A stretch of DNA of 25,968 bases. It comes from a virus. Lineage: Duplodnaviria; Heunggongvirae; Uroviricota; Caudoviricetes. Under the pieces are notes generated by a model, which had not been told where the DNA came from, did not search any database, and was given only the letters and a program-made list of their open reading frames with translations. The stretch spans positions 1 through 25,968 of IMG/VR virus record IMGVR_UViG_2541047695_000005; one strand, written 5' to 3'. Shown here piece after piece: positions 1 through 25,968 of the stretch. How positions within the stretch are numbered: the first letter of the stretch is position 1; each line of letters begins with the position of its first letter. The position numbers were made by a program, and so were the translations under genes.

Positions 1-90
1 CGGGTTCGCATAAGGGTCGCCGCTCCCGTTATAAACCCACAGGGTGGTTCCGGCACCTTTCACCGGTATTGCTGGATTTGGTACAGGCAT
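1..90 (-). CDS. V: major tail protein V, 5' part only (gene runs off the window start)
   Basis: Reverse complement of 1-90 starts with ATG and reads [30 protein letters not shown], matching the lambda gpV N-terminus as I recall it; it starts 8 nt after the U stop, as in lambda. Confidence 0.8.
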
Positions 91-97
91 ATCGTCC

Positions 98-493
98 TCA
101 CATTTCATAGGTAATGACATAAGTCAGATCGGCAGAACTCCACAGGCCCGCATCATCGTCGCGCCGGTAGTCATAGCCACTGGCCACCATACTGGTGATC
201 AAATCTGACAGTGCCGGGATATCGCTCATCACCGGATAAATCCGGGACTCCATCCACGAATCCAGCTCTGAATCCGGCACCTGAGCAGGCAGGAAAACTT
301 CGATATGCAGCTCCGCCTGCCAGGTATCGCTGTCCAGCTCTTCGCCCGTGTATTCAGCGCCGGTGAGATAAACGGCAACTGCCGGAAAATCCGCCTCATC
401 AAAAACAGCGGGGCGACCATCAAAAAGCGTCGCCCCGGTGTCATGCTTCTCCAGTGCATCCAGTACGGCTGCACGGAGTTCAGTATGTTTCAT
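98..493 (-). CDS. U: tail terminator protein U
   Basis: 131-aa ORF, same length as lambda gpU and in the lambda position between Z and V; 4-nt overlap with Z as in lambda. Confidence 0.85.
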
Positions 494-1068
494 CGCTTTA
501 TTACCATTCTCAGTTGATGCTGCAGCGCATAGCCCAGCTCTTTCGGAAGACGTTCACGCCGTATCCGTTCAATATTCTGTTTAAACGCCGTGGTCAGCGG
601 CACCGCCATCGGGATTTTCACCACATCAATGGGGTAACGGTTTTTCCCGGCCACACGATGCATGACATGCCAGCGGCCATTTTTCAGTTGCTGAATAAAC
701 GCGCCGGGAATACGACGGTTTCCCACCACAAGCACGCTGCCGCCACCTTTCAGGGCTGAACGCTGCCCCTTTTTACGACGCCTGCGTCGGGACAGGACAA
801 TCCGCGCGTTACCCAGCTTTATTACGGGCAAATCCCCCCGGTTAACCCTGATTCTGGCCTGCGGATTTTTGACCGTGGCCCTTTTCAGCCTGGCCCTTTC
901 CTTTACCAGTTTCCGGCGTACCTTTGTCTCACGGGCAACCTGTGACGCCGACTGCGATATCGCGGATGAAGCAACGCGGTTAATGGCCATTGCGGCGGCA
1001 CCAGGCACCGCCGTTTTGCTGATACGGCTGAGGTTTTCAACGGCCTGCTCAAGACCTTTTATGGCCAT
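490..1068 (-). CDS. Z: head-tail joining / tail completion protein Z
   Basis: 192-aa ORF, identical in length and position to lambda gpZ; basic RRRRRKKG stretch. Confidence 0.85.
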   Translation of the reverse strand: MAIKGLEQAVENLSRISKTAVPGAAAMAINRVASSAISQSASQVARETKVRRKLVKERARLKRATVKNPQARIRVNRGDLPVIKLGNARIVLSRRRRRKKGQRSALKGGGSVLVVGNRRIPGAFIQQLKNGRWHVMHRVAGKNRYPIDVVKIPMAVPLTTAFKQNIERIRRERLPKELGYALQHQLRMVIKR

Positions 1069-1079
1069 ACATCCCCCTT

Positions 1080-1433
1080 TCAGCGGCGACGGTTAACGGC
1101 AGGCGGTACGCCCCGCCCAAGCCAGAGATGACAGCTTCCACCATCATCCGGCGAAATCCGGTCTATCCAGAAGTTTTCCTCACCGATGGTCAGCGTGTCG
1201 CCGCGCCGCAGCTGCCGCACATCATCAGTCCGGACAAACAGGGACGGGCTGGAGCCTTCAACGCGTACGCCCTGTCCGGCATAGCTGATATTTTCAGGGT
1301 CATCAAAAACACCACGTATTACTGCGCCGGACTGCTCACCGGATGTCATGGTGGCTGACGTTCCCATGTACCCGCGTATCGTTTCATCGGCGCGGGCAAT
1401 GGCAGCATCGAACAGGTTATCGAAATCAGCCAC
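1080..1433 (-). CDS. FII: head-tail connector protein FII
   Basis: 117-aa ORF, same length and position as lambda gpFII. Confidence 0.85.
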   Translation of the reverse strand: MADFDNLFDAAIARADETIRGYMGTSATMTSGEQSGAVIRGVFDDPENISYAGQGVRVEGSSPSLFVRTDDVRQLRRGDTLTIGEENFWIDRISPDDGGSCHLWLGRGVPPAVNRRR

Positions 1434-1444
1434 AGCGCCTCCCG

Positions 1445-1840
1445 TTATTGCATTCTGGCCAGGCCACGTTCTGTCATTTCGGCTGCTACACCGGCAGAGA
1501 CACGAAACGCCGTTCCCGGCAGCACAAATGCCACAGGTTCATCCCGCGTGGCGTGAAGTGCATCGGTATGCAGCGTCACCAGTGCCACAACCGTGACCAG
1601 AGCAGCCGTATCAGTCACGGTATCCGTCTGTGCTGATACCACCTCATTTTCATGTCCGGTCAGCGCATTTTCCGGTCTGAGAGGGGTATCCTGACCGGCA
1701 GCGTCATCCGTGTCATCAAGCTCCTCTTCCAGCTCTGCCACACGGAGCGCCAGTTCTTCTTTCGTCCCCGTCAGGCTGACATCACGGTTCAGTTGCTCAC
1801 CCAGCGACCGGAGACGGACAATCAGTTCATCTTTCGTCAT
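1445..1840 (-). CDS. FI: DNA-packaging/head accessory protein FI
   Basis: Internal ATG (residue 14 of the 144-aa track ORF) gives MTKDELIVRLRSLGEQLNRDVSLTGTKEELALRVAEL..., the lambda gpFI sequence; the 41-nt gap to the E stop equals the lambda spacing. The upstream in-frame extension is probably not translated. Confidence 0.85.
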   Translation of the reverse strand: MTKDELIVRLRSLGEQLNRDVSLTGTKEELALRVAELEEELDDTDDAAGQDTPLRPENALTGHENEVVSAQTDTVTDTAALVTVVALVTLHTDALHATRDEPVAFVLPGTAFRVSAGVAAEMTERGLARMQ

Positions 1841-1881
1841 GGACTCCTCCACAGAGAGAAAATGGCCCCGAAGGGCCACGA

Positions 1882-2907
1882 TTACGCCAGTTGTACGGAC
1901 ACGAACTCATCAGGGTCAGCCAGCAGCATCAGCGGTGCTGACTGAATCATGGTGAACTCACGCGCCGGATCGCCGGTGGTCACCCAGTTTTTCGGGTAAC
2001 GGGCAGAGGAGTTAATGCCTTCGCGCTGTGCGTCCGCATCCTGAATGCAGCCATAGGTGCGCAGACCGCGTGCCTGAGTGTTCCCCAGTACCATCGTGTT
2101 GTCCGGCAGGAAGTTCTTTTTGACGCCGTTTTCCACGTACTGACCGGAATACACGACGATGGCCACATCGCCATACATCCCCTTATAGGACACCGCTTTA
2201 CCCAGGTCTTTCACCGCTGTCTCCAGCTCGGAATGAGAGCCGCGACGGGTATCCAGCTTCTCCTTGACGGCTTTGAAGGAACGGAACAGCGCCCAGCCTT
2301 TCGGATCAAACACGATGATATTCACCACACCGCTGGCGTTCAGCGCGTAGGCTTCGATATCGTCGGTCGGGTCATACGTGGACTTGTCGCGCTTGCTCCA
2401 CTCCGTGCCACCGGACTGTGTGATGTTGTTCGCCGCACTGCGCCCCATATCCACCTCAACCGGATCAAAGGCTTCACCGGTCATGGTGTATTTGCCCTTA
2501 AGCACGGCAGAAACGGCCTGCATCTCTTCGACCTGGGCAATGGCCAGCTCTTCATCACGCATGTTCTGCATGATGATGCGACGGCGGCGGTAAGCCGGGT
2601 CCGCCAGATTCTGCGGATCTTCATCCGGCAGGCGACGCAGGGTCATCTGCGGATTCACCTCATGCTTCGGCTTGACATATCCCGGCGTAAATTCAGAGGT
2701 GGAGCCGCCACGGGAACGGATAACCTCACCGGAAACAATCGGCGAAACGTACAGCGCCATGTTTACCAGTCCCGGAATTTGTGAGAGATAGACTTTCTCC
2801 GTGGTGAAGGGATAGCTCTCACGGAAAAAGAGACGCAGAAACAGCGGATCAAACTTAAATTTCTGCTCATTTGCCGCCAGCAGTTGGGCGGTTGTGTACA
2901 TCGACAT
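1882..2907 (-). CDS. E: major capsid protein E
   Basis: Internal ATG (residue 10 of the track ORF) gives MSMYTTAQLLAANEQKFKFDPLFLRLFF..., 341 aa, matching lambda gpE in sequence and length. Confidence 0.95.
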   Translation of the reverse strand: MSMYTTAQLLAANEQKFKFDPLFLRLFFRESYPFTTEKVYLSQIPGLVNMALYVSPIVSGEVIRSRGGSTSEFTPGYVKPKHEVNPQMTLRRLPDEDPQNLADPAYRRRRIIMQNMRDEELAIAQVEEMQAVSAVLKGKYTMTGEAFDPVEVDMGRSAANNITQSGGTEWSKRDKSTYDPTDDIEAYALNASGVVNIIVFDPKGWALFRSFKAVKEKLDTRRGSHSELETAVKDLGKAVSYKGMYGDVAIVVYSGQYVENGVKKNFLPDNTMVLGNTQARGLRTYGCIQDADAQREGINSSARYPKNWVTTGDPAREFTMIQSAPLMLLADPDEFVSVQLA

Positions 2908-2962
2908 AAAAAAATCCCGTAAAAAAAGCCGCACAGGCGGCCTTTAGTGATGAAGGGTAAAG

Positions 2963-3295
2963 TTAAACGATGCTGATTGCCGTTCCGGCAAACGCGGTCC
3001 GTTTTTTCGTCTCGTCGCTGGCAGCCTCCGGCCAGAGCACATCCTCATAACGGAACGTGCCGGACTTGTAGAACGTCAGCGTGGTGCTGGTCTGGTCAGC
3101 AGCAACCGCCAGAATGCCAACGGCAGCACCGTCGGTGGTGCCATCCCACGCAACCAGCTTACGGGTGGCGGTGTCCAGCATCAGCGGGGTCATTGCAGGC
3201 GCTTTCGCACTCAATCCGCCGGGCGCGGTTGCGGTATGAGCCGGGTCACTGTTGCCCAGCGGCTGGTAATGGGTAAAGGTTTCTTTGCTCGTCAT
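2963..3295 (-). CDS. D: head decoration protein D
   Basis: From the third codon of the track ORF: [27 protein letters not shown]..., 110 aa, matching lambda gpD; 9-nt gap after the C stop as in lambda. Confidence 0.9.
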
Positions 3296-3304
3296 AAACA
3301 TCCC

Positions 3305-3910
3305 TTACACTGGTGTGTTCAGCAAATCGTTAACGGCATCAGATGCCGGGTTACCTGCAGCCAGCGGTGCCGGTGCCCCCTGCATCAGACGATCCAGCGC
3401 AGTGTCACTGCGCGCCTGTGCACTCTGTGGTGCTGCGGCCAGAATTCGGCGGGCCGTTTCCACGGTCATACCGGGAGTTTCTGCCAGCACGCGAGCCTGT
3501 TCTTCGCGTCCGTGAGCCTCCTCACAGTTGAGGATCCCCATAATGCGGCTGTTTTCTGCCGCAACCGCTGCGGTGATCTGCGCGTTCACGTCTGGCTGCG
3601 CCGCGCTGGCGTTTTCACCCTCCGTCGCTGGCACCACGTCAGTAACGTCAGCCTGCAAAGCAGTGGCTGAAACAGTTGTTGATTGAGTCTCTTTGGTCAT
3701 TCGCCCTCCTGAGAGACGGGATTTACGTGCATCCAGTGCATCACGCATGACGGTGATCGCATCGGTGCTGTTAACAAGTTCATCAGCCAGTCCGGCATCA
3801 ATGGCCTCCTGACCGCTGTACACTGCTGCCTCGGTATCCAGCACAGCCTGCACGGACAGGCCGGTATATGCCGACACCTTCTGTGCAAACATCCGGCGGG
3901 TTGCATCCAT
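3305..3910 (-). CDS. Nu3: scaffolding protein Nu3 (in-frame internal start within C)
   Basis: Internal ATG at residue 284 of the track ORF (MDATRRMFAQKVSAY...), same frame and stop as C; position is identical to lambda Nu3 relative to C. Confidence 0.7.
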   Translation of the reverse strand: MDATRRMFAQKVSAYTGLSVQAVLDTEAAVYSGQEAIDAGLADELVNSTDAITVMRDALDARKSRLSGGRMTKETQSTTVSATALQADVTDVVPATEGENASAAQPDVNAQITAAVAAENSRIMGILNCEEAHGREEQARVLAETPGMTVETARRILAAAPQSAQARSDTALDRLMQGAPAPLAAGNPASDAVNDLLNTPV

Positions 3911-4604
3911 CCGGGACTGCAGTGTTTCCCGGACATCATCCGGTAGATGGCTGTAGGGGTTGCCATCCACCTTATGGCTGCCGCTGTAAATCAGCGTGAT
4001 TTCCACGCCCTGTTTCTCCAGCGCAGCACCGTAATTACTGTGAGCCATCATGACGCCGATGGAGCCTGTCCGGGCGGTCTGCGTGACCAGACGTCGGGAG
4101 GCGGCGCTGGCAAGCAACTGACCTGCACTGCAGTTCATGTCGTTGGCCAGCGCCCATACCGGCTTTATGTCACGCACACGGGCGATGATGTCAGCGCAGT
4201 CAAATGCCCCTGCCACCATCCCGCCTGGCGTATCCATATCGAGCAGAATGCCGTCCACCATCGGGTCGCTGGCAGCCTGTTGCAGACGGGCGATAATGCC
4301 GTTGTAACCGGTCATCCCCGAATACGGCTGCAGCGCTCGCGTCCGACTGACCAGCGTGCCGGACACCGGCAGCACGGCGATGCCGTTCATGACCTGATAA
4401 CTGCGGGCCTGTCGTGGTCCGTCATCATCAACGGATAACGCCAGCGCCGCGGGTGCCTCTCCGGCAGTCAGGCTGTCGCCGGATACCGCATCCGTCAGGC
4501 GGCTGATCCCAAGCTGGCCTGCAAGCGCACAAAAGAAAACCCGCGCATAGGCGGGTTCAAGCATCAGCGGCTCATTAAAGGCCATACTGGCAATATGCGG
4601 GAGA

Positions 4605-4624
<20 letters not shown>
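3305..4624 (-). CDS. C: head maturation protease / scaffold protein C (S49-type peptidase)
   Basis: GTG start at residue 46 of the 484-aa track ORF (VTAELRNLPHIASMAFNEPLMLEPAYARVFF...) gives 439 aa, the lambda gpC length; the 20-nt overlap with B matches lambda. Confidence 0.85.
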
Positions 4625-8305
<3,681 letters not shown>

Positions 8306-8331
<26 letters not shown>

Positions 8332-8851
8332 TCAGCAACCCCGGTATCAGTTCATCCAGCGCGGCTGCTTTGTTCATGGCTTTGATGATATCCCGTTTCA
8401 GGAAATCAACATGTCGGTTTTCCAGTTCCGGAAAACGCCGCTGCACCGACAGGGGGATCCCGTCGAGAATACTGGCAATTTCACCTGCGATCCGCGACAG
8501 CACGAAAGTACAGAATGCGGTTTCCACCACTTCAGCGGAGTCTCTGGCATTTTTCAGCTCCTGTGCGTCGGCCTGCGCACGCGTAAGTCGATGGCGTTCG
8601 TACTCAATAGTCCCTGGCTGGAGATCTGTCTCGCTGGCCTGCCGCAGTTCTTCAACTTCCCGGCGCAGCTTTTCGTTCTCAATTTCAGCATCCCTTTCGG
8701 CATACCATTTTATGACGGCGGCAGAGTCATAAAGCACCTCATTACCCTTGCCACCGCCTCGCAGAACGGGCATTCCCTGTTCCTGCCAGTTCTGAATGGT
8801 ACGGATACTCGCACCGAAAATGTCAGCCAGCTGCTTTTTGTTGACTTCCAT
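8306..8851 (-). CDS. Nu1: terminase small subunit Nu1
   Basis: 181-aa ORF MEVNKKQLADIFGASIRTIQNWQEQGMPVLRGGGKGNEVLYDSAAVIKWYAERD..., matching lambda Nu1; overlaps the A start as in lambda. Confidence 0.95.
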
Positions 8852-9100
8852 TGTTCATTCCACGGACAAAAACAGAGAAAGGAAACGACAGAGGCCAAAA
8901 AGCTCGCTTTCAGCACCTGTCGTTTCCTTTCTTTTCAGAGGGTATTTTAAATAAAAACATTAAGTTATGACGAAGAAGAACAGAAACGCCTTAAACCGGA
9001 AAATTTTCATAAATAGCGAAAACCCGCGAGGTCGCCGCCCCGTAACCTGTCGGATCGCCGGAAAGGACCCGCAAAATGATAATAATTATCATCTATATGT
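8852..9100. other. cos: cos site (cosB - cosN with 12-nt cohesive end at about 9030-9041 - cosQ)
   Basis: The reverse complement of about 8852-9041 reproduces the lambda left end (GGGCGGCGACCTCGCGGGTTTTCGCTATTTATGAAAATTTTCCGG...); the sequence after about 9041 matches the lambda right end (...CGACAGGTTACG). The two ends are therefore joined here. Confidence 0.85.
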
Positions 9101-9239
9101 CACAACGTGCATCTACGCCATCAAACCACGTCAAATAATCAATTATGACGCAGGTATCGTATTAATTGATCTGCATCAACTTAACGTAAAAACAACTTCA
9201 GACAATACAAATCAGCGACACTGAATACGGGGCAACCTC

Positions 9240-9473
9240 ATGTCAACGAAGAACAAAACCCGCAGAACAACAACCCGCAACATCCGCTTTCCTAACCAAA
9301 TGATTGAACAAATTAACATCGCTCTTGATCAAAAAGGGTCCGGGAATTTCTCAGCCTGGGTCATTGAAGCCTGCCGCCGGAGACTGTGCTCAGAAAAAAG
9401 AGTTTCTCCTGAAGCAAACAAAGAAAAGAGTGACATTACTGAATTGCTCAGAAAACAGGTCAGACCAGATTGA
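9240..9473 (+). CDS. small ribbon-helix-helix-like DNA-binding protein (putative)
   Basis: 77-aa ORF with a basic N-terminus, then a strand-helix-loop-helix pattern (RNIRFPNQMIEQINIALDQKGSGNFSAWVIEACRRRL) typical of Arc/MetJ/CopG-type RHH proteins; opposite orientation to the late operon. Confidence 0.45.
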   Translation: MSTKNKTRRTTTRNIRFPNQMIEQINIALDQKGSGNFSAWVIEACRRRLCSEKRVSPEANKEKSDITELLRKQVRPD

Positions 9474-9530
9474 AGCAATTTAGATAATCGTGCAGACTAC
9501 GCCCCCTCATATCACATGGAAGGTTTATCT

Positions 9531-9941
9531 ATGGATCAGGTAGTCATTTTTAAACAAATATTTGATAAAGTTCGAAACGATTTAAACTATCAATGGTTTT
9601 ATTCTGAGCTAAAACGTCACAATGTCTCACATTACATTTACTATTTAGCCACAGAGAATGTTCATATTGTATTAAAAAATGATAATACAGTGTTATTAAA
9701 GGGCCTAAAAAACATTGTGTCTGTCAAATTTTCAAAGGATAGGCATCTTATAGAAACGACCTCTAATAAGCTGAAATCCAGAGAGATCACATTTCAGGAA
9801 TACAGAAGAAACCTTGCTAAAGCAGGAGTTTTTCGGTGGGTTACAAATATCCACGAACAAAAAAGATATTACTATACCTTTGATAATTCATTACTCTTTA
9901 CTGAAAACATACAGAGCACATCACAAATGTTTCCACACTAA
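9531..9941 (+). CDS. DUF1398 (YbcV/YdfO-like) family protein, putative
   Basis: Second ATG of the track ORF has the better RBS (GGAAGG, 7-nt spacing); the C-terminal AGVFRWV motif and the cos-proximal position resemble the YbcV/YdfO family of K-12 lambdoid prophages. Assigned from memory. Confidence 0.45.
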
Positions 9942-10243
9942 ACCATAACGTCCGGTTTCTTCTACCCCTGCACCGGACTGGCTGACATGAAGAGCAACCC
10001 CGCGTTCAGTTGACACGTTAATAACCCGGTGTGCATCGTTTTTGATTATTCCCGCACACTCACGCAGAAGGAATTCCCCGTCGGGCTACGGTCATGGTTA
10101 ATGCGGGAATACGGCGACGATACAGCGCATGATGTGTCAGGCTTGAATACCTTTATCCGTTAAAAGGGATATCAGTTAAGTTATCCCGTGCAGGGTATAA
10201 GCCATTATCAAGCCCCCCGTAGATAGGCTTTGTAATGACATCT

Positions 10244-10768
10244 TCAATTAATCAGCAGTTCAGGCTGTGTCACCTGCAAGATGTATTCATGCTCGACAGC
10301 CAGGACACGCTTCTCTTTCTTCCGTTCGTTCATTAACCGACTGCCGATCGTACCTTTCAGCTTTGAGCGTGTTTCTTTGGTGGCGTAGCGGTGCTGCATT
10401 TCTTCGCCAATTGCCATGCGGCGGCTCAGTTGCTCTGCCATCCAGTTGAATGCTGCGATATAGCTCTCCTTGATTGCCGCAGCAGCTTTCCCGGTGAACC
10501 CCATCACAACCATGATCCAGCCATCTTTCGTCAGGCTGTACATCGGGCGAACCTTGCCCTGCTCATCGATATAATCAGCCGACGCAAAATTGCGTTGGCT
10601 AAACTCACGCGAGCAATCAGCCTTAACCTGCTCGATTTTCCTGAGAACATCACCGTGTCGCTTGCCGAAGTACTTGGCAATTTTTCTGGATGTGGTAACG
10701 ACCTCTCCGTTTTTGGCTTGCACCATTTCTCGGAAGTCGAAGGCTGGAATAACTGAATGATTATTCAT
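10244..10768 (-). CDS. Rha-family phage regulatory protein (antirepressor-like)
   Basis: Internal ATG (residue 82 of the track ORF) preceded by AAAGGTAAAG; the N-terminus MNNHSVIPAFDFREMVQAKNGEVVTTSRKIAKYFGKRHGDVLRKI fits the Rha N-terminal pattern (GE..TTSR.IA..FGKRH..VLR.I). The 81-codon upstream extension looks non-coding. Confidence 0.5.
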   Translation of the reverse strand: MNNHSVIPAFDFREMVQAKNGEVVTTSRKIAKYFGKRHGDVLRKIEQVKADCSREFSQRNFASADYIDEQGKVRPMYSLTKDGWIMVVMGFTGKAAAAIKESYIAAFNWMAEQLSRRMAIGEEMQHRYATKETRSKLKGTIGSRLMNERKKEKRVLAVEHEYILQVTQPELLIN

Positions 10769-10910
10769 AGCGTCTTTACCTTTTAGAAAGTGAGCCTGTC
10801 TCACAGAAAAGCCGCCCGAGAGAGGTCGCCACCTATAACGGCATTTCTCAGGCTCGCTTACTGAAAGGCTCTCGTTAATATGCGCGTGAGATGCGCTGTG
10901 AAATTCAGAT

Positions 10911-10935
10911 ATAAAAAGCCCCGCGAATGCGAGGC
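10911..10935 (-). terminator. intrinsic terminator between Rz/Rz1 and the Rha-like gene
   Basis: Minus strand reads GCCTCGC-ATTC-GCGGGGC followed by TTTTTATAT (7-bp stem with one G-U pair, then a U-tract). Confidence 0.4.
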
Positions 10936-11110
10936 TAAATCCTGGTATTTGTAATGAACTGGCTCTTATCTCAACGCAGCCCCTTACTGCGCGCCAGATG
11001 CTCAATATCAAGCATCAGCAATGAGATGTTTAATCTGGATTTACTCCAGAAGTGATCACCACCCTGTCTACAGAGCCAGATGTGAAGGATGATGAGTAAA
11101 ATTATTGCTA

Positions 11111-11578
11111 TCATCGAAGGCATTGCGTCCTAATGTATTCCTGAAGCGTTCTCAGTGCTGTTTGGTCGCGGATAATTCCGTCCCGGATATCGAGAACGTT
11201 TCGTCCAGCAACTGGAGAGAGTTCGACGGTGGCATCATTGCCCATGCCGGAGGCGCTGGAGGTTTCGGCTGAGGATGGCACAGGGCATTTTCCTTTGACG
11301 AGCACCCTGCCACCATTATCAAGCTTCCGCAGAAGAGCATCATTTTCAGCTTTCGCATCAGCTAACTCCTTCGTGTATTTTGCATCGAGCGCAGCAACAT
11401 CACGCTGACGCATCTGCATGTCAGTAATTGCCGCGTTCGCCAGCTTCAGTTCTCTGACATTTTTGTCGCGCTGGGCTTTGTAGGTAATGGCGTTATCGCG
11501 GTAATGATTAACAGCCCATGACAGGCAGACGATGGTGCAGATAACCAGAGTATAAATAATCGCTGCGACTCTGCTCAC
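11111..11578 (-). CDS. Rz: i-spanin Rz
   Basis: GTG start (residue 6 of the track ORF) overlaps the lysozyme stop (GTGA); the N-terminal part ...[69 protein letters not shown] closely matches lambda Rz, the C-terminus diverges. Confidence 0.85.
11152..11358 (-). CDS. Rz1: o-spanin Rz1 (lipoprotein, embedded in the +1 frame of Rz)
   Basis: 68-aa ORF wholly inside Rz; signal peptide with lipobox (LIMVAGC) followed by a proline-rich segment ([11 protein letters not shown]), resembling lambda Rz1. Confidence 0.75.
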
Positions 11579-12108
11579 TGATCTATCCCCCAACAGGCTA
11601 ATGCGCTTTCCTGGTCACGACGAATAACCTGTCCATAGCAGTTATTTGAACGTATGCGGCAATCGCGCCCACCATCTTTTATCCACCAGCGAATCGCCTC
11701 GCATGCGCCCTTACGATCACCGGCATTCAGCCGCTTATAAAACGTCGACGGGAAACACTTACCGGGGCCAATGTTATAGGGACAGAATGACGCTATACCC
11801 GCTTTCTGTGGTTCGGTCAGTGGTACTTTAATATTGCGCTCCACCCATGCCAGCGCCTTATCACGTTCAATAGCGTTAACCTGGTCGCATTTTTCCTTCG
11901 ACAGCCTCATTCCCGGTATGACGGGCTTACCATCCACCATTGTGGCACCACGACAGATGGTCCATATACCGGAACCATCGCGGTATGCCGTTGTGTGGTT
12001 ACCTTCTTTTTCATCCAGAAACTGGTCGAGAATATCAGGCGCAGGCGCACCGACGGCAATCAGTGCCAGAACGGCAGCCGACAGGCCGTATCTGATTTTT
12101 GCGTTCAT
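11575..12108 (-). CDS. R: SAR endolysin (T4-lysozyme-like glycoside hydrolase, RrrD/RrrQ/R21 type)
   Basis: 177-aa ORF with a Gly/Ala-rich N-terminal hydrophobic segment ([19 protein letters not shown]-like) and the catalytic spacing E-8-D-5-T ([16 protein letters not shown]); strongly resembles the K-12 Qin/DLP12 prophage lysozymes as I recall them. Confidence 0.9.
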
Positions 12109-12213
12109 GGATATTTATCAGGATTTATCGGTTTCTGAACCCTGGATATGTTTATCTGTCCCGGCCTGTTGAATCAGGCAAGGAATAGTTAAATACAATA
12201 GAGAGGATTGTTT

Positions 12214-12486
12214 ATGGACAATAGCACCATTTCTCTACAGGAGTTGCTCGACTGCATTTCCAAGCTTCGGGATGATGTAAATGCCCTTACTGTCGCATTT
12301 TCATATCTGGCATTCTCAATTCCCAAGGAACAAATGCAACCAACACTGGCATCGCTCCAGCTTGAATCACTCAACCCCAAATGGTCCCAGCAACAACAAA
12401 ATTCTTTCAAGTGGCTGGCGGTATTACTGGAAGAAAAATATGCTGGTGAAATTACCATTTCGGCGGAGTCTTCAGTGAACCAGTAA
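12214..12486 (+). CDS. hypothetical 90-aa protein, opposite strand inside the lysis cassette
   Basis: ATG at 12214 preceded by GAGAGGA at 6-nt spacing; protein-like composition (MDNSTISLQELLDCISKLRDDVNALTVAFSYLAFSIPKEQ...). The antisense ORF 12189..12521 has a Ser/Cys/Trp-rich composition typical of non-coding frames. Confidence 0.4.
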   Translation: MDNSTISLQELLDCISKLRDDVNALTVAFSYLAFSIPKEQMQPTLASLQLESLNPKWSQQQQNSFKWLAVLLEEKYAGEITISAESSVNQ

Positions 12487-12796
12487 TTCTTCCCGGCAGT
12501 TTTCCTTTGTAGGTTATCCACACACCCTGCGCCTCTAAAATTATGGGGCGCTTTTCCGGTGACTGCTCATCCCCTTCACATAACCCGGCAGCAACATCCA
12601 GGAAGACCTGTCTGATGCTCCTTCTGGCTGCTGCCTCATAAAACTCCAGCGCGGCACCTTCAACACGGTCCAGCGAGATGTCCAGGTCTAAAATTTCACC
12701 GTCAAAGCGTTTTTTGTCCCGTAACGCTAAAGTTACCGTAACTTTATTCTCAAAATTGCGGATCCCTTTCACAATCAGTTCATAGTTTTGAGTCAT
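12452..12796 (-). CDS. YdfR-like (DUF1327) protein between holin and endolysin
   Basis: 114-aa ORF MTQNYELIVKGIRNFENKVTVTLALRDKKRFDGEILDLDISLDRVEGAALEFYEAAARRS...; position and N-terminal sequence resemble Qin YdfR; RBS GGAGAG 7 nt upstream. The C-terminal about 35 residues differ and overlap the convergent ORF 12214..12486. Confidence 0.55.
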   Translation of the reverse strand: MTQNYELIVKGIRNFENKVTVTLALRDKKRFDGEILDLDISLDRVEGAALEFYEAAARRSIRQVFLDVAAGLCEGDEQSPEKRPIILEAQGVWITYKGKLPGRITGSLKTPPKW

Positions 12797-12800
12797 TGAA

Positions 12801-13016
12801 TTACTCTCCCCGTGCCGCCTTACGACGGTCCTCTCTGATTTTGAAATACAGGTTAGTCAGATATGTCAGCAGCCCAAACAGCAGACTTCCCAGCACGCCT
12901 ATTGCCGCCCACTGAGACGGGGAAACCCTGTCCAGCAACTGCAGGAACCAGTAGCCCGTTCCCACCGCTGACGTGGTGTATGACACACCTGTTGTGATTT
13001 TTTCCATCTGGTCCAT
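12801..13016 (-). CDS. S: holin/antiholin, phage-21 S-type pinholin with dual start
   Basis: From residue 36 of the track ORF: [71 protein letters not shown], 71 aa; two in-frame Met codons three codons apart (13016 and 13007), two TM helices and a charged C-terminus, near-identical to S21 as I recall it. Confidence 0.85.
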
Positions 13017-13165
13017 ACCCCGTCTCCCGTTATCCGGAAGCTGACAACAATAAAAAAGCCACCAGTTAACTACTGATGGCTCTGATAACTCATGCAAGCG
13101 TCTCAGACGACCCACTGACACTACCGGTGAGTTTAACGATACCTTCCATTTGACTGGCTCACTTT

Positions 13166-13327
13166 TTATGATGATGCCGGTGCATTTATCTCCAGCGCCA
13201 GACTTTCTATCTCAACGCCATACGTTGCATTTTTGGTAATATCCGTCAGCGTCAGTGCATTTAGTCCCACTGCCAGACTGTCTTTAATGGCCTGGAATGC
13301 CGGGCCAGTACGATGACGTAGTATCAC
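13166..13327 (-). CDS. hypothetical small protein (53 aa), GTG start coupled to the upstream stop
   Basis: My hand translation gives GTG overlapping the TGA of the upstream gene (GTGA) and an open frame to TAA; it is below the track's 60-aa cut-off and unverified. Confidence 0.2.
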
Positions 13328-13512
13328 TCCGGCTCAGTTGCACCACTGACCACCACATCACCTTCTGCTGCAATCGCCTGCATCAGGGTATAAGGGGTTA
13401 TGGCCACCGGACTACCAAACGGCTGCCAGCCCTCTTTCAGTTTATGTGTCAGCTTTTCCGCAAGATCTGACGGCGGCGCCGCCCTGACAACATCATAGTG
13501 TTTAAATGCCAT
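13324..13512 (-). CDS. small conserved phage protein (DUF1737-like) upstream of the holin
   Basis: ATG at residue 5 of the track ORF with GGAAAG RBS; MAFKHYDVVRAAPPSDLAEKLTHKLKEGWQPFGSPVAITPYTLMQAIAAEG fits the short GWQP.G family commonly found just upstream of lambdoid holins. Confidence 0.5.
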   Translation of the reverse strand: MAFKHYDVVRAAPPSDLAEKLTHKLKEGWQPFGSPVAITPYTLMQAIAAEGDVVVSGATEPE

Positions 13513-13772
13513 GGTTCTTTCCACTATCTGAAAAATAATTCTTTAAAATACCTGACATGTAATACAGAAAAAACACAAAACTATACCTTAAATAAAAACC
13601 TGATTATCAAGCAGATATGCATGGATAAACTACAAGACGAGATATAAACCACCCTGCATTTAAATAAACAATAAACAACATCAGAAAAATAATTCTGCTC
13701 TATGGTTTACATTCAAAAATATCATTTATACTTTTCAGGACATCACCAGCAAGGCATAAACAAGGAAACCAA

Positions 13773-14108
13773 ATGAAGTGGATTGTGATTGATACAGTTA
13801 TCCAGCCATCATGCGGAATATCTTTTTCAGTCATATGGAGTAAAATAAAATTAATAATCTGGTATCAATCGGATGCTTTCTTACCTCCTGAAAGTATATT
13901 TACACTGACTCACACAGGCATCATGCTCAATAACAAAGTGCTACCTGTAACCATTTACAACGTAGTACCATTCAATAAAACATTCTGGAATTTAATCAAA
14001 AACAGCCAGGAATGCCCTACAAATACAGATAACGTATTGAATGAATGCTTTAATAACCGTTGCACTCTGCAAATATGTCCTTATGGACTAAAACAACAAA
14101 GTCCATAA
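13773..14108 (+). CDS. hypothetical Cys-rich 111-aa protein (moron, own promoter)
   Basis: ATG preceded by AAGGAA at about 7 nt; upstream TTTACA-15 nt-TATACT promoter-like motif at about 13706-13732; very AT-rich; C-terminal Cys pattern [26 protein letters not shown]; a hairpin (CAGCCCCTC-CGGA-GAGGGGCTG) about 35 nt downstream. Confidence 0.4.
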
Positions 14109-14555
14109 GGAGTTTACTCACATCTGACAAAATCAATATAAACAGCCCCTCCGGAGAGGGGCTGGAGAGTGGCGCTATGTGCCATTGCATGGTGCCGGGT
14201 GCCTCCCGGTGAATTCAGTACCAGCACCTGAATCCGCGATTATCCCATATACCTACTCGCTGATTGCCCCTCCGCACAGGGGGATTCACCATGCCAGTTT
14301 CTTTTAACAAACTCCCCGCAAACCAGACAACAGTCAACCGCCTGAATTGTGAAGTATTTAAAAATTTCTCCCGCTAACTGATACCCGGCTAACAGTCTGG
14401 CGTTTTCTTTTTCAGCAACGGAAAAGCAACAACCACCACACCTGCCACCAGCACACCGTCAGCCAGCACTGACATTATCCGGCTGCTGCAATGCCATTCA
14501 CAAAAACAGTAAGCAATCACTTTTTACCGTAACAGGTGATAATCCAGATATGTAT

Positions 14556-14909
14556 CTACCCCAGATGAGTAATCCGAAGTTCATCCATACCACAGGTCCT
14601 GGCTATTCTGTTGTACTCCTGAACAAGAGCAAATAATTCTGAATTAGCAACCATGAACTCATCGCTAACCCTCTGTATAGCATCACTATTCAGAATAATA
14701 ACGTCTCTTCCCGAAAGACGATCAGGAGTACAAAACAAAACTGTCAAACGGCTGAAGGCCTTTGCTCGTGCTGCATTGACTATATCAATACGCTGCCTAA
14801 GGATGAAACACCCCGACGCCTCATCAATATTCACTCTACCCACACCATATGAATGATAAATATTTAATGCTGAAAAAACCATTAGACGGTATAACAAACA
14901 CTCAATCAA
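14556..14909 (-). CDS. hypothetical ORF (possible gene remnant)
   Basis: 117-aa track ORF with TTG start and no convincing RBS; the region has mixed composition. Reported at low confidence only. Confidence 0.2.
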   Translation of the reverse strand: MIECLLYRLMVFSALNIYHSYGVGRVNIDEASGCFILRQRIDIVNAARAKAFSRLTVLFCTPDRLSGRDVIILNSDAIQRVSDEFMVANSELFALVQEYNRIARTCGMDELRITHLG

Positions 14910-15019
14910 TACTTAACAGAACTTTTATTTTTGACAAACATATAATATTTTCAACAAGATCCTGAGCCAAGTATATTTCAGTATAAGGCTCTGCCGGAAG
15001 GAATCTGGAAGAATGAATA

Positions 15020-15095
15020 TGGCGCGCTGTACTGGATTTGAACCAGCGACCTGGCGATTATGAGTCGCTCGCTCTCACCACTGAGCTAAAGGACC
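15020..15095 (-). tRNA. tRNA-like gene, anticodon CAT (Ile2/Met-type), acceptor stem unpaired - probable pseudo-tRNA
   Basis: The minus strand aligns arm by arm with the E. coli tRNA-Ile2 cloverleaf (D-arm GCTC-AGTGGTGA-GAGC, anticodon loop CTCATAA, T-arm GCTGG-TTCAAAT-CCAGT, encoded CCA), but the 5' acceptor GGTCCTT cannot pair with the 3' ACAGCGC. Confidence 0.5.
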
Positions 15096-15130
15096 GGGAG
15101 CAGAATAATAACGGTCCGTAATTAATTCCG

Positions 15131-15158
15131 CAATAAAAAACCCGCTCGGCGGCGGGTT
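15131..15158 (-). terminator. tR'-like intrinsic terminator downstream of Q
   Basis: Minus strand: AACCCGC-CGCCGA-GCGGGTT followed by TTTTTATTG. Confidence 0.5.
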
Positions 15159-15197
15159 GTAGAAACTCTTCTAACGTCAGGCATAAAACGCCCATCG

Positions 15198-15233
15198 TTA
15201 TGACGAATTTACCACAGATTCCGGAAAAATCAA
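15198..15233 (-). promoter_or_regulatory. pR'-like late promoter (putative Q-utilisation region)
   Basis: Minus strand TTGATT, 16-nt spacer, TGgTAAATT (extended -10) beginning immediately after the Q stop; about 60 nt upstream of the terminator, resembling lambdoid pR'/tR' units. Confidence 0.45.
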
Positions 15234-15238
15234 CCTTG

Positions 15239-16060
15239 TTACCTAGTTACCTTTTTTAACTGCCGCTCAGCCCATGCTTCTTCAATATCAAACCGGGTCA
15301 CCAGCGCATCATAGAATTTCTTAACTGTTTTTTCCCATGACGCGCGTGTTATCTGGTTTGTCACCTCGCATATAGCATTAAATGCCTCCGTTGATGGTAG
15401 CCTTTCATAGCCACGACCACCACAACGCTGGCAGTCTCTGATAACAGGCATACCACGTTTTACCGACTCTTCACGATGAATGGCGACACCACGCCCACGG
15501 CAATCCTTACAGGCGGTGGAAACCTCACCCTTCCCGCCACACTCCGGACAGGCAACTTTTACCACCTCCCTGACTTTTTTCCATTCTTCCCAGTAAGACG
15601 GATACACACCTTTCGTACACTTTGCCCATACCGGCGGCTTACCATCCGGATACTGGACCTTGTTTGTAAAAACTACGCTTTCAATAAATTTTTCCCCATA
15701 GCAACAAGGGCACAGCTTTTTACTCGCTGCGCTGCGGGCATAATCCTCAAAAGCGCACGAAGCCATAATGCGCATCACTACCGGTTTTATTTCTGCCGGA
15801 AGTTTTCTCAACGCCGCCACACGATCGCACCGACTGAGTGCATAATCTGCCAGTAATTCTGTTGCCCGCGCCCTGTCATTCATACTGATGCCCATCTTCC
15901 CCAGGAACGCAGAAAACCCCATCTCAGCCCGATTCTGTGTCATGCCCTGCGCGGCCATCACATCAGTGATACTCAGCGCATCTTTTGACGTTGAGGCCGA
16001 TGCATCGGTCAGGCAAGGGGATTTTGGGGAGTAGTATTTCGGTAAATCTTCCAGTTTCAT
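15239..16060 (-). CDS. Q: late antiterminator Q (QuuQ/phage-82-like family)
   Basis: 273-aa ORF; N-terminus (..PKYYSPKSPCLTDASASTSKD.LSITDVMAAQGM..) and Cys-x-x-Cys-Gly-x-Gly repeats (CPECGGKG, CKDCRGRG, CQRCGGRG) resemble Qin-type Q as I recall it; it sits directly upstream of the pR'/tR'-like unit and downstream of rusA. Confidence 0.65.
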   Translation of the reverse strand: MKLEDLPKYYSPKSPCLTDASASTSKDALSITDVMAAQGMTQNRAEMGFSAFLGKMGISMNDRARATELLADYALSRCDRVAALRKLPAEIKPVVMRIMASCAFEDYARSAASKKLCPCCYGEKFIESVVFTNKVQYPDGKPPVWAKCTKGVYPSYWEEWKKVREVVKVACPECGGKGEVSTACKDCRGRGVAIHREESVKRGMPVIRDCQRCGGRGYERLPSTEAFNAICEVTNQITRASWEKTVKKFYDALVTRFDIEEAWAERQLKKVTR

Positions 16061-16431
16061 TTTTTGACCTGCTCTTCATGCATTATGGGGTAAATCTTCA
16101 CCCCCAGACGTCCACCAGATACTGGCTGACCACGAACGATATTGATTTCATCAAACTGCTCATCGTCCATTAACACTCCCGCATGCGTCAGCGCATCCAG
16201 CGGTGCTTTCAGGATATTGTCCAGGTCGCGACGACGCTTATCCGGTGGCTCTGCAATCACCTTTATCGCCAGCCTTCCGGACAGGCTTAATTTCAGCCGC
16301 TGCTGGCGAACAATAAGCGCCACAGCACGGCGATAACGCTTTCCCTCCTCCGAGATAAAATATGTGCTGCCACGGCGTCGCCAGTAAGTGTTCACCGTCG
16401 GCGGGTAAGGTAAAACCAAATCTATGAGCAT
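16057..16431 (-). CDS. rusA: Holliday junction resolvase RusA
   Basis: 124-aa ORF with the RusA pattern (LPYPPTVNTYWRRRG...PDKRRRDLDNILKAPLDALTHAGVLMDDEQ...SGGRLGVKI); stop overlaps the Q start. Confidence 0.85.
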   Translation of the reverse strand: MLIDLVLPYPPTVNTYWRRRGSTYFISEEGKRYRRAVALIVRQQRLKLSLSGRLAIKVIAEPPDKRRRDLDNILKAPLDALTHAGVLMDDEQFDEINIVRGQPVSGGRLGVKIYPIMHEEQVKK

Positions 16432-16443
16432 CAGTCACCTCTT

Positions 16444-17493
16444 TTACCCAAGCACGCCAGTTGCAAAGGCGTGATCAAGAAAACGAAAAATTAAATCAAC
16501 CTGAGAACCATGCTTTTCTTCGAACGCCAGCGGATCCGCATGAAGCTCGTTGTGATGCTCCCGACACAGCGGTAGCGTGAAAATATCGTGAGATTTTGTC
16601 CCCATTCCGCCCTGACCATGACCAATCAGGTGATGGGGATCGTCGGCTGGCTTACCACAACACGCACACGGCTGTGTCTTCACCCAGCGTGTGTATTTCT
16701 CGTTAACCCAGCGGCGACGTTTAGGTCGTTTCATGAAAGATTCCGGAGACTCAGGATCAACGGCAATGCTGACCACCGTCTTTTCCTGTGGTGGGTTCTG
16801 TTGCTGGTGGGCGTGAGGCAGCGGCGCAAGATTTTTTGTGCGCTGTTTCAGTATGCTGGTGGCGGTCTGCTCTCCCGGTACGATGTCGCTTTCACGGTAC
16901 ATTGAGCGGATTTTTTCCGCACGCAACCCCAGCGAACGACGTAATACCGCTTCCGGTAGCGCGTCCGCCACCTGATTGCGGACCGCCCACCAGGATAATT
17001 CAGCCAGAGATAATTCACGCTCCTGCGTACCGCTTATTGCGTGACCGATGACGTCAATCATCCATGCTGACAGGTTTTGATGAGCAAGTTGCTCGAGTGA
17101 TTCGGATGTCTGGTCACGCAGCTGGTTGTCGCAGTGCCAGCACAACACCATTGCGCCGGTACCATAACGGTGAATGACGGTTTCGCTGTGATGATAATCG
17201 CCGTGTGGCCACTGGCAGGATTTAATATGGCGCAACAGCCAGTCAGACAATGCACCAGCACCACCAGCAGCACGAATCACCCGTGCGTTACTGAAAAACG
17301 GCAGCAATGTTTTGTCTTCCACCAGCGGCTGGCGAGCGGCAGGAACGACCCCGGACGGCAGATTACGCATGCTTTTCGGTTCCGGCTCCACCAGTAACCG
17401 GGTATTGTGGAATACCGGCATGGATTCACGGCCCGGCTTAACGATCACCAGCCCGAGTTCCGGTACCAGAACAGGTCGAAGTAATACCCGCAC
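16444..17493 (-). CDS. DUF968 family protein (YdfU-like) with C-terminal HNH-like Cys/His motif
   Basis: 349-aa ORF; the C-terminus CACCGKPADDPHHLIGHGQGGMGTKSHDIFTLPLCREHHNELH is an HNH/zinc-finger-like signature; length and position next to Q resemble Qin YdfU. Confidence 0.6.
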   Translation of the reverse strand: MRVLLRPVLVPELGLVIVKPGRESMPVFHNTRLLVEPEPKSMRNLPSGVVPAARQPLVEDKTLLPFFSNARVIRAAGGAGALSDWLLRHIKSCQWPHGDYHHSETVIHRYGTGAMVLCWHCDNQLRDQTSESLEQLAHQNLSAWMIDVIGHAISGTQERELSLAELSWWAVRNQVADALPEAVLRRSLGLRAEKIRSMYRESDIVPGEQTATSILKQRTKNLAPLPHAHQQQNPPQEKTVVSIAVDPESPESFMKRPKRRRWVNEKYTRWVKTQPCACCGKPADDPHHLIGHGQGGMGTKSHDIFTLPLCREHHNELHADPLAFEEKHGSQVDLIFRFLDHAFATGVLG

Positions 17494-17494
17494 G

Positions 17495-17773
17495 TTACCT
17501 CCAGATGCGTTGCTGGAATGTGTGGGACGGACGCGGCGGGCGTTCGGAGTAAGGCAATCTGACTGAGATTATCCAGTGACGGTAGTCGAGGCTAAGGGCT
17601 TTTTTAACCTCGTATCCGCGCCTGCGGTAACACTGAATTATCCATTCAGCCTGCTCTTCAGTGCATGGTGGATGCTGGAACCAGTCCGATTTGAATGCAT
17701 GAAAACGCCGTCCGCACCTGCTGGCAAAGACGGCAGAATCATCAGAATTGTGTAATTTGGTATCGTGCGCCAT
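17495..17773 (-). CDS. hypothetical protein (start uncertain; track ORF extends to 17884)
   Basis: Open frame ending 1 nt before the DUF968 start; an internal ATG (residue 38) gives 92 aa. The upstream extension runs into an AT-rich spacer. No family recognised. Confidence 0.35.
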   Translation of the reverse strand: MAHDTKLHNSDDSAVFASRCGRRFHAFKSDWFQHPPCTEEQAEWIIQCYRRRGYEVKKALSLDYRHWIISVRLPYSERPPRPSHTFQQRIWR

Positions 17774-18134
17774 CGGTTGTCTCTGCTGGCGCAGCAGGTG
17801 CCAGTTGTTCAGGCTGGCGTATAAAGTATAAATAAACTGGTTCCAGTGTAAAGCCCCTACATTAATGGAATAAAAGTCAAACAACAGATTGTTGGGATAA
17901 ACACAACGCTTATTATTAAAAGCGATTAGATAAATTAAATTTTAATGTTATGCAATTTTACCAGATCACCATAACATCTCGTTTGAAACCACCGAAACAA
18001 CAACCATATCAATATTGATTATGTTAAAGTGAGTAAATATGGAAAACAACAAATCTGCACATTACGCTCCTTTTTTATCTGTGATACTTTTTGTTTTATG
18101 CTGTGTGTGGGCATTATTTTTATAAAAATATTTA

Positions 18135-18163
18135 CAGATAAAATAAACCCGCCGAAGCGGGTT
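18135..18163 (-). terminator. intrinsic terminator of the hok transcript
   Basis: Minus strand AACCCGC-TTCG-GCGGGTT followed by TATTTTATCTG; a second perfect hairpin (GGCGAGGGA-GAAA-TCCCTCGCC) lies just 3' of the hok stop at about 18203-18224. Confidence 0.55.
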
Positions 18164-18231
18164 AAGTGCGGGTGCATTGAGGATGCCTGACACATCAGAG
18201 GTGGCGAGGGATTTCTCCCTCGCCAAGTCTC

Positions 18232-18387
18232 TTACTCCTCAGGTTCGTAGACTGTGAAGACAGCGACCTCCGTCTGGCCGGTTCGGATTCGTACCTCGCA
18301 GAGGTCTTTCCTCGTTACCAGTGCCGTCACTATGACGGTTAAACAGATGACGATCAGGGCGATTAACATCGCCTTTTGCTGCTTCAT
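18232..18387 (-). CDS. hok: Hok/Gef family type I toxin
   Basis: In-frame ATG at residue 20 of the track ORF gives MKQQKAMLIALIVICLTVIVTALVTRKDLCEVRIRTGQTEVAVFTVYEPEE (51 aa), near-identical to E. coli HokD as I recall it. Confidence 0.85.
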   Translation of the reverse strand: MKQQKAMLIALIVICLTVIVTALVTRKDLCEVRIRTGQTEVAVFTVYEPEE

Positions 18388-18444
18388 AGCCTGCTTCTCC
18401 TTGCCTTTCGGCACGTAAGAGGCTAACCTAGATTTGCCGTTCAT
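18232..18444 (-). CDS. mok: mok-like N-terminally extended frame (70 codons) overlapping hok
   Basis: The same frame extended upstream by 19 codons; 70 codons equals the classical mok length in hok/mok/sok loci. Confidence 0.5.
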   Translation of the reverse strand: MNGKSRLASYVPKGKEKQAMKQQKAMLIALIVICLTVIVTALVTRKDLCEVRIRTGQTEVAVFTVYEPEE

Positions 18445-18500
18445 AGATTGAGCCTCAGATTAATGTTAAGCGTCTTGCAGGACGCGTAATGTTAACTGGG
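18430..18500 (+). ncRNA. sok: putative Sok-like antisense RNA (bounds approximate)
   Basis: Plus-strand TTGCCT-17 nt-TAACCT at about 18401-18429 would start a transcript antisense to the mok start region; a GCGTC-TTGCAG-GACGC hairpin lies at about 18471-18487. Inferred from hok/sok architecture, not verified. Confidence 0.3.
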
Positions 18501-18562
18501 GCTTTTCTCTATCTGCCTTTGGTGTTCATGCCTGAGACAGATAGCCTCAAGCACCCGCAGCC

Positions 18563-18591
18563 ATTCTACTTAACTCCCGTTACCTCGCCAA
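18563..18591 (-). promoter_or_regulatory. putative hok mRNA promoter
   Basis: Minus strand TTGGCG-17 nt-TAGAAT about 110 nt upstream of the mok start; the predicted transcript to the terminator is about 420 nt. Confidence 0.4.
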
Positions 18592-18991
18592 TATGAAATC
18601 AGTCAGAAAGGCGATCCATAAGAACAACAGCAAGGCAATAAATTGCCATTACAGCAGCAATAGCCAGCGCACATTTGAGAACCAGCACCACAACCTCCTG
18701 TATTGGACGTACACCAGTCCTGATAAATATGAGGCTGTCTCGTCAGTGATTCAATACAACTATTGGGTATAGTTTCTGTGATTTTGTTCTGTAGAAATGG
18801 AACATAATAACCTGTCACCACCAGCACTTCTTTAAATACGCCAAGTCCGACGCAAGCTAACCTTCTAGCCCGCTTTGAGCGAAGAACGGACTGAGTAATT
18901 CAGGCCGTTAGCGACACTATGACATCATTAGCAACCAACTAGGAGTTGGTAATAGATGAGTTAATTAATTGATTAAAAACCGACGATTTTA

Positions 18992-19019
18992 CTAGATTAC
19001 GGGAAGAAGAAAGGCCGCT
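18992..19019 (-). terminator. intrinsic terminator after the 65-aa gene
   Basis: Minus strand AGGCCG-TACCAG-CGGCCT followed by TTCTTCTTCC. Confidence 0.35.
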
Positions 19020-19054
19020 GGTACGGCCTCCCAGAGACTAGTCTATTGTTATGC

Positions 19055-19252
19055 TTAGAAACGCTTTTCTATCTCTTTTTCTCTTTCGTTTATTGCATCG
19101 TCAATGATTTTTTTTGCTGAATTAATTTGTGGTGTTTTTTCTGGTAATACATCTTCAAGATCTTTGGCAATTTTCTTTAATTTATCGATTTCTTTAGTTA
19201 AATCAGTTACAGATTTATCCGCTATTGACTTTGTCATTTTTCCATATTCCAT
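19055..19252 (-). CDS. hypothetical small coiled-coil protein
   Basis: 65-aa ORF, Lys/Glu/Asp-rich helical composition (KEIDKLKKIAKDLEDVL...), AT-rich, followed by its own hairpin terminator; no family recognised. Confidence 0.35.
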   Translation of the reverse strand: MEYGKMTKSIADKSVTDLTKEIDKLKKIAKDLEDVLPEKTPQINSAKKIIDDAINEREKEIEKRF

Positions 19253-19425
19253 TCAATTTATTTATCAATCAGTTACCCGTAAACCTTATCATGGATTCCA
19301 ATTATCGACAGCTGGGATTTTTACTTTCTTGATCTGCCCCAGGCGAATGACATATCCCCATTAACCAATGTCCGCTCCTAGCACTTAGTAGACATTAATA
19401 GATTGTAAGCGTTCCCGTCATGTAG

Positions 19426-19806
19426 CGGTCACCGATTGGTGATGAATTGAAGCGGATCATTGATGAAAGTCGCAATAACGTGGCCAGCCCATTTATCGTT
19501 CACCAGATCCCGGAACGGCAGGTTAAACGCAGCAAAGAAGTTTCTCATCCCACTCAAGTTGCACCAGACTATTTGAGTCGGTCGTTTTCAGCTACGCGTG
19601 ACAAGCTGGGTTTATATGACAAACGGCCGATGGATGAAAGGCCAACCTTTCACGAAATTCGCGCCTTAGCAGCACATCTTTTTGATCAGCAGGGCATCGA
19701 TCCACAAGGACGAATGGCACACAGCGATGCGAAATCAACTAAAATCTACACGCAAAACCATATCGACTGGGTTGTAGTTCCACATGGAGAAATTAAAGCC
19801 AGCTAG
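19426..19806 (+). pseudogene. tyrosine integrase, C-terminal catalytic fragment only (truncated)
   Basis: The open frame starts right after an in-frame stop, with no N-terminal domains; it contains the integrase box-II-like segment RPTFHEIRALAAHLFDQQGIDPQGRMAHSDAKSTKIYTQ (H-x-x-R ... H ... Y). Confidence 0.6.
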
Positions 19807-19899
19807 CACCAAGTAAGGCATAGAATTTTATTAACCAAGGAGCATATGACCAGTAATTAATTCTTACCGGAAAGTTAGCCCTGCTAAAATTAATATTAA

Positions 19900-19936
19900 C
19901 AAATAAAAAAATAGGGGCAAATATTTATATTTGCCC
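19900..19936 (-). terminator. intrinsic terminator immediately downstream of the two-gene nucleotidyltransferase/2TM operon
   Basis: Perfect 10-bp inverted repeat GGGCAAATAT/ATATTTGCCC about 12 nt after the stop codon, followed on the minus strand by a long U-tract (TATTTTTTTTATTTG). Confidence 0.5.
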
Positions 19937-19947
19937 TCGCAACATAT

Positions 19948-20529
19948 TTATCTTCTTTTCAGTTCCTTGGGAAGAAAAGCATCTATTTCTTCTTCAGAAA
20001 ATGTTAAATCTTCTTTGTTTTTTAATGCGTCCTGTGCTTTTTTATAAGCTTCAAATGTTGTACTAGGAGAGCCTGAATACACTGAATGTAAACTCTCGAG
20101 TAACGAATCCCGCTCTGACTGCAATTGCTCGATTGGTTTTTCACCCATTGCTAAGTCTGTAAGCAATGATAAATACTTTTCTCGGATTAACCAGATCTCA
20201 TTTGCAGCCTGCTTATGTTTTTGCGCCAACTCACCAAGGTCATAATCTTTGGTATAAGCGTTAAGAATGAGAAGCAGTGTTGATACAACAATCCCAACCC
20301 CCGTGCCTACTTCACCCGCGCCGAAAAAAGTTGCTAGAAAGCCTCCAGTAGTTAAGGCGGAGAGAATTATTTGCCAAAACTTTATAGAAGATAGTCGAGA
20401 TAGGAGAATGTCTGAGCATTTTTCATGCGTCTTATGTGAGTAAACGACCCGACCATAACACTCTCTGATCTGCCCTTCTAAAACCCTTCTAGATTCAGGT
20501 GTATCCTTAGTCTGGAAATGTTGATCCAT
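19948..20529 (-). CDS. SLATT-like two-transmembrane-helix effector protein (putative)
   Basis: ATG at residue 20 of the track ORF with GGGAG RBS, overlapping the upstream gene by 23 nt; 193 aa with a soluble N-terminus, two adjacent TM helices (WQIILSALTTGGFLATFFGAG and GVGIVVSTLLLILNAYT) and a helical C-terminal half, the SLATT architecture. Confidence 0.55.
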   Translation of the reverse strand: MDQHFQTKDTPESRRVLEGQIRECYGRVVYSHKTHEKCSDILLSRLSSIKFWQIILSALTTGGFLATFFGAGEVGTGVGIVVSTLLLILNAYTKDYDLGELAQKHKQAANEIWLIREKYLSLLTDLAMGEKPIEQLQSERDSLLESLHSVYSGSPSTTFEAYKKAQDALKNKEDLTFSEEEIDAFLPKELKRR

Positions 20530-21388
20530 AAATCTCCCGCCATTTTTGCTTAGCCGACCATTCGCGTTTTGGGGTCGCCATTTCATGCTCTATAGCTTCG
20601 AGTGAAATGTTATAGCACCGTTTTGCTTTATATTGGAAAAGCCCTTTACCATAGACATACTGACCACTTCCTGGCGCTTTCCAATACTCCTTACTCGTAT
20701 CTTGATCAGCCATCCATTTGAAGAAATCACGACTCATGAAATCGTAGTAAAGATACGACTTATCTCTATGCGCCCAATTTTCAATGAATTGATACGCAAG
20801 CGTATCAATGAGTAAACCACTTATAGGTACATCCCATTTACGCTTCCAAGCTCTTGCCATTCTACAAAGTTGCACCAAATTGTTATTGGTAATGTTATTT
20901 CTTAACCTCATTGCAGAAATTTCTGGCTTTGGATTTGTAATCCTCCAACGGCCACCACCGTTCGCATCAGGAAATGTGTAACTATCACTAACATTGAGGA
21001 AAGCTGGAACGACTTCAAATGTAATTCCATCATTGAACGGTACAAGGATCACTTGACCGTCACCTCTAATACTAGTGGTAGCATAGGTTTTTTCAATAGA
21101 TCTCTTAACCGCTTGAAGCAATGCTGACTGCCCATTTCCTAAGTAGCTATTGTATTTTTGATACTCGGAATATGGTAGCTGAAAAATCATATCCAGATCG
21201 CTCAAGCCTTGCGTAGCTGTGTTCCGACCATATGATCCAACGTAGAGACTATGAGAAGTATCAGAACTGCTATCCCAAAAATCCGTATTTAAACGCTTCG
21301 TTATATTCCTATATCTAGTTGAAATTGTTCCACCATCTTTTACAGTAAGATTGGAGCAAAATCCGCAAAACCACTCAGCTAAACCCAT
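20507..21388 (-). CDS. cGAS/DncV-like (SMODS-type) nucleotidyltransferase (putative cyclic-oligonucleotide synthase)
   Basis: ATG at residue 3 of the track ORF with AAGGAA RBS; motif LYVGSYGRNTATQGLSDLDMIF matches the GS-x-x-R-x-T ... D-x-D nucleotidyltransferase signature of CD-NTase/SMODS enzymes; AT-rich; a perfect TATAAT lies upstream at about 21540. Confidence 0.6.
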   Translation of the reverse strand: MGLAEWFCGFCSNLTVKDGGTISTRYRNITKRLNTDFWDSSSDTSHSLYVGSYGRNTATQGLSDLDMIFQLPYSEYQKYNSYLGNGQSALLQAVKRSIEKTYATTSIRGDGQVILVPFNDGITFEVVPAFLNVSDSYTFPDANGGGRWRITNPKPEISAMRLRNNITNNNLVQLCRMARAWKRKWDVPISGLLIDTLAYQFIENWAHRDKSYLYYDFMSRDFFKWMADQDTSKEYWKAPGSGQYVYGKGLFQYKAKRCYNISLEAIEHEMATPKREWSAKQKWREIYGSTFPD

Positions 21389-21681
21389 GCTCAATTCCTT
21401 TTCTAAAATCTAATGAAAAATTCAAGGGCGCATGTTCCATGCATCATTGATAACTTTTTTCAGTCAGCTAGAGCAACATAATTGATACTAACTAGCTGTT
21501 TCTTCAAGTGAGTAACCTACTTTAGCATCAAGGTATTATACCTACCAAGCATGGGGAGAAACCACCACTTAAGCCATTGAAGTATATAGAGCAGATTTTG
21601 TTGAAAAAGCACTGTTTGTTTATACATATGAATAGTGCTTTTAACCAGCAATAGCGCGGCTCTCAGCGTTTTACAAGCAGT

Positions 21682-21730
21682 GTCATGGGGTGTCGGGGAT
21701 CGGAAGTTCAAATCCTCTCGTGCCGACCCA
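21682..21730 (+). other. 3' fragment of a tRNA-Pro(GGG) gene (att-site-like remnant), about 50 nt, no 5' half
   Basis: GTCATGGGGTGTCGGGGATCGGAAGTTCAAATCCTCTCGTGCCGACCCA matches the anticodon-loop-to-3'-end portion of E. coli tRNA-Pro (proL type) with a few mismatches as recalled; the upstream sequence does not form the 5' half. Confidence 0.65.
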
Positions 21731-21742
21731 AAAGATTATATA

Positions 21743-21770
21743 AACCAGCCTGTTATTGCTGGTTTTTTAT
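21743..21770 (+). terminator. intrinsic terminator just downstream of the tRNA-Pro fragment
   Basis: AACCAGC-CTGTTATT-GCTGGTT followed by TTTTTAT on the plus strand. Confidence 0.45.
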
Positions 21771-21955
21771 GCCTACCTTCCTGGTAGGGAAGCTATGGGG
21801 AATTACTGGGGAATCCCCCCTTTACCTGCTCCCATTAAACTAACATAGCACGATGTAAGCAACTTCCGCTTCTGGCACAAAGCGGACAACCACGCTAGCT
21901 CTACCCTGTGCCACAAAATGTCAATTTACATCTGAACTAATGCACTTTAATCTCG

Positions 21956-22378
21956 TCACTTCAAAAAATACCGAACATCCCCCTGATAAAACGACAATAT
22001 CCGCTGCATAACTTCGCTTTTACGACACTCAGTACAAATTATATTATGACGCCTGTCGTAACGACGTATTTCTCCATCAGGTAATGACCAGATAAGGTCC
22101 GGATCAACCGCAGATGGTTTCTTCAGCTTTGCCCTTGAGAGCTTTTTACGGGCATTTTGCCAGTCCTTACGCGCCTGTTCAGACGGGAATAACCCGTAAC
22201 CAGAGTTGTATACATCGCCACTGGCAACCAGCTCTCTGGCCAGAACGCTCATCAGATATCTTGTTGCCCCAGTTTTAGCTTCCAGTTGTCGTAACGTCTC
22301 GCGCCCACTCTGGCGTACGAGTTCAAGAACCTGCCCTTTAATTTTTTCCCGCTCTTCTTGTGTAAAAACTTTTGCCAC
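21956..22378 (-). CDS. hypothetical phage protein downstream of the replication gene
   Basis: 140-aa ORF with GTG start preceded by AGGAGGG; helix-rich basic protein; no family recognised. Confidence 0.4.
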   Translation of the reverse strand: MAKVFTQEEREKIKGQVLELVRQSGRETLRQLEAKTGATRYLMSVLARELVASGDVYNSGYGLFPSEQARKDWQNARKKLSRAKLKKPSAVDPDLIWSLPDGEIRRYDRRHNIICTECRKSEVMQRILSFYQGDVRYFLK

Positions 22379-22418
22379 AAGCCCTCCTGAAAATTACCTC
22401 ATGACCAGAAATACACAC

Positions 22419-23489
22419 TTACCCCCTGAAGCCCGGTGGAATTTCGGTATCCGGTTCAGAAATATGATTCACACAACGCTGGTTGTTCGTACCGCTTACC
22501 GGGAGCAACCAGGGGTTTTCAAAATTCCGGTCCGGTCCAAAAAACGTCGTCGCTCGCTGAACAAATTCCGTTCCCGTTTTCCCGGTAGCCGCCAGGTATC
22601 TTGCGTAACGCCTCACACCATCCAGCATGGCCTCTGGTGGCACCCCCTCGCGTAATCTGGCCTTCCAGGCACTGAAAGCGGATTTCTTCGGGTTTGCCCC
22701 AGCACGCAACGGGTATTCCCGCCAGACCTGTTCGAACACATCCGGATAATCTACTCGCCCCACAGGCTGCCCGGTGTTTTCCGGGACTACCCGATCGGCT
22801 TCCCGCTGAATGGCGGAATCGGCTTCAGGCTGCTGCAGTTGGTGTGATTGCTCCTGCCTTGCGGTCATCACCTGCTGCACAGCGCCCGAATCGGCTTTCA
22901 GCGCATACGCTGAATCGGCTTCCGGTGTCGTGCCTGCTGGCTGACCAGGATTGACGGTCTGAACATCCCCTGCCTGGTTCGTGGCGTTTTTTACGCCATG
23001 GACCATAGTGTTTTGATCTTCTTGATCTGTATCTTTATCTGTATCTTTATCTGTCGTGACTCGTCGTGACATGTGCGTGACATTTCGTGACGCGCCGTGA
23101 CAATCGCCATTTTGTTCCCGCTTTCTTTCCCTCTCTCGCTGCGCCCTCTTGCGCTCTGCAGGAGATTTTGCGGTTTGCGAAATATTGCCGTTGTCCTCTT
23201 TAAGCACCTGGCGTTTTTCCCATCCAGTGATTAAATCACCATCAAGTACCCGCCCCTGCATCGTCTGCAAAATTGAATCAATTACCTCTTCTGTCACGTC
23301 GAGCGCACTTGCCAAATCTTCTGTCGTGACATCAATGTGACCTCGCGTGACATTTCGTGACGCGCTCACCAGGAGGTGGATATACACTGCCATCACTGTT
23401 GCAATTGACTGCCCTGACACCCTGGCAATTGTTCGCCACTTAGGGTCATTTGGCATGTCATGCCATAATCTGAGCCAGGCGTTAGCCAT
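22419..23489 (-). CDS. replication initiation protein (O-like/replisome organiser) containing the origin iterons
   Basis: ATG at residue 3 of the track ORF with GAGG RBS; early-operon position after the cro and cII-like genes; the coding sequence contains two clusters of CGTGAC iterons and the acidic repeat TDKDTDKDTDQEDQ, as lambdoid O genes carry ori internally. Confidence 0.55.
   Translation of the reverse strand: MANAWLRLWHDMPNDPKWRTIARVSGQSIATVMAVYIHLLVSASRNVTRGHIDVTTEDLASALDVTEEVIDSILQTMQGRVLDGDLITGWEKRQVLKEDNGNISQTAKSPAERKRAQRERERKREQNGDCHGASRNVTHMSRRVTTDKDTDKDTDQEDQNTMVHGVKNATNQAGDVQTVNPGQPAGTTPEADSAYALKADSGAVQQVMTARQEQSHQLQQPEADSAIQREADRVVPENTGQPVGRVDYPDVFEQVWREYPLRAGANPKKSAFSAWKARLREGVPPEAMLDGVRRYARYLAATGKTGTEFVQRATTFFGPDRNFENPWLLPVSGTNNQRCVNHISEPDTEIPPGFRG
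23054..23101. repeat. iteron cluster 1 (5 x CGTGAC at about 10-11 bp spacing) with adjacent 12-bp tandem repeat ATCTTTATCTGT at about 23031-23054
   Basis: Direct repeats counted by eye at about 23055, 23065, 23076, 23086 and 23096; a 21-bp block GCGTGACATTTCGTGACGCGC recurs exactly at about 23345-23365. Confidence 0.55.
23321..23365. repeat. iteron cluster 2 (CGTGAC/TGTGAC copies plus the exact 21-bp repeat of cluster 1; inverted copy at about 23293)
   Basis: Same hexamer at helical-turn spacing inside the same gene, about 270 bp from cluster 1. Confidence 0.5.
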
Positions 23490-23560
23490 ACTCACCTCTT
23501 CTGATACCGAATCTTTTTACTCACGAGTTGCCGGAAGTGATTCGATATGGCTATTGTCAG

Positions 23561-23986
23561 TCAATGTACTGCCACAGCATTTCCTGCCGGGCCACCACGG
23601 TTCATCTGATTGAAACCGGCGATTGCCACTGCGACAAAATCATCAGCGTCTCTCACCAGTCGCTCCCGCGTCTCCACCAGCTCCCGAAAATAAGCTGAAC
23701 TGTGGCTGCGCATTCTGGCCACCAGCAAAGGTGGCATTGCCTTTTCGATCGCTGGTAACAACGCCTGAATTTTTTCAACTGCATCAGGGGTGTCTTTCTC
23801 TACCCAGCGGAAAATTTTCTGGGTATTGCGAGCCAGGGCTTCCGGATGGCTGTCGTCATACAGTTCCGGGAACGTCATTCCCAGCTCGAAATACGCTTTG
23901 GTAATTTTCGCAGCCGGTACTTTTTCGCCGTCCGGATGCGCCCAGGCATTCATCGCCATGCGGATGTGTTCATGCTTGATTTTCAT
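23561..23986 (-). CDS. CII-like/YdaT-like early regulator (putative)
   Basis: 141-aa ORF directly downstream of and 4-nt overlapping the cro-like gene, as ydaS-ydaT in Rac-type prophages; family assigned from memory and synteny. Confidence 0.45.
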   Translation of the reverse strand: MKIKHEHIRMAMNAWAHPDGEKVPAAKITKAYFELGMTFPELYDDSHPEALARNTQKIFRWVEKDTPDAVEKIQALLPAIEKAMPPLLVARMRSHSSAYFRELVETRERLVRDADDFVAVAIAGFNQMNRGGPAGNAVAVH

Positions 23987-24213
23987 GAATCCCCCCCTTG
24001 GTTAGAAGGCGGATTATGATCAGAACCGGGAATGACAACCGTCGGTATGTGTAACTCATATTTGAGCGCCCCGGCAGTGACTGCCTGAATTAGCAACGCC
24101 CATTTCCACGGAACCTCTTCCCCCCACATGCTGACTGTGGTTTTTGACGTTCCTAGAGCGGCGGCTGTTTTAACAACTCCGCCAAAATAGCCTAATACTT
24201 CTGATTTTTTCAT
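23983..24213 (-). CDS. Cro-like HTH regulator (YdaS-like)
   Basis: ATG at residue 17 of the track ORF with GGAG RBS; 76 aa, MKKSEVLGYFGGVVKTAAALGTSKTTVSMWGEEVPWKWALLIQAVTAGALKYEL is a Cro/YdaS-type HTH; divergent from the repressor gene. Confidence 0.6.
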   Translation of the reverse strand: MKKSEVLGYFGGVVKTAAALGTSKTTVSMWGEEVPWKWALLIQAVTAGALKYELHIPTVVIPGSDHNPPSNQGGDS

Positions 24214-24304
24214 GAGTCGCTCCATAAAACTGAACGCCAAAAGTTTAATAATCAAAACCAAAGAAAGTCAAGAAACAAAACCATCTGTGTTTTAAAATCA
24301 AAAC
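24214..24304. promoter_or_regulatory. divergent OR/PR/PRM control region
   Basis: Minus-strand TTGACT-18 nt-TAAACT (PR-like) at about 24242-24271; 18-bp palindrome TGTTTT-AAAATC-AAAACA at about 24288-24305 overlapping the cI start codon; no SD before cI, so a leaderless PRM-type transcript is possible. Confidence 0.4.
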
Positions 24305-24943
24305 ATGAACAAGCAAACAATATCTGAACGCATAACCCAACGTATGCATGCGCTAAACTTGAAAGGCAAAGACCTTGTCAATGCCACTGGCGCATCAAAA
24401 GGCTCCGTAAGTCAATGGATGAACGGTGGAGGAGCGCCGTCCTCGCGTTACATAAGTTCACTGGCAAAGATATTGAAAGTAAACGAAAATTGGCTTCTTA
24501 ATGGAGGAGAGTTAAATACAGGTGATTCGCTTGATCTATCTTTACCGCCGATAAAAACGGTTCCGCTACTATCACTTCAGCAGGCAGCAAGCTGGAGTGA
24601 TTATATGAAAAATTCCTCAATAACCTCTTGTGTGCAGCTTGTCGGAGAAATCCCGGCCAATACCTTTGCTGTTGTTCTAGAGAGTGACAGTATGTCGACA
24701 TCTGGTGGTGGAGTTTCCATCCCAAATGGTTCAACAGTTTTTGTTGATCCCGATCGAATCGTACAACCAGGAAATATTGTCCTTGCCTTACCCAAAGGGA
24801 CCACAACGCCTGTCATTCGCAAACTGGAGATAGAAGGGCCGGATATTCTTTTAGTCCCCACGAATCCTCGCTACCCTTCAATTATGCTGGATGATCTATC
24901 TTGCATATTGGGAGTATGCTTTAAAATTCAACAAGATATTTAA
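24305..24943 (+). CDS. cI: CI-type repressor with XRE-HTH and LexA/S24-like autopeptidase domain
   Basis: 212-aa ORF; N-terminal HTH (GKDLVNATGASKGSVSQWMNG), C-terminal S24-like segment with Ser (ESDSMS) and Lys (VIRKLE) in LexA-like spacing; divergent from cro. Confidence 0.8.
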   Translation: MNKQTISERITQRMHALNLKGKDLVNATGASKGSVSQWMNGGGAPSSRYISSLAKILKVNENWLLNGGELNTGDSLDLSLPPIKTVPLLSLQQAASWSDYMKNSSITSCVQLVGEIPANTFAVVLESDSMSTSGGGVSIPNGSTVFVDPDRIVQPGNIVLALPKGTTTPVIRKLEIEGPDILLVPTNPRYPSIMLDDLSCILGVCFKIQQDI

Positions 24944-25009
24944 CCAACCTCATCTATTTGATTAACTGTATGCCATCGTAGTGATGGCGTAACAGCTGCC
25001 TGCTTAAAA

Positions 25010-25057
25010 TGTTTTGATAAAAAAACATTGACCTTAAATGTTCATTTTTCTAAACTT
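25010..25057 (+). promoter_or_regulatory. OL/PL-like region
   Basis: Second copy of the 18-bp palindrome TGTTTT-GATAAA-AAAACA at about 25010-25027, then palindrome AACATTGACCTTAAATGTT overlapping TTGACC-17 nt-TAAACT. Confidence 0.4.
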
Positions 25058-25235
25058 CATTCATTCCCTCACCCCGCCCCACAGAATGCAGGGCAATACT
25101 TCGAGTTACCAGGCAGTGGTCAGGGGTTAAGTAGCCAGCCCGAGGCGTAAGAACATGACGGCAGGGTTCAACTTTAATAACTATGCAGCAGGTTTTTGTT
25201 CCGCTACCCCGGCGTTAAGGGGAAATGAGGTCAGC

Positions 25236-25391
25236 ATGGATACTATCGATCTTGGCAACAACGAATCTCTGGTGTACGGCGTGTTTCCAAACCAGGACGG
25301 CACGTTCACCGCAATGACGTATACCAAAAGCAAAACGTTTAAAACCGAAAATGGTGCCCGTCGCTGGCTGGAAAGAAACTCAGGTGAGTGA
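25236..25391 (+). CDS. small early-left-operon protein (YdaF-like, 51 aa)
   Basis: ATG at residue 28 of the track ORF with GAGG RBS at 5 nt; MDTIDLGNNESLVYGVFPNQDGTFTAMTYTKSKTFKTENGARRWLERNSGE; size and position resemble Rac ydaF. Confidence 0.4.
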   Translation: MDTIDLGNNESLVYGVFPNQDGTFTAMTYTKSKTFKTENGARRWLERNSGE

Positions 25392-25392
25392 T

Positions 25393-25968
25393 ATGGATTT
25401 CGACACAATCATGGAAAAGGCTTACGAAGAATACTTCGAAGGCCTTGCCGAAGGCGAAGAAGCTCTCAGCTTCAGTGAGTTTAAACAGGCACTCAGAATA
25501 AGAATGTGCTCTCACAATGACGCGGAGCACAAATATGAGAAGCAAAATCAGACCGCAGAAAATTTTGTTCTGGAACCCGGAGAAACGCTTTTCAAAATTC
25601 CCGTTACGTGCCCCATTTGCGGTTTTACATCAGAAGAACTTGACGACTCCTGTAACAATCAGGAAACAACCAAGTATGTCGAAGATGATACCGAGTGCGC
25701 ACGAAGAACGATTATATCCACGAGTCCAAACTCCAGGACCAATAAATCTCACTTTGAGAGGGTGATTAATCCACTCCCCCAAACCAATAAAAAAGATGCC
25801 GGAGGACAAAAAACCCAATGGAACAACGGGATATCTGTCAAAAAAAGACGTTCCATTAAAGACAAACAACGCAGCGCCAACAACTGTAAGCGCTTTATAC
25901 CAGTAATCAATTTTCATGTTCTTAAGCGGATTTATTGGTGGTTGCGACATTGCTTAATGAATCCTTAA
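25393..25968 (+). CDS. hypothetical early-left-operon protein with CPICG zinc-ribbon-like motif (C-terminal half uncertain)
   Basis: ATG preceded by AGGTGAG; the N-terminal 100 aa look protein-like; the A-rich 3' half overlaps an antisense membrane-protein-like ORF (25630..25950) that could be the real gene there. Confidence 0.3.
   Translation: MDFDTIMEKAYEEYFEGLAEGEEALSFSEFKQALRIRMCSHNDAEHKYEKQNQTAENFVLEPGETLFKIPVTCPICGFTSEELDDSCNNQETTKYVEDDTECARRTIISTSPNSRTNKSHFERVINPLPQTNKKDAGGQKTQWNNGISVKKRRSIKDKQRSANNCKRFIPVINFHVLKRIYWWLRHCLMNP

Follow-up and report, generated by a model that had tools for sequence, protein, structure and literature searches.

We consider it probable, at roughly 60%, that ORF90, a 90-codon frame running against the late lysis operon of a lambdoid prophage, is a genuine accessory gene ("moron") and one half of a mobile module. 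The window, by which we mean the whole stretch of DNA analyzed here, comprises the 25,968 nt of IMG/VR record IMGVR_UViG_2541047695_000005 (features in Table 1). ORF90 is carried by 1139 of 5426 complete Escherichia coli genomes (about one-fifth), among them those of BL21(DE3), a laboratory strain, and CFT073, a uropathogen. Its protein lacks a family name, a known domain, and an informative structural match, and the searched literature contains no mention of WP_000370546, Ybl58, or phrog_2411. ORF90 is a typical phage moron from a widespread uncharacterized family, not a new kind of system. It leaves the understanding of the lysis cassette unchanged, being an ordinary moron whose architecture is unusually well defined. 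A real gene with a defined leader, a convergent partner, and a link to YdfR offers a cheap and concrete target for work on prophage accessory genes.

Table 1. Features of the ORF90 region, in window coordinates
Feature	Position	Strand	Remarks
Endolysin R (Phage_lysozyme)	11575-12108	-	Divergent from ORF90, with a 105-nt spacer between
Leader/intergenic element	12109-12213	.	About 100 nt, AT-rich, 38% GC; accompanies ORF90
Candidate promoter TTTATC-17-TATGTT	12124-12152	+	Score not above background (lenient PWM scan)
Hairpin GCCTG-TTGAAT-CAGGC	12164-12179	.	Positional equivalent of the hairpin in remote loci
Alternative candidate promoter TTGAAT-19-TACAAT	12169-12199	+	Score in top ~5% of background
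Antisense shadow ORF, 110 codons	12189-12521	-	Not a gene; stops in divergent alleles
Shine-Dalgarno GAGAGGA	12201-12207	+	GAGG at 12203-12206, 7 nt before the ORF90 ATG
ORF90 CDS (90 aa)	ATG 12214-12216 to TAA 12484-12486	+	WP_000370546.1; "Ybl58"; phrog_2411
3' overlap of ORF90 and ydfR (convergent)	12452-12486	both	35 nt
ydfR C-terminal ~45 codons	12452-12590	-	Divergent; end in ...GRITGSLKTPPKW, the partner-gene tail motif
ydfR-like gene (114 aa, DUF1327)	12452-12796	-	Late lysis operon; convergent with ORF90
Phage-21-type class II holin S	12801-13016	-	First gene of the cassette

Coding Status of ORF90

An earlier note on this DNA described a 90-aa plus-strand frame with a good ribosome binding site, convergent to the late operon and overlapping the end of the YdfR-like frame by about 35 nt. 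This layout was borne out, the overlap being exactly 35 nt (Table 1). GAGGATT is kept in every E. coli ORF90 allele examined. The length of ORF90 alone is no better than chance, because the ORF listing of the same region also contains shadow frames of 110-112 aa.

ORF90 could in principle be such a chance or shadow frame, lying antisense to late-strand coding or regulatory sequence. Frames of similar length are common in the region, and the antisense frame that shares wobble positions with ORF90 is open in the window and is the only one besides ORF90 to show a low dN/dS (0.19). The ORF90 frame itself has a dN/dS of ~0.25 (0.2-0.4) among alleles up to 45% divergent at synonymous sites, and dN/dS alone could not decide between the two frames (0.25 against 0.19). 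However, the antisense frame carries one or two stops in five divergent alleles (L087, L088, L089, L092, and L093), in all of which ORF90 is intact. Variable sites number 20, 14, and 35 at the first, second, and third codon positions, respectively, an order (third > first > second) that is usual for the plus frame and not for the antisense frame. There are also remote protein homologues for which alignment at the DNA level fails beyond the core. The antisense stops and the remote homologues led us to reject the shadow reading, to which we give almost no credence. ORF90 is, on this comparative evidence, a real coding sequence.

ORF90 matches the phrog_2411 profile over its full length (residues 1-90 on positions 1-90 of 90, E = 4.3e-59), a family that PHROGs places in the category "unknown function". 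The exact sequence falls in the UniProt cluster named Ybl58, and PGAP annotates the gene in BL21(DE3), CFT073, and others, with the RefSeq label hypothetical protein. BL21(DE3), where the gene lies in a Rac remnant, and CFT073 encode a protein identical to that of the window; the locus tags are ECBD_RS11710 in BL21-Gold and HW370_RS14805 in CFT073. Close homologues (n = 63) are mostly exactly 90 aa long. Remote homologues, 18 representatives and then 127 proteins in a profile search, are spread across Enterobacterales at 26-55% identity and have in common the core motif ELL..I..LR..VN.L..AFSYLAFS...E....T...L.(F/L)ES.N. The homology and structure search proposed earlier thus returned homologues down to 26% identity but no match informative for function.

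Distribution and Cassette Types

Complete E. coli genomes hold ~4854 ydfR-type loci. ORF90 is present at 1249 of them and missing at 1106 with an otherwise similar cassette, so that it behaves as extra DNA between conserved late genes. An unrelated 86-aa reverse-strand gene takes its place at 335 loci, and in K-12 Qin ydfR abuts rrrQ with neither gene between them. The base composition is also unlike that of the flanks, the leader and ORF90 having 38% and 44% GC, respectively, against 52% for R, 54% for S, and 50% for the whole window. Relatives of the same gene occupy different positions in other phages (L107, L115, L094, and L099). From composition and placement, "moron" is the right category for ORF90, as the earlier note had proposed.

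The S-to-R interval is strongly mosaic, with four cassette types. The earlier note had expected about 300 bp of extra DNA. Cassettes of the vB_EcoS-611R1 type, a large class that is nearly identical in other respects, do lack ~274 bp, corresponding to approximately 12180-12452 of the window. These ORF-less cassettes still carry the upstream leader and the partner tail of the module described below, and they resemble products of a deletion more than the state before an insertion. In phiSTEC1575-Stx2k, a block of S, ydfR, ORF90, and leader is followed by a different lysis set; ORF90 is therefore associated with ydfR and the leader rather than with R. The inducible Escherichia phage Chlobot also carries ORF90.

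The mosaic nature of this interval also lends itself to a reading in which ORF90 is a functionless passenger, a conserved relic that hitch-hikes where the lysis cassette recombines often and is no longer expressed or useful. Among 23 unique DNA alleles, 3 carry nonsense mutations, and several complete genomes have frameshifted forms of 94 aa; the gene is therefore dispensable and at times decaying. Its absence from K-12 Qin and the 1106 similar loci points the same way, as does its rarity among sequenced phages: a tblastn search of 50,697 GenBank phage records with a member of the family matched only three Escherichia phages. Against this stand the purifying selection seen in the ORF90 frame, the length of exactly 90 aa kept in most alleles, and the protein core preserved across genera down to the lowest identities found. 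Hundreds of genomes, moreover, carry the window allele unchanged and intact. We regard a functionless passenger as improbable.

The same tblastn search bears on grvA of Salmonella Gifsy-2, which we take to be a reverse-strand gene in a tail operon. It was considered as a relative of ORF90 and rejected, as no Gifsy phage was matched.

Relatives and Partner Genes

In a Citrobacter prophage (L107), the ORF90 relative sits before the holin gene. In L115 it lies between the tape measure and tail M genes, in L094 between tail M and L, and in L099 next to a pair of unnamed late-strand genes lying ahead of the terminase genes. One tail-operon version belongs to a prophage of Atlantibacter hermannii. 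At all of these other late-operon positions the relatives run antisense to late genes. The family members of other prophages are invariably accompanied by a conserved upstream leader with a covarying hairpin and by a small convergent partner gene that overlaps them at the 3' end. From the six prophage contexts read, the module would comprise three parts: an AT-rich leader of ~100 nt with conserved motifs and a covarying hairpin, the ORF90-type gene, and a convergent, 3'-overlapping late-strand partner with a conserved C-terminal tail. Judged from these arrangements, ORF90 travels from one prophage to another in a compact module.

A convergent, overlapping partner with the conserved tail was found in five independent prophage contexts. 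The small partners measure 46-71 aa, the one in Citrobacter 63 aa. The tail motif is (I/L)(T/Y/F)G(S/D/E)(L/I) with a Pro two or three residues later, and the tails read GRITGSLKTPPKW, KITGSLRAPIKL, IFGDLKKPPSY, RLTGDILIPLES, and IYGELMKPVC; the YdfR tail of the window matches this motif. Relatives of the partner occur in Citrobacter, Salmonella, Atlantibacter, and Kluyvera, and an 85-aa convergent frame beside P0074 has no tail motif. Within the 35-nt overlap of the window, the YdfR tail is nearly invariant and the ORF90 tail is variable. In remote loci the partner tails lie mostly beyond the overlap, and the constraint therefore acts on the partner protein.

Some members of the family have no partner at all. 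These are chromosomal and occur in Serratia (dinI-X-bssS), Sodalis, and an environmental lineage. An ORF90-type protein can therefore work without a partner, which weakens any reading that makes the two components obligatory.

The ydfR Tail

The earlier note held that the C-terminus of the YdfR-like protein differs from its family, and the comparison agreed. K-12 YdfR fits the Pfam DUF1327 model end to end (1-93 of 93, 180 bits), and the window protein parts from this type at about residue 69. Against PF07041 the window YdfR scores 141.8 bits (cut-off 25), with its last 45 residues alone giving 13 bits. A small insertion had been proposed to have remodeled the 3' end of ydfR. The tail is indeed altered, but from about residue 69 onward and not only across the last 35 nt. 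We infer that the C-terminal ~45 codons represent the module's partner half in an in-frame fusion, a homology drawn for residues ~70-105 from a short motif with no significant alignment to the partner family. The Pfam search found no domain on partner matches and did not find the partners, so that a link between the partner and DUF1327 was not shown by profile. Joining the partner half to the N-terminal domain of YdfR would give the unusual C-terminus seen here, and fusion with the module would account for several C-terminal versions of YdfR. As the divergent YdfR tail resembles the small partner gene found elsewhere, the unit probably spans roughly 12119-12590, or ~470 bp, rather than the ~300 bp first suggested.

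Leader and Expression Signals

Within the leader, TATCAGG (12116-12122) and the -10-like TATGTT (12147-12152) are kept in the remote loci L094 and L099. The same two motifs stand upstream of the unrelated 86-aa gene (ORF86) in Stx-type cassettes (L004, L003), so that leader motifs are common to the window, the ORF86-type cassettes, and the remote loci. The hairpin of the remote loci, which precedes the family genes of other prophages, has covarying stems around a GGTGGGA loop. In segments chosen by eye before pairs were counted, 90% of cells were paired and 6 of 8 pairs had changed on both sides; none of 500 shuffles matched the observed pairing, and slid controls gave 23-49%. Rfam, searched for the window, L004, L094, and L099, gave no leader match that reached the gathering threshold. 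Elsewhere in the window, Rfam matched sok at 18382-18556.

A strict sigma-70 promoter scan of 11500-13300 found no site on either strand, and a strict scan found no plus-strand terminator after ORF90. A lenient scan gave two unconvincing candidate promoters in the leader (Table 1). TTTATC-17-TATGTT is invariant in E. coli alleles, has its -10 kept in remote loci, and would yield a 5' UTR of ~55 nt including the hairpin. The alternative, TTGAAT-19-TACAAT, has a 19-nt spacer, and its predicted start falls inside the Shine-Dalgarno sequence.

A structured, conserved leader is also what would be expected if the locus resembled a type I toxin-antitoxin system, in which the ORF90-family gene encodes a growth inhibitor and a cis-antisense RNA, read from the late strand across the leader, targets the 5' leader of that gene. 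Like hok/sok and ralR/ralA, the unit is compact, resides in a prophage, and combines overlapping opposite transcription with a structured leader. Further likeness to hok/sok is limited to some relatives: the tail-operon versions L094 and L115 have a late-strand intrinsic terminator directly past the leader (AGCCATCTCCGGATGGCT-TTTTT and AGCCGCCATAGCGCGGCT-TTTTT, respectively), and a mini-frame, SD-ATG(G/A)CTGATTAA, which is conserved in relatives and precedes the main ATG by ~25 nt, is reminiscent of leaders of the mok/hok type. The window copy, however, has neither terminator nor mini-frame, and R begins right at the end of its leader. Unlike in hok/sok and ralR/ralA, no antisense RNA gene was identified: no minus-strand promoter was found in the window, L094, or L115, and Rfam gave no known antisense RNA in the leader. 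The protein is acidic and soluble rather than hydrophobic, unlike most type I toxins, and a stand-alone chromosomal gene persists in Serratia. A system of this type is highly improbable here.

The ORF90 Protein and Its Possible Role

ORF90 is acidic, with a pI of 4.4 in a family range of 4.4-5.9, and has no membrane segment or signal peptide (maximum 19-residue Kyte-Doolittle hydropathy 0.88). Its AlphaFold model has three helices with a pLDDT of 80, and the protein is predicted to be soluble. The last ~11 residues, encoded antisense to the ydfR tail, are predicted to be disordered. Neither Pfam nor NCBIfam gave a match to ORF90, the PADLOC models yielded nothing at E ≤ 0.1 with either ORF90 or YdfR, and fold and sequence searches with ORF90 gave no functional lead. 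The earlier suggestion of a role in superinfection exclusion or lysis timing thus found no support, as ORF90 appears to be without the membrane localization typical of exclusion proteins of the SieB, Sim, and HK97 gp15 type. It is probably not a membrane exclusion or lysis protein.

Under the moron reading that we favor, ORF90 would be transcribed from its own promoter in the leader during prophage repression. In lytic growth, convergent Q-antiterminated late transcription would silence it. The protein may act in the cytoplasm, binding either a host factor or the tail of its partner or YdfR.

The same layout could serve a two-component safety pair, in which ORF90 is an antidote to, or a regulator of, its late-strand partner, here represented by the YdfR tail. 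In a lysogen, ORF90 would neutralize leaky partner or YdfR, its transcript running antisense into ydfR and the holin gene, and lytic late transcription would then silence ORF90 and free the partner. The recurrence of a tail-conserved partner in five contexts is consistent with this, and the gene orientations imply temporally opposite transcription units. [quoted passage not shown] In the same study, however, overproduction of K-12 YdfR changed the transcriptome to a limited extent only and no toxicity was reported (PMC13232886), and the K-12 protein has no partner-type tail. Serratia, Sodalis, and others keep chromosomal orthologues that have no partner, and PADLOC gave no match. On balance, a safety pair is unlikely.

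A broader possibility is that the leader, the ORF90-family gene, and the tail-bearing partner form an undescribed, self-contained mobile two-component switch that would distinguish lysogeny from lytic growth by means of convergent transcription. ORF90 would be made only in the repressed prophage and would restrain an effector of the partner or YdfR type; late transcription would turn ORF90 off and free the effector, and the Serratia and Sodalis chromosomes would have captured the same module. We hold such a switch to be decidedly unlikely.

Comparison with Known Accessory Genes

The lambda genes bor and lom are morons (a concept of Juhala and Hendrix) of the late region, and bor lies opposite to late transcription next to Rz. 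Both encode envelope proteins with signal sequences. ORF90 resembles bor as a small accessory gene that runs counter to late transcription in a lambdoid late region, and resembles both genes in a GC content below that of its flanks and in being present or absent among otherwise syntenic phages. Unlike Bor and Lom, its protein is acidic and predicted to be cytoplasmic, with no membrane segment, and no sequence or fold relationship to either was found. Unlike bor, ORF90 is accompanied by a conserved leader and by a convergent partner that overlaps it, and its place is within the S-R interval rather than behind Rz. Morons are defined by a promoter and a terminator of their own, of which ORF90 has candidate promoters only and, in the strict scan, no plus-strand terminator.

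The closest positional counterpart is the 86-aa gene (phrog_2572) of Stx-type cassettes, which has the site and orientation of ORF90 between R and ydfR. Homology between the two genes at this common site was rejected: BLASTP found nothing between them, hhalign gave a probability of 0.6%, and no sequence relationship was detectable. The 86-aa gene is labeled "DUF1823 containing" in phage PhiR5_1, with a DUF1823 match of E = 0.023 and 15 bits, below the cut-off of 25. Like ORF90, it is convergent with and overlaps ydfR, here a longer version, and encodes a small acidic protein (pI 4.3). It also has a homologous leader upstream, with a GGTGGG-loop hairpin.

Organization of the lysis cassette

In the feature listing, a lambdoid lysis cassette occupies part of the window's minus strand, and a 90-codon plus-strand frame, ORF90, lies inside it. 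ORF90 is divergent from the endolysin gene R across a 105-nt spacer and convergent with the ydfR-like gene, which it overlaps by 35 nt. The earlier note had described a small opposite-strand gene here, and its account of the ORF, its ribosome-binding site, orientation and overlap proved accurate. Shadow ORFs of 110-112 aa appear in that listing too, so the length of ORF90 alone is weak evidence.

An IraM-like anti-adaptor gene, a second reverse-strand accessory gene of the late region, sits just upstream of the cassette, as in CFT073 and phiSTEC1575-Stx2k. Three matches to Rfam at gathering level were also recorded in the window (see the table).

Coordinates of features in the window and in compared loci
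Feature	Locus	Position	Strand	Remark
Rz/Rz1	window	11111-11593	-	lysis cassette
Endolysin R	window	11575-12108	-	lysis cassette
Leader hairpin	window	12161-12182		stem GCCTG/CAGGC
Antisense frame sharing wobble positions	window	12189-12521	-	110 codons, open
GAGG	window	12203-12206	+	7 nt upstream of ORF90 ATG
ORF90	window	12214-12486	+	ATG 12214, TAA 12484-12486
DUF1327/YdfR-like gene	window	12452-12796	-	lysis cassette, 114 aa
Phage-21-type holin	window	12801-13016	-	lysis cassette
IraM-like gene	window	13773-14108	+
STnc100 sRNA match	window	14134-14323	-	132 bits
tRNA match	window	15030-15089	-	model positions 7-64 of 71 only, possibly truncated
sok antitoxin RNA (hok/sok) match	window	18382-18556	-	110 bits
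Leader hairpin	L094 (tail M/L)	4926-4947
Leader hairpin	L099 (pre-terminase)	4925-4946
Leader hairpin	L004 (ORF86 cassette)	~1565-1585
Intrinsic terminator	L094	4856-4873	-	late strand
Intrinsic terminator	L115 (tape measure/M)	834-851	-	late strand
Mini-frame	L099	4968-4979
Mini-frame	L094	4971-5000
ORF86	L004	1621-1881	+
ORF86	L003 (ORF86 cassette)	1621-1881	+	unannotated in record
Chromosomal family member	L104 (Serratia-like)	5001-5279		92 aa
S-ydfR-ORF90-R-Rz block	L005 (BL21-Gold(DE3))	11945-13844		Rac remnant
ydfR	L106 (K-12 MG1655)	1640054-1640365

ORF90 as a gene

The ORF90 protein matched phrog_2411 end to end (E=4e-59) and had no match in Pfam, NCBIfam or PADLOC. It is already annotated (RefSeq WP_000370546.1; UniProt name Ybl58), and no paper in the literature searched mentions WP_000370546.1, Ybl58 or phrog_2411. 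Among 5.8 billion proteins, 63 relatives were found, nearly all from Escherichia/Shigella, 74-99% identical and mostly exactly 90 aa. Pairwise dN/dS was 0.2-0.4 for alleles with dS up to 0.45. Summed over five alleles, dN/dS was 0.25 in the ORF90 frame and 0.19 in the wobble-sharing antisense frame, leaving the ratio ambiguous between the two. In alleles L087, L088, L089, L092 and L093, one or two stops break the antisense frame and ORF90 is intact throughout.

An exhaustive profile search reached relatives at 26-55% identity and 81-106 aa, with the common core ELL..I..LR..VN.L..AFSYLAFS...E....T...L.(F/L)ES.N. A second search returned 127 family proteins, all "hypothetical", from Serratia, Sodalis, Acerihabitans, Chania, Gibbsiella, Chimaeribacter, Citrobacter and Atlantibacter. 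DNA alignment of the remote relatives with the window covered at most the core of the ORF, placing the conservation at the protein level, and on these comparative grounds ORF90 is a real gene. The antisense-frame stops in five alleles and the remote homologues refuted the shadow-ORF explanation.

Several complete genomes have frameshifted 94-aa forms (P0045, P0049, P0051 and P0058), in which the frame changes past about residue 58, and three singleton alleles have premature stops (L055, L078 and L080 are cited with the frameshifted and nonsense forms). ORF90 is thus occasionally inactivated. These alleles suggested a decaying passenger, a reading contradicted by purifying selection and by conservation across genera.

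Frequency and cassette types

Across 5426 complete E. coli genomes, ORF90-specific DNA was found in 1139 (1249 places) and the window-type 5' part of ydfR in 3634 (4854 places). Carriers of ORF90 include CFT073 and BL21(DE3), the latter in the Rac remnant. Within that remnant, the S-ydfR-ORF90-R-Rz block of E. coli B strains has trkG on one side and ydaF/sieB on the other, which puts this lysis cassette outside its usual prophage context.

An ORF-less junction of the vB_EcoS-611R1 type, lacking about 274 bp (roughly 12180-12452) in the alignment, was present in 989 genomes (1106 places). An unrelated 86-aa reverse-strand gene, ORF86 (phrog_2572), was present in 314 genomes (335 places); Stx-type cassettes carry it at the spot of ORF90, within a different, larger aligned segment and beside a longer YdfR of 183-211 aa. 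In K-12 Qin, ydfR (103 aa) runs into the 5' end of rrrQ with no spacer between them. This comparison marks the S-to-R interval as a hot spot of mosaicism, in which at least four states occur. ORF86 and ORF90 are both small and acidic, and sequence and profile comparison detected no relationship between them. ORF86 also occurs in PhiR63_1-type cassettes, and its deposited "DUF1823" label is a sub-threshold match (15 bits against a cut-off of 25).

Genomic contexts of relatives and the convergent partner

The genomic contexts of the remote relatives are the most informative result of the analysis. In an Atlantibacter hermannii prophage (P0068), tail M is followed by a 71-aa minus-strand gene convergent with the plus-strand family member, its leader, a late-strand terminator and tail L. 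Metagenomic prophages (P0080) show the same order between tape measure and tail M, with a 46-aa convergent gene. The Citrobacter freundii copy (P0079, 63% identical) faces a 63-aa gene and is followed by leader, holin, lysozyme and Rz. At the P0067 locus a 62-aa ORF is convergent, and the leader precedes two unnamed late-strand genes (phrog_4567 and phrog_2473) and the terminase genes. The family gene was antisense to the late genes in every prophage context examined, and the 3' ends of the relatives overlap the small late-strand partner by 4-20 nt.

The partners start with MTLE(E/Q)RVE(I/V)LEK or similar and end in KITGSLRAPIKL, IFGDLKKPPSY, RLTGDILIPLES or IYGELMKPVC. The YdfR of the window ends in the same tail, GRITGSLKTPPKW. 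In the remote loci this tail is mostly outside the overlap, so the constraint falls on the partner protein. A profile of four partners retrieved 20 small hypothetical proteins from Citrobacter, Salmonella, Atlantibacter and Kluyvera.

Partner-less members also exist. Serratia and relatives carry one between dinI and bssS (order rne, pyrC, dinI, X, bssS, solA, kept across Serratia species), and the copy at L104 looks like a chromosomal, partner-less version of the phage-borne E. coli gene. Others lie among ordinary chromosomal genes in Sodalis and in an environmental lineage. The family protein therefore has a function independent of the partner. A two-component safety pair, in which ORF90 neutralises the partner, fits in part: the conserved convergent architecture agrees with it and the partner-less orthologues do not.

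Leader, hairpin and mini-frame

About 100 nt upstream of the ORF are conserved across the prophage contexts and also upstream of ORF86. Common features are TATCAGG, a -10-like TATG(T/A)T or TAAGGT (both elements are present in the Stx-type ORF86 cassettes), and a hairpin with a covarying stem: CGCCAGTG/CACTGGCG, GTCAGCG/CGCTGGC or CGACTGTG/CACAGTCG. Over nine loci, with segments picked by eye, 90% of cells were paired and 6 of 8 pairs had changes on both sides; the observed value was reached by 0 of 500 shuffles, and slid controls gave 23-49%. In phiSTEC1575-Stx2k the block S-ydfR-ORF90-leader precedes a different lysis gene set, showing that the leader goes with ORF90 and not with R.

The hairpin keeps a fixed place upstream of both ORF90-family genes and ORF86, and it also precedes the ORF at L107 (Citrobacter, pre-holin) and L115. 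In E. coli ORF90 cassettes its loop reads TTGAAT or TTGCCT, and the remote loci have GGTGGGA or GTAGGA there. Minus-strand leader folds (z-scores -1.7 to -2.5) were somewhat better than most plus-strand folds.

Both tail-operon versions have an intrinsic late-strand terminator, a stem followed by TTTTTATGGG, between the leader and the next tail gene. It would halt a non-antiterminated late-strand transcript crossing the module, and it is absent from the window. Remote relatives also show a Shine-Dalgarno sequence and ATG(G/A)CTGATTAA ahead of the main start, a three-codon mini-frame (MAD* or MTD*) that lies about 25 nt upstream of the main ATG in L101 and L115/L116. At L094 it reads through in frame to give a 98-aa form, P0077. 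The mini-frame ATG is replaced by ATT in Citrobacter, ORF86 cassettes retain CTGATAAAC, and the window has only the vestige GGAATAGTTAAAT.

Features of some relatives prompted comparison with a type I toxin-antitoxin-like cassette. The structured leader, the adjoining terminators of the tail-operon versions and the conserved SD-ATG(G/A)CTGATTAA mini-frame suggested it; against it, the window has neither terminator nor mini-frame, the scan found no antisense promoter, and the leader matched no Rfam family.

Remodelling of YdfR

K-12 YdfR covers the whole of the Pfam DUF1327 model (1-93/93, 180 bits). YdfR of the window scores lower, its last 45 residues alone giving 13 bits, and DNA and protein alignments diverge from K-12 from about residue 69 (about 12590). 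The C-terminus is thus unusual, as the earlier note said, and the remodelled part is about 45 codons rather than about 11. This part ends in the partner-type tail. That short motif, not a significant alignment, suggests that the partner half of the module may be joined in frame to the N-terminal domain of YdfR; the module would then span roughly 12119-12590.

ORF-less cassettes still have the leader's left part and the partner tail, which deletion of the ORF would explain more simply than an ancestral state. K-12-type cassettes, which lack ORF, tail and leader except ~10 nt by the R start codon, may show the site without the module. In the 35 nt where the two genes overlap, the tail of YdfR hardly varies, and the ORF90 tail is variable and predicted to be disordered (pLDDT below 50); apparently the ORF90 frame just continues into the partner gene as far as the first stop.

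Possible role

The family is acidic (pI 4.4-5.9), and a sequence-based property check detected no membrane segment, leaving a superinfection-exclusion (membrane) or lysis-timing role unsupported. An AlphaFold model from a 33-sequence alignment has three helices (8-35, 38-52 and 59-77; pLDDT 80, pTM 0.52). The orientation argues that ORF90 would be expressed from the repressed prophage and silenced by convergent late transcription. A strict scan gave no promoter at the locus. In a lenient scan, TTGAAT-19-TACAAT scored among the top ~5% of background, but the start predicted from it lies within the Shine-Dalgarno sequence; TTTATC-17-TATGTT is conserved, with a score not above background.

The observation of the earlier note was therefore confirmed and its interpretation supported only in part. 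ORF90, already annotated and wholly uncharacterised, is best filed as a phage moron. Its architecture is unusually well defined: the ORF lies between a leader that has a covarying hairpin and a convergent partner bearing the tail, here apparently fused to YdfR. Its usefulness lies mainly in being so common in E. coli, BL21(DE3) included, and in the simplicity of the decisive experiments.

The sole functional information nearby is that K-12 YdfR, which has no partner-type tail, binds RNase E in the catalytic half of that enzyme and co-purifies with RNA (PMC13232886). YdfR proteins are mosaics, with at least four C-terminal versions (103, 114, 116 and 183-211 aa) joined to a common N-terminal region of ~68 residues, for which RNase E binding is reported.

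What the first reader, a model, noticed from the sequence alone, without database searches (positions are those of the whole stretch)
13525..15020. AT-rich moron block in the Q-to-holin cargo slot (the Stx-toxin position), with a promoter-equipped Cys-rich ORF
Between the tRNA-like gene downstream of Q and the lysis genes lies about 1.5 kb of strongly AT-rich DNA unrelated to the flanking modules. It contains a plus-strand 111-aa ORF (13773..14108) with its own promoter-like -35/-10, a good RBS, a Cys-rich C-terminus and a downstream hairpin, plus an opposing weak ORF and a GC-richer stretch that may be gene remnants. In Stx phages this exact slot carries the toxin genes and is expressed at Q-dependent late levels. 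No Shiga-toxin-like sequence is present; the cargo is unrecognised.
Basis: partly seen in the sequence, partly recalled or inferred. Interest (0 to 1): 0.55.

Follow-up and report, generated by a model that had tools for sequence, protein, structure and literature searches.

The report
Prophage iraL gene, already characterised
The "unrecognised" Cys-rich ORF is iraL, a known prophage gene whose protein blocks RssB and so protects the stress sigma factor RpoS from degradation; the DNA around it holds a known small-RNA gene and small phage genes, so the finding is real but ordinary.

Summary
Window 13525-15020 is the most AT-rich stretch of the window. It lies between the Q antiterminator/tRNA and the lysis genes of a lambdoid prophage, whose late genes run on the minus strand.

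The cargo is not unknown. The 111-aa ORF (13773-14108, +) is 111/111 identical to WP_000871291.1, the CFT073 protein c1429 = IraL. IraL is an experimentally characterised RssB anti-adaptor that stabilises RpoS in log phase (Hryckowian 2014). Its published 5'-RACE mRNA start matches window 13740-13771 exactly.

The other features also have explanations:
- The "downstream hairpin" is the terminator of a convergent sRNA gene, STnc100 (14134-14323, -), which also accounts for most of the "GC-richer stretch".
- Upstream on the late strand lie a truncated DUF3927/TciB-like ORF (14389-14520) and a 92-aa gene that RefSeq does not annotate (14556-14834, phrog_2873, dN/dS 0.30).
- These two ORFs, not iraL, occupy the position of stx2AB.

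Stx2 phages carry stx2AB, STnc100 and an iraL paralogue together. iraL is antisense to the late transcript, so it cannot be expressed from Q-dependent late transcription.

Verdict: already known, low interest.

The parts
13773..14108 (+). iraL, an IraM-family RssB anti-adaptor of 111 aa
   Evidence: 111/111 identical to WP_000871291.1, which is annotated at CFT073 1343465-1343800 in the potB-island prophage. CFT073 iraL = c1429 (PMC12890032). NCBIfam NF007393 scores 162 bits against a cut-off of 121. PDB 8TWD IraM matches at 9e-32. Identity is 62% to K-12 IraM.
13704..13772 (+). iraL sigma-70 promoter, transcription start (A13740), 5' UTR and RBS
   Evidence: The 5'-RACE mRNA start published for CFT073 (PMC4045071) equals window 13740-13771 exactly. 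The -10 TATACT is at 13727-13732 and AGGA at 13763-13766. The upstream region cannot be aligned to that of K-12 iraM.
14134..14323 (-). STnc100 prophage sRNA gene, convergent with iraL
   Evidence: Rfam RF02076, 132.4 bits against a gathering score of 47, full model 1-206. It occupies the same position in an Stx2 phage, mEp460 and vB_EcoS-640R1. MFE is -74.6 kcal/mol, z = -2.3. The family is transcribed in EHEC and one copy was Northern-verified (PMC5331693).
14143..14164 (-).
   Evidence: A 9-bp stem with 7 GC pairs, followed by TTTATATTGATTTTG on the minus strand only.
14389..14520 (-). DUF3927 / TciB-like small membrane ORF of 43 aa, N-terminally truncated relative to 50-aa homologues
   Evidence: Pfam PF13064 at 1.7e-27 and phrog_1470 at 7.8e-13. 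It lacks the first roughly 20 residues seen in L013 and L016 homologues. RefSeq annotates it as WP_000562553.1.
14556..14834 (-). orf92, a conserved phage gene of unknown function not annotated by RefSeq. The ORF is open up to TTG 14909 (117 aa); the GTG at 14834 fits the family's length.
   Evidence: phrog_2873 at 5.5e-57. Homologues range from 21 to 63% identity. dN/dS is 0.30 over 92 codons, with third-position excess. The AF2 model has pLDDT 89.4 and shows a helical hairpin. No informative fold match was found.
15020..15094 (-). Chimeric tRNA: the 5' part of tRNA-Ile(CAT) fused to the 3' end of the second tRNA-Arg by a 174-bp deletion
   Evidence: Alignment with SK1144. ARAGORN calls it tRNA-Met(cat). 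The Rfam tRNA match covers only model positions 7-64, at 46.8 bits against 72.5 for intact copies. The acceptor-stem halves do not pair (read from the sequence).
15133..15233 (-). Late promoter PR'-like (-35 TTGATT 15233-15228, -10 TAAATT 15211-15206) and tR' terminator (15158-15139 plus T-run)
   Evidence: Sequence read; terminator found. It lies directly after the Q stop codon at 15239-15241. The assignment as PR'/tR' is an inference from lambdoid architecture.
13166..13524 (-). Remnant of a nanS-p type 9-O-acetyl-sialate esterase gene (DUF1737 N-terminus plus C-terminal tail; about 520 codons deleted)
   Evidence: tblastn of Stx2-phage nanS-p: residues 1-90 match 13512-13285 (66% identity, 2.6e-29) and residues 610-640 match 13273-13181. 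Pfam DUF1737 at 4.1e-17. RefSeq marks it as an incomplete pseudogene.

Best explanation
The block is the accessory region between the late promoter and the lysis cassette of a CFT073 potB-island-type lambdoid prophage.

Its one plus-strand gene is iraL. It is transcribed in the lysogen from its own sigma-70 promoter (start at A13740), independently of and antisense to the phage late operon. IraL is a small cytoplasmic protein with a PmrD-like beta-barrel core (residues 1-78). It binds the response-regulator-like adaptor RssB, which prevents RssB from delivering RpoS to the ClpXP protease. RpoS therefore accumulates during exponential growth.

On the late (minus) strand the order is:
- PR'/tR'
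- a tRNA array, damaged here
- orf92
- a truncated DUF3927/TciB-like ORF
- the sRNA gene STnc100 with its own terminator
- beyond iraL, a decayed nanS-p esterase gene
- the holin

Shown here by computation: identity of the protein, promoter and locus to CFT073, family membership, and synteny with Stx2 and other lambdoid phages.

Shown in the literature for the identical protein: the transcription start, RssB binding, and RpoS stabilisation.

Inferred: that the gene is expressed and active in the genome this window comes from, and that Q-dependent late transcription runs antisense through iraL.
For: - The protein is 111/111 identical to WP_000871291.1, the protein at the CFT073 potB-island prophage locus.
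- Window 12400-15051 is 99.6% identical to CFT073 without gaps.
- The published iraL mRNA 5' end equals window 13740-13771.
- NCBIfam IraM subfamily scores 162 bits against a cut-off of 121. PDB 8TWD (IraM residues 1-78, the IraM variant crystallised in complex with RssB according to the preprint read) matches at 9e-32.
- 10 of the 13 IraM residues reported to contact RssB are identical in this protein, and the other 3 are T13S, H63N and I64V.
- IraL function is documented: RssB interaction by two-hybrid and co-purification, and effects on RpoS level and stability in log phase (PMC4045071).
- iraL expression is seen in CFT073 transcriptomes and proteomes (PMC7157518; PMC12890032).
- 864 of 5426 complete E. 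coli genomes hold at least 80% of 13400-15150.
Against: - No expression data exist for this particular genome.
- The generic promoter scan did not flag the iraL promoter, because the -35 is poor or the spacer is 15 bp.
- My Pfam scan gave no hit for the protein, although the precomputed tables list PF11183 (PmrD) for its homologues.
- Hryckowian et al. report that IraL contacts RssB differently from other anti-adaptors, so transferring the IraM-RssB crystal contacts is only approximate.
- The prophage shows decay around the gene (chimeric tRNA, esterase remnant, truncated DUF3927), so the context is not pristine.
Confidence: 0.93

Rival explanations
1. The ORF is an unrecognised secreted, disulfide-rich toxin or effector that takes the place of Shiga toxin and is produced at Q-dependent late levels on prophage induction.
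For: The block lies between Q/tRNA and the holin. The protein has four C-terminal cysteines. The DNA is AT-rich and looks foreign.
Against: - The ORF is on the strand opposite Q, the tRNA and the lysis genes, so late transcripts are antisense to it.
- It is identical to cytoplasmic IraL.
- Its N-terminus aligns residue for residue over positions 1-78 with the crystallised IraM core, whose structure paper describes a beta-barrel. It is therefore not a signal peptide.
- Stx2 phages carry an iraL paralogue in addition to stx2AB.
- There is no similarity to Stx.
Confidence: 0.01
2. The gene is IraM proper, as RefSeq labels it: a PhoP/PhoQ-controlled anti-adaptor induced by Mg2+ starvation, rather than the log-phase IraL.
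For: The RefSeq product name is 'anti-adapter protein IraM'. The NCBIfam IraM subfamily hit is above its cut-off. Identity to K-12 IraM is 62%.
Against: - It is 100% identical to the CFT073 protein that was named IraL and shown to act in log phase.
- The 230 bp upstream cannot be aligned to the K-12 iraM upstream region. It resembles the upstream region of the Stx2-phage paralogue instead.
- The literature reports no overlap between the iraL and iraM sequence groups (PMC4045071).
- PhoP dependence of this promoter was not tested here.
Confidence: 0.04
3. The whole block is decaying prophage junk. The ORFs, iraL included, are no longer functional in this genome.
For: - The tRNA is chimeric through a 174-bp deletion.
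- The nanS-p esterase has been reduced to two small ORFs.
- DUF3927 lacks its N-terminal segment, and the TerB-like gene found between orf92 and DUF3927 in other phages is absent.
Against: - iraL, its promoter and its UTR are intact and 99.6% identical to the functional CFT073 locus.
- The same block is kept in 864 complete genomes.
- orf92 shows purifying selection (dN/dS 0.30).
- STnc100 matches its full covariance model.
Confidence: 0.03

Closest known systems
IraL of uropathogenic E. coli CFT073 (c1429; Hryckowian et al. 2014, mBio, PMC4045071)
   Same: The protein sequence is identical (111/111), as is the 5' UTR and transcription-start sequence. The prophage context is the same: Q, tRNA, DUF3927, STnc100, iraL, DUF1737 remnant, holin.
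   Different: CFT073 has an IS200C between Q and the tRNAs and three intact tRNAs. The window has no IS and a single chimeric tRNA. There are 10 mismatches over 2652 bp.
IraM (YcgW) of E. coli K-12, a PhoP-dependent anti-adaptor; structure 8TWD
   Same: Same family. Identity is 62%, with the same length class and the same invariant C-terminal Cys quartet. 10 of 13 RssB-contact residues are identical.
   Different: The upstream regulatory DNA differs. The genomic location differs: K-12 iraM lies next to e14/icdC. IraL acts in log phase and is reported to bind RssB differently (PMC4045071).
iraM-like gene of Stx2 phages (e.g. Stx2_EH2201 BCI49726.1)
   Same: Identity is 75%. Orientation is the same (opposite to the late genes) and so are the neighbours: STnc100 on one side and the nanS-p esterase on the other. 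The upstream region is similar.
   Different: It is 107 aa. It sits downstream of stx2AB, whereas the window has orf92 plus DUF3927 in the stx position and only a remnant of the esterase.
STnc100 / PasD family of prophage sRNAs (Rfam RF02076)
   Same: Full-length covariance-model match. The position is the same: downstream of Q, the tRNAs and the cargo, and upstream of the esterase and holin.
   Different: No target or function is established for this copy. Its promoter was not identified here.
Tci-like module (TerB-like phrog_632 plus TciB-like DUF3927 phrog_1470) preceded by phrog_2873 in other lambdoid phages
   Same: orf92 and DUF3927 occur in the same order, on the late strand, upstream of the lysis genes.
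   Different: The TerB-like middle gene is missing and DUF3927 lacks its N-terminal segment. STnc100, iraL and an esterase remnant are interposed before the holin.

Membership tests
IraM/IraL/RssC anti-adaptor family | Sequence match to the curated family model above its cut-off | tested here: met
   NCBIfam NF007393 at 4.7e-48, 162 bits against a cut-off of 121, covering residues 1-110 of 111. phrog_4407 at 3e-73.
IraM/IraL/RssC anti-adaptor family | PmrD-like beta-barrel core (IraM residues 1-78) as in the IraM-RssB crystal structure | tested here: met
   Tested by sequence only. Residues 1-78 align without gaps to 8TWD chain A at 9.1e-32. No structure was predicted for this protein here.
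IraM/IraL/RssC anti-adaptor family | Conservation of the IraM residues that contact RssB (clusters I-III: I4, I6, W22, K26, I42; T13, C14, F18, W30; I61, Y62, H63, I64) | tested here: met
   10 of 13 are identical. The substitutions are T13S, H63N and I64V (alignment; residue list from bioRxiv 10.1101/2023.01.07.523045).
IraM/IraL/RssC anti-adaptor family | Binds RssB and stabilises RpoS against ClpXP | not testable with these tools
   Shown experimentally for the identical CFT073 protein (PMC4045071). Not tested for this genome.
IraL specifically (as opposed to IraM) | At least 95% identity to CFT073 iraL, and the iraL promoter and UTR | tested here: met
   100% protein identity. The 32-nt 5'-RACE sequence is identical. 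The locus is 99.6% identical.
Shiga toxin (AB5) cargo | Similarity to StxA or StxB | tested here: not met
   tblastn of stx2A and stx2B against the whole window gave a best E of 0.96.
Moron in the strict sense (independently transcribed lysogenic-conversion gene inside a late operon) | Own promoter active in the lysogen, and atypical base composition | tested here: met
   GC is 0.32-0.35 against a window mean of 0.50. The TSS was mapped by 5' RACE in CFT073 on identical sequence. No dedicated terminator for the plus strand was found.
STnc100 sRNA (RF02076) | Covariance-model score above the gathering threshold, with an intrinsic terminator | tested here: met
   132.4 bits against 47. Terminator at 14164-14143.
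DUF3927 / TciB-like | Pfam PF13064 match; full-length two-segment hydrophobic peptide of about 50 aa | tested here: inconclusive
   The Pfam match is 95.6 bits against a cut-off of 25. However, the first roughly 20 residues of the 50-aa homologues are replaced or absent.

The most novel reading that the evidence does not exclude
The interval that corresponds exactly to stx2AB (14353-15019) holds a 92-aa gene that RefSeq does not annotate (phrog_2873). It is under purifying selection and folds as a confident helical hairpin with an invariant loop motif (F-S-x-L-x-V-x-[FY]-x-x-P-D).

In other lambdoid phages this gene precedes a TerB-like and a TciB-like gene directly upstream of the holin. It could be the first gene of an uncharacterised, widely conserved late-operon module acting on the envelope or on lysis timing. 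That module would survive here in a reduced form.

Separately, the four invariant cysteines in the IraM/IraL tail, which was removed from the crystallised construct, could form a metal or redox site that controls anti-adaptor stability.
Probability: 0.3. Interest if true: 0.35.

Novelty: already known. Interest (0 to 1): 0.12.

Why it matters
It matters little as a discovery. iraL, its promoter, its biochemical target and its distribution were published in 2014, and RefSeq already annotates the gene, although under the name IraM.

The useful outcome is the corrected map:
- iraL is a lysogen-expressed gene antisense to the late operon, not a Q-driven toxin substitute.
- The hairpin and the GC-rich patch belong to the sRNA STnc100.
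- Stx2 phages carry stx2AB in addition to an iraL paralogue and STnc100.

Two small loose ends could interest specialists. One is the unannotated but conserved orf92 in the true stx position. The other is the invariant Cys quartet in the anti-adaptor tail, which structural work has so far left out.

Tried and rejected
- A Pfam scan of the 111-aa ORF gave no hit at E <= 0.1. NCBIfam, PHROGs and PDB sequence searches resolved its identity instead.
- The generic promoter scan did not list the iraL promoter, and overall it found no more sites than shuffles did (6 against 5.8). The promoter claim therefore rests on the published 5' RACE.
- Fold searches of the orf92 model against PDB and BFVD gave only generic two-helix and coiled-coil matches (best E 0.06 and 0.3). 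No function can be inferred from them.
- A PADLOC scan of orf92, DUF3927, IraL and the TerB-like neighbour gave no hits.
- tblastn of orf117 against the phage collection found only mEp460_ev081.
- A search for the same tRNA deletion junction in 5426 complete E. coli genomes found no one-piece match among the top-ranked hits. The deletion appears to be private to the source genome.
- A search of the Pas-sRNA preprint supplements for the 13055-13083 hairpin sequence and for the STnc100 core found nothing.
- A first look at CFT073 1.38-1.43 Mb hit the wrong (icd) prophage. The potB prophage was found at 1.33-1.38 Mb.
- I considered whether the PR'-tR' short transcript is StxS-like. I did not pursue it, because this Q is a different type (273 aa, Pfam Antiterm) and the unit is much shorter.

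Full report
**Orientation and context**

The phage genes around the finding lie on the minus strand. From high to low coordinates they are:
- a DUF968 gene (16444-17493)
- RusA (16057-16431)
- a 273-aa Q antiterminator (15239-16060; Pfam Antiterm 5.8e-54)
- one tRNA (15020-15094)
- the finding (13525-15020)
- a DUF1737 ORF (13324-13524)
- a P21-type holin
- a YdfR/DUF1327 gene
- a lysozyme

Directly after the Q stop codon there is a PR'-like promoter (TTGATT, 16 nt, TAAATT; 15233-15206). It is followed by an intrinsic terminator at 15158-15139. Calling these PR' and tR' is an inference from lambdoid architecture. The whole window is a lambda-like prophage of the type integrated at potB in E. 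coli CFT073.

**Check of the observation**

The block has GC 0.391 against 0.496 for the window. It is the lowest 1.5-kb stretch, and 13525-14133 (GC 0.322) is the lowest 600-bp stretch. It is not homogeneous. 14134-14323 has GC 0.553 and 14389-14520 has GC 0.492.

The 111-aa ORF is present as described. An ORF of that length arose in only 5 of 2000 shuffles of the AT-rich part. The RBS, the -10 element, the four C-terminal cysteines and the hairpin 35 nt after the stop codon are all there.

**What the ORF is**

RefSeq annotates the same sequence in hundreds of genomes as 'anti-adapter protein IraM', WP_000871291.1. The window's protein is 111/111 identical to it.

That accession is the protein at CFT073 1343465-1343800, in the prophage next to potB. 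Hryckowian et al. place iraL on the CFT073 potB island (PMC4045071), and a later paper gives its locus tag as c1429 (PMC12890032).

The 5'-RACE sequence they report for the iraL mRNA is ACATCACCAGCAAGGCATAAACAAGGAAACCA. It is identical to window 13740-13771, immediately before the ATG. Window 12400-15051 is 99.6% identical to CFT073 without a gap.

Independent family tests agree:
- NCBIfam NF007393 scores 162 bits against a cut-off of 121.
- PDB 8TWD (IraM 1-78, the IraM variant crystallised in complex with RssB according to the preprint read) matches at 9e-32.
- Identity to K-12 IraM is 62%. The paper's ClustalW figure is 58.9%.
- 10 of the 13 IraM residues that contact RssB are identical.

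The ORF is therefore iraL, a characterised gene.

**How it works**

According to PMC4045071, IraL interacts with RssB in two-hybrid and co-purification assays. It raises the level and stability of RpoS in logarithmic phase. The gene is transcribed from a sigma-70-type promoter and is enriched in UPEC and Shigella.

The structural work on the paralogue IraM (bioRxiv 10.1101/2023.01.07.523045) shows a PmrD-like beta-barrel. It bridges both RssB domains and remodels the inter-domain linker, which blocks hand-off of RpoS to ClpXP.

That this happens in the genome the window comes from is an inference from sequence identity.

The 230 bp upstream of iraL cannot be aligned with the upstream region of K-12 iraM. 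It does resemble the upstream region of the Stx2-phage paralogue. This fits the different regulation reported for IraL and IraM.

**The rest of the block**

*STnc100.* The hairpin at 14143-14164 has its T-run on the minus strand. It ends a full-length match to the Rfam family STnc100 at 14134-14323 (132 bits against a gathering score of 47). This sRNA gene is convergent with iraL and accounts for the core of the GC-richer stretch. It folds into a multibranch structure closed by GCAUGGUG/CACCAUGC, followed by the terminator. STnc100 is a multi-copy prophage sRNA. Eleven copies are listed in EDL933, they are transcribed, and one was verified by Northern blot (PMC5331693). A recent preprint relates it to the Hfq-associated PasD sRNAs. 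Its function is not established.

*DUF3927.* Upstream on the late strand lies a 43-aa DUF3927 ORF (14389-14520; Pfam 1.7e-27; phrog_1470 'TciB-like'). Compared with 50-aa homologues it lacks the first hydrophobic segment.

*orf92.* Further upstream lies an ORF open from 14909 to 14556 (117 aa, TTG start). RefSeq leaves it unannotated. Evidence that it is a real gene:
- phrog_2873 matches at 5.5e-57.
- Homologues range down to 21-40% identity, are 91-106 aa long, and start at the position of the GTG at 14834.
- dN/dS is 0.30 over 92 codons against a 56-59% identical homologue, with an excess of third-position changes.
- An AlphaFold model built on that alignment is confident (pLDDT 89.4) and shows a two-helix hairpin.

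The fold is too generic to suggest a function, and PADLOC has nothing. In more distant phages the order is Q, orf92, a TerB-like gene (phrog_632), DUF3927, then the holin. The window therefore carries a reduced version of that module.

**Relation to Stx phages**

In Stx2a phage Stx2_EH2201 the late-strand order is:
- Q
- a methylase
- three tRNAs
- stx2A and stx2B
- STnc100 (149.5 bits)
- on the opposite strand, a 107-aa 'iraM' gene, 75% identical to the window's IraL
- the nanS-p esterase
- the holin

The iraL-type gene and STnc100 are thus neighbours of stx, not substitutes for it. The interval in this window that is positionally equivalent to stx2AB is 14353-15019, which holds orf92 and DUF3927.

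The two small ORFs at 13166-13524 are what remains of the esterase gene. nanS-p residues 1-90 and 610-640 match there. No similarity to StxA or StxB exists anywhere in the window.

Because iraL is antisense to the late operon, Q-dependent read-through cannot express it. Whether such read-through represses it is untested.

**Other occupants of the slot**

- mEp460_ev081 has orf92, DUF3927 and STnc100 followed by a phrog_5772 protein, and no iraL.
- vB_EcoS-640R1 has two STnc100 copies plus iraL.
- The CFT073 icd prophage carries a porin gene between Q and the holin.

The region is a mosaic of interchangeable accessory genes, as expected for lambdoid phages.

**Verdict**

The cargo is a known, named and biochemically characterised anti-adaptor. 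It is not in the toxin's exact position, and it is not under late control. Novelty: already known. Interest: low.

The only unexplored items are the unannotated orf92 family and the invariant C-x10-C-x4-C-x4-C tail of the IraM/IraL family. That tail was deleted from the crystallised construct.

Noticed in passing
window 15020-15094 (-): The single tRNA is a chimera. A 174-bp deletion between the similar T-arm sequences (GGTTCAAATCCAG and GGTTCGAATCCAG) fuses the 5' part of tRNA-Ile(CAT) to the 3' end of the second tRNA-Arg and removes two tRNA-Arg genes. The acceptor-stem halves (GGTCCTT and ACAGCGC) no longer pair, so it is probably non-functional. No one-piece match to the junction appeared among the top hits in 5426 complete E. 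coli genomes.
   Followed up: yes
window 13166-13524 (-): The DUF1737 ORF (66 aa) plus the following 53-aa ORF are the N-terminal 90 and C-terminal 30 residues of a nanS-p type 9-O-acetyl-sialate esterase, as found in Stx2 phages. About 520 codons are deleted.
   Followed up: yes
window 13055-13165 (-): A roughly 100-nt intergenic stretch between the esterase remnant and the holin ends in a strong terminator-like hairpin with a T-run (13083-13055, 12-bp stem). The Pas-sRNA preprint places PasA/PasC sRNA genes in this position. There was no Rfam hit, and no sequence was available for comparison.
   Followed up: partly
window 13773-14108 (+), residues 81-105: Cys81, Cys92, Cys97 and Cys102, together with Pro82, Ile101, Pro103 and Gly105, are invariant in all IraM/IraL-family sequences aligned, down to 54% identity. 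Cys14 in the RssB-contact cluster varies between C and S. The tail was truncated in the IraM-RssB crystal construct and described there as less conserved. It may be a metal or redox site.
   Followed up: partly
L002 5357-5680 (Stx2a phage Stx2_EH2201), and many Stx2c phages: Stx2 phages carry a third IraM/IraL paralogue (75% identical to IraL, 65% to IraM) on the strand opposite stx2AB, just beyond STnc100. A toxin phage may therefore also bring an RpoS-stabilising factor. I did not check whether this has been studied.
   Followed up: partly
window 18382-18556 (-): There is a full-length sok antisense RNA (Rfam RF01794, 110 bits). In related genomes hokD is annotated next to it. This is a hok/sok type I toxin-antitoxin locus in the early region of the prophage.
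   Followed up: no
window ~9300-9900, ~18700-19300, ~19700-20300: These are further AT-rich islands (GC 0.33-0.36 in 500-bp windows). They were not examined and may hold other accessory genes or regulatory regions.
   Followed up: no
window 15095-15238 compared with L011 (CFT073) 9450-10303: CFT073 has an IS200C transposase gene inserted between Q/PR' and the tRNA array. The window and strain SK1144 do not.
   Followed up: partly
window 13773-14108 (+): My Pfam-A scan returned no family for IraL at E <= 0.1. The precomputed annotation of its homologues lists PF11183, which I recall as the PmrD family. This is a tool or version discrepancy and not a biological signal.
   Followed up: no

What the first reader, a model, noticed from the sequence alone, without database searches (positions are those of the whole stretch)
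15020..15238. pR'/tR'-like unit followed by a tRNA(CAT)-like gene with a broken acceptor stem
A strong extended -10 promoter starts right after the Q stop and a strong intrinsic terminator follows about 60 nt later, the arrangement on which Q antiterminators act. The next element is a 76-nt tRNA-like sequence matching tRNA-Ile2-type arms and anticodon loop (CAT) with encoded CCA, but the acceptor 5' and 3' strands are not complementary. It is either a decaying copy of the phage-borne ileZ-type tRNA seen in Stx-like phages or a chimeric tRNA formed by recombination.
Basis: partly seen in the sequence, partly recalled or inferred. Interest (0 to 1): 0.4.

Follow-up and report, generated by a model that had tools for sequence, protein, structure and literature searches.

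The report
Late promoter unit plus fused pseudo-tRNA
Just downstream of a lambda-type Q antiterminator gene in an E. coli prophage lies an ordinary late promoter/terminator unit, followed by a dead tRNA made when a 177-base deletion fused the front of the phage tRNA-Ile gene ileZ to the tail of the tRNA-Arg gene argO; databases mislabel it tRNA-Met.

Summary
Both observations are real. (1) Five bases after the stop codon of a lambda-family Q gene (PF03589) lies a promoter: TTGATT, 16 nt, TGgTAAATT. Six bases further is AACGATGGG, identical in sequence and spacing to the sigma70 pause element of lambda pR'. A 7-bp GC-rich hairpin with a T run follows about 40 nt later. The unit is conserved in eight phages, and in SfV the hairpin is annotated as a terminator. 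(2) The 76-nt tRNA-like sequence (15095-15020, minus strand) has intact D, anticodon (CAU) and T arms and an encoded CCA, but only 3 of 7 acceptor pairs. Alignment with phages and E. coli strains carrying the ileZ-argN-argO array explains this. Positions 1-64 are ileZ. Positions 65-76 and everything downstream are the end of argO and its flank. A 177-bp deletion with its crossover in the shared T-arm sequence AATCCAG joined them. The same junction is present in 43 of 5,426 complete E. coli genomes, where it is annotated tRNA-Met, and in 2 IMG/VR contigs. About 2,580 of those genomes carry the undeleted array. I conclude it is a chimeric tRNA pseudogene in a known setting, of low novelty. Its inactivity is inferred, not tested.

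The parts
15239..16060 (-). Q antiterminator gene (273 aa), lambda-Q family, with an extra CxxC-rich insertion
   Evidence: ORF. Pfam PF03589 at E = 5.8e-54. 31% identity to lambda Q and 41% to SfV Q.
15228..15233 (-). -35 hexamer TTGATT of the pR'-like late promoter, starting 5 nt after the Q stop codon
   Evidence: Sequence. TTG is conserved in 8 related phages.
15206..15214 (-). Extended -10 element TGgTAAATT. The hexamer TAAATT is the same as in lambda pR'.
15191..15199 (-). Predicted transcription start and -10-like sigma70 pause element AACGAT plus the GGG discriminator-like triplet. It lies 6 nt after the -10 hexamer, exactly as in lambda pR' (+1 to +9).
   Evidence: Identical 9-mer and spacing in lambda. 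Role of AACGAT/GGG in lambda from PMC4005639. Invariant in 7 of 8 aligned phages; mEp460_ev081 has AATGAT.
15172..15200 (-). Conserved hairpin in the first ~30 nt of the predicted transcript; function unknown
   Evidence: Fold. 94.8% of cells paired, with one compensatory pair (U-A/C-G).
15133..15158 (-). tR'-like intrinsic terminator: stem AACCCGC/GCGGGTT, 6-nt loop, then TTTTTTATT
   Evidence: Scanner hit, fold, 100% pairing in 7 distinct sequences. The homologous stretch is annotated as a putative rho-independent terminator in SfV U82619.2.
15105..15133 (-). Weak promoter-like site TTGCGG-17 nt-TATTAT directly upstream of the tRNA (inferred, low confidence)
   Evidence: Read from the sequence. 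Below the scanner threshold. Conserved in Stx2a_F723, where homology to the window begins at this point.
15032..15095 (-). ileZ-derived part of the chimeric tRNA: positions 1-64, comprising the 5' acceptor strand, D arm, anticodon arm with CAT at 15062-15060, variable loop and most of the T arm. It carries one private substitution, C3>T at 15093.
   Evidence: 63 of 64 nt identical to ileZ of mEp460_ev081. Alignment A1.
15032..15038 (-). Crossover zone: AATCCAG, shared by the T arms of ileZ and argO. It is the last 7 nt of an 18/20 imperfect direct repeat, GGTCrCTGGTTCrAATCCAG.
   Evidence: The two BLAST segments overlap by 20 nt, and the deletion is 177 bp.
15020..15031 (-). argO-derived part: positions 65-76, TACAGCGC-G-CCA (last T-stem base, 3' acceptor strand, discriminator, CCA)
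   Evidence: 12 of 12 nt identical to argO of mEp460_ev081, and the downstream flank is collinear with the argO flank.

Best explanation
The interval is the start of the late operon of a lambdoid E. coli prophage.

(a) Late transcription unit. A sigma70 promoter of lambda pR' type fires at about 15199. Sigma70 re-binds the -10-like AACGAT(GGG) at +1 to +9 and pauses RNA polymerase close to the promoter. The lambda-family Q protein encoded just upstream loads there. Without Q, transcription stops at the hairpin plus T run, giving an RNA of about 65 nt. With Q, it reads through into the tRNA region, the STnc100 region and the lysis and morphogenesis genes.

(b) Chimeric tRNA. The tRNA-like element is what remains of the phage tRNA cassette ileZ-argN-argO. 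A 177-bp deletion between the near-identical T arms of ileZ and argO, with its crossover inside AATCCAG, removed the 3' end of ileZ, all of argN and argO up to its T loop. The fusion pairs the ileZ 5' acceptor strand with the argO 3' acceptor strand, which are not complementary. The product therefore cannot form the acceptor/T-arm coaxial helix needed for RNase P processing, lysidine formation by TilS and charging by IleRS. It is a pseudogene.

Shown here: the sequence anatomy, the homology, the deletion and its population frequency. Inferred: promoter activity, Q dependence and loss of tRNA function.
For: Promoter, pause element and terminator:
- Q belongs to PF03589, as lambda Q does.
- GGTAAATT, 6 nt, then AACGATGGG is identical to lambda pR'.
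- PMC4005639 states that AACGAT at +1 to +6 is the -10-like pause element and GGG is discriminator-like.
- The promoter, pause element and terminator are conserved across 8 phages whose Q proteins are down to 41% identical. The terminator helix is 100% paired, with only G-U-preserving changes.
- The homologous stretch in SfV is annotated as a terminator.

Chimera:
- Alignment A1 and BLAST show the window collinear with mEp460_ev081 except for a clean 177-bp gap. The gap runs from the ileZ T arm to the argO T arm.
- Positions 1-64 are 63/64 identical to ileZ. Positions 65-76 are 12/12 identical to argO.
- Acceptor pairing is 3/7 in the chimera, against 7/7 in both parent tRNAs.
- The Rfam score is 46.8 bits with a local alignment, against 72.5 and 68 bits for the parents.

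Population:
- The same junction occurs in 43 of 5,426 complete E. coli genomes and in 2 IMG/VR contigs.
- The undeleted array occurs in about 2,580 of those genomes.
- The window's closest overall relatives, CFT073 and DA61218 at 99.5%, carry the intact three-tRNA array.
- The first 350 nt downstream of the junction share 4 of 4 informative SNPs with the other chimeric alleles. This suggests a single deletion event later moved between prophages by recombination.
Against: - No expression or processing data were available. Promoter strength, Q dependence and tRNA inactivity are inferences.
- The pR' candidate scores only 8/12 to the sigma70 consensus and was not listed by the generic scanner.
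- ARAGORN still calls a tRNA by sliding the 5' strand one base. That register gives 5/7 acceptor pairs but leaves a single nucleotide between the acceptor and D stems (and my own pairing count). A crippled but processed RNA is therefore not strictly excluded.
- The chimeric allele is 100% identical across 41 genomes. This is compatible with recent spread but cannot rule out selection.
- The single-origin inference rests on comparison with only two intact reference haplotypes.
Confidence: 0.88

Rival explanations
1. The element is a single ileZ copy decaying by point mutations.
For: The window carries one private point change in the 5' acceptor strand, C3>T at 15093. This shows some drift.
Against: Seven of the eight differences from ileZ fall in the last 12 nt, and those 12 nt match argO 12/12. 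The downstream flank is the argO flank. Related genomes differ by one clean 177-bp gap.
Confidence: 0.03
2. The chimera is a functional non-canonical tRNA or tRNA-like RNA. Possible roles include a decoy for tRNA-targeting nucleases, a sponge for tRNA-modifying enzymes, or a processing signal in the late transcript. It would be kept because the D, anticodon and T arms and the CCA are intact.
For: The three arms, the CAU anticodon loop and the CCA are perfectly preserved. The score is 46.8 bits, above the Rfam gathering score of 29. A register shifted by one base gives 5/7 acceptor pairs, which is how ARAGORN reads it. The allele is identical in 41 genomes from varied hosts and sources.
Against: The preserved arms are simply what a recent deletion leaves behind. 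The allele is rare, at 0.8% of genomes against about 48% with intact arrays. The window's private change converts a C-G to a U-G in the shifted register and makes no difference in the canonical register, as expected for neutral drift. A one-nucleotide acceptor/D connector removes U8. There is no covariation and no independent recurrence.
Confidence: 0.05
3. The odd 3' end is the scar of site-specific integration of another element into the 3' half of a tRNA gene, that is, an att-site duplication.
For: Many integrases target the T-arm and 3' end of tRNA genes, and the break here is in the T arm.
Against: Both flanks are the same phage late region and are collinear with intact arrays. Sequence is missing rather than inserted, and no integrase or foreign segment adjoins the site.
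Confidence: 0.01
4. The deletion is an assembly or sequencing artefact, produced by collapse of similar tRNA repeats.
For: The two T arms share 18 of 20 nt, a situation in which short-read assemblers can collapse repeats.
Against: The same junction occurs in 43 complete (closed) genomes from independent projects and in 2 IMG/VR contigs. An 18/20-nt repeat is far too short to mislead modern assemblies.
Confidence: 0.01

Closest known systems
Bacteriophage lambda late control unit: Q, pR', sigma70-dependent promoter-proximal pause, tR' (6S RNA)
   Same: Q belongs to the same Pfam family (PF03589) and is 31% identical. The promoter starts directly after Q. The -10 hexamer TAAATT is identical, the 6-nt spacing is identical, and AACGATGGG is identical at +1 to +9. 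An intrinsic terminator lies downstream.
   Different: The spacer between -35 and -10, which holds the Q-binding element in lambda, is unrelated in sequence. The terminated RNA would be about 65 nt, against the ~194 nt I recall for lambda 6S RNA (my own knowledge). The leader carries a conserved hairpin absent from lambda. Q has an extra ~65-aa Cys-rich insertion.
SfV / Evi / Stx2_EH1910 / mEp460_ev081 late promoter-terminator modules
   Same: The promoter-to-terminator segment is 80-99% identical. The SfV record annotates the hairpin as a putative rho-independent terminator.
   Different: Sequence downstream of the terminator differs between these phages (mosaic). Of them, only mEp460_ev081 was seen here to carry the tRNA cassette after this module.
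ileZ-argN-argO tRNA cassette of Stx-converting and other lambdoid phages (e.g. Stx2a_F723 AP012533.1, E. coli DA61218/CFT073 prophage)
   Same: Same position downstream of Q/pR'/tR'. Same upstream leader from the TTGCrG...TATTAT segment onward. The first 64 nt are 63/64 identical to ileZ of mEp460_ev081, and the stretch shared with the window aligns without mismatch in Stx2a_F723. The window's 3' 12 nt are identical to argO of mEp460_ev081 and differ from argO of Stx2a_F723 at one base.
   Different: Only one fused gene remains in the window. argN, the 3' end of ileZ and the 5' three-quarters of argO are deleted, and the acceptor stem is broken.
E. coli tRNA-Ile2 (ileX/ileY; CAU anticodon, modified to lysidine by TilS)
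   Same: CAU anticodon. PGAP labels the intact phage copies tRNA-Ile.
   Different: No acceptor helix. From my own knowledge of Ikeuchi et al. 2005, C4-G69 and C5-G68 are TilS determinants; here C5 faces A68. PGAP falls back to calling the chimera 'tRNA-Met'.

Membership tests
Lambda-type Q-dependent late promoter unit (pR'/tR') | A Q antiterminator gene of the lambda Q family lies immediately upstream | tested here: met
   PF03589 at E = 5.8e-54. Lambda Q hits the same family. BLASTP against lambda Q gives 31% identity, E = 4e-38.
Lambda-type Q-dependent late promoter unit (pR'/tR') | A sigma70 promoter lies directly downstream of Q | tested here: met
   TTGATT, 16 nt, TGgTAAATT at 15233-15206. 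The -10 hexamer is identical to lambda pR' and is conserved in relatives. It scores only 8/12 to consensus, so the scanner did not list it. Promoter activity was not tested.
Lambda-type Q-dependent late promoter unit (pR'/tR') | A -10-like sigma70 pause-inducing element lies in the initial transcribed region | tested here: met
   AACGATGGG lies 6 nt after the -10 hexamer, identical in sequence and position to lambda +1 to +9.
Lambda-type Q-dependent late promoter unit (pR'/tR') | A Q-binding element in the promoter, and Q-dependent read-through | not testable with these tools
   The -35/-10 spacer is conserved among close relatives but is unlike lambda. Binding or transcription assays are needed.
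Lambda-type Q-dependent late promoter unit (pR'/tR') | An intrinsic terminator lies downstream of the pause site | tested here: met
   7-bp stem with 5 G-C pairs plus T6. -21.9 kcal/mol for leader plus hairpin. 100% paired in 7 distinct homologues. Annotated as a terminator in SfV.
Canonical elongator tRNA (tRNA-Ile2 / ileZ) | A seven-base-pair acceptor stem | tested here: not met
   3 of 7 pairs. The Rfam alignment covers only model positions 7-64. ARAGORN needs a one-base slide.
Canonical elongator tRNA (tRNA-Ile2 / ileZ) | D, anticodon and T arms, a CAU anticodon and a 3' CCA | tested here: met
   The closing pair of the T stem becomes G49-U65.
Canonical elongator tRNA (tRNA-Ile2 / ileZ) | Processing, lysidine modification and aminoacylation | not testable with these tools
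   Needs RNA and biochemical data.
Phage ileZ-argN-argO tRNA cassette | Three separate tRNA genes in that order downstream of Q | tested here: not met
   Only one ARAGORN/Rfam hit in the window. Relatives have two or three.
Phage ileZ-argN-argO tRNA cassette | Homology of the flanks and of the remaining gene segments to the cassette | tested here: met
   98.4-98.9% identity on both sides of a 177-bp gap. Alignment A1.

The most novel reading that the evidence does not exclude
The ileZ/argO fusion is not inert. It would be transcribed from the late promoter or its own weak promoter. With its intact anticodon, D and T arms but unpaired acceptor end, it would act as a tRNA-like decoy or sponge, for example for anticodon nucleases or TilS. 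Alternatively it would act as an RNase processing signal that changes late-transcript stability. Either role would explain its spread between different prophage backgrounds.
Probability: 0.04. Interest if true: 0.5.

Novelty: new member of a known kind. Interest (0 to 1): 0.15.

Why it matters
The main value is for annotation and bookkeeping.
- The locus is labelled as a normal 'tRNA-Met' gene in 43 of the complete RefSeq E. coli genomes searched here. It is in fact a fusion pseudogene of a tRNA-Ile2 gene and a tRNA-Arg gene.
- It is a clean natural example of a deletion between the conserved T arms of neighbouring tRNA genes. It also shows that the late-region tRNA cassette of lambdoid phages is dispensable and prone to rearrangement.
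- The pR'/tR' unit shows that the lambda sigma70 pause element AACGATGGG is kept base for base in phages whose Q proteins are only 31-41% identical. This is useful for predicting late-promoter starts but is not unexpected.

Tried and rejected
- Literature searches for ileZ/argN/argO, for chimeric tRNA in prophages, and for tRNA genes upstream of stx returned nothing that describes this fusion. The held library seems to lack the older Stx-phage papers.
- An exact-pattern scan of GTDB species-representative genomes for the junction found no match. Within the collections searched, the allele was seen only in E. coli genomes and two IMG/VR contigs.
- The phage collection contains no chimeric junction. 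Its top hits at 92% coverage are intact ileZ variants, for example Lyz12581Vzw, which has all three tRNAs.
- The Rfam Trp_leader hit at 15132-15238 scores 25.5 bits against a gathering score of 41. It is driven by the terminator hairpin and was rejected.
- The 45-aa ORF at 15058-15195(-), which overlaps the terminator and the tRNA, is treated as spurious.
- Independent recurrence of the deletion was considered because the window's closest overall relatives carry the intact array. However, linked SNPs just downstream of the junction group the window with the other chimeric alleles. A single origin followed by recombination is therefore favoured, though not proven.
- Covariation support for the leader hairpin is weak: one compensatory pair, probably a single event.

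Full report
**Context**

The window is the late-gene side of a lambdoid E. coli prophage, read on the minus strand.
- In order, it encodes a DUF968 protein (16444-17493), RusA (16057-16431) and a 273-aa Q antiterminator (15239-16060).
- After the interval under study come a class II holin, DUF1327, a lysozyme, Rz, Rha, Nu1, terminase gpA and a lambda-type portal.
- The Q protein belongs to Pfam PF03589, the same family as lambda Q. It is 31% identical to lambda Q, with an extra Cys-rich insertion, and 41% identical to the Q of phage SfV.
- The Q of the Stx2a phage used below for comparison belongs to a different family, PF06530.

**Promoter and terminator**

*Promoter.*
- Five bases after the Q stop codon the minus strand reads TTGATT (15233-15228). 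A 16-nt spacer follows, then TGgTAAATT (15214-15206), six more bases, and AACGATGGG (15199-15191).
- Lambda's own sequence reads GGTAAATT-TGACTC-AACGATGGG. The -10 hexamer, the spacing and the nine-base block are identical.
- A paper on lambda pR' states that AACGAT at +1 to +6 is the -10-like element that makes sigma70 pause RNA polymerase at +16. It also states that the following GGG is discriminator-like (PMC4005639).
- The generic promoter scan missed the site because it matches only 8/12 of the consensus. The homology argument is stronger than that score.

*Terminator.*
- About 40 nt downstream of the predicted start lies a 7-bp stem (AACCCGC/GCGGGTT, 5 G-C pairs), a 6-nt loop and TTTTTTATT (15158-15133).
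- The region yielded 4 terminator-like hits against 0.9 expected from shuffles.

*Conservation.*
- The promoter-to-terminator module recurs at 80-99% identity in mEp460_ev081, four vB_EcoS phages and Evi.
- It also recurs in Stx2_EH1910, SfV, F1055, phiSTEC1575-Stx2k and PhiR47_1.
- In the eight-sequence alignment the TTG of the -35 hexamer, TAAnnT of the -10 hexamer, AACGATGGGC and the terminator are conserved.
- The terminator helix is 100% paired, with only G-U-preserving single changes. A second hairpin spanning +1 to +29 is 95% paired, with one compensatory U-A/C-G pair.
- The SfV GenBank record annotates the homologous hairpin as a putative rho-independent terminator.
- The sub-threshold Trp_leader hit reflects this hairpin and is rejected.

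The first half of the finding is therefore a genuine, ordinary lambda-type pR'/tR' unit. Promoter activity and Q dependence remain inferred.

**The tRNA-like element**

- ARAGORN reports tRNA-Met(CAT) at 15094-15020. It is 75 nt with the anticodon at position 33, meaning the 5' strand is slid by one base.
- Infernal scores 46.8 bits and aligns only model positions 7-64, so the acceptor stem is left out.
- Reading the 76 nt from 15095: the 5' strand GGTCCTT faces the 3' strand ACAGCGC, giving 3 of 7 pairs. The D, anticodon and T arms and G73-CCA are intact.

**Origin of the chimera**

- Phage mEp460_ev081 matches the whole 451-nt neighbourhood, but in two pieces spanning 628 bp.
- Alignment with that phage, with the Stx2a_F723 cassette annotated ileZ/argN/argO and with an E. 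coli strain carrying the same allele as the window shows one clean gap.
- Window positions 1-64 match ileZ at 63 of 64 bases. Positions 65-76 match the end of argO at 12 of 12. The downstream flank is the argO flank at 98.4% over 866 nt.
- The two BLAST segments overlap by 20 nt, the imperfect direct repeat GGTCrCTGGTTCrAATCCAG formed by the two T arms. The deletion is 177 bp.
- The window keeps the ileZ bases at both mismatched repeat positions, so the crossover lies in the last seven bases, AATCCAG (15038-15032).
- Both parent tRNAs have 7/7 acceptor pairs and score 72.5 and 68 bits over the full Rfam model.
- The fusion leaves a G49-U65 closing pair in the T stem and a non-complementary acceptor end.
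- By established tRNA biology (my own knowledge: RNase P and the synthetases need the acceptor/T-arm helix; TilS uses C4-G69 and C5-G68), such an RNA should be neither matured nor charged. This step is an inference.

**Distribution**

- A junction-spanning 64-nt query finds the exact fusion in 43 of 5,426 complete E. coli genomes. Of these, 41 match over the full length and 2 over 59 nt. All are annotated by PGAP as tRNA-Met and none is flagged as a pseudogene.
- The fusion is absent from the 50,697-record phage collection and from the GTDB species representatives. It is present in two IMG/VR contigs.
- The undeleted array is found in about 2,580 of the 5,426 genomes. The fusion is therefore a rare derivative.
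- The window's nearest relatives over 4.5 kb, CFT073 and DA61218 at 99.5%, carry the intact ileZ-argN-argO array.
- Even so, the first ~350 nt downstream of the junction share all four informative SNPs with the other chimeric alleles. Beyond that point the sequence switches to the DA61218 type.
- The left flank carries several private changes and lacks the -7 A that marks the other chimeras.
- The simplest reading is one deletion event whose product was later recombined into different prophage backgrounds. Recurrent deletion at the same 7-nt microhomology cannot be excluded.

**Rivals**

- Gradual decay of a lone ileZ is contradicted by the clustering of differences in the last 12 nt and their identity to argO.
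- An integration scar is contradicted by flank collinearity and by the net loss of DNA.
- An assembly artefact is contradicted by 43 closed genomes.
- A functional tRNA-like RNA cannot be excluded without RNA data, but nothing positive supports it. The window's private C3>T change is what neutral drift would produce.

**Verdict**

The feature is a normal lambda-type late promoter/terminator unit followed by a fusion pseudogene derived from the well-known phage ileZ-argN-argO cassette. Novelty is low. The practical point is the systematic mis-annotation of this locus as tRNA-Met.

Noticed in passing
window 14134-14323 (-): Strong match to the sRNA family STnc100 (RF02076; 132 bits against a gathering score of 47). 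It lies about 700 nt downstream of the chimeric tRNA, right after a DUF3927 mini-ORF (14389-14520). The same element is present in mEp460_ev081 and E. coli 504838 at 114 bits.
   Followed up: partly
window 18382-18556 (-): sok antitoxin RNA (RF01794; 110 bits against a gathering score of 59). This indicates a hok/sok toxin-antitoxin module inside the prophage, upstream of the DUF968/RusA/Q genes.
   Followed up: no
L001 1785-1880 (mEp460_ev081); also the commonest array type in E. coli: The middle tRNA of the array (argN) is itself degenerate in this lineage. The acceptor strands CCGCCAT/ATGGCGG are retained, but the anticodon arm is scrambled and lengthened. ARAGORN and Rfam make no call, and PGAP lists only tRNA-Ile plus one tRNA-Arg. 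It may be a second pseudogene or an unusual tRNA-like RNA.
   Followed up: partly
E. coli genomes H216-H218: Other rearranged versions of the tRNA array exist. In these the match stops at query position 184, inside argO, and only tRNA-Ile is annotated. The cassette appears to be a rearrangement hot spot.
   Followed up: no
window 15172-15200 (-): A conserved hairpin covers +1 to +29 of the predicted pR' transcript and overlaps the AACGATGGG pause element. Across 8 phages it shows one compensatory pair (U-A/C-G). It is absent from lambda, and its role is unknown.
   Followed up: partly
window 15105-15133 (-): A weak promoter-like site, TTGCGG-17 nt-TATTAT, lies between tR' and the tRNA. Homology with the Stx2a_F723 tRNA cassette starts exactly here, although that phage has an unrelated Q (PF06530). 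This suggests the tRNA cassette moves as a module with its own upstream signals.
   Followed up: partly
window 13000-17500 compared with L015 (DA61218), L004, L013, L014: The late region is a fine-scale mosaic. The junction plus about 350 nt downstream follows the haplotype of the other chimeric alleles. Further downstream is CFT073/DA61218-type sequence, which is highly divergent from the mEp460 type. The left flank has several private SNPs.
   Followed up: partly
43 RefSeq E. coli genomes, e.g. NZ_CP025856.1 419882-419952: PGAP annotates the chimera as a 71-nt 'tRNA-Met', not as a pseudogene. Intact copies are annotated tRNA-Ile. This is a systematic mis-annotation.
   Followed up: yes
window 15196 and 15188 (-) compared with mEp460_ev081 / E. 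coli 504838: The pause element reads AACGAT in the window, Evi, Stx2_EH1910, the SfV group and lambda. It reads AATGAT in mEp460_ev081 and in E. coli 504838, one of the other chimeric loci. In the leader hairpin the change keeps pairing as a U-G pair.
   Followed up: no

Follow-up and report, generated by a model that had tools for sequence, protein, structure and literature searches.

The window analysed here, a stretch of 25,968 nucleotides, carries on its minus strand a small gene whose product is almost the same as the HokD toxin. In Escherichia coli K-12, hokD (relF) is the third gene of relBEF in the Qin prophage and possesses no promoter, mok start or Sok gene. This raises the question of whether the present copy is also a bare toxin gene or whether it belongs to a complete type I toxin-antitoxin locus, in which the toxin is accompanied by a mok frame and a Sok-like antisense RNA. 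The initial annotation had proposed a complete locus of the hok/mok/sok type, and each element that it named was found within a few bases of its proposed place. The full cassette extends over positions 18141–18591 on the minus strand. We consider it very probable that it is a canonical, structurally intact hok/mok/sok cassette using an RNA switch of the R1 type; that it would also be active in vivo is less certain than this structural reading.

The window is E. coli DNA with 100% identity to strain EC21Z-014, and the cassette sits within a lambdoid prophage beside rspB, i.e., at the Qin site. Within this prophage, it is placed in the early-right (nin) region, where the gene order on the minus strand is replication genes, a variable cargo slot, hokD, DUF968, RusA, antiterminator Q, lysis, head and tail. 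Both the early-right and the late operon genes lie on the minus strand, and the cassette is co-directional with the early-right operon. The variable slot upstream of the cassette holds a two-gene CBASS system and a recombinase fragment. The sole RefSeq annotation at the locus is the 156-nt hokD coding sequence (WP_000813256.1), with neither mok nor an RNA. No relBE was found in this prophage, in line with the initial claim that the toxin gene is not linked to it.

Toxin, leader and antisense gene

The hok gene (18387–18232, minus strand) is preceded by the Shine-Dalgarno (SD) sequence AAGGAG (18402–18397) and encodes 51 amino acids. As had been noted from the sequence, the product is nearly identical to K-12 HokD, sharing 50 of 51 residues, and the sole change is A46V. 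It matches Pfam PF01848 (HOK_GEF) over the full model length with an E-value of 2.6e-22 and 78.6 bits (cut-off 22), and PHROG 251, ‘MokW-like host killing’, with 2.8e-32. Both matches identify it as a small Hok/Gef membrane toxin, a class of about 50 residues with a transmembrane helix at the N-terminus and a conserved Cys. Toxicity is reported for HokW, which sokW neutralises, and for the HokD peptide; the A46V allele may be toxic as well. A TadA-like UACG context is present at Tyr47 of hok.

The mok reading frame of 70 codons, taken from the list of open reading frames, runs from 18444 to 18232 on the minus strand and is in frame with hok. Its AUG lies at 18444–18442, with its own SD GAGG 8 nt ahead, so that the locus contains the leader frame of the family, with a separate ribosome-binding site, an upstream start and an overlap with hok. 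Another open reading frame upstream of hok, of 74 amino acids (18827–18603), was rejected as a gene, since indels in mEp460 disrupt the frame.

The promoter of the hok/mok mRNA (18591–18563, minus strand) was recovered by a consensus scan as a sigma-70 type promoter matching 9 of 12 consensus positions, with a −35 element TTGGCG (18591–18586), a 17-nt spacer and a −10 element TAGAAT (18568–18563). This −10 element is conserved in Tritos, mEp460, VT2-Sakai and HannyBb. The first base of a match to the Rfam model RF01794 lies 6–7 nt downstream of it; the match covers 18556–18382 and all model positions (1–157 of 157) with 110 bits (gathering score 59), and thus the leader is homologous to those of hok mRNAs. 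The match is in mRNA sense; what it marks is thus the hok leader, and it sets +1 near 18556, about 119 nt upstream of the mok ATG, whereas the earlier estimate for this promoter had been about 110 nt. Reading this Rfam ‘sok’ match as the antisense gene itself was dropped, as what the model covers is the sense strand of the mRNA, between +1 and the hok AUG.

Counted from +1 up to and including the U run of the terminator, the predicted full-length hok mRNA (18141–18556, minus strand) comprises about 416 nt. The two hairpins expected at its 3′ end, one of them a terminator, are both present, and each folds strongly alone. The first is a stem-loop just past the hok stop codon (18225–18202, minus strand; −20.5 kcal/mol, z = −6.3), predicted to be the hairpin that would protect the 3′ end of the processed mRNA. 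The truncated mRNA of R1 is reportedly 361 nt long; when an R1-type sequence was counted to this length, the truncated end fell right after the equivalent of the 18225–18202 hairpin. The second is the intrinsic terminator (18163–18141, minus strand), with its stem at 18163–18146 followed by a U run.

The consensus scan missed the Sok-like promoter because just 7 of its 12 positions match; the key TTG and TA...T are nevertheless retained. It was placed by homology to R1, sokC and sokW at 18401–18429 on the plus strand, with a −35 element TTGCCT (18401–18406), a 17-nt spacer and a −10 element TAACCT (18424–18429). Its position is that of the R1 and sokC promoters and both hexamers are identical to those of sokW, which bears out the candidate antisense promoter of the initial annotation. 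The Sok-like RNA, whose ends are predicted, would extend from 18436 to 18512 (plus strand, about 75 nt), with a single-stranded 5′ tail, a hairpin at 18450–18503 and a U-rich tail; it folds with −33 kcal/mol (z = −5.8). The length of about 75 nt results from a hairpin that is 16–17 nt longer than that of R1. The predicted start corresponds to the annotated start of K-12 SokC, 8 nt inside mokC, and the predicted position fits the 71-nt complementarity reported for sokW (PMC8621323). Taken together, the sequence features at 18401–18512 (plus strand) indicate a putative convergent, cis-antisense Sok gene over the mok start.

For sokW, antitoxin activity was lost in a construct whose promoter carried mutations near the −10 element (Figure 1E; PMC8621323). 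As judged from the mutagenic primer YO-421, the hexamer altered in this ‘pro-less’ construct is probably TAACCT, as found here (PMC8621323).

End-to-end pairing and the predicted RNA switch

A central claim of the initial annotation was an inverted repeat of 15 of 16 nt between the two ends of the transcript. The repeat exists, but its exact count is different: tac at the 5′ end of the mRNA (GCGGGUGCUUGAGG, 18558–18545, minus strand) and its complement fbi (CCUCAAUGCACCCGC, 18182–18168, minus strand) form 14 bp with one bulged U at 18176. RNA folding had been proposed as a check of this pairing, and when the 421-nt transcript was folded, the structure of lowest energy (−179.7 kcal/mol, z = −9.7) indeed had tac and fbi as the closing helix of the full-length mRNA.

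Short inverted repeats are generally frequent, and the repeat scan shows other weak long-range pairs in the region, which would be compatible with the complementarity and the hairpins being chance features beside an ordinary small gene. However, the tac/fbi duplex has an energy of −27.5 kcal/mol compared with −16.5 ± 2.6 kcal/mol in shuffles, and of 2000 shuffles each, just 3 with a shuffled 5′ arm and 7 with a shuffled 3′ region reached this energy. The pairing is also specific to the extreme 5′ end, as no other 20-mer of the transcript finds so strong a partner in the 3′ region as the 5′-terminal one.

A family comparison bears on the same point. Sequences were collected from phages (Tritos, mEp460, VT2-Sakai, PPompW and a P1-like phage), from K-12 (hokA, hokB, hokC and hokE) and from R1-type and Klebsiella IncF plasmid copies. 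K-12 hokA, hokC and hokE were rejoined across IS150 or IS186 to regain tac and fbi; for the R1-type plasmid hok, a DNA-level search gave only 47-nt matches, and the loci were obtained by tblastn. Nine distinct members were aligned at their 5′ and 3′ ends with no gaps; in this alignment, tac and fbi were paired in 84% of the cells, compared with 39–56% when the partner was slid by 1–3 columns. The pairing is maintained through changes on both sides, namely UA exchanged for CG in the R1 type, while hokA and hokB have AU where the others have GC. The bulged base of fbi varies between U and C among the homologues, as expected for an unpaired position, whereas the paired bases co-vary. The shuffle control on the pair count is only moderately convincing, with 171 of 500 shuffles doing as well as the observed pairing in this small sample of nine sequences. 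Combined with the fit of the whole leader to the Rfam covariance model, the shuffles and the family comparison rule out a chance inverted repeat, and the reading of complementarity and hairpins as chance features is extremely improbable.

For the preferred reading, an R1-type switch, the predicted full-length RNA was folded in silico together with successively shorter forms lacking 3′ sequence. In the full-length fold with fbi, tac (+1 to +14) is placed on fbi, and ucb, the anti-SD box AAGCCCC (18504–18498, minus strand; +53 to +59; element definitions according to PMC9841398), on the mok SD GAGG (+101 to +104). When fbi is removed, tac pairs with ucb, and GAGGCU (+101 to +106) pairs with dcb, AGCCUC (+133 to +138). 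The resulting Sok-target hairpin (18456–18419, minus strand; +101 to +138), with the SD GAGG at 18456–18453, the mok AUG at 18444–18442 and dcb at 18424–18419, carries the mok AUG and appears only once fbi is removed. The hairpin is flanked by GAGGC/GCCUC with the mok AUG at nucleotide 11–12, features kept in the nine members while the inner sequence has diverged; the position of the AUG is that of eight relatives. The first 35 nt alone fold into a hairpin of −16.9 kcal/mol that sequesters tac, with 18538–18528 as its partner. A YUNR U-turn in the loop of the target hairpin was also considered and rejected, as the CUAG present lies within the stem of the predicted hairpin.

By these predictions, the RNA would be closed when ucb covers the SD, would rearrange into tac/ucb and SD/dcb pairs after trimming and would start from a metastable 5′ hairpin. 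The hok mRNA of R1 follows a pathway with a closed full-length form, an open truncated form and a metastable nascent structure (PMC9841398), and the switch predicted for this locus matches that model.

The mechanism set out below rests on in silico work or homology; the ends and half-lives of the RNAs and the processing at the 3′ end are our inference. A constitutive promoter would produce a stable mRNA of about 416 nt, whose 5′ tac would be trapped in the metastable hairpin during synthesis. Once complete, the RNA would have tac on the 3′ fbi and ucb over the mok SD, allowing neither translation nor Sok binding. Slow 3′ trimming to the 18225–18202 hairpin would then remove fbi, whereupon tac would capture ucb, and the mok SD and AUG would enter the Sok-target hairpin. 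As long as transcription from the Sok promoter continues, the Sok RNA, labile and about 75 nt long, would pair with the target region and stop mok translation, and the duplex would be degraded; hok would be blocked along with mok because its translation is coupled to that of mok. Once Sok synthesis is off, through DNA loss, transcription shut-off or prophage induction, the processed mRNA would be translated, and the 51-residue Hok would enter the inner membrane, so that the cell would be killed or lysed. Against this mechanism, the chromosomal loci hokA, hokB and hokC are cited as not mediating post-segregational killing (cited in bioRxiv 10.1101/2025.08.07.668861). A stable toxin mRNA, slow 3′ processing, a labile Sok and cleavage of the duplex by RNase III have been described for R1 (PMC9841398) and partly for hokW (PMC8621323). 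The trigger relevant in this prophage we infer from precedent, the best of which is hokW-sokW of Sp5.

Relatives and distribution of the cassette

The cassette belongs to the hok/sok (Hok/Gef) type I toxin-antitoxin family and, within it, to the hokD/hokW lineage of lambdoid phages. K-12 hokD is found in a prophage of the same type, likewise in the slot upstream of rem/ydfU/Q. Its DNA is near-identical from the hok SD (position 18400 of the window) through hok, the 3′ hairpin, fbi and the terminator. In contrast, it lacks the promoter, tac, ucb, the mok start and the Sok gene with its promoter, in place of which the 3′ end of relE is found; in an alignment of the K-12 relE-hokD region, nothing was alignable upstream of position 18400. 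The contrast with K-12 drawn in the initial annotation is thus correct, as only the segment from the hok SD to the terminator is shared. The prophage analysed here shows no direct relE-hokD fusion of the K-12 relBEF type.

Among 5426 complete E. coli genomes, searched with a 463-nt query at a coverage of at least 80%, the full cassette is present in 3926, about three quarters, while 1173 have the K-12 relE-hokD junction. A search with the 200-nt leader by itself found it covered in 4107 genomes; in the chromosomal examples listed, RefSeq has no annotated feature under this leader, neither mok nor a Sok RNA. Up to 10 co-resident places per genome match the cassette. The intact form without relBE is the common state, and the truncated K-12 copy is the exception and a derived form. 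Since the intact form is found in 3926 of the 5426 genomes, the contrast with K-12 gives this copy no special status; the locus is an already known system, very common, with nothing unusual about it. In phages, the cassette occurs in Tritos (97.4%, annotated as ‘HokD toxin’), mEp460 (95.4%, ‘MokW’), the Stx2 phages VT2-Sakai (Sp5) and 933W (92.8%) and P1-like phage-plasmids (about 88%). Hok has been reported in nearly 80% of those Enterobacteriaceae genomes that are available and is enriched in prophages (bioRxiv 10.1101/2025.08.07.668861).

The closest relative with experimental data, hokW-mokW-sokW of Sp5/VT2-Sakai and 933W, has its 92.8% DNA identity over 417 nt of the cassette. It shares the hok −10 element, tac, ucb, the extended Sok hairpin, the Sok hexamers, the 70-codon in-frame mok and fbi. 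The two loci differ at the C-terminus of Hok (VFVDYESEK in hokW against VFTVYEPEE here) and in 8 of 21 nt of the Sok 5′ tail and mok codons 1–5, and hokW lacks the terminal hairpin terminator present here. Furthermore, hokW lies beyond the tail genes and on the strand opposite to them, whereas the present cassette is in the nin region.

Across the cassette, the region around 18430–18450, which includes the Sok 5′ tail, the top of the target hairpin and mok codons 1–5, is a hot spot of divergence, while the rest is 93–97% conserved. The hot spot may reflect selection for orthogonal Sok/target pairs, i.e., a private antitoxin for each copy. A conserved but unannotated hydrophobic open reading frame of 29 amino acids (18688–18602) ends 7 nt before the hok −35 element in this sub-lineage and might be a second small membrane peptide travelling with the cassette. 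These two separate ideas, orthogonal pairs at the hot spot and a second membrane peptide, seem unlikely.

The R1 hok/mok/sok locus (parB), the archetype of the family, has the same element order, the same predicted folding pathway and the same position of the Sok promoter, which in the R1 type reads TTGCGC/TATCCT. Its Hok is only about 40% identical to that of the present locus, the helix sequences differ through compensating changes, and mok is out of frame with hok (58-nt offset), while here the two are in frame (57 nt). R1 hok/sok is plasmid-borne, and post-segregational killing has been proven for it. The E. coli chromosomal locus hokC/mokC/sokC (gef) likewise has an in-frame mok of 69–70 codons, and K-12 mokC and hokC share their stop codon, as in the present locus; its DNA identity is about 74% across the cassette. 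It differs in its location outside a prophage and in a shorter Sok hairpin, and in K-12, IS186 lies between hokC and its fbi.

Possible roles in the prophage

In K-12, IS elements or rearrangement have damaged every copy, and the Sok promoter of the present locus is weak by consensus. The cassette could accordingly be intact but silent, a selfish passenger that causes no killing under natural conditions, as proposed for other chromosomal hok loci. However, its regulatory elements are all intact and are co-conserved in free phages as well as across thousands of genomes. The hokW-sokW locus, 93% identical, works from its native prophage: HokW is toxic and located in the inner membrane, and sokW RNA was observed on Northern blots (Takada et al. 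2021, PMC8621323). In addition, the HokD peptide is toxic when expressed (bioRxiv 10.1101/2025.08.07.668861). A silent passenger is therefore very unlikely in our estimation.

Among near-identical prophage copies, hokW-sokW is the only one studied by experiment. After treatment with mitomycin C, sokW of Sp5 vanishes and HokW appears in a RecA-dependent manner about 1 h ahead of the R endolysin, and deletion of hokW-sokW leads to growth arrest about 40 min later and halves the released phage (PMC8621323). By analogy, this points to an aid to lysis and release after induction. In the present prophage, Sok would be lost on induction, and Hok would permeabilise the inner membrane before the holin and endolysin act, so that release would go up. 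The location of the cassette in the early-right operon, in the same direction, and the presence of lysis, head and tail genes in the prophage are in line with auxiliary lysis as the main role. However, the effect was twofold and comes from one study on one phage; hokW is at another site and opposite to the tail genes, so its role may not transfer to a copy in the nin region; and the inducibility of the present prophage is uncertain, because its cro is annotated as frameshifted. As the main role, lysis aid is a possible reading that we put forward tentatively. Read-through from the early-right promoter as the cause of Sok loss on induction was considered, an attractive idea for a copy in the nin region, and is not claimed in general, hokW being opposite to the late genes.

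Post-segregational killing is the classical function of hok/sok. The main role could, as the initial annotation had suggested with addiction or phage exclusion, be a defence of the lysogen by abortive infection or a stabilisation of the prophage or its neighbouring cargo by addiction. An infecting phage that shuts off host transcription, or loss of the DNA, would then let Sok decay, leading to killing by Hok. R1 hok/sok lowers the plating and plaque size of T4, as cited in PMC8621323, and the two-gene CBASS system is 1.5 kb away, in a slot whose cargo differs among related phages. In contrast, a large survey found no enrichment of hok beside defence systems (bioRxiv 10.1101/2025.08.07.668861), and PADLOC gave no model match for Hok. 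A single-copy chromosomal locus is also rarely lost by segregation. Defence or addiction as the main role is thus rather doubtful.

The practical value of the structural reading lies in annotation: RefSeq labels only the 51-residue hokD coding sequence, and K-12 misleads as a reference, its hokD being derived and truncated. For the biology of the family, this locus is one of thousands at which the role of prophage hok/sok, whether lysis aid, addiction or abortive infection, could be tested.

Cargo genes beside the hok cassette

The slot that separates hok from the replication genes spans positions ~18600-21900 of the window, and corresponds to 812-1477 in locus L018 (apparently strain 2024CK-00184) and 5347-5873 in L002 (apparently K-12). 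In L005, apparently phage Tritos, it comprises 4078-5412 upstream and 6536-8292 downstream of hok. The cargo adjoining the cassette varies among these related prophages, being a CBASS-type system in the window, QueH in strain 2024CK-00184 and relBE in K-12, while Tritos carries an unnamed minus-strand gene upstream of hok and an ImmA/IrrE pair downstream. In this comparison, the 460-bp hok cassette behaves as a conserved unit at the border of a variable hot spot.

The cargo of the window was identified with PADLOC as a two-gene CBASS-type defence system on the minus strand (19948-21394), ~1.5 kb upstream of hok. It consists of an oligonucleotide cyclase (PDLC00786, 4.7e-144) and a 2TM/SLATT effector (PDLC00696, 1.4e-84), which RefSeq names as SMODS and SLATT proteins. 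Between these genes and hok, RefSeq annotates a frameshifted and N-terminally truncated recombinase pseudogene on the plus strand (19407-19806), which suggests that the cargo arrived through site-specific insertion.

Two further RNA genes of the prophage were found by Rfam, both on the minus strand, where they follow the Q antiterminator gene and precede the lysis genes: an STnc100 sRNA (14134-14323, 132 bits) and a tRNA (15030-15089), annotated in RefSeq as tRNA-Met.

A small reading frame upstream of the hok promoter

An unannotated hydrophobic ORF of 29 aa, MLVLKCALAIAAVMAIYCLAVVLMDRLSD, lies on the minus strand at 18599-18688, with a GTG start at 18688, a stop at 18601-18599 and the Shine-Dalgarno sequence AGGAGG at 18699-18694. 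Its end is separated from the hok -35 element by 7 nt. In Tritos, mEp460 and HannyBb, the frame stays open without indels, and all substitutions are synonymous or conservative (A/T, A/V, V/I, R/H); the DNA upstream of the Shine-Dalgarno sequence diverges much more strongly than the ORF. The ORF is not present upstream of the hokW, PPompW and P1-like hok copies, and searches against Pfam, NCBIfam and PHROG returned no match. It may encode a small membrane peptide, or the stretch may simply be conserved promoter-upstream DNA.

Variation within the cassette and its K-12 relatives

The Tyr47 codon UAC (18249-18247), within hok codons 46-48 (18241-18254, minus strand), lies in CUACGAA. This UACG context resembles the A-to-I editing targets of TadA, such as the anticodon loop of tRNA-Arg2. 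A46V, a GCU to GUC change in the window allele, replaces the base immediately 5' of the U in this context.

For K-12 hokC, hokE and hokA, in silico removal of IS186 or IS150 recovered matching tac and fbi elements, indicating that these loci are otherwise complete cassettes divided by IS insertions.

Divergence is concentrated at ~18430-18450, covering the Sok 5' tail and mok codons 1-5, where the window and hokW-sokW disagree at 8 of 21 nt, compared with 92.8% identity across the whole cassette. The mEp460, HannyBb and P1-like copies carry further distinct versions of this segment between identical flanks. The cassette query matched up to 10 places per genome, a count that takes in other hok-family copies. 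Divergence of this segment possibly reflects diverging specificity among co-resident copies.

Follow-up and report, generated by a model that had tools for sequence, protein, structure and literature searches.

The window analysed here, which is the whole stretch of 25,968 nucleotides (positions 1 to 25,968 of the IMG/VR virus record IMGVR_UViG_2541047695_000005), raises the question of why the stub of an integrase gene and half of a tRNA gene lie in the middle of a prophage, on either side of a defence operon. A preliminary description had read the region as the scar of a tRNA-Pro-targeting island or satellite nested in the prophage, or alternatively as a recombination joint between two prophages. 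Our analysis indicated that the region is very probably what remains of the integration module of another temperate phage, with an intact CBASS operon inside it, within an E. coli Qin-like prophage. The block was pasted in by ordinary phage-phage recombination; this is common mosaicism and not a new kind of element, and the oddity of an integrase stub and half a tRNA in mid-prophage is that of lambdoid mosaicism in general. The features of the block are as follows.

18869-18891, no strand: left recombination junction, Evi-like up to TGAGCGA and then donor-like (AR435 type) in a three-way comparison
18892-19430, no strand: left part of the imported block, 36% GC, with a small coiled-coil-like ORF at 19055-19252 on the minus strand
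19431-19806, plus strand: truncated tyrosine integrase (int'), the last ~124 codons of a lambda-type integrase, with the ORF at 19447-19806
19807-21550, minus strand: CBASS cargo cassette (moron), filling the slot between the integrase stop codon and the P arm of attP
19915-19936, minus strand: intrinsic terminator 3' of the SLATT gene, from a terminator scan (fold -11.8 kcal/mol, z = -2.5)
19948-20586, minus strand: SLATT_4 two-transmembrane effector (Pfam SLATT_4, E = 6e-74; PADLOC 2TM effector PDLC00696, 280 bits)
20507-21394, minus strand: SMODS-family CD-NTase, an oligonucleotide cyclase (Pfam SMODS, E = 2e-50; PADLOC cyclase PDLC00786)
21551-21681, plus strand: P arm of the putative attP, on the integrase side, matching phage attPs
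21682-21733, plus strand: att core, a copy of the proL tRNA-Pro(GGG) from the anticodon loop to the 3' end with three substitutions
21734-21854, plus strand: P' arm of the putative attP, with a hairpin terminator at 21744-21770 and paired TGGGGAA motifs at 21796 and 21807
21855-21885, no strand: right recombination junction, donor-like up to TGGCACA and then Evi-like

Analysis of the integrase remnant agreed with the preliminary description, which had recognised in it only the C-terminal catalytic segment of an integrase, about 140 bp from the 2TM gene. Against the Pfam profile Phage_integrase, the ORF covers positions 110-168 of 172 only, with positions 1-109 missing, and its stop codon lies 141 bp from that of the SLATT gene. 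Its translation aligns with residues 274-392 of a full-length, 392-aa integrase at 89% identity, and the C-termini of integrases of this length share 89-92% identity with the fragment. At the DNA level, the homology to full-length int begins abruptly at position 19431, corresponding to residue ~268, which marks the breakpoint. The HxxR motif, the His and the Tyr nucleophile are retained, with HEIRALAAH, AHSD and KIYTQ seen in the translation. Alignment to full-length relatives revealed that the arm-binding domain, the core-binding (SAM-like) domain and the catalytic Arg I are absent; the Arg I region reads THARLEV(SRI) in the relatives, and two of these (L096 and L012) match the Arm-DNA-bind_1 and Phage_int_SAM domains. 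The remnant has neither the N-terminal DNA-binding domains nor the complete catalytic set of a functional member of the lambda Int family. Because profile positions 1-109 and the Arg I region (THARLEV) are missing, the integrase is, to judge by its sequence, dead; RefSeq labels it as an incomplete, frameshifted 'recombinase'.

On the other side of the operon, a copy of about 50 nt of the 3' end of tRNA-Pro(GGG), with a few mismatches and no 5' half, had been proposed, and this was borne out. Of the 52 bases at 21682-21733, 49 agree with proL of E. coli genomes (94.2%, E = 2e-12), and the 5' half of the tRNA is absent, since neither ARAGORN nor Rfam detects a tRNA at the core site. Two of the three substitutions are common to AR435-type copies. 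The core appears to be decaying, because it departs from proL at three positions, whereas Eeyore and Flotzy, two free phages, have cores without any difference from proL here. A 24-nt pattern of the core occurs once in the window and in none of 100 shuffles.

Comparison of the sequences flanking the core with those of phages revealed phage-type arms on both sides. The P arm matches the phage side of attR in the E203449 proL prophage at 106 of 130 bases, the attPs of the free phages Eeyore and Flotzy at 93 of 127, and Enterobacter at 101 of 126. The P' arm contains, as had been noted earlier, a hairpin terminator directly after the tRNA piece (hairpin and T-run, fold -10.8 kcal/mol, z = -3.5). 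When the first 110 nt past the core were aligned with the P' arms of E203449 attL, N21, Eeyore and Flotzy, 75-79 of 100-104 bases agreed, a moderate likeness (~75%) in an arm that is cut at about 120-150 bp. The TGGGGA(A/G) motifs at 21552, 21796 and 21807 are clustered in the att region and conserved in phage attPs, while the TGGGGAR count over the whole window is not above chance; these motifs could be arm-type sites. Because phage-type arms lie on both sides of the core, the att site reads as a complete attP (P-core-P') and not as a half-site. It shares with tRNA-targeting attPs a near-identical tRNA 3' core between phage-specific arms, whereas an attL or attR does not fit a site with phage arms on both sides, a single copy of the core in the window and insert boundaries that lie off the core. 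The earlier reading of the region as the scar of a tRNA-Pro-targeting element thus stands in part: the integrase fragment and the tRNA piece belong to one foreign proL-targeting module with the operon as its cargo, but the site is not a half-site scar.

The right side of the core was also considered as bacterial sequence. If an aberrant excision, of the kind known from specialised transduction, had captured the right end of a proL prophage along with adjoining bacterial DNA, the site would be an attR and the hairpin the native enterobacterial proL terminator. The terminator after the core does resemble the one of native proL in E. coli (82-83% across 87 nt, core included) and in Enterobacter, but phage P' arms themselves have a terminator of the same design. 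Past the hairpin, the sequence departs from the chromosomal flank of both E. coli and Enterobacter and follows phage P' arms, with which it shares the GGGGAAT..TGGGG motif and CCTTTA. It aligned to phage P' arms with scores of 28-37, compared with 2-4 against native E. coli and 17 against Enterobacter (shuffle maximum 9), and only 29 of 44 bases match the native proL flank. We therefore consider a captured attR improbable.

A P-core-P' structure may be either a vegetative-form attP or the junction between two tandem lysogens, and these two are equivalent in sequence. Two tandem prophages at proL would give exactly this structure, and a hybrid carrying it could later have recombined into other prophages; a degenerate pseudo-tRNA-Pro found about 150 bp past the core in the tail-fibre context described below hints at a complex history at the tRNA-Pro site. 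However, no tandem junction at proL was present among the loci examined, and free phages already show P-core-P', so that nothing extra is needed. The tandem origin accordingly has only a small probability, and the site is treated below as the attP of a phage.

To which kind of element this attP belonged is indicated by the relatives of the integrase. An IMG/VR prophage contig (L096) is 92% identical in DNA over 19431-21728, carries the same cassette in the same slot, and ends within the core; its integrase is intact, with 392 amino acids and a lambda Arm-binding domain. In Enterobacter RIT637 (L012), the order int-SLATT-SMODS-att is followed by chromosomal MFS transporter and ecotin genes. The donor is a temperate phage and not a satellite or island, because genes for tail, baseplate and early functions accompany the integrase in its relatives, two of which are isolated free phages; the island or satellite origin offered by the preliminary description thus finds no support.

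Analysis of the composition and boundaries of the block indicated how it reached its present position. The block (18892-21854) has a GC content of 40.0%, whereas the backbone has 53.2% on one side and 51.1% on the other, which accords with the earlier description of the block as AT-rich. The CBASS cassette has 38.9% GC; the values of the integrase fragment (47%) and attP (44%) lie in between. The left part, 18892-19430, has no family in Pfam or PHROG; it is missing from phage Evi, whose backbone is shared, and is present in 48 of 5426 E. coli genomes, in every case with at least 99% identity and adjoining the integrase fragment. The backbone is shared with Evi at 96-97% identity, and an acetyltransferase and a regulator occupy the place of the ~3-kb block in that phage. 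Because Evi carries these other genes in the same backbone, the block is inserted and not ancestral, as anticipated; its boundaries at 18892 and 21854, however, lie off the att core. Both junctions are chimeric at 7-bp identities, joining Evi-like and AR435-like sequence, and the block therefore arrived by phage-phage recombination and not by site-specific integration. The joint between two prophages, which the preliminary description had given as its alternative, is thus the favoured reading. In the hokD-dicC region of the K-12 Qin prophage, only the hokD segment matches, so the K-12 genes between hokD and dicC are unrelated to the block. The hairpin CCGCTT-N-AAGCGG at the boundary was considered as a general module-junction signal and dropped; it is treated as a local microhomology because it occurs once in the window.

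These boundaries also bear on nested site-specific integration, in which a proL-targeting island or satellite with int, CBASS and att would have entered a tRNA-like site in the prophage and then decayed to the integrase fragment and a half-site. The usual int...att order in which the fragment and the tRNA-Pro core bracket the operon, and the foreign composition of the block, are what such an event would leave. Yet the core is flanked by P and P' phage arms with no target sequence on one side, the microhomologies at the block edges, 540 bp to the left of the integrase fragment and ~120 bp to the right of the core, have no relation to att, the block-free phage Evi shows no tRNA-like target at this place, and the integrase relatives are full phages. 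The second att half or flanking direct repeat that nested integration calls for did not appear either: short repeats at chance level were all that a search of the window and the block yielded, and a 161-nt query from the att region had only two matches in C5, the host genome with 100% identity, which we take to be the block's own copy and native proL. Nested integration is largely refuted and very improbable. The host prophage of the module has its own integrase and excisionase at its end, and the imported integrase fragment and attP are probably inert now.

The same block, at 99.6% identity, is found beside tfa/stf/lom/J of lambda-like prophages at three chromosomal sites. The transfer may have run from this tail-fibre context to the Qin-like context, a direction suggested by the chimeric junctions and the canonical lambdoid gene order. 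In the tail-fibre context, the degenerate pseudo-tRNA-Pro mentioned above is a second one, located past the P' arm, and our main account leaves it unexplained.

The bracketed nucleotidyltransferase/2TM operon, which had been called a defence operon from the start, was confirmed as such by its domains. The PADLOC cyclase model PDLC00786 is matched with 477 bits at 292 of 293 positions, and the translation of the SMODS gene contains the GS...DxD nucleotidyltransferase motif (VGSYGRN...LSDLDMIF). Distant PDB matches of the cyclase (E ~ 6e-9) are 6p82, 6p8u and 6p8j, with chains named 'Nucleotidyltransferase', and one named CdnD. The SMODS gene overlaps the start of the SLATT gene, which with the RefSeq start encodes 193 amino acids (19948-20529). 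Both genes match the PADLOC models end to end and both ORFs are intact; they are the only two genes between the integrase fragment and attP, without Cap2/Cap3 or HORMA/TRIP13 accessory genes. The cassette thus looks like an intact two-gene type I CBASS with a SMODS cyclase and a SLATT_4 2TM effector. The operon is at least 99% identical in 47 genomes, and the SMODS and SLATT gene pair is kept in 73 of 80 loci across many phyla. A simple sigma-70 scan of 21395-21550 found no convincing, consensus-like promoter for the cassette, and a search of the spacer 21395-21680 with Rfam at gathering and permissive thresholds gave chance miRNA-like matches only. By analogy with characterised CBASS, the system is presumably expressed and protective: infection would elicit a nucleotide signal that activates the effector, and the cell would die before phage maturation. 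That the tRNA-Pro 3' fragment and its terminator form a small RNA acting with or on CBASS, as a decoy or sensor, is extremely improbable: the terminator lies directly 3' of the fragment, and the fragment sits in a divergent intergenic region upstream of the cyclase gene, but no Rfam family matches even at E <= 10, the fold of the fragment and hairpin is not more stable than those of shuffles (z = -0.9), phages without CBASS have this sequence as their attP, CBASS homologues of Pectobacterium and many phyla are without the fragment, the substitutions lie in the T-arm region, and a scan of the plus strand upstream found no promoter-like site.

The identities, both phage arms, the intact relatives, the slot variability and the chimeric junctions are shown directly by the sequences; the direction and order of events are reconstructed as follows. 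The ancestral phage would have had the order int, cargo slot and attP. Its attP would have consisted of a P arm, a 48-52-nt copy of the 3' part of proL and a P' arm with a hairpin that, upon integration, would take over from the terminator of the tRNA gene. A two-gene type I CBASS would have come to occupy the cargo slot of this proL-integrating phage. The integrase would then have lost its first ~268 codons and hence its function, with the CBASS genes remaining intact while attP began drifting. Subsequently, a Qin/Evi-like lambdoid prophage would have received a copy of the ~3-kb block comprising the small ORF, the integrase fragment, CBASS and attP in its variable slot, which is bounded by the hok/sok locus on one side and the DUF977/replication genes on the other; probably, two crossovers at very short homologies replaced the prior cargo.

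The module resembles those of tRNA-targeting phages such as P22 at thrW and epsilon34 at argU, in which an Int with a lambda Arm-binding domain is transcribed towards the adjoining attP, phage arms flank the core, and the core copies the 3' part of the tRNA from the anticodon loop, so that the gene is rebuilt upon integration. In epsilon34, a 43-bp identity to argU lies just downstream of int (PMC2629481). The present module differs from both in that its integrase is reduced to the last third, its core has drifted by three substitutions, its position is mid-prophage and its target is proL. The cassette in turn resembles the morons or lysogenic-conversion cassettes beside int/att, such as gtrABC of P22, epsilon34 and SfV-type phages ('The moron comes of age', PMC3594210): it is independently terminated and AT-rich, lies between conserved phage genes, varies in presence and content, and probably benefits the lysogen. 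Unlike gtrABC, its cargo is a CBASS abortive-infection system and not an O-antigen modifier, and the cassette has outlived its integration module. In gene order, a CD-NTase (SMODS) gene followed by an overlapping two-helix effector gene, it is a type I CBASS with a 2TM effector in which nothing distinctive was found.

The practical value of these results is modest. Exact boundaries are now given for the CBASS cassette and for the ~3-kb block that moves it between prophages, and the unannotated attP (21551-21854) and the integrase pseudogene give no evidence of an active nested element. Two further ideas, unlikely when taken together, are that the fossil attP is usable with Int supplied in trans, allowing a proL-type phage, whether infecting or co-resident, to integrate into the Qin-like prophage or to swap CBASS site-specifically through recombination between the two attPs, and that retained 'dead' attPs are docking points that move defence cargo across unrelated phages, with the int-attP slot an unmined hotspot and its 239-289-aa genes new defence systems.

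Comparison of related phages revealed that this slot is variable. In the free phages Eeyore and Flotzy it is empty, with the int stop codon abutting the P arm. In related E. coli proL prophages it holds a gene of no known family encoding 289, 283 or 239 amino acids, or a pair of genes encoding 118 and 256 amino acids, the second of which is RelA_SpoT-like. A fixed slot by the integrase with differing defence and other systems across isolates is also seen in the P2 and P4 defence hotspots (Rousset et al. 2022, PMC9122126); here, in contrast, the lineage is that of Eeyore/E203449-like proL phages, the slot lies between int and attP and not at psu-int or the P2 loci, and the contents apart from CBASS are candidate defence genes only. 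The int-attP slot of proL phages, empty or occupied by CBASS, the RelA_SpoT-like pair or one of the three other genes, is a reasonable place for defence-gene hunting. Analysis of the alternative cargo genes with PADLOC and Pfam gave a single weak match, to RelA_SpoT at the gathering threshold.

Comparison with bacterial genomes identified the window as a Qin-like lambdoid E. coli prophage, in which 18800–22400 matches several strains, C5 (NZ_CP010122) among them, at 100% identity. The C5 prophage adjoins rspB/ynfA and carries its own integrase and excisionase at the prophage end. Around the block, an imported stretch of about 3 kb (18892–21854), the gene order is DUF968, hokD/sok, a small ORF, the integrase fragment (int'), SLATT, SMODS, DUF977, a replisome organiser, YdaT, and repressors. 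RefSeq already annotates SMODS, SLATT, and an incomplete 'recombinase', with the phage attachment site (attP) unannotated. The block has a GC content of 40% vs 51–53% in the backbone on both sides, in agreement with the AT richness noted in the preliminary description. The features of this region are as follows.

18232–18556: hokD/sok type I toxin-antitoxin locus (Rfam sok, 110 bits; Hok-like ORF at 18232–18444)
19447–19806, plus strand: int' ORF, Pfam integrase catalytic domain, last third only (profile positions 110–168 of 172)
19915–19936: intrinsic terminator after SLATT
21551–21681: P arm
21682–21733: core
21734–21854: P' arm
21744–21770: hairpin with T-run (-10.8 kcal/mol, z = -3.5)

The hokD/sok locus immediately adjoins the block on its left side and shares 97% DNA identity with hokD of K-12 Qin.

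The preliminary description had placed an integrase fragment with only the C-terminal catalytic part about 140 bp from the two-transmembrane (2TM) gene, and such a fragment is present, with 141 bp between its stop codon and that of SLATT. It shares 89% identity with residues 274–392 of the 392-aa integrase of a prophage in E. coli E203449, and the DNA homology to that gene starts abruptly at 19431. With neither the arm-binding nor the core-binding domain, and without Arg I, int' is expected to be inactive. The 539 bp to its left (18892–19430) were found only together with the block (48 genomes, at least 99%), which indicates that the integrase was truncated a single time, before the block spread.

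A copy of the tRNA-Pro(GGG) 3' end with a few mismatches, followed by a hairpin terminator, had also been described, and both were recovered. Alignment of 21682–21733 with proL in E. coli genomes, a gene identified as tRNA-Pro(GGG) by ARAGORN, gave 94.2% identity over 52 nt, beginning in the anticodon loop and reaching the 3' end, and no 5' half of the tRNA was detectable at this site. The E203449 prophage has inserted at proL, in the yejM–yejO interval, with the right end in the order int, 289-aa gene, phage arm, core, and yejO, and the left end in the order proL, phage arm, DinI-like gene, and onward. The 130 nt upstream of the window core matched the phage side of the E203449 attR at 106/130 positions, and the 110 nt downstream matched the phage side of attL at 75/104 positions vs 29/44 for the native chromosomal flank (alignment scores of 28–37; shuffled sequences never exceeded 9). 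The same P-core-P' arrangement immediately follows the integrase stop codon in the isolated free phages Eeyore and Flotzy, whose 395-aa integrase is 70% identical to int'. The phage arms on both sides of the core, as in the E203449 ends and in Eeyore and Flotzy, argue that the window holds a complete attP rather than an attL or attR half-site. The scar of a nested island proposed earlier was thus not borne out, and the matching direct repeat that would form a second att half did not appear: the window contains a single copy of the core, consistent with a complete attP, and no meaningful direct repeats bracketing the block were found. A 161-nt att-region query matched two places in the C5 genome, taken to be the window copy and native proL. 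A P-core-P' junction might also arise between tandem lysogens, in which case its sequence is equivalent to attP. The window core differs from proL by three substitutions, of which two are common to the copies in tail-fibre context, and the Eeyore and Flotzy cores are identical to proL. These substitutions fit drift after loss of function. There is a small residual possibility that Int provided in trans could still act on the attP.

A stray proL core copy with a P' arm (DinI side) was observed in an island adjoining ssrA in E. coli N21 (L004 9001–9086), where it is flanked by a GIY-YIG gene and by a DinI pseudogene within a prophage remnant. A degenerate tRNA 5' half just precedes this core, and the site looks like a fossil attL.

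The 1.74 kb between int' and the P arm (19807–21550) contains the two genes of a CBASS anti-phage operon, the terminator, and some 155 bp on the upstream side of the cyclase gene, in which a simple scan of the cassette revealed no consensus promoter. The genes, a SMODS cyclase and a SLATT_4 protein, are end-to-end PADLOC matches to the CBASS cyclase and 2TM-effector models, and family membership suggests that the cassette works as a type I CBASS abortive-infection system. Both ORFs are intact, and their sequence hardly varies among the 47 carriers in 5426 complete E. coli genomes. In two of these carriers, an insertion sequence interrupts the cassette (NZ_CP045827.1 3327107–3330160; L099 3873–5524, NZ_CM166344.1): IS1203 lies within the operon in one, and ISKpn26 truncates SLATT and removes int' in the other. 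The cassette genes occur without int or att in Pectobacterium, and the cyclase-SLATT pairing is kept in 73 of 80 loci across many phyla. The cyclase is unusually well conserved among genome contig matches (L011–L090), with 59–86% amino-acid identity across very distant phyla, including relatives in Pectobacterium, Brocadiaceae, Bacteroidales, Chloroflexota, Nitrospirota, and Cyanobacteria. This conservation, together with the adjacent SLATT, points to a two-gene system that has recently spread widely by horizontal transfer.

The same slot holds the CBASS cassette beside an intact 392-aa integrase with a lambda Arm-binding domain in two loci: an IMG/VR prophage contig (92% DNA identity from 19431 to 21728, the contig ending inside the core) and Enterobacter sp. 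RIT637 (78% identical, with att followed by chromosomal MFS transporter and ecotin genes). In other E. coli prophages at proL, whose integrases belong to this family and are intact, the slot carries different cargo, located as follows.

L003: 7730–8599
L101: 1970–2821
L102: 1950–3077
L103: 2076–2795

The cargo is a single gene of 289, 283, or 239 aa, none with a Pfam or PADLOC match, or a 118-aa and 256-aa pair, of which the 256-aa gene encodes a RelA_SpoT-like (small alarmone synthetase) domain that scores at the Pfam threshold. All of them are candidates for defence or toxin genes not yet described. Because the slot is empty in Eeyore and Flotzy and holds CBASS or other cargo elsewhere, the int-attP interval is a variable cargo locus with CBASS as one of its morons, which makes it a practical lead. 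It is classical for an integrase to stand beside an attP that reproduces the 3' portion of a tRNA gene, as in epsilon34/argU (PMC2629481), and the window module is alike. Cassettes inserted next to int/att (PMC3594210) and defence hotspots beside integrases in P2 and P4 (PMC9122126) are well documented, and the block is a further instance of this known kind of arrangement.

The alternative in the preliminary description, a recombination joint between prophages, proved right, so that its observation stood in full and its interpretation in this part. The free phage Evi, which lacks the block and defines its boundaries, shares 92–97% identity with the window backbone up to 18891 and again from 21855, with an acetyltransferase and a regulator in between. 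K-12 Qin has yet other genes at this position; the hok/sok-DUF977 slot is thus itself variable. The block (18876–21883, 99.6% identical) was found in at least three other settings, each at a different chromosomal site and each directly adjoining tfa/stf/lom/J of a lambda-like prophage, the canonical lambdoid place for attP and int. Both junctions are chimeric: the left is Evi-like as far as TGAGCGA and then donor-like, and the right is donor-like as far as TGGCACA and then Evi-like. In the simplest reading, an Evi-like backbone would have received a copy of the already truncated module from a tail-fibre-context donor through two crossovers, each at 7 bp of identity inside some 20 bp of imperfect homology; we infer the direction of this transfer.

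Evi has similar small hairpins (GTCCGCTT-N8-AAGCGGAC) at both edges of the variable slot (about 3070–3092 and 4476–4500 in L010; 18869–18891 and 21866–21885 in the window). The crossovers by which the block entered map inside these hairpins, which may be terminators or conserved linkers favouring module exchange. Two tail-fibre-context copies contain, outside the window, a second pseudo-tRNA-Pro (L098 about 7060–7140; L002 about 15040–15110), which is strongly degenerate, looks full-length, and is located between the P' arm and tfa, about 150 bp past the attP core. The right junction of the window falls on its first bases (CTGGCACA).

Elsewhere in the window, an STnc100 sRNA (132 bits; 14134–14323) and a tRNA-Met(CAT) gene (15020–15094), both on the minus strand, sit in AT-rich dips of the late-regulatory/lysis region. 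Sharp GC dips at 9250–10000 and 13500–14000 (0.35 and 0.31 vs about 0.5–0.58 around) probably mark other morons in the prophage.

Follow-up and report, generated by a model that had tools for sequence, protein, structure and literature searches.

A SMODS cyclase and SLATT_4 effector pair as a probable minimal type I CBASS cassette in a lambdoid prophage of Escherichia coli

The window analysed here, a 25,968-nucleotide stretch of viral DNA (IMG/VR record IMGVR_UViG_2541047695_000005), contains two adjacent genes that encode a CD-NTase of the SMODS family and a SLATT_4 membrane protein with two transmembrane (TM) helices. We conclude that this 1.44-kb cassette is very probably a minimal CBASS of type I that acts by abortive infection; its carrier is a Qin-like lambdoid prophage of E. 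coli, in which it is a moron. The same minimal cyclase-plus-2TM CBASS reading had been put forward in an earlier note on this DNA, and it is supported by the SMODS, SLATT_4 and PADLOC profiles. The cassette was assigned to type I because no accessory gene lies nearby: in agreement with the note, neither the RefSeq annotation of the neighbourhood nor a PADLOC scan of nine neighbouring ORFs revealed Cap2/Cap3, HORMA/TRIP13 or any other accessory gene. The neighbours (DUF977, a replisome organizer, YdaT, repressors, hok and DUF968) gave no match to the CBASS accessory models. The further suggestion that the pairing could be an uncharacterised variant was not upheld, since this is a widespread, annotated type I pairing that is represented by PADLOC models and has experimentally validated relatives. 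The cassette is thus already catalogued and is no new system; RefSeq names both proteins, and standard defence finders would call it CBASS type I. What the analysis adds is its context, namely a 3.0-kb cargo block in a variable hotspot, together with the remnant of an integrase and a tRNA-Pro relic. The positions of all features are collected in Table 1.

Table 1. Features of the cassette and its surroundings (positions in the window unless given as residues)
Feature	Position	Strand	Details
SLATT_4 two-TM effector gene	19948..20529	-	193 aa, RefSeq WP_000371964.1
CD-NTase / SMODS cyclase gene	20507..21388	-	293 aa, RefSeq WP_000521772.1
Cyclase active-site codons	GS 51-52 = 21238-21233; D64 = 21199-21197; D66 = 21193-21191; E125 = 21016-21014	-	
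Cyclase 3' / effector 5' overlap	20507..20529	-	23 nt, read from the sequence
Effector RBS GGGAG	20538-20534	-	4 nt before the effector ATG, inside the cyclase gene
Cyclase RBS AAGGA	21396..21400	-	7 nt before the cyclase ATG
Intrinsic terminator	19905..19936	-	9-bp stem, 4-nt loop, T-run; terminator scan and sequence
TATAAT -10-like hexamer, candidate promoter only	21535..21540	-	147 nt upstream of the cyclase ATG
Effector N-terminal part and TM hairpin	residues ~11-48; ~49-69; ~76-93		cytoplasmic N-terminal helix; TM1; TM2, with loop GAGEVG between TM1 and TM2
Effector cytoplasmic helices after TM2	residues 98-128, 133-153, 159-170		
Cargo block between hok/sok and DUF977	18876..21883	.	3.0 kb, 40% GC; from flanks and GC
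Tyrosine-recombinase pseudogene	19407..19806	+	C-terminal remainder of an integrase of lambda type; orientation convergent with that of the effector gene
tRNA-Pro fragment with downstream hairpin and T-run	21682..21770	+	3' 52 nt of the gene = 21682-21733

The two proteins and their expression signals

The Pfam SMODS profile (PF18144) matched the cyclase over the whole model (positions 1-164 of 164) with E = 2e-50 and 171.6 bits against a cutoff of 26.5, and the PADLOC CBASS Cyclase model PDLC00786 matched it at full length with 477 bits. The NCBIfam equivalog model CBASS_cyclase_b (NF041117) scored 116.9 bits, below its cutoff of 200, which makes the protein a relative, and no equivalog, of CBASS_cyclase_b. 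In the ORF list the cyclase frame extends over 20507..21394 (minus strand; 295 aa from a TTG, 293 aa from the ATG at 21388) and the effector frame over 19948..20586 (minus strand; 212 aa, or 193 aa from the ATG at 20529); the 293-aa and 193-aa starts are those used by RefSeq on identical DNA. The nucleotidyltransferase signature that had been read from the sequence, GSYGRNTA...SDLDM, corresponds to G51, S52, D64 and D66, which are invariant in the alignment of cyclase relatives. The third member of the GS...DxD...acidic triad is Glu125; 68 of the 73 relatives have it, and in the alignment it falls on the catalytic Asp of Pseudomonas aeruginosa CdnD (PaCdnD). The triad is therefore conserved, and a Glu in place of the usual Asp at this position is a conserved trait of the subfamily to which the cyclase belongs. 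The AlphaFold model of the cyclase, for which the input consisted only of homologues at 78% identity or higher, reached a pLDDT of 59.5 and a Foldseek TM of about 0.3, although global TM-scores are uninformative for such a model. Because the model is poor, the evidence for the fold comes mainly from the sequence profiles.

The CD-NTase clades A-H reportedly follow a scheme of Whiteley et al. 2019, and to our knowledge no member of clade F has a solved structure. The solved structures nearest to the cyclase are those of clade D CD-NTases, while its sister group carries the AGS-C sensor domain, which has been reported for clades B and H and parts of F and G, not for D (bioRxiv 10.1101/2023.05.21.541620). 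The domain is absent from the cyclase itself and present in relatives at 40-45% identity; this AGS-C form of the cyclase accompanies SLATT_4 in 14 of 80 loci from different species. The AGS-C-bearing relatives suggest that the cyclase may belong to a clade that permits AGS-C fusions.

The effector was matched along the whole Pfam SLATT_4 model (PF18186; positions 1-165 of 165) with E = 4.4e-74 and 248.1 bits against a cutoff of 27, by NCBIfam NF033632 with 150.7 bits against a cutoff of 55, and at full length by the PADLOC Effector 2TM model PDLC00696 with 281 bits; the Pfam profile search gave no SLATT_6 match. The profile-HMM and PADLOC searches proposed in the earlier note thus recovered both partners of the pair. 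Its description of two adjacent TM helices followed by a helical domain agrees with the Kyte-Doolittle hydropathy profile (19-residue window, values >1.4), which has peaks centred at residues 60-63 and 73-84, and with the AlphaFold model (all-helical, pLDDT 71, helices 11-61 and 73-95), in which a TM hairpin is combined with cytoplasmic helices. A conserved 48-residue cytoplasmic N-terminal helix ahead of the hairpin had not been mentioned. The conserved cytoplasmic parts of the effector are this N-terminal YGRVVYSHKTHEK helix and the post-TM2 helices with H105, R116, R140 and Y162. A Foldseek search against the PDB found no significant structural homologue (best E = 0.08, generic helical proteins), and a PDB sequence search with the effector returned nothing.

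The two genes are co-oriented and overlap as first described, and the shared stretch, where the cyclase gene ends and the effector gene begins, suggests translational coupling. Both ribosome-binding sites were located in the sequence, and the AAAAGGAAT stretch at that of the cyclase is invariant across the E. coli, Enterobacter and Pectobacterium loci. The terminator reported beyond the second gene is also present; its stem (19936..19915), followed by CTATTTTTTT, begins 11 nt past the effector stop codon, where 12 nt had been given. The promoter fared less well. A perfect TATAAT does exist, but neither a -35 nor an extended -10 element can be recognised with it, the promoter scan did not call it (for lack of a -35) and it is not conserved in the homologous Enterobacter or Pectobacterium loci, so that its role as the native promoter is weakly supported. 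The 550-nt region upstream of the cyclase is not conserved beyond Enterobacter, and an Rfam E-value scan of it for conserved ncRNAs gave chance-level matches only.

Conservation of the pair and its place in the prophage

Across a set of 80 SLATT_4 loci, drawn from different species of more than 20 phyla, the SMODS cyclase lies directly upstream on the same strand in every case (80 of 80), and the 23-nt overlap with the start codon at the homologous position is found in 48 of the 68 full-length pairs from other species, indicating that the pairing is obligate. The conserved pair occurs on chromosomes and plasmids, mostly outside a recognisable lambdoid context. Among isolated phages, the INPHARED set contained no close homologue and yielded four distant matches only.

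In the window, the pair lies in a block with a GC content of 0.40 (18886-21867), compared with 0.50 and 0.48 in the flanks and 0.57 in the structural genes. The AT-rich insert noticed at the outset is therefore real, with the correction that it is a 3.0-kb cargo located in a hotspot between hok/sok and DUF977. The flanks are common to six other prophages and stop near 18885 to resume near 21868. Left of about 18700, the backbone of the LR-24 locus (L001) differs from the window. The same 3009 bp are found, 99.6% identical, at a second prophage position after tail-fibre genes. The context is that of mobile prophage cargo. Other prophages carry at this hotspot the PADLOC defence candidates PDC-S33, AbiU-like and PDC-S39, and the hok/sok-DUF977 junction of Qin/Rac-like prophages acts like a place where defence cargo is swapped.

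Besides the CBASS pair, the block contains a 65-aa ORF (19055-19252, minus strand), the integrase remnant and the tRNA-Pro fragment. The integrase pseudogene, described by RefSeq as a frameshifted recombinase with a missing N-terminus, gave a weak Pfam Phage_integrase match and shares ~78% nucleotide identity with an intact 392-aa integrase that adjoins the cassette in an Enterobacter locus (L010). The tRNA-Pro fragment is also present in that locus, and blastn showed 94% identity to the 3' part of the annotated tRNA-Pro in all E. coli genomes. That a working tRNA or tmRNA precedes the cyclase gene was considered and rejected, as ARAGORN and Rfam found none and only the 3' 52 nt of tRNA-Pro are present. 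The fragment is a relic attachment site, and together with the integrase remnant it is a relic of an Enterobacter-like prophage end.

This location raises the alternative that the pair serves the prophage itself, either as a module for addiction or stabilisation or else as an auxiliary holin-like device for lysis or lysis timing, which would be expressed on induction by early rightward read-through from the replication genes. The pair is indeed co-oriented with the cro-O-DUF977...Q early-right operon, it adjoins the hok/sok addiction module, and SLATT, like holins, is a small two-TM membrane protein. However, the occurrence of the pair in so many phyla, mostly with no recognisable lambdoid context, is difficult to reconcile with a service to lambdoid prophages, and the pair, ending in its own terminator, is part of a self-contained block with a further occurrence after the tail-fibre genes. 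Moreover, the prophage already has holin, endolysin and spanin genes, the alternative cargos of the hotspot are defence candidates, and cloned operons of related type I CBASS give defence on their own. We therefore regard a role in the service of the prophage as very unlikely.

That the cassette is an inactive, hitch-hiking relic, no longer expressed or functional in this genome, is an equally improbable explanation: it does lie amid pseudogene debris (the integrase remnant and the tRNA fragment) with only a candidate promoter, and the cyclase is disrupted in some strains, but neither ORF is damaged here, both have the sequence of the commonest alleles, the catalytic residues and RBSs are intact, the exact cyclase sequence recurs in 2565 blocks of the public collection, and the cargo block is 99.6-100% conserved in unrelated E. 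coli strains at two genomic positions. The cyclase is inactivated in at least two E. coli genomes, in two of which an identical SLATT gene remains intact: strain B1_2 has a 14-bp frameshifting deletion in the cyclase, and strain AUSMDU00014361 an IS1203 insertion. The system is therefore dispensable and subject to decay.

Proposed mechanism and use of the cassette

The activities of a type I CBASS system can be projected onto the pair from the two protein families and from tested relatives. In the uninfected lysogen, the 293-aa SMODS/CD-NTase would be inactive or weakly active, and infection by another phage would provide some cue that activates it. For type I systems related to this one, genetics ties the cue to phage virion-assembly proteins, and escape mutations map to the prohead protease or scaffold. 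The metal-binding site formed by GS, D64-x-D66 and E125 would then convert NTPs into a cyclic di- or oligonucleotide. The 193-aa SLATT_4 protein, presumably held in the inner membrane by its two-helix hairpin, may bind this signal with the cytoplasmic YGRVVYSHKTHEK helix and the post-TM2 helices (H105, R116, R140, Y162), and the bound protein would oligomerise or open, leading to collapse of the membrane barrier and to cell death before progeny release.

The order of these events could also be inverted, as in a guard: a constitutively made product would keep SLATT closed until phage sponges or phosphodiesterases deplete the cyclic nucleotides and thereby unleash the effector, with death of the cell as the outcome. 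In favour of this order, the cyclase is devoid of a sensor domain and of regulators, some type I CD-NTases, e.g. EcCdnE01, are constitutively active in vitro (bioRxiv 10.1101/2023.05.21.541620), and minimal pairs of a cyclase and a 2TM effector with such inverse logic, Panoptes and Panoptoo, are known (PMC12657230, PMC12657218). However, Panoptes combines an mCpol or DAC cyclase with a Cap15-like beta-barrel and has neither SMODS nor an all-helical SLATT, and the catalytically dead DDAA variant of the EcCdnD12-4TM operon was non-toxic (bioRxiv 10.1101/2023.05.21.541620). The E. coli genomes with an intact SLATT gene and a destroyed cyclase, a combination expected to be toxic under a guard, point in the same direction, although these natural knockouts are weak evidence because both lesions may also lower SLATT expression. 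Overall, we give a guard very little chance of being the correct explanation, and signal-activated killing remains our preferred reading.

Within this preferred reading, we propose only tentatively, and consider it rather doubtful, that the bare 293-aa Glu-type cyclase without AGS-C makes an undescribed nucleotide signal and that the all-helical cytoplasmic bundle of SLATT_4 (the YGRVVYSHKTHEK helix and the post-TM2 helices) represents a new class of cyclic-nucleotide receptor and gate, unrelated to SAVED, STING, the Cap15 beta-barrel and CARF. If this were true, the unusually strong conservation in more than 20 phyla would reflect a tight co-adaptation of enzyme, ligand and pore.

As a discovery, the cassette carries little weight; its use is as a model for the mechanism of SLATT and for the signals of the paired cyclases. 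Being native to E. coli, tiny, highly conserved and located in a lambdoid prophage, it is a convenient model system, and it lends itself to the question of how an induced prophage keeps from setting off the abortive-infection module that it carries.

Comparison with known systems

The cassette is a member of type I CBASS with a 2TM effector, a class that reportedly comes from Millman et al. 2020. Like the other members, it has just two genes, that of the CD-NTase first and that of a small two-TM effector second, and no accessories. Structurally, nothing sets it apart from the class; its third acidic residue is Glu instead of the usual Asp, a trait of its subfamily. Phages were restricted at least 10^4-fold by type I CBASS operons of two genes, CdnF04-SLATT6 of E. 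coli among them, and defence required the DxD catalytic residues in the operons for which this was reported, e.g. EcCdnD12-4TM (bioRxiv 10.1101/2023.05.21.541620). EcCdnF04-SLATT6 and EcCdnF05-SLATT6 (Richmond-Buccola et al.), which restrict many dsDNA phages, share with the cassette the E. coli host and the two-gene layout of a CD-NTase and a SLATT-family 2TM effector, but their effector is SLATT_6 whereas that of the prophage cassette is SLATT_4; they were set against the cassette by description.

With respect to the effector, the counterpart is the type I CBASS of the lactococcal plasmid pUCCL631, for which antiphage activity was confirmed and the phenotype is consistent with Abi (PMC11381338). 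It likewise pairs a CD-NTase with a PF18186 (SLATT_4) effector, of 190 aa. However, its NTase/AGS-C cyclase, 408 aa long, carries an AGS-C sensor domain at the C-terminus, whereas the prophage cyclase is a bare 293-aa protein, and it is carried by a plasmid in a Gram-positive host, whereas the E. coli cassette resides in a prophage. PaCdnD (PDB 6P82/6P8U), a type III CBASS cyclase, has ~22% identity to the prophage cyclase; it is regulated by HORMA/TRIP13 and has Asp as its third residue, whereas the prophage cyclase has no such partners and has Glu. A Panoptes-type effector was rejected because the Panoptes effectors are Cap15-like beta-barrels, in contrast to the all-helical fold of the effector described here. 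Panoptes is likewise a minimal combination of a nucleotide cyclase and a two-TM membrane effector, but it couples an mCpol/Cas10-like cyclase to its beta-barrel effector and operates by inverse logic, whereas the prophage cassette pairs SMODS with an all-helical SLATT_4.

Cyclase and effector genes

Open reading frame calling and the RefSeq starts bore out the two minus-strand genes and the 23-nt overlap described in the earlier note. The nucleotidyltransferase assignment of the first product withstood the profile searches: the protein matched Pfam SMODS over the entire model (E = 2e-50) and the PADLOC CBASS cyclase model PDLC00786 at 292/293 positions (477 bits), and the GS...DLD signature was seen in its sequence. 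NCBIfam CBASS_cyclase_b gave 117 bits, under the equivalog cutoff of 200; therefore the cyclase represents a different subfamily. The nearest solved relative, matched at full length, is P. aeruginosa CdnD (phmmer E = 7e-9, profile E = 1e-16), in which the third catalytic residue is Asp, whereas the cyclase from the window has Glu125 at the aligned position. Relatives down to 40% identity all have G51, S52, D64 and D66, and 68 out of 73 also have E125. The AlphaFold model of the cyclase was poor (pLDDT 59.5) because all of the homologues supplied for it were at least 78% identical. In RefSeq the protein is WP_000521772.1, 'SMODS domain-containing nucleotidyltransferase'; its exact sequence recurs in 2565 blocks of the public collection.

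The second product had been described as a SLATT-like effector with two adjacent transmembrane (TM) helices followed by a helical domain, and both parts of this description held. It matched Pfam SLATT_4 over the entire model (E = 4e-74), NCBIfam SLATT_4 (151 bits, cutoff 55) and the PADLOC '2TM' CBASS effector PDLC00696 (281 bits); RefSeq calls it 'SLATT domain-containing protein' (WP_000371964.1). Hydropathy and AlphaFold (pLDDT 71) predicted a cytoplasmic helix at the N-terminus, followed by a TM hairpin with the loop GAGEVG between its helices (~49-69 and ~76-93) and by three further helices in the cytoplasm. A search by sequence and by fold returned no similar solved structure. The polar residues conserved in a comparison of 47 diverse members of the family are located in its cytoplasmic parts (the YGRVVYTHKTHEK motif, H105, R116, R140, Y162 and E181), a pattern suggesting that these residues may form the ligand-binding and gating region.

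The ribosome-binding sites of both genes were found, as was the terminator after the second stop codon, a 9-bp stem with a T-run beginning 11 nt downstream of the stop. The AT-rich character of the block was also evident (GC 0.40; the flanking DNA has ~0.50 and the structural genes 0.57). The perfect TATAAT exists, but it is a weak promoter candidate: it has no -35 element or extended -10, was not called by the promoter scan and showed no conservation in homologous loci. Upstream of this -10-like hexamer lies a hairpin with a 9-bp stem (AAAAGCACT...AGTGCTTTT) followed by TTTTT, which could insulate the cassette against read-through; Rfam gave only chance-level miRNA matches to it.

Coordinates of features in the window and of related loci
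Feature	Coordinates	Strand	Remarks
Low-GC stretches	8800-10000; 13600-14000		GC 0.33-0.41; between terminase genes and lysis region
sRNA STnc100	14134-14323	-	Rfam/ARAGORN
tRNA-Met gene	15020-15094	-	Rfam/ARAGORN
sok antitoxin RNA	18382-18556	-	Rfam/ARAGORN; adjoins hokD
Cargo block	18876-21883		3.0 kb; fills variable site between hok/sok and DUF977
65-aa ORF	19055-19252	-	Lysine/glutamate-rich; RefSeq hypothetical WP_000167380.1
Lambda-type integrase pseudogene	19407-19806	+	Within cargo block
Effector gene	19948-20529	-	193 aa; ATG start
Cyclase gene	20507-21388	-	293 aa; ATG start
TATAAT hexamer	21540-21535	-	
Hairpin	21605-21642	-	
tRNA-Pro 3' 52 nt and terminator	21682-21770	+	Within cargo block
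Second-position block copy	L008 8577-11585		Also in L095, L096, L099, L100
Enterobacter sp. RIT637 cassette locus	L010 3544-6857		

Gene pairing and the CBASS interpretation

A SMODS cyclase lies directly upstream of the effector gene, on the same strand, in 80 out of 80 species-level genomes (loci L010-L089) encoding a SLATT_4 relative (59-92% identity to the E. coli effector). More than 20 phyla are represented among these genomes, which range from Enterobacteriaceae to Planctomycetota, Nitrospirota, Chloroflexota and Cyanobacteriota. Among 68 full-length pairs, the overlap is exactly 23 nt in 48 and the cyclase has 293 or 294 aa in 50. In 14 SLATT_4 loci the cyclase is ~430 aa long with a C-terminal AGS-C domain; the window cyclase is the bare form, relatives of which are 60-86% identical to the E. 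coli protein. Judged from these comparisons, conservation of the cassette is unusually high for a defence system. As the earlier note had claimed, none of the neighbouring ORFs in the window matched a CBASS accessory protein. The SMODS and SLATT_4 pair without accessory genes is therefore laid out as a type I CBASS. Overall, the original observation is confirmed and its interpretation supported.

Classical CBASS is the best-supported explanation of the cassette, and we consider it highly probable. Infection would switch on the cyclase, the cyclic oligonucleotide that it makes would be bound by SLATT_4, and the resulting disruption of the inner membrane would abort the infection. An inverse, Panoptes-like logic is very improbable, since Panoptes pairs mCpol or DAC cyclases with Cap15-like beta-barrel effectors. 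Two natural E. coli genomes in which the cyclase is destroyed and the SLATT gene is intact, encoding an identical protein, also speak against it, weakly, as both lesions (a 14-bp frameshifting deletion in strain B1_2 and an IS1203 insertion in strain AUSMDU00014361) are possibly polar on SLATT. A lysis or addiction role in the service of the prophage is countered by the occurrence of the cassette in many non-phage contexts, by its own terminator and by the separate lysis genes of the prophage. The intact and highly conserved state of both ORFs argues against a dead relic.

Host prophage and probable origin of the cargo block

The window DNA is from E. coli: the 2.7 kb around the cassette match several complete chromosomes of this species at 100% identity, and this whole segment is present in 46 out of 5426 complete genomes. 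The neighbourhood has the gene content of a Qin-like lambdoid prophage (tail, head, terminase, lysis, Q, DUF968, hok/sok, DUF977, replisome organizer, YdaT and cro/cI); the prophage also contains the tabulated RNA genes. The two additional low-GC stretches are probably other moron regions, according to the LR-24 annotation (ynfO/ydfO/gnsB, cold-shock genes).

Six other E. coli prophages (L002-L007) share the flanks of the cargo block, up to ~18885 and from ~21868. Their cargo differs, and includes a RelA/SpoT protein (PADLOC PDC-S33), an AIPR/AbiU-like protein, a DUF4209 protein (PDC-S39), a DUF5677 protein and unknown proteins. The hok/sok-DUF977 junction of Qin/Rac-like lambdoid prophages thus looks like a hotspot for defence cargo.

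Within the block, the integrase pseudogene and the tRNA-Pro fragment lie on either side of the cassette. A homologous cassette in Enterobacter sp. RIT637 is situated at a prophage end: on one side is a tRNA-Pro fragment adjoining the chromosomal mqo/MFS genes, and on the other an intact integrase (392 aa) with the prophage early genes beyond it. Since the nucleotide identity of ~78% to this locus continues from the cassette into the tRNA fragment on one side and the integrase on the other, the E. coli block looks like the captured end of an Enterobacter-like prophage, with the cassette in an int-att moron position.

The same 3009 bp (65-aa ORF, integrase remnant, SLATT, SMODS and tRNA-Pro fragment) occur with 99.6% identity at a second position, just behind the tail-fibre assembly gene in other prophages of E. 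coli, and carry ~10-15 bp of the conserved border sequence of the hotspot at either end. The 65-aa ORF, which accompanies the block at both positions, is probably a coiled-coil and had no meaningful family match. The hotspot, the relics and the second location are new context, outside the region covered by the earlier note.

Comparison with known CBASS systems

The cassette was correctly identified but is already catalogued; being small, conserved and native to E. coli, it would be a convenient model for the SLATT mechanism and the nucleotide signal. Two-gene operons of type I CBASS have been screened at large scale; 2TM or 4TM effectors paired with cyclases of clade D, E or F are their commonest combination, and the E. 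coli pair CdnF04-SLATT6 restricted members of five phage families by a factor of 10^4 or more. The plaque assays of that study used catalytically dead (DDAA) operons as inactive controls, and the dead version of EcCdnD12-4TM showed no toxicity (bioRxiv 10.1101/2023.05.21.541620). A lactococcal plasmid carries a type I CBASS composed of a PF18186 (SLATT_4) effector and an NTase/AGS-C cyclase; experiments confirmed its antiphage activity, and the phenotype was consistent with Abi (PMC11381338). The system in the window shares this effector family, whereas its cyclase is of the bare form.

Follow-up and report, generated by a model that had tools for sequence, protein, structure and literature searches.

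A probable lambdoid-prophage replication origin located within its own initiator gene and divided between two iteron arrays

The rep locus

The DNA analysed, referred to here as the window, is a 25,968-nt stretch of a tailed virus (Caudoviricetes; IMG/VR record IMGVR_UViG_2541047695_000005). The locus of interest is rep, a replication initiator gene on the minus strand whose coding sequence contains two arrays of short repeats, an A+T-rich stretch and a palindrome. These features have the following coordinates.

22419–23489, minus strand: rep, the replication initiator gene, 356 amino acids from the ATG at 23489
23055–23101, minus strand: array 1, the putative iterons of the origin core; GTCACG (gene sense) five times in direct orientation, stepping by 10 or 11 bp
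23325–23361, minus strand: array 2, putative auxiliary iterons; four direct cores at gene-sense steps of 10, 10 and 11 bp
23293–23298, plus strand: inverted iteron copy; GTCACG on the plus strand, CGTGAC in the gene sense
23075–23095, no strand assigned: first copy of a 21-bp repeat; two cores and the spacer GAAAT, encoding ASRNVT
23345–23365, no strand assigned: second copy of the 21-bp repeat, in the same frame as the first and 90 codons from it
23011–23054, no strand assigned: A+T-rich, purine-skewed stretch, a presumed DNA-unwinding element, next to array 1 on its transcriptionally downstream side
22975–23005, no strand assigned: imperfect 13-bp palindrome with a 5-nt loop, just past the A+T-rich stretch

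The rep open reading frame as listed reaches a GTG at 23495, and homologues start with MAN(A/S)W. The product matches phrog_3729, annotated 'replication initiation protein' (E = 5 × 10−257), and its homologues are named 'phage replisome organizer' by NCBI; the protein is predicted to be a winged-helix initiator of this kind. Its N-terminal domain aligns with PF09681 (Phage_rep_org_N) over profile positions 1–119 of 121 at E = 0.0059 and 17 bits, below the cut-off of 23.3, and TIGR01714 matches with E = 0.009. The predicted layout comprises a winged-helix domain (residues 1–95), a basic helix (approximately residues 109–126), a disordered linker and a helical C-terminal domain with a DnaT-like tail (E = 0.0014). 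The AlphaFold model has pLDDT values above 90 for residues 1–95, with a helix–loop/strand–helix–helix–hairpin topology, and on this model the N-terminal domain is confidently predicted to be a winged helix. A Foldseek search of the model against the PDB gave weak matches (E of at least 0.3), nearly all of them winged-helix regulators, and a search of solved structures by sequence gave no match.

Homology of Rep with λ O was considered and rejected, the BLASTP match (E = 0.09) being confined to the low-complexity linker; Phage_rep_O was not matched in Pfam at E ≤ 0.01. Profile comparison of Rep with SPP1 gp38 by hhalign gave no signal, and families of the P4 α or Rep_3/RepA type were not matched in Pfam, NCBIfam or PHROG. 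No P-, DnaC- or DnaB-like gene follows rep, the next gene being DUF977/Ren-like, as it is in phage Tritos, where a helicase loader is likewise missing from this position; in other hosts DnaB, primase-helicase or DnaC-like genes follow the rep homologues. The N-terminal domain is found together with both arrays in combination with differing C-terminal domains and differing helicase genes, a pattern of exchange that would be expected of an origin-specificity module.

Two iteron arrays within the coding sequence

An earlier note on this DNA, made from the sequence alone, had reported five CGTGAC repeats at intervals of about one helical turn. The recount returned exactly these, at 23055, 23065, 23076, 23086 and 23096 (spacings of 10, 11, 10 and 10 bp). 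They occupy codons 130–145, in the linker that joins the N-terminal to the C-terminal domain, and fall in reading frames 1, 2, 0, 2 and 0. The second CGTGAC cluster of that note is also present, but it consists of three exact copies (plus-strand positions 23325, 23346 and 23356) and a one-mismatch copy, TGTGAC, at 23336. Its GTGAC cores start at 23326, 23337, 23347 and 23357, giving spacings of 11, 10 and 10 bp, and in gene-sense order read GTCACG, GTCACG, GTCACA and GTCACG. Array 2 covers codons 43–55 (reading frames 2, 0, 1 and 0), lies 130–170 nt into the transcribed gene and is upstream of array 1 by about 230 bp. The cores of the two arrays together use all three reading frames, and the direct copies in both have the same orientation. 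The inverted copy beside the second cluster, missing from the earlier note, shares nucleotides with codons 64–66 (DVT); 26 bp lie between it and the final direct copy of array 2.

The 21-bp block GCGTGACATTTCGTGACGCGC is duplicated exactly at a distance of 270 bp, the 12-bp tandem repeat adjoining array 1 is present in 2.9 copies, and the peptides ASRNVT and DKDT each occur twice in the encoded protein; the earlier note had pointed out the block, the tandem repeat and the SRNVT and DKDT motifs. Of the 17 CGTGAC sites that the window contains, nine fall within a single 310-bp span, and the five identical 6-mers at 10/11-nt steps form the sole chain of at least three in the window. In 300 simulated Markov-1 windows, the longest chain of any 6-mer was two in 296 and three in the remaining four. 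The repeats are thus real and non-random.

In the AlphaFold model, the codons of array 2 map to the end of helix 1 and to the loop/strand that leads toward helix 2. The length of this loop varies among homologues.

The A+T-rich stretch and neighbouring signals

The stretch at 23011–23054, which encodes TDKDTDKDTDQEDQ, includes the 12-bp tandem repeat (23020–23054) and two GATC sites (23015 and 23024). Positions 23011–23050 form the least stable 40-mer of the gene (ΔG of −43.4 versus a window mean of −55.2), with 75% A+T, within the top 1% of the window. The search for an unwinding element next to the repeats, proposed in the earlier note, thus yielded a candidate that adjoins the linker array as in ori-λ. 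In homologues, (GATAAA)n-like or purine-rich runs come after the linker array. Array 2 was found to have no strongly A+T-rich stretch of its own in the stability scan of the gene.

The palindrome is missing from the Sakai Sp11 variant, whose sequence diverges directly after the A+T-rich stretch, and is therefore probably not essential. On the antisense strand it is also scored as a hairpin resembling a terminator, an observation that was given no weight. No DnaA boxes with up to one mismatch were found in 22300–23650, a promoter and terminator scan of the gene returned weak consensus matches only, and no Rfam family matches the gene, the Rfam matches falling elsewhere in the window.

Distribution of the two-array layout

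Of 5426 complete Escherichia coli genomes, 2210 (∼41%) carry the rep module, an O157:H7 Sakai prophage being among its carriers; it also occurs in prophages throughout the Proteobacteria. The two-array layout was seen in prophages of E. coli, Aeromonas, Pseudomonas, Bordetella, Ralstonia and others. A linker array of three to seven copies, corresponding to array 1, occurs in most of the homologues examined. Several lineages (L038, L055, L032/35/47 and L048/50) have this linker array without the loop array that corresponds to array 2. The family would thus not require array 2 for origin function, and the array appears to be accessory. In O157 Sakai Sp11 and E. albertii, a 21-bp insertion adds two cores to array 2 and seven residues to the loop; copy number evolves here in the manner of iteron arrays. 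A scan of viral contigs found four plus five copies in 76 of 80 loci, almost all of which are near-identical E. coli copies and so inform on copy number only. Phage Tritos has a rep that is 99% identical, and the GTCAC clusters in its complete 46-kb genome are these two arrays only. A distant second origin of the SPP1 kind was found neither in the window, in a search for chains of at least three, nor in the complete Tritos genome.

Nucleotide-level conservation and covariation of the arrays

Codon usage was compared in 21 homologues of less than 92% nucleotide identity (median 69%). Within array 2, the codons for Val47 (GTC), Thr48 (ACG), Gly50 (GGT) and Val54 (GTC) are the same in 21 of 21, and those for His51 (CAC, 20/20), Thr55 (ACG, 20/21) and Ser44 (TCA, 20/21) are nearly so. 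For 23 other conserved codons of at least fourfold degeneracy, the frequency of the commonest codon is 0.29–0.60 (Mann–Whitney p = 1.1 × 10−4 versus array 2). At the inverted copy, Val65 is encoded by GTG in all 18 homologues that have a valine there. The amino acids between the cores vary while the synonymous sites of the cores stay frozen, and in the linker the homologues have very different peptides but a constant DNA core, repeated at the same 10/11-bp step. The earlier note had named repeats that in homologues merely code for a repetitive linker, without conservation at the DNA level, as a finding that would count against its reading; in these homologues the repeats are more strongly conserved as DNA than as protein.

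The two arrays also vary together. The loop segment contains the commonest 6-mer of the linker array at a density of 34 per kb, versus 0.56 per kb in the remainder of the gene, and at least two loop copies are present in 32 of the 45 genes with at least three linker copies. Four core classes can be distinguished (GTCACG, GTAACG, (C)GAACG(C) and GCAACG), each of which agrees between loop and linker; examples are L045, with GGTAACGCAGGTGTAACGCA in both arrays, L031, L034, L051 and Ralstonia phage Hennie. Loop and linker from the same gene share longer strings than random pairs do (permutation p = 1 × 10−4). The helical phasing between the arrays is non-uniform by a Rayleigh test (p = 3 × 10−4), but most of the sequences share an ancestral gap of 227–229 bp, so that this value is confounded by relatedness.

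Because the synonymous sites of array 2 are frozen and the two arrays switch core together, this comparison indicates that both are DNA elements under purifying selection at the nucleotide level, with a single shared specificity, rather than a repetitive coding linker. That specificity has switched in concert several times. Of the two explanations offered previously for the double cluster, a two-array layout that is a trait of the family and a concerted change of cores favour a pair of initiator-binding arrays over a single internal duplication event.

The residues that best predict origin class by mutual information are those encoded by array 2, a result confounded by the overlap of coding and sites and by phylogeny. 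Specificity residues outside the loop were also sought in this way and were dropped owing to the same confounding.

Comparison with known origins

As a rule, λ, P22 and L have their iterons within the initiator gene, six 11-bp repeats in the case of phage L (PMC8022706). In λ, the iterons lie at O codons 117–145 and are followed at the same relative place by a stretch of 78% A+T, and ori-λ shares with rep (as do P22 and L gene 18) the succession of linker-coding iterons, an A+T-rich purine-skewed stretch and a palindrome. The 11-bp unit of phage L is of similar length to the units in rep, and in λ-type phages, as here, the N-terminal domain and iterons form an exchangeable specificity module combined with variable C-terminal or helicase-recruiting parts. 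The units of λ, however, are dyad-symmetric, 19 bp long and ∼20–24 bp apart, whereas those of rep are direct repeats of 10–11 bp with an asymmetric 6-bp GTCACG core. The second conserved array of rep lies within the code for the DNA-binding domain, and λ is without iterons in the N-terminal coding region. Nor does rep, which is followed by no λ-type P loader gene, encode an O homologue. The earlier description of the locus as the lambdoid ori-inside-O arrangement is thus borne out in the layout of iterons and A+T-rich DNA but not in the identity of the initiator.

SPP1 has one origin, oriL, inside initiator gene 38, and a second, oriR, which is intergenic, ∼13 kb away and equipped with its own A+T-rich element (PMC6316719). 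The gene 38 repeats are at codons ∼140–150, in the linker region. Like gp38 (G38P), Rep is a predicted winged-helix initiator, with an end-to-end but sub-threshold match to the replisome-organizer profile, although profile comparison did not confirm homology between the two; the loci also have in common an in-gene origin, putative in rep, in the linker and two sets of sites per initiator. The second set of SPP1 is distant and has an A+T-rich element, whereas that of rep is ∼230 bp away in domain-coding DNA with no strong A+T-rich stretch. A search of the N-terminal coding parts of λ O and SPP1 gene 38 for iteron copies found none that is convincing.

Two separated arrays of the same short iteron that serve one initiator are found in P4 (ori and crr), P1 (incC and incA) and R6K. 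In these systems the second array works in cis through looping, with a positive effect at P4 crr and a negative one, by handcuffing, at P1 incA. The P4 initiator is the α primase-helicase and the plasmid initiators are Rep_3/RepA proteins with WH1 and WH2 domains; in these systems the arrays are not known to be embedded in the code for the DNA-binding domain of the initiator. The rep locus resembles them in having one iteron in two arrays, which here covary over four core classes. The plasmid systems serve copy control, a purpose that is unlikely for a lytic burst.

Interpretation

The locus is probably a lambdoid-prophage origin inside its own initiator gene, with a bipartite organization in which the iterons are divided between two arrays. 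The winged-helix domain of Rep would bind each 10–11-bp unit, forming a head-to-tail row of protomers. Assembly would be nucleated next to the unwinding element by array 1, whose five cores lie on one face of the helix. Protein–protein contacts could then bring in the Rep molecules on array 2, looping out the ∼230-bp spacer; with occupancy and strain raised in this way, the A+T-rich DNA would open. Recruitment of the host primosome or DnaB might follow through the variable C-terminal domain, DnaT-like in its tail here. That Rep binds the arrays, that the origin fires and what exactly array 2 does are inferred from sequence, and the positive role given to array 2 is a guess.

Sites inside transcribed genes may just as well function as operators or roadblocks. 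Array 1 and the A+T-rich stretch might thus constitute the whole origin and array 2 a negative or regulatory site, at which bound Rep blocks or slows transcription from the early rightward promoter, so that Rep would regulate its own synthesis and the transcription that crosses the origin, or handcuffs with array 1. This alternative is possible, though somewhat doubtful. It would suit the position of array 2 within the transcribed gene and upstream of the origin core, the lack of a strong unwinding element beside it and its dispensability in some lineages. The nearby inverted copy, kept through the invariant GTG of Val65, also fits, since inverted sites in iteron plasmids are typically operators for initiator dimers, and in plasmids of the P1 or R6K type control iterons form non-productive handcuffed pairs. 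A limit on copy number, however, is of no obvious value to lytic phage replication, and the inverted copy was not found in homologues of the CGAACG class. The uniform orientation of the direct copies in both arrays would also be compatible with array 2 acting as a barrier to a fork or helicase, imposing unidirectional replication or a switch from theta to rolling-circle replication, for which gp38 at SPP1 oriR, with its proposed stalled-fork switch, provides a precedent (PMC6316719). The SPP1 sites, however, are an intergenic oriR and an oriL separated by ∼13 kb, whereas the present arrays are ∼230 bp apart in one gene, and the complete Tritos genome is without a distant cluster; such a barrier is therefore improbable.

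Two further explanations would deny array 2 a binding function of its own. It might be a passive echo kept like array 1 by gene conversion or slippage, as the long identical tracts between arrays could indicate: 21 bp in the window and 17–20 bp in L006, L007, L008, L022, L030, L045 and L051. In the GTCAC class, the loop is also slightly closer to its own linker than to others (p = 0.02), and it tolerates the seven-residue insertion built of two further cores. Most GTCAC-class genomes, however, share only ∼8–11 nt between the arrays, the core and a few bases, which argues against recent conversion. In addition, 21 lineages whose synonymous divergence is saturated elsewhere keep invariant cores at fixed codon positions, and the 10/11-bp register is also preserved, leaving this explanation with little probability. 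Alternatively, the repeats could serve no purpose as DNA sites, being either the by-product of a repetitive protein segment (SRNVT and DKDT) or elements that work in the mRNA. The 21-bp repeat does encode ASRNVT twice in the same frame, and DKDT is a peptide repeat. This reading is strongly disfavoured by cores in all three frames, an inverted copy on the opposite strand, the absence of an Rfam match, frozen synonymous sites, variable residues between the cores and divergent linker peptides.

Under the preferred reading of a bipartite origin, the loop encoded by array 2 would be a permissive segment, its sequence mostly dictated by the DNA sites. Since sites and loop share nucleotides, a change of origin specificity would rewrite the protein loop. 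A further proposal, which we regard as speculative and rather unlikely, is that array 2 is a working copy of the binding-site array, kept in the codons of the DNA-binding domain to partner the origin in cis as a looping enhancer or an intragenic operator, coupling the evolution of protein and site. In its operator form, Rep synthesis and transcription through the origin would be tied to Rep occupancy, and in its strongest form the loop itself would help to read the iterons.

Implications

The literature searched contains no description of a Rep origin, of Rep binding or of GTCACG iterons, and the results point to a conserved two-site origin design that is not described there. The locus would provide a natural case of a protein whose putative binding sites share nucleotides with the codons of its DNA-binding domain. 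With initiator and origin specificity apparently switched together several times, the long-standing question of initiator–origin diversification becomes open to direct tests: synonymous recoding of array 2 leaves the protein unchanged, and the natural GTCACG, GTAACG, CGAACG and GCAACG classes offer ready-made specificity swaps. The arrays may also aid the annotation of prophage origins and the prediction of replication incompatibility or cross-activation between co-resident prophages.

Repeat arrays in the initiator gene

The predicted initiator gene of the window (rep; protein, Rep) carries two arrays of a short core, CGTGAC on the plus strand and GTCACG in gene sense. Its features are as follows (plus-strand coordinates).

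22419-23495, minus strand: rep open reading frame, carrying both arrays
Starts 23055, 23065, 23076, 23086 and 23096 (steps 10, 11, 10, 10): CGTGAC copies of array 1 (gene nucleotides 389-434, codons 130-145; linker, after the basic helix)
Starts 23325, 23346 and 23356: exact CGTGAC copies of array 2 (gene nucleotides 129-165, codons 43-55; last part of helix 1 and the loop/strand that precedes helix 2)
Start 23336: one-mismatch copy TGTGAC, filling the gap in array 2, so that the GTGAC cores are spaced 11, 10 and 10 bp
23293-23298: inverted single copy of the core, overlapping codons 64-66
23075-23095 and 23345-23365: exact 21-bp duplicated block GCGTGACATTTCGTGACGCGC
22975-23005: imperfect 13-bp palindrome, beyond the A+T-rich stretch

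Recounting bears out the five CGTGAC copies at about one-turn spacing, the exact 21-bp duplication and the adjoining 12-bp tandem repeat described in the earlier note; Tandem Repeats Finder gives the last as 2.9 copies at 23020-23054, together with a 10-bp periodic array at 23053-23102. The second CGTGAC cluster described there stands with three exact copies, the fourth being a variant and the inverted copy additional. The 310-bp span of both arrays holds nine of the 17 CGTGAC sites of the 26-kb window, and the five identical 6-mers at 10/11-nt steps are the sole chain of at least three in the whole window; in 300 first-order Markov simulations of the window, the longest such chain of any 6-mer was two in 296 and three in four.

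Directly after array 1 lies ACAGATAAAGATACAGATAAAGATACAGATCAAGAAGATCAAAACACTAT, with an A+T content of 72%, two GATC sites and a sense strand that is 70% purine. The search beside the repeats for an A+T-rich unwinding element, proposed earlier, found 23011-23050, adjoining array 1; this is the least stable 40-mer of rep (75% A+T; dG -43.4, window mean -55.2) and belongs to the least stable 1% of the window. Array 1 and this stretch match a lambdoid origin in position, orientation and composition, and such an origin is most likely their role as predicted from sequence.

The predicted initiator and its surroundings

Translation from the ATG at 23489 (MANAW...), the start used in homologues, gives a protein of 356 residues. 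The minus-strand gene order is P22_Cro-like, YdaT/CII-like, rep and DUF977/Ren-like, with an S24 repressor gene divergent from this cluster on the plus strand. A G+C-rich hairpin with a T-run (23718-23735, plus strand), antisense in the YdaT/CII-like gene, resembles the lambda oop RNA terminator in position; no promoter was identified for it.

A Pfam search of Rep produced no match at E <= 0.01. Rep matches phrog_3729, 'replication initiation protein' (E = 5e-257), and its first 130 residues align end to end with PF09681, an N-terminal phage replisome organiser family, below threshold (E = 0.006; 17 bits, family cut-off 23.3); for TIGR01714, E is 0.009. The gene had earlier been called O-like, and homology to lambda O was rejected, the BLASTP match (E = 0.09) being confined to the low-complexity linker. 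AlphaFold, with a 79-sequence alignment, predicts residues 1-95 with pLDDT above 90; the N-domain comprises helix 30-46, a loop and short strand (47-56), helices 57-64 and 68-78 and a beta-hairpin (79-88), followed by a basic helix (111-128), a disordered stretch up to roughly 225 and a C-domain made of helices (model numbering starts at a GTG; ATG numbering is model minus 2). Foldseek matches to the model are weak and nearly all are winged-helix regulators.

The last 24 residues (22419-22490, ending ...ISEPDTEIPPGFRG) resemble the DnaT C-terminus (NF002770, E = 0.0014), and the same tail also occurs on homologues with otherwise different C-domains (P0032, P0039, P0041, P0049 and P0100). A possible role for this peptide is docking to the host primosome, a reading that fits the lack of a phage gene for a helicase loader: neither a helicase nor a loader gene was found downstream of rep in the window or in the complete genome of phage Tritos, whose rep is 99% identical.

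The 5' 546 bp of rep is present in 2210 of 5426 complete E. coli genomes, O157:H7 Sakai prophage Sp11 included, and the module can occur as many as four times per genome. Many rep-family database entries (P0002-P0038) are 'partial', at the ends of short contigs, and the 1121 members of one protein cluster come from contigs no longer than 683 bp. Together, the partial entries at contig ends and the copy number suggest that assemblies frequently break at rep owing to its presence in several co-resident prophages.

Other features of the window include a defence-like two-gene cassette (19948-21394), just downstream of the replication module.

19948-21394, minus strand, first gene: SMODS nucleotidyltransferase (PF18144, E = 2e-50; CBASS_cyclase_b below cut-off)
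19948-21394, minus strand, second gene: SLATT_4 two-transmembrane effector (PF18186, E = 6e-74)
18382-18556, minus strand: sok antitoxin RNA of a hok/sok module (Rfam/ARAGORN match)
14134-14323, minus strand: sRNA STnc100 (Rfam/ARAGORN match)
15020-15094, minus strand: tRNA-Met gene (Rfam/ARAGORN match)

Selection at the DNA level

The cores fall in all three reading frames (2, 0, 1, 0 in array 2; 1, 2, 0, 2, 0 in array 1), a pattern that a peptide repeat would not give. Both arrays are kept in homologues with about 60-72% amino-acid identity in the N-domain, from Aeromonas phage pAEv1818, Pseudomonas phage P7869 and prophages of Bordetella, Chromobacterium, Serratia, Acidovorax, Gilvimarinus and others, with GTCAC at gene nucleotides 129, 139, 149 and 160, 3-5 further copies near 387-430 and (GATAAA)n-like runs after the linker copies.

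Synonymous sites were compared in 21 homologues with a median nucleotide identity of 69%, each <92%. Outside array 2, conserved residues use 3-6 codons, with a top-codon frequency of 0.29-0.60 (23 conserved codons, all at least fourfold degenerate), whereas array 2 is nearly fixed: Ala43 GCG (19/21), Ser44 TCA (20/21), Val47 GTC (21/21), Thr48 ACG (21/21), Gly50 GGT (21/21), His51 CAC (20/20), Val54 GTC (21/21) and Thr55 ACG (20/21). The difference in codon fixation is significant (Mann-Whitney p = 1.1e-4), and mean third-position identity is 0.82 in array 2 versus 0.55 elsewhere. Val65, in the inverted copy, is GTG in 18 of 18; Arg49, with its third base in the spacer, is encoded by four different codons. 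Reading frames, retention of both arrays in distant hosts and synonymous sites argue for conservation at the DNA level, and the earlier alternative of a merely repetitive coding linker does not agree with the frozen synonymous sites in these 21 homologues.

Covariation and evolution of the arrays

Loop and linker cores change together in more distant homologues. Both are of the GTAACG class at loci L028, L037, L045 (with GGTAACGCAGGTGTAACGCA in loop and linker alike), L031 and L043, of the (C)GAACG(C) class at L034, L036, L039-L041, L051 and in a Manatee Spring phage, and of the GCAACG class in Ralstonia phage Hennie (four copies in each segment). Across 52 genes, the commonest G+C-containing 6-mer of each linker reaches 34 per kb in the loop segment (54-99 nt) versus 0.56 per kb over the remainder of the gene, with spacings almost all of 10, 11, 20 or 21 bp. 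At least two loop copies occur in 32 of the 45 genes with at least three linker copies; these include related sequences (one genome per species and a few phages), and independent support for covariation is better reckoned by the four core classes than by the 32 genes. Loops share longer exact strings with their own than with other linkers (permutation p = 1e-4; p = 0.02 within the GTCAC class alone).

Gene conversion may account for the stretches of 17-21 bp that are identical between the arrays of the window and of a few other genomes. In most GTCAC-class genomes the arrays share only about 8-11 nt, so that recent gene conversion cannot explain the invariant cores. Array copy number varies as in iteron arrays. 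Counts are 4 + 5 in 76 of 80 near-identical E. coli viral contigs, and the Sakai Sp11 and E. albertii genes have a 21-bp insertion in array 2 that supplies two extra cores and the loop peptide TCHGVSL.

L138 1949-2992, also L006: Sakai Sp11 variant ECs_2206, six GTCAC cores in array 2; C-domain of the protein, a DnaT DNA-binding domain

Several lineages have a linker array alone (L038, seven copies; L055, six; L032, L035, L047, L048 and L050), which makes array 2 accessory. The L038 loop keeps a similar peptide (…ERG…TNV…) in other codons, suggesting that the loop residues are not the part reading the iteron. The best predictors of origin class are residues encoded by array 2 itself, sites and residues being computationally inseparable, and the signal for helical phasing between arrays is confounded with shared ancestry. 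At L046 (2501-3688) and L054 (2501-3802), from Serratia and Pantoea, a T5orf172/GIY-YIG-like insert (MUG113, E = 0.0036, below cut-off) follows the N-domain, with ACTACG-type linker repeats and no loop array.

Comparison with known origins and possible roles of array 2

Iterons inside initiator genes are documented in lambda, P22 and L (PMC8022706) and at SPP1 oriL (PMC6316719), and the predicted origin core of the window is of this familiar kind. Lambda has the order seen here, its four iterons lying in codons 117-145 of O and a purine-rich stretch of 78% A+T coming next, and the SPP1 gene 38 repeats lie in linker codons about 140-150; the 11-bp repeats of phage L are closest in unit size to these short asymmetric direct repeats. 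The lambdoid layout proposed earlier holds for repeat position, order and the A+T-rich stretch but not for the initiator family, which differs from lambda O. Unlike rep, neither lambda O nor gene 38 has a convincing second array in its DNA-binding-domain codons, and lambda O has no iteron copies in its N-terminal coding part. No description of array 2 was found in the open-access papers searched.

The comparative analysis shows both arrays to be under selection and to have one common specificity. The winged-helix domain would bind 10-11-bp units head to tail on one side of the DNA helix. The adjoining A+T-rich stretch would be opened by the complex formed on array 1, and the C-domain would bring in primosome or helicase functions of the host. 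A role of array 2 in cooperation with array 1 is favoured, in which Rep at both arrays would bridge them, the roughly 230 bp in between forming a loop. Chief among the alternatives is regulation, in which array 2 would act within its own transcript as a roadblock or operator, or would take part in handcuffing. P4 (ori/crr) and P1 (incC/incA) are known examples of iteron systems with two arrays. SPP1 oriL/oriR is another (PMC6316719), and by analogy with oriR a fork barrier is a further possibility. The complete Tritos genome contains no distant counterpart of array 2.

The N-domain keeps both arrays with it while C-domains vary (in Sakai, the DnaT-like PF17948; others elsewhere) and the downstream helicase genes differ, as expected of an origin-specificity module. 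The 21-bp repeats lie in the same reading frame, 270 bp (90 codons) apart; recombination between them would excise, in frame, the segment for the helix-turn-helix, the wing and the basic helix, and the product would be a Rep without its DNA-binding core.
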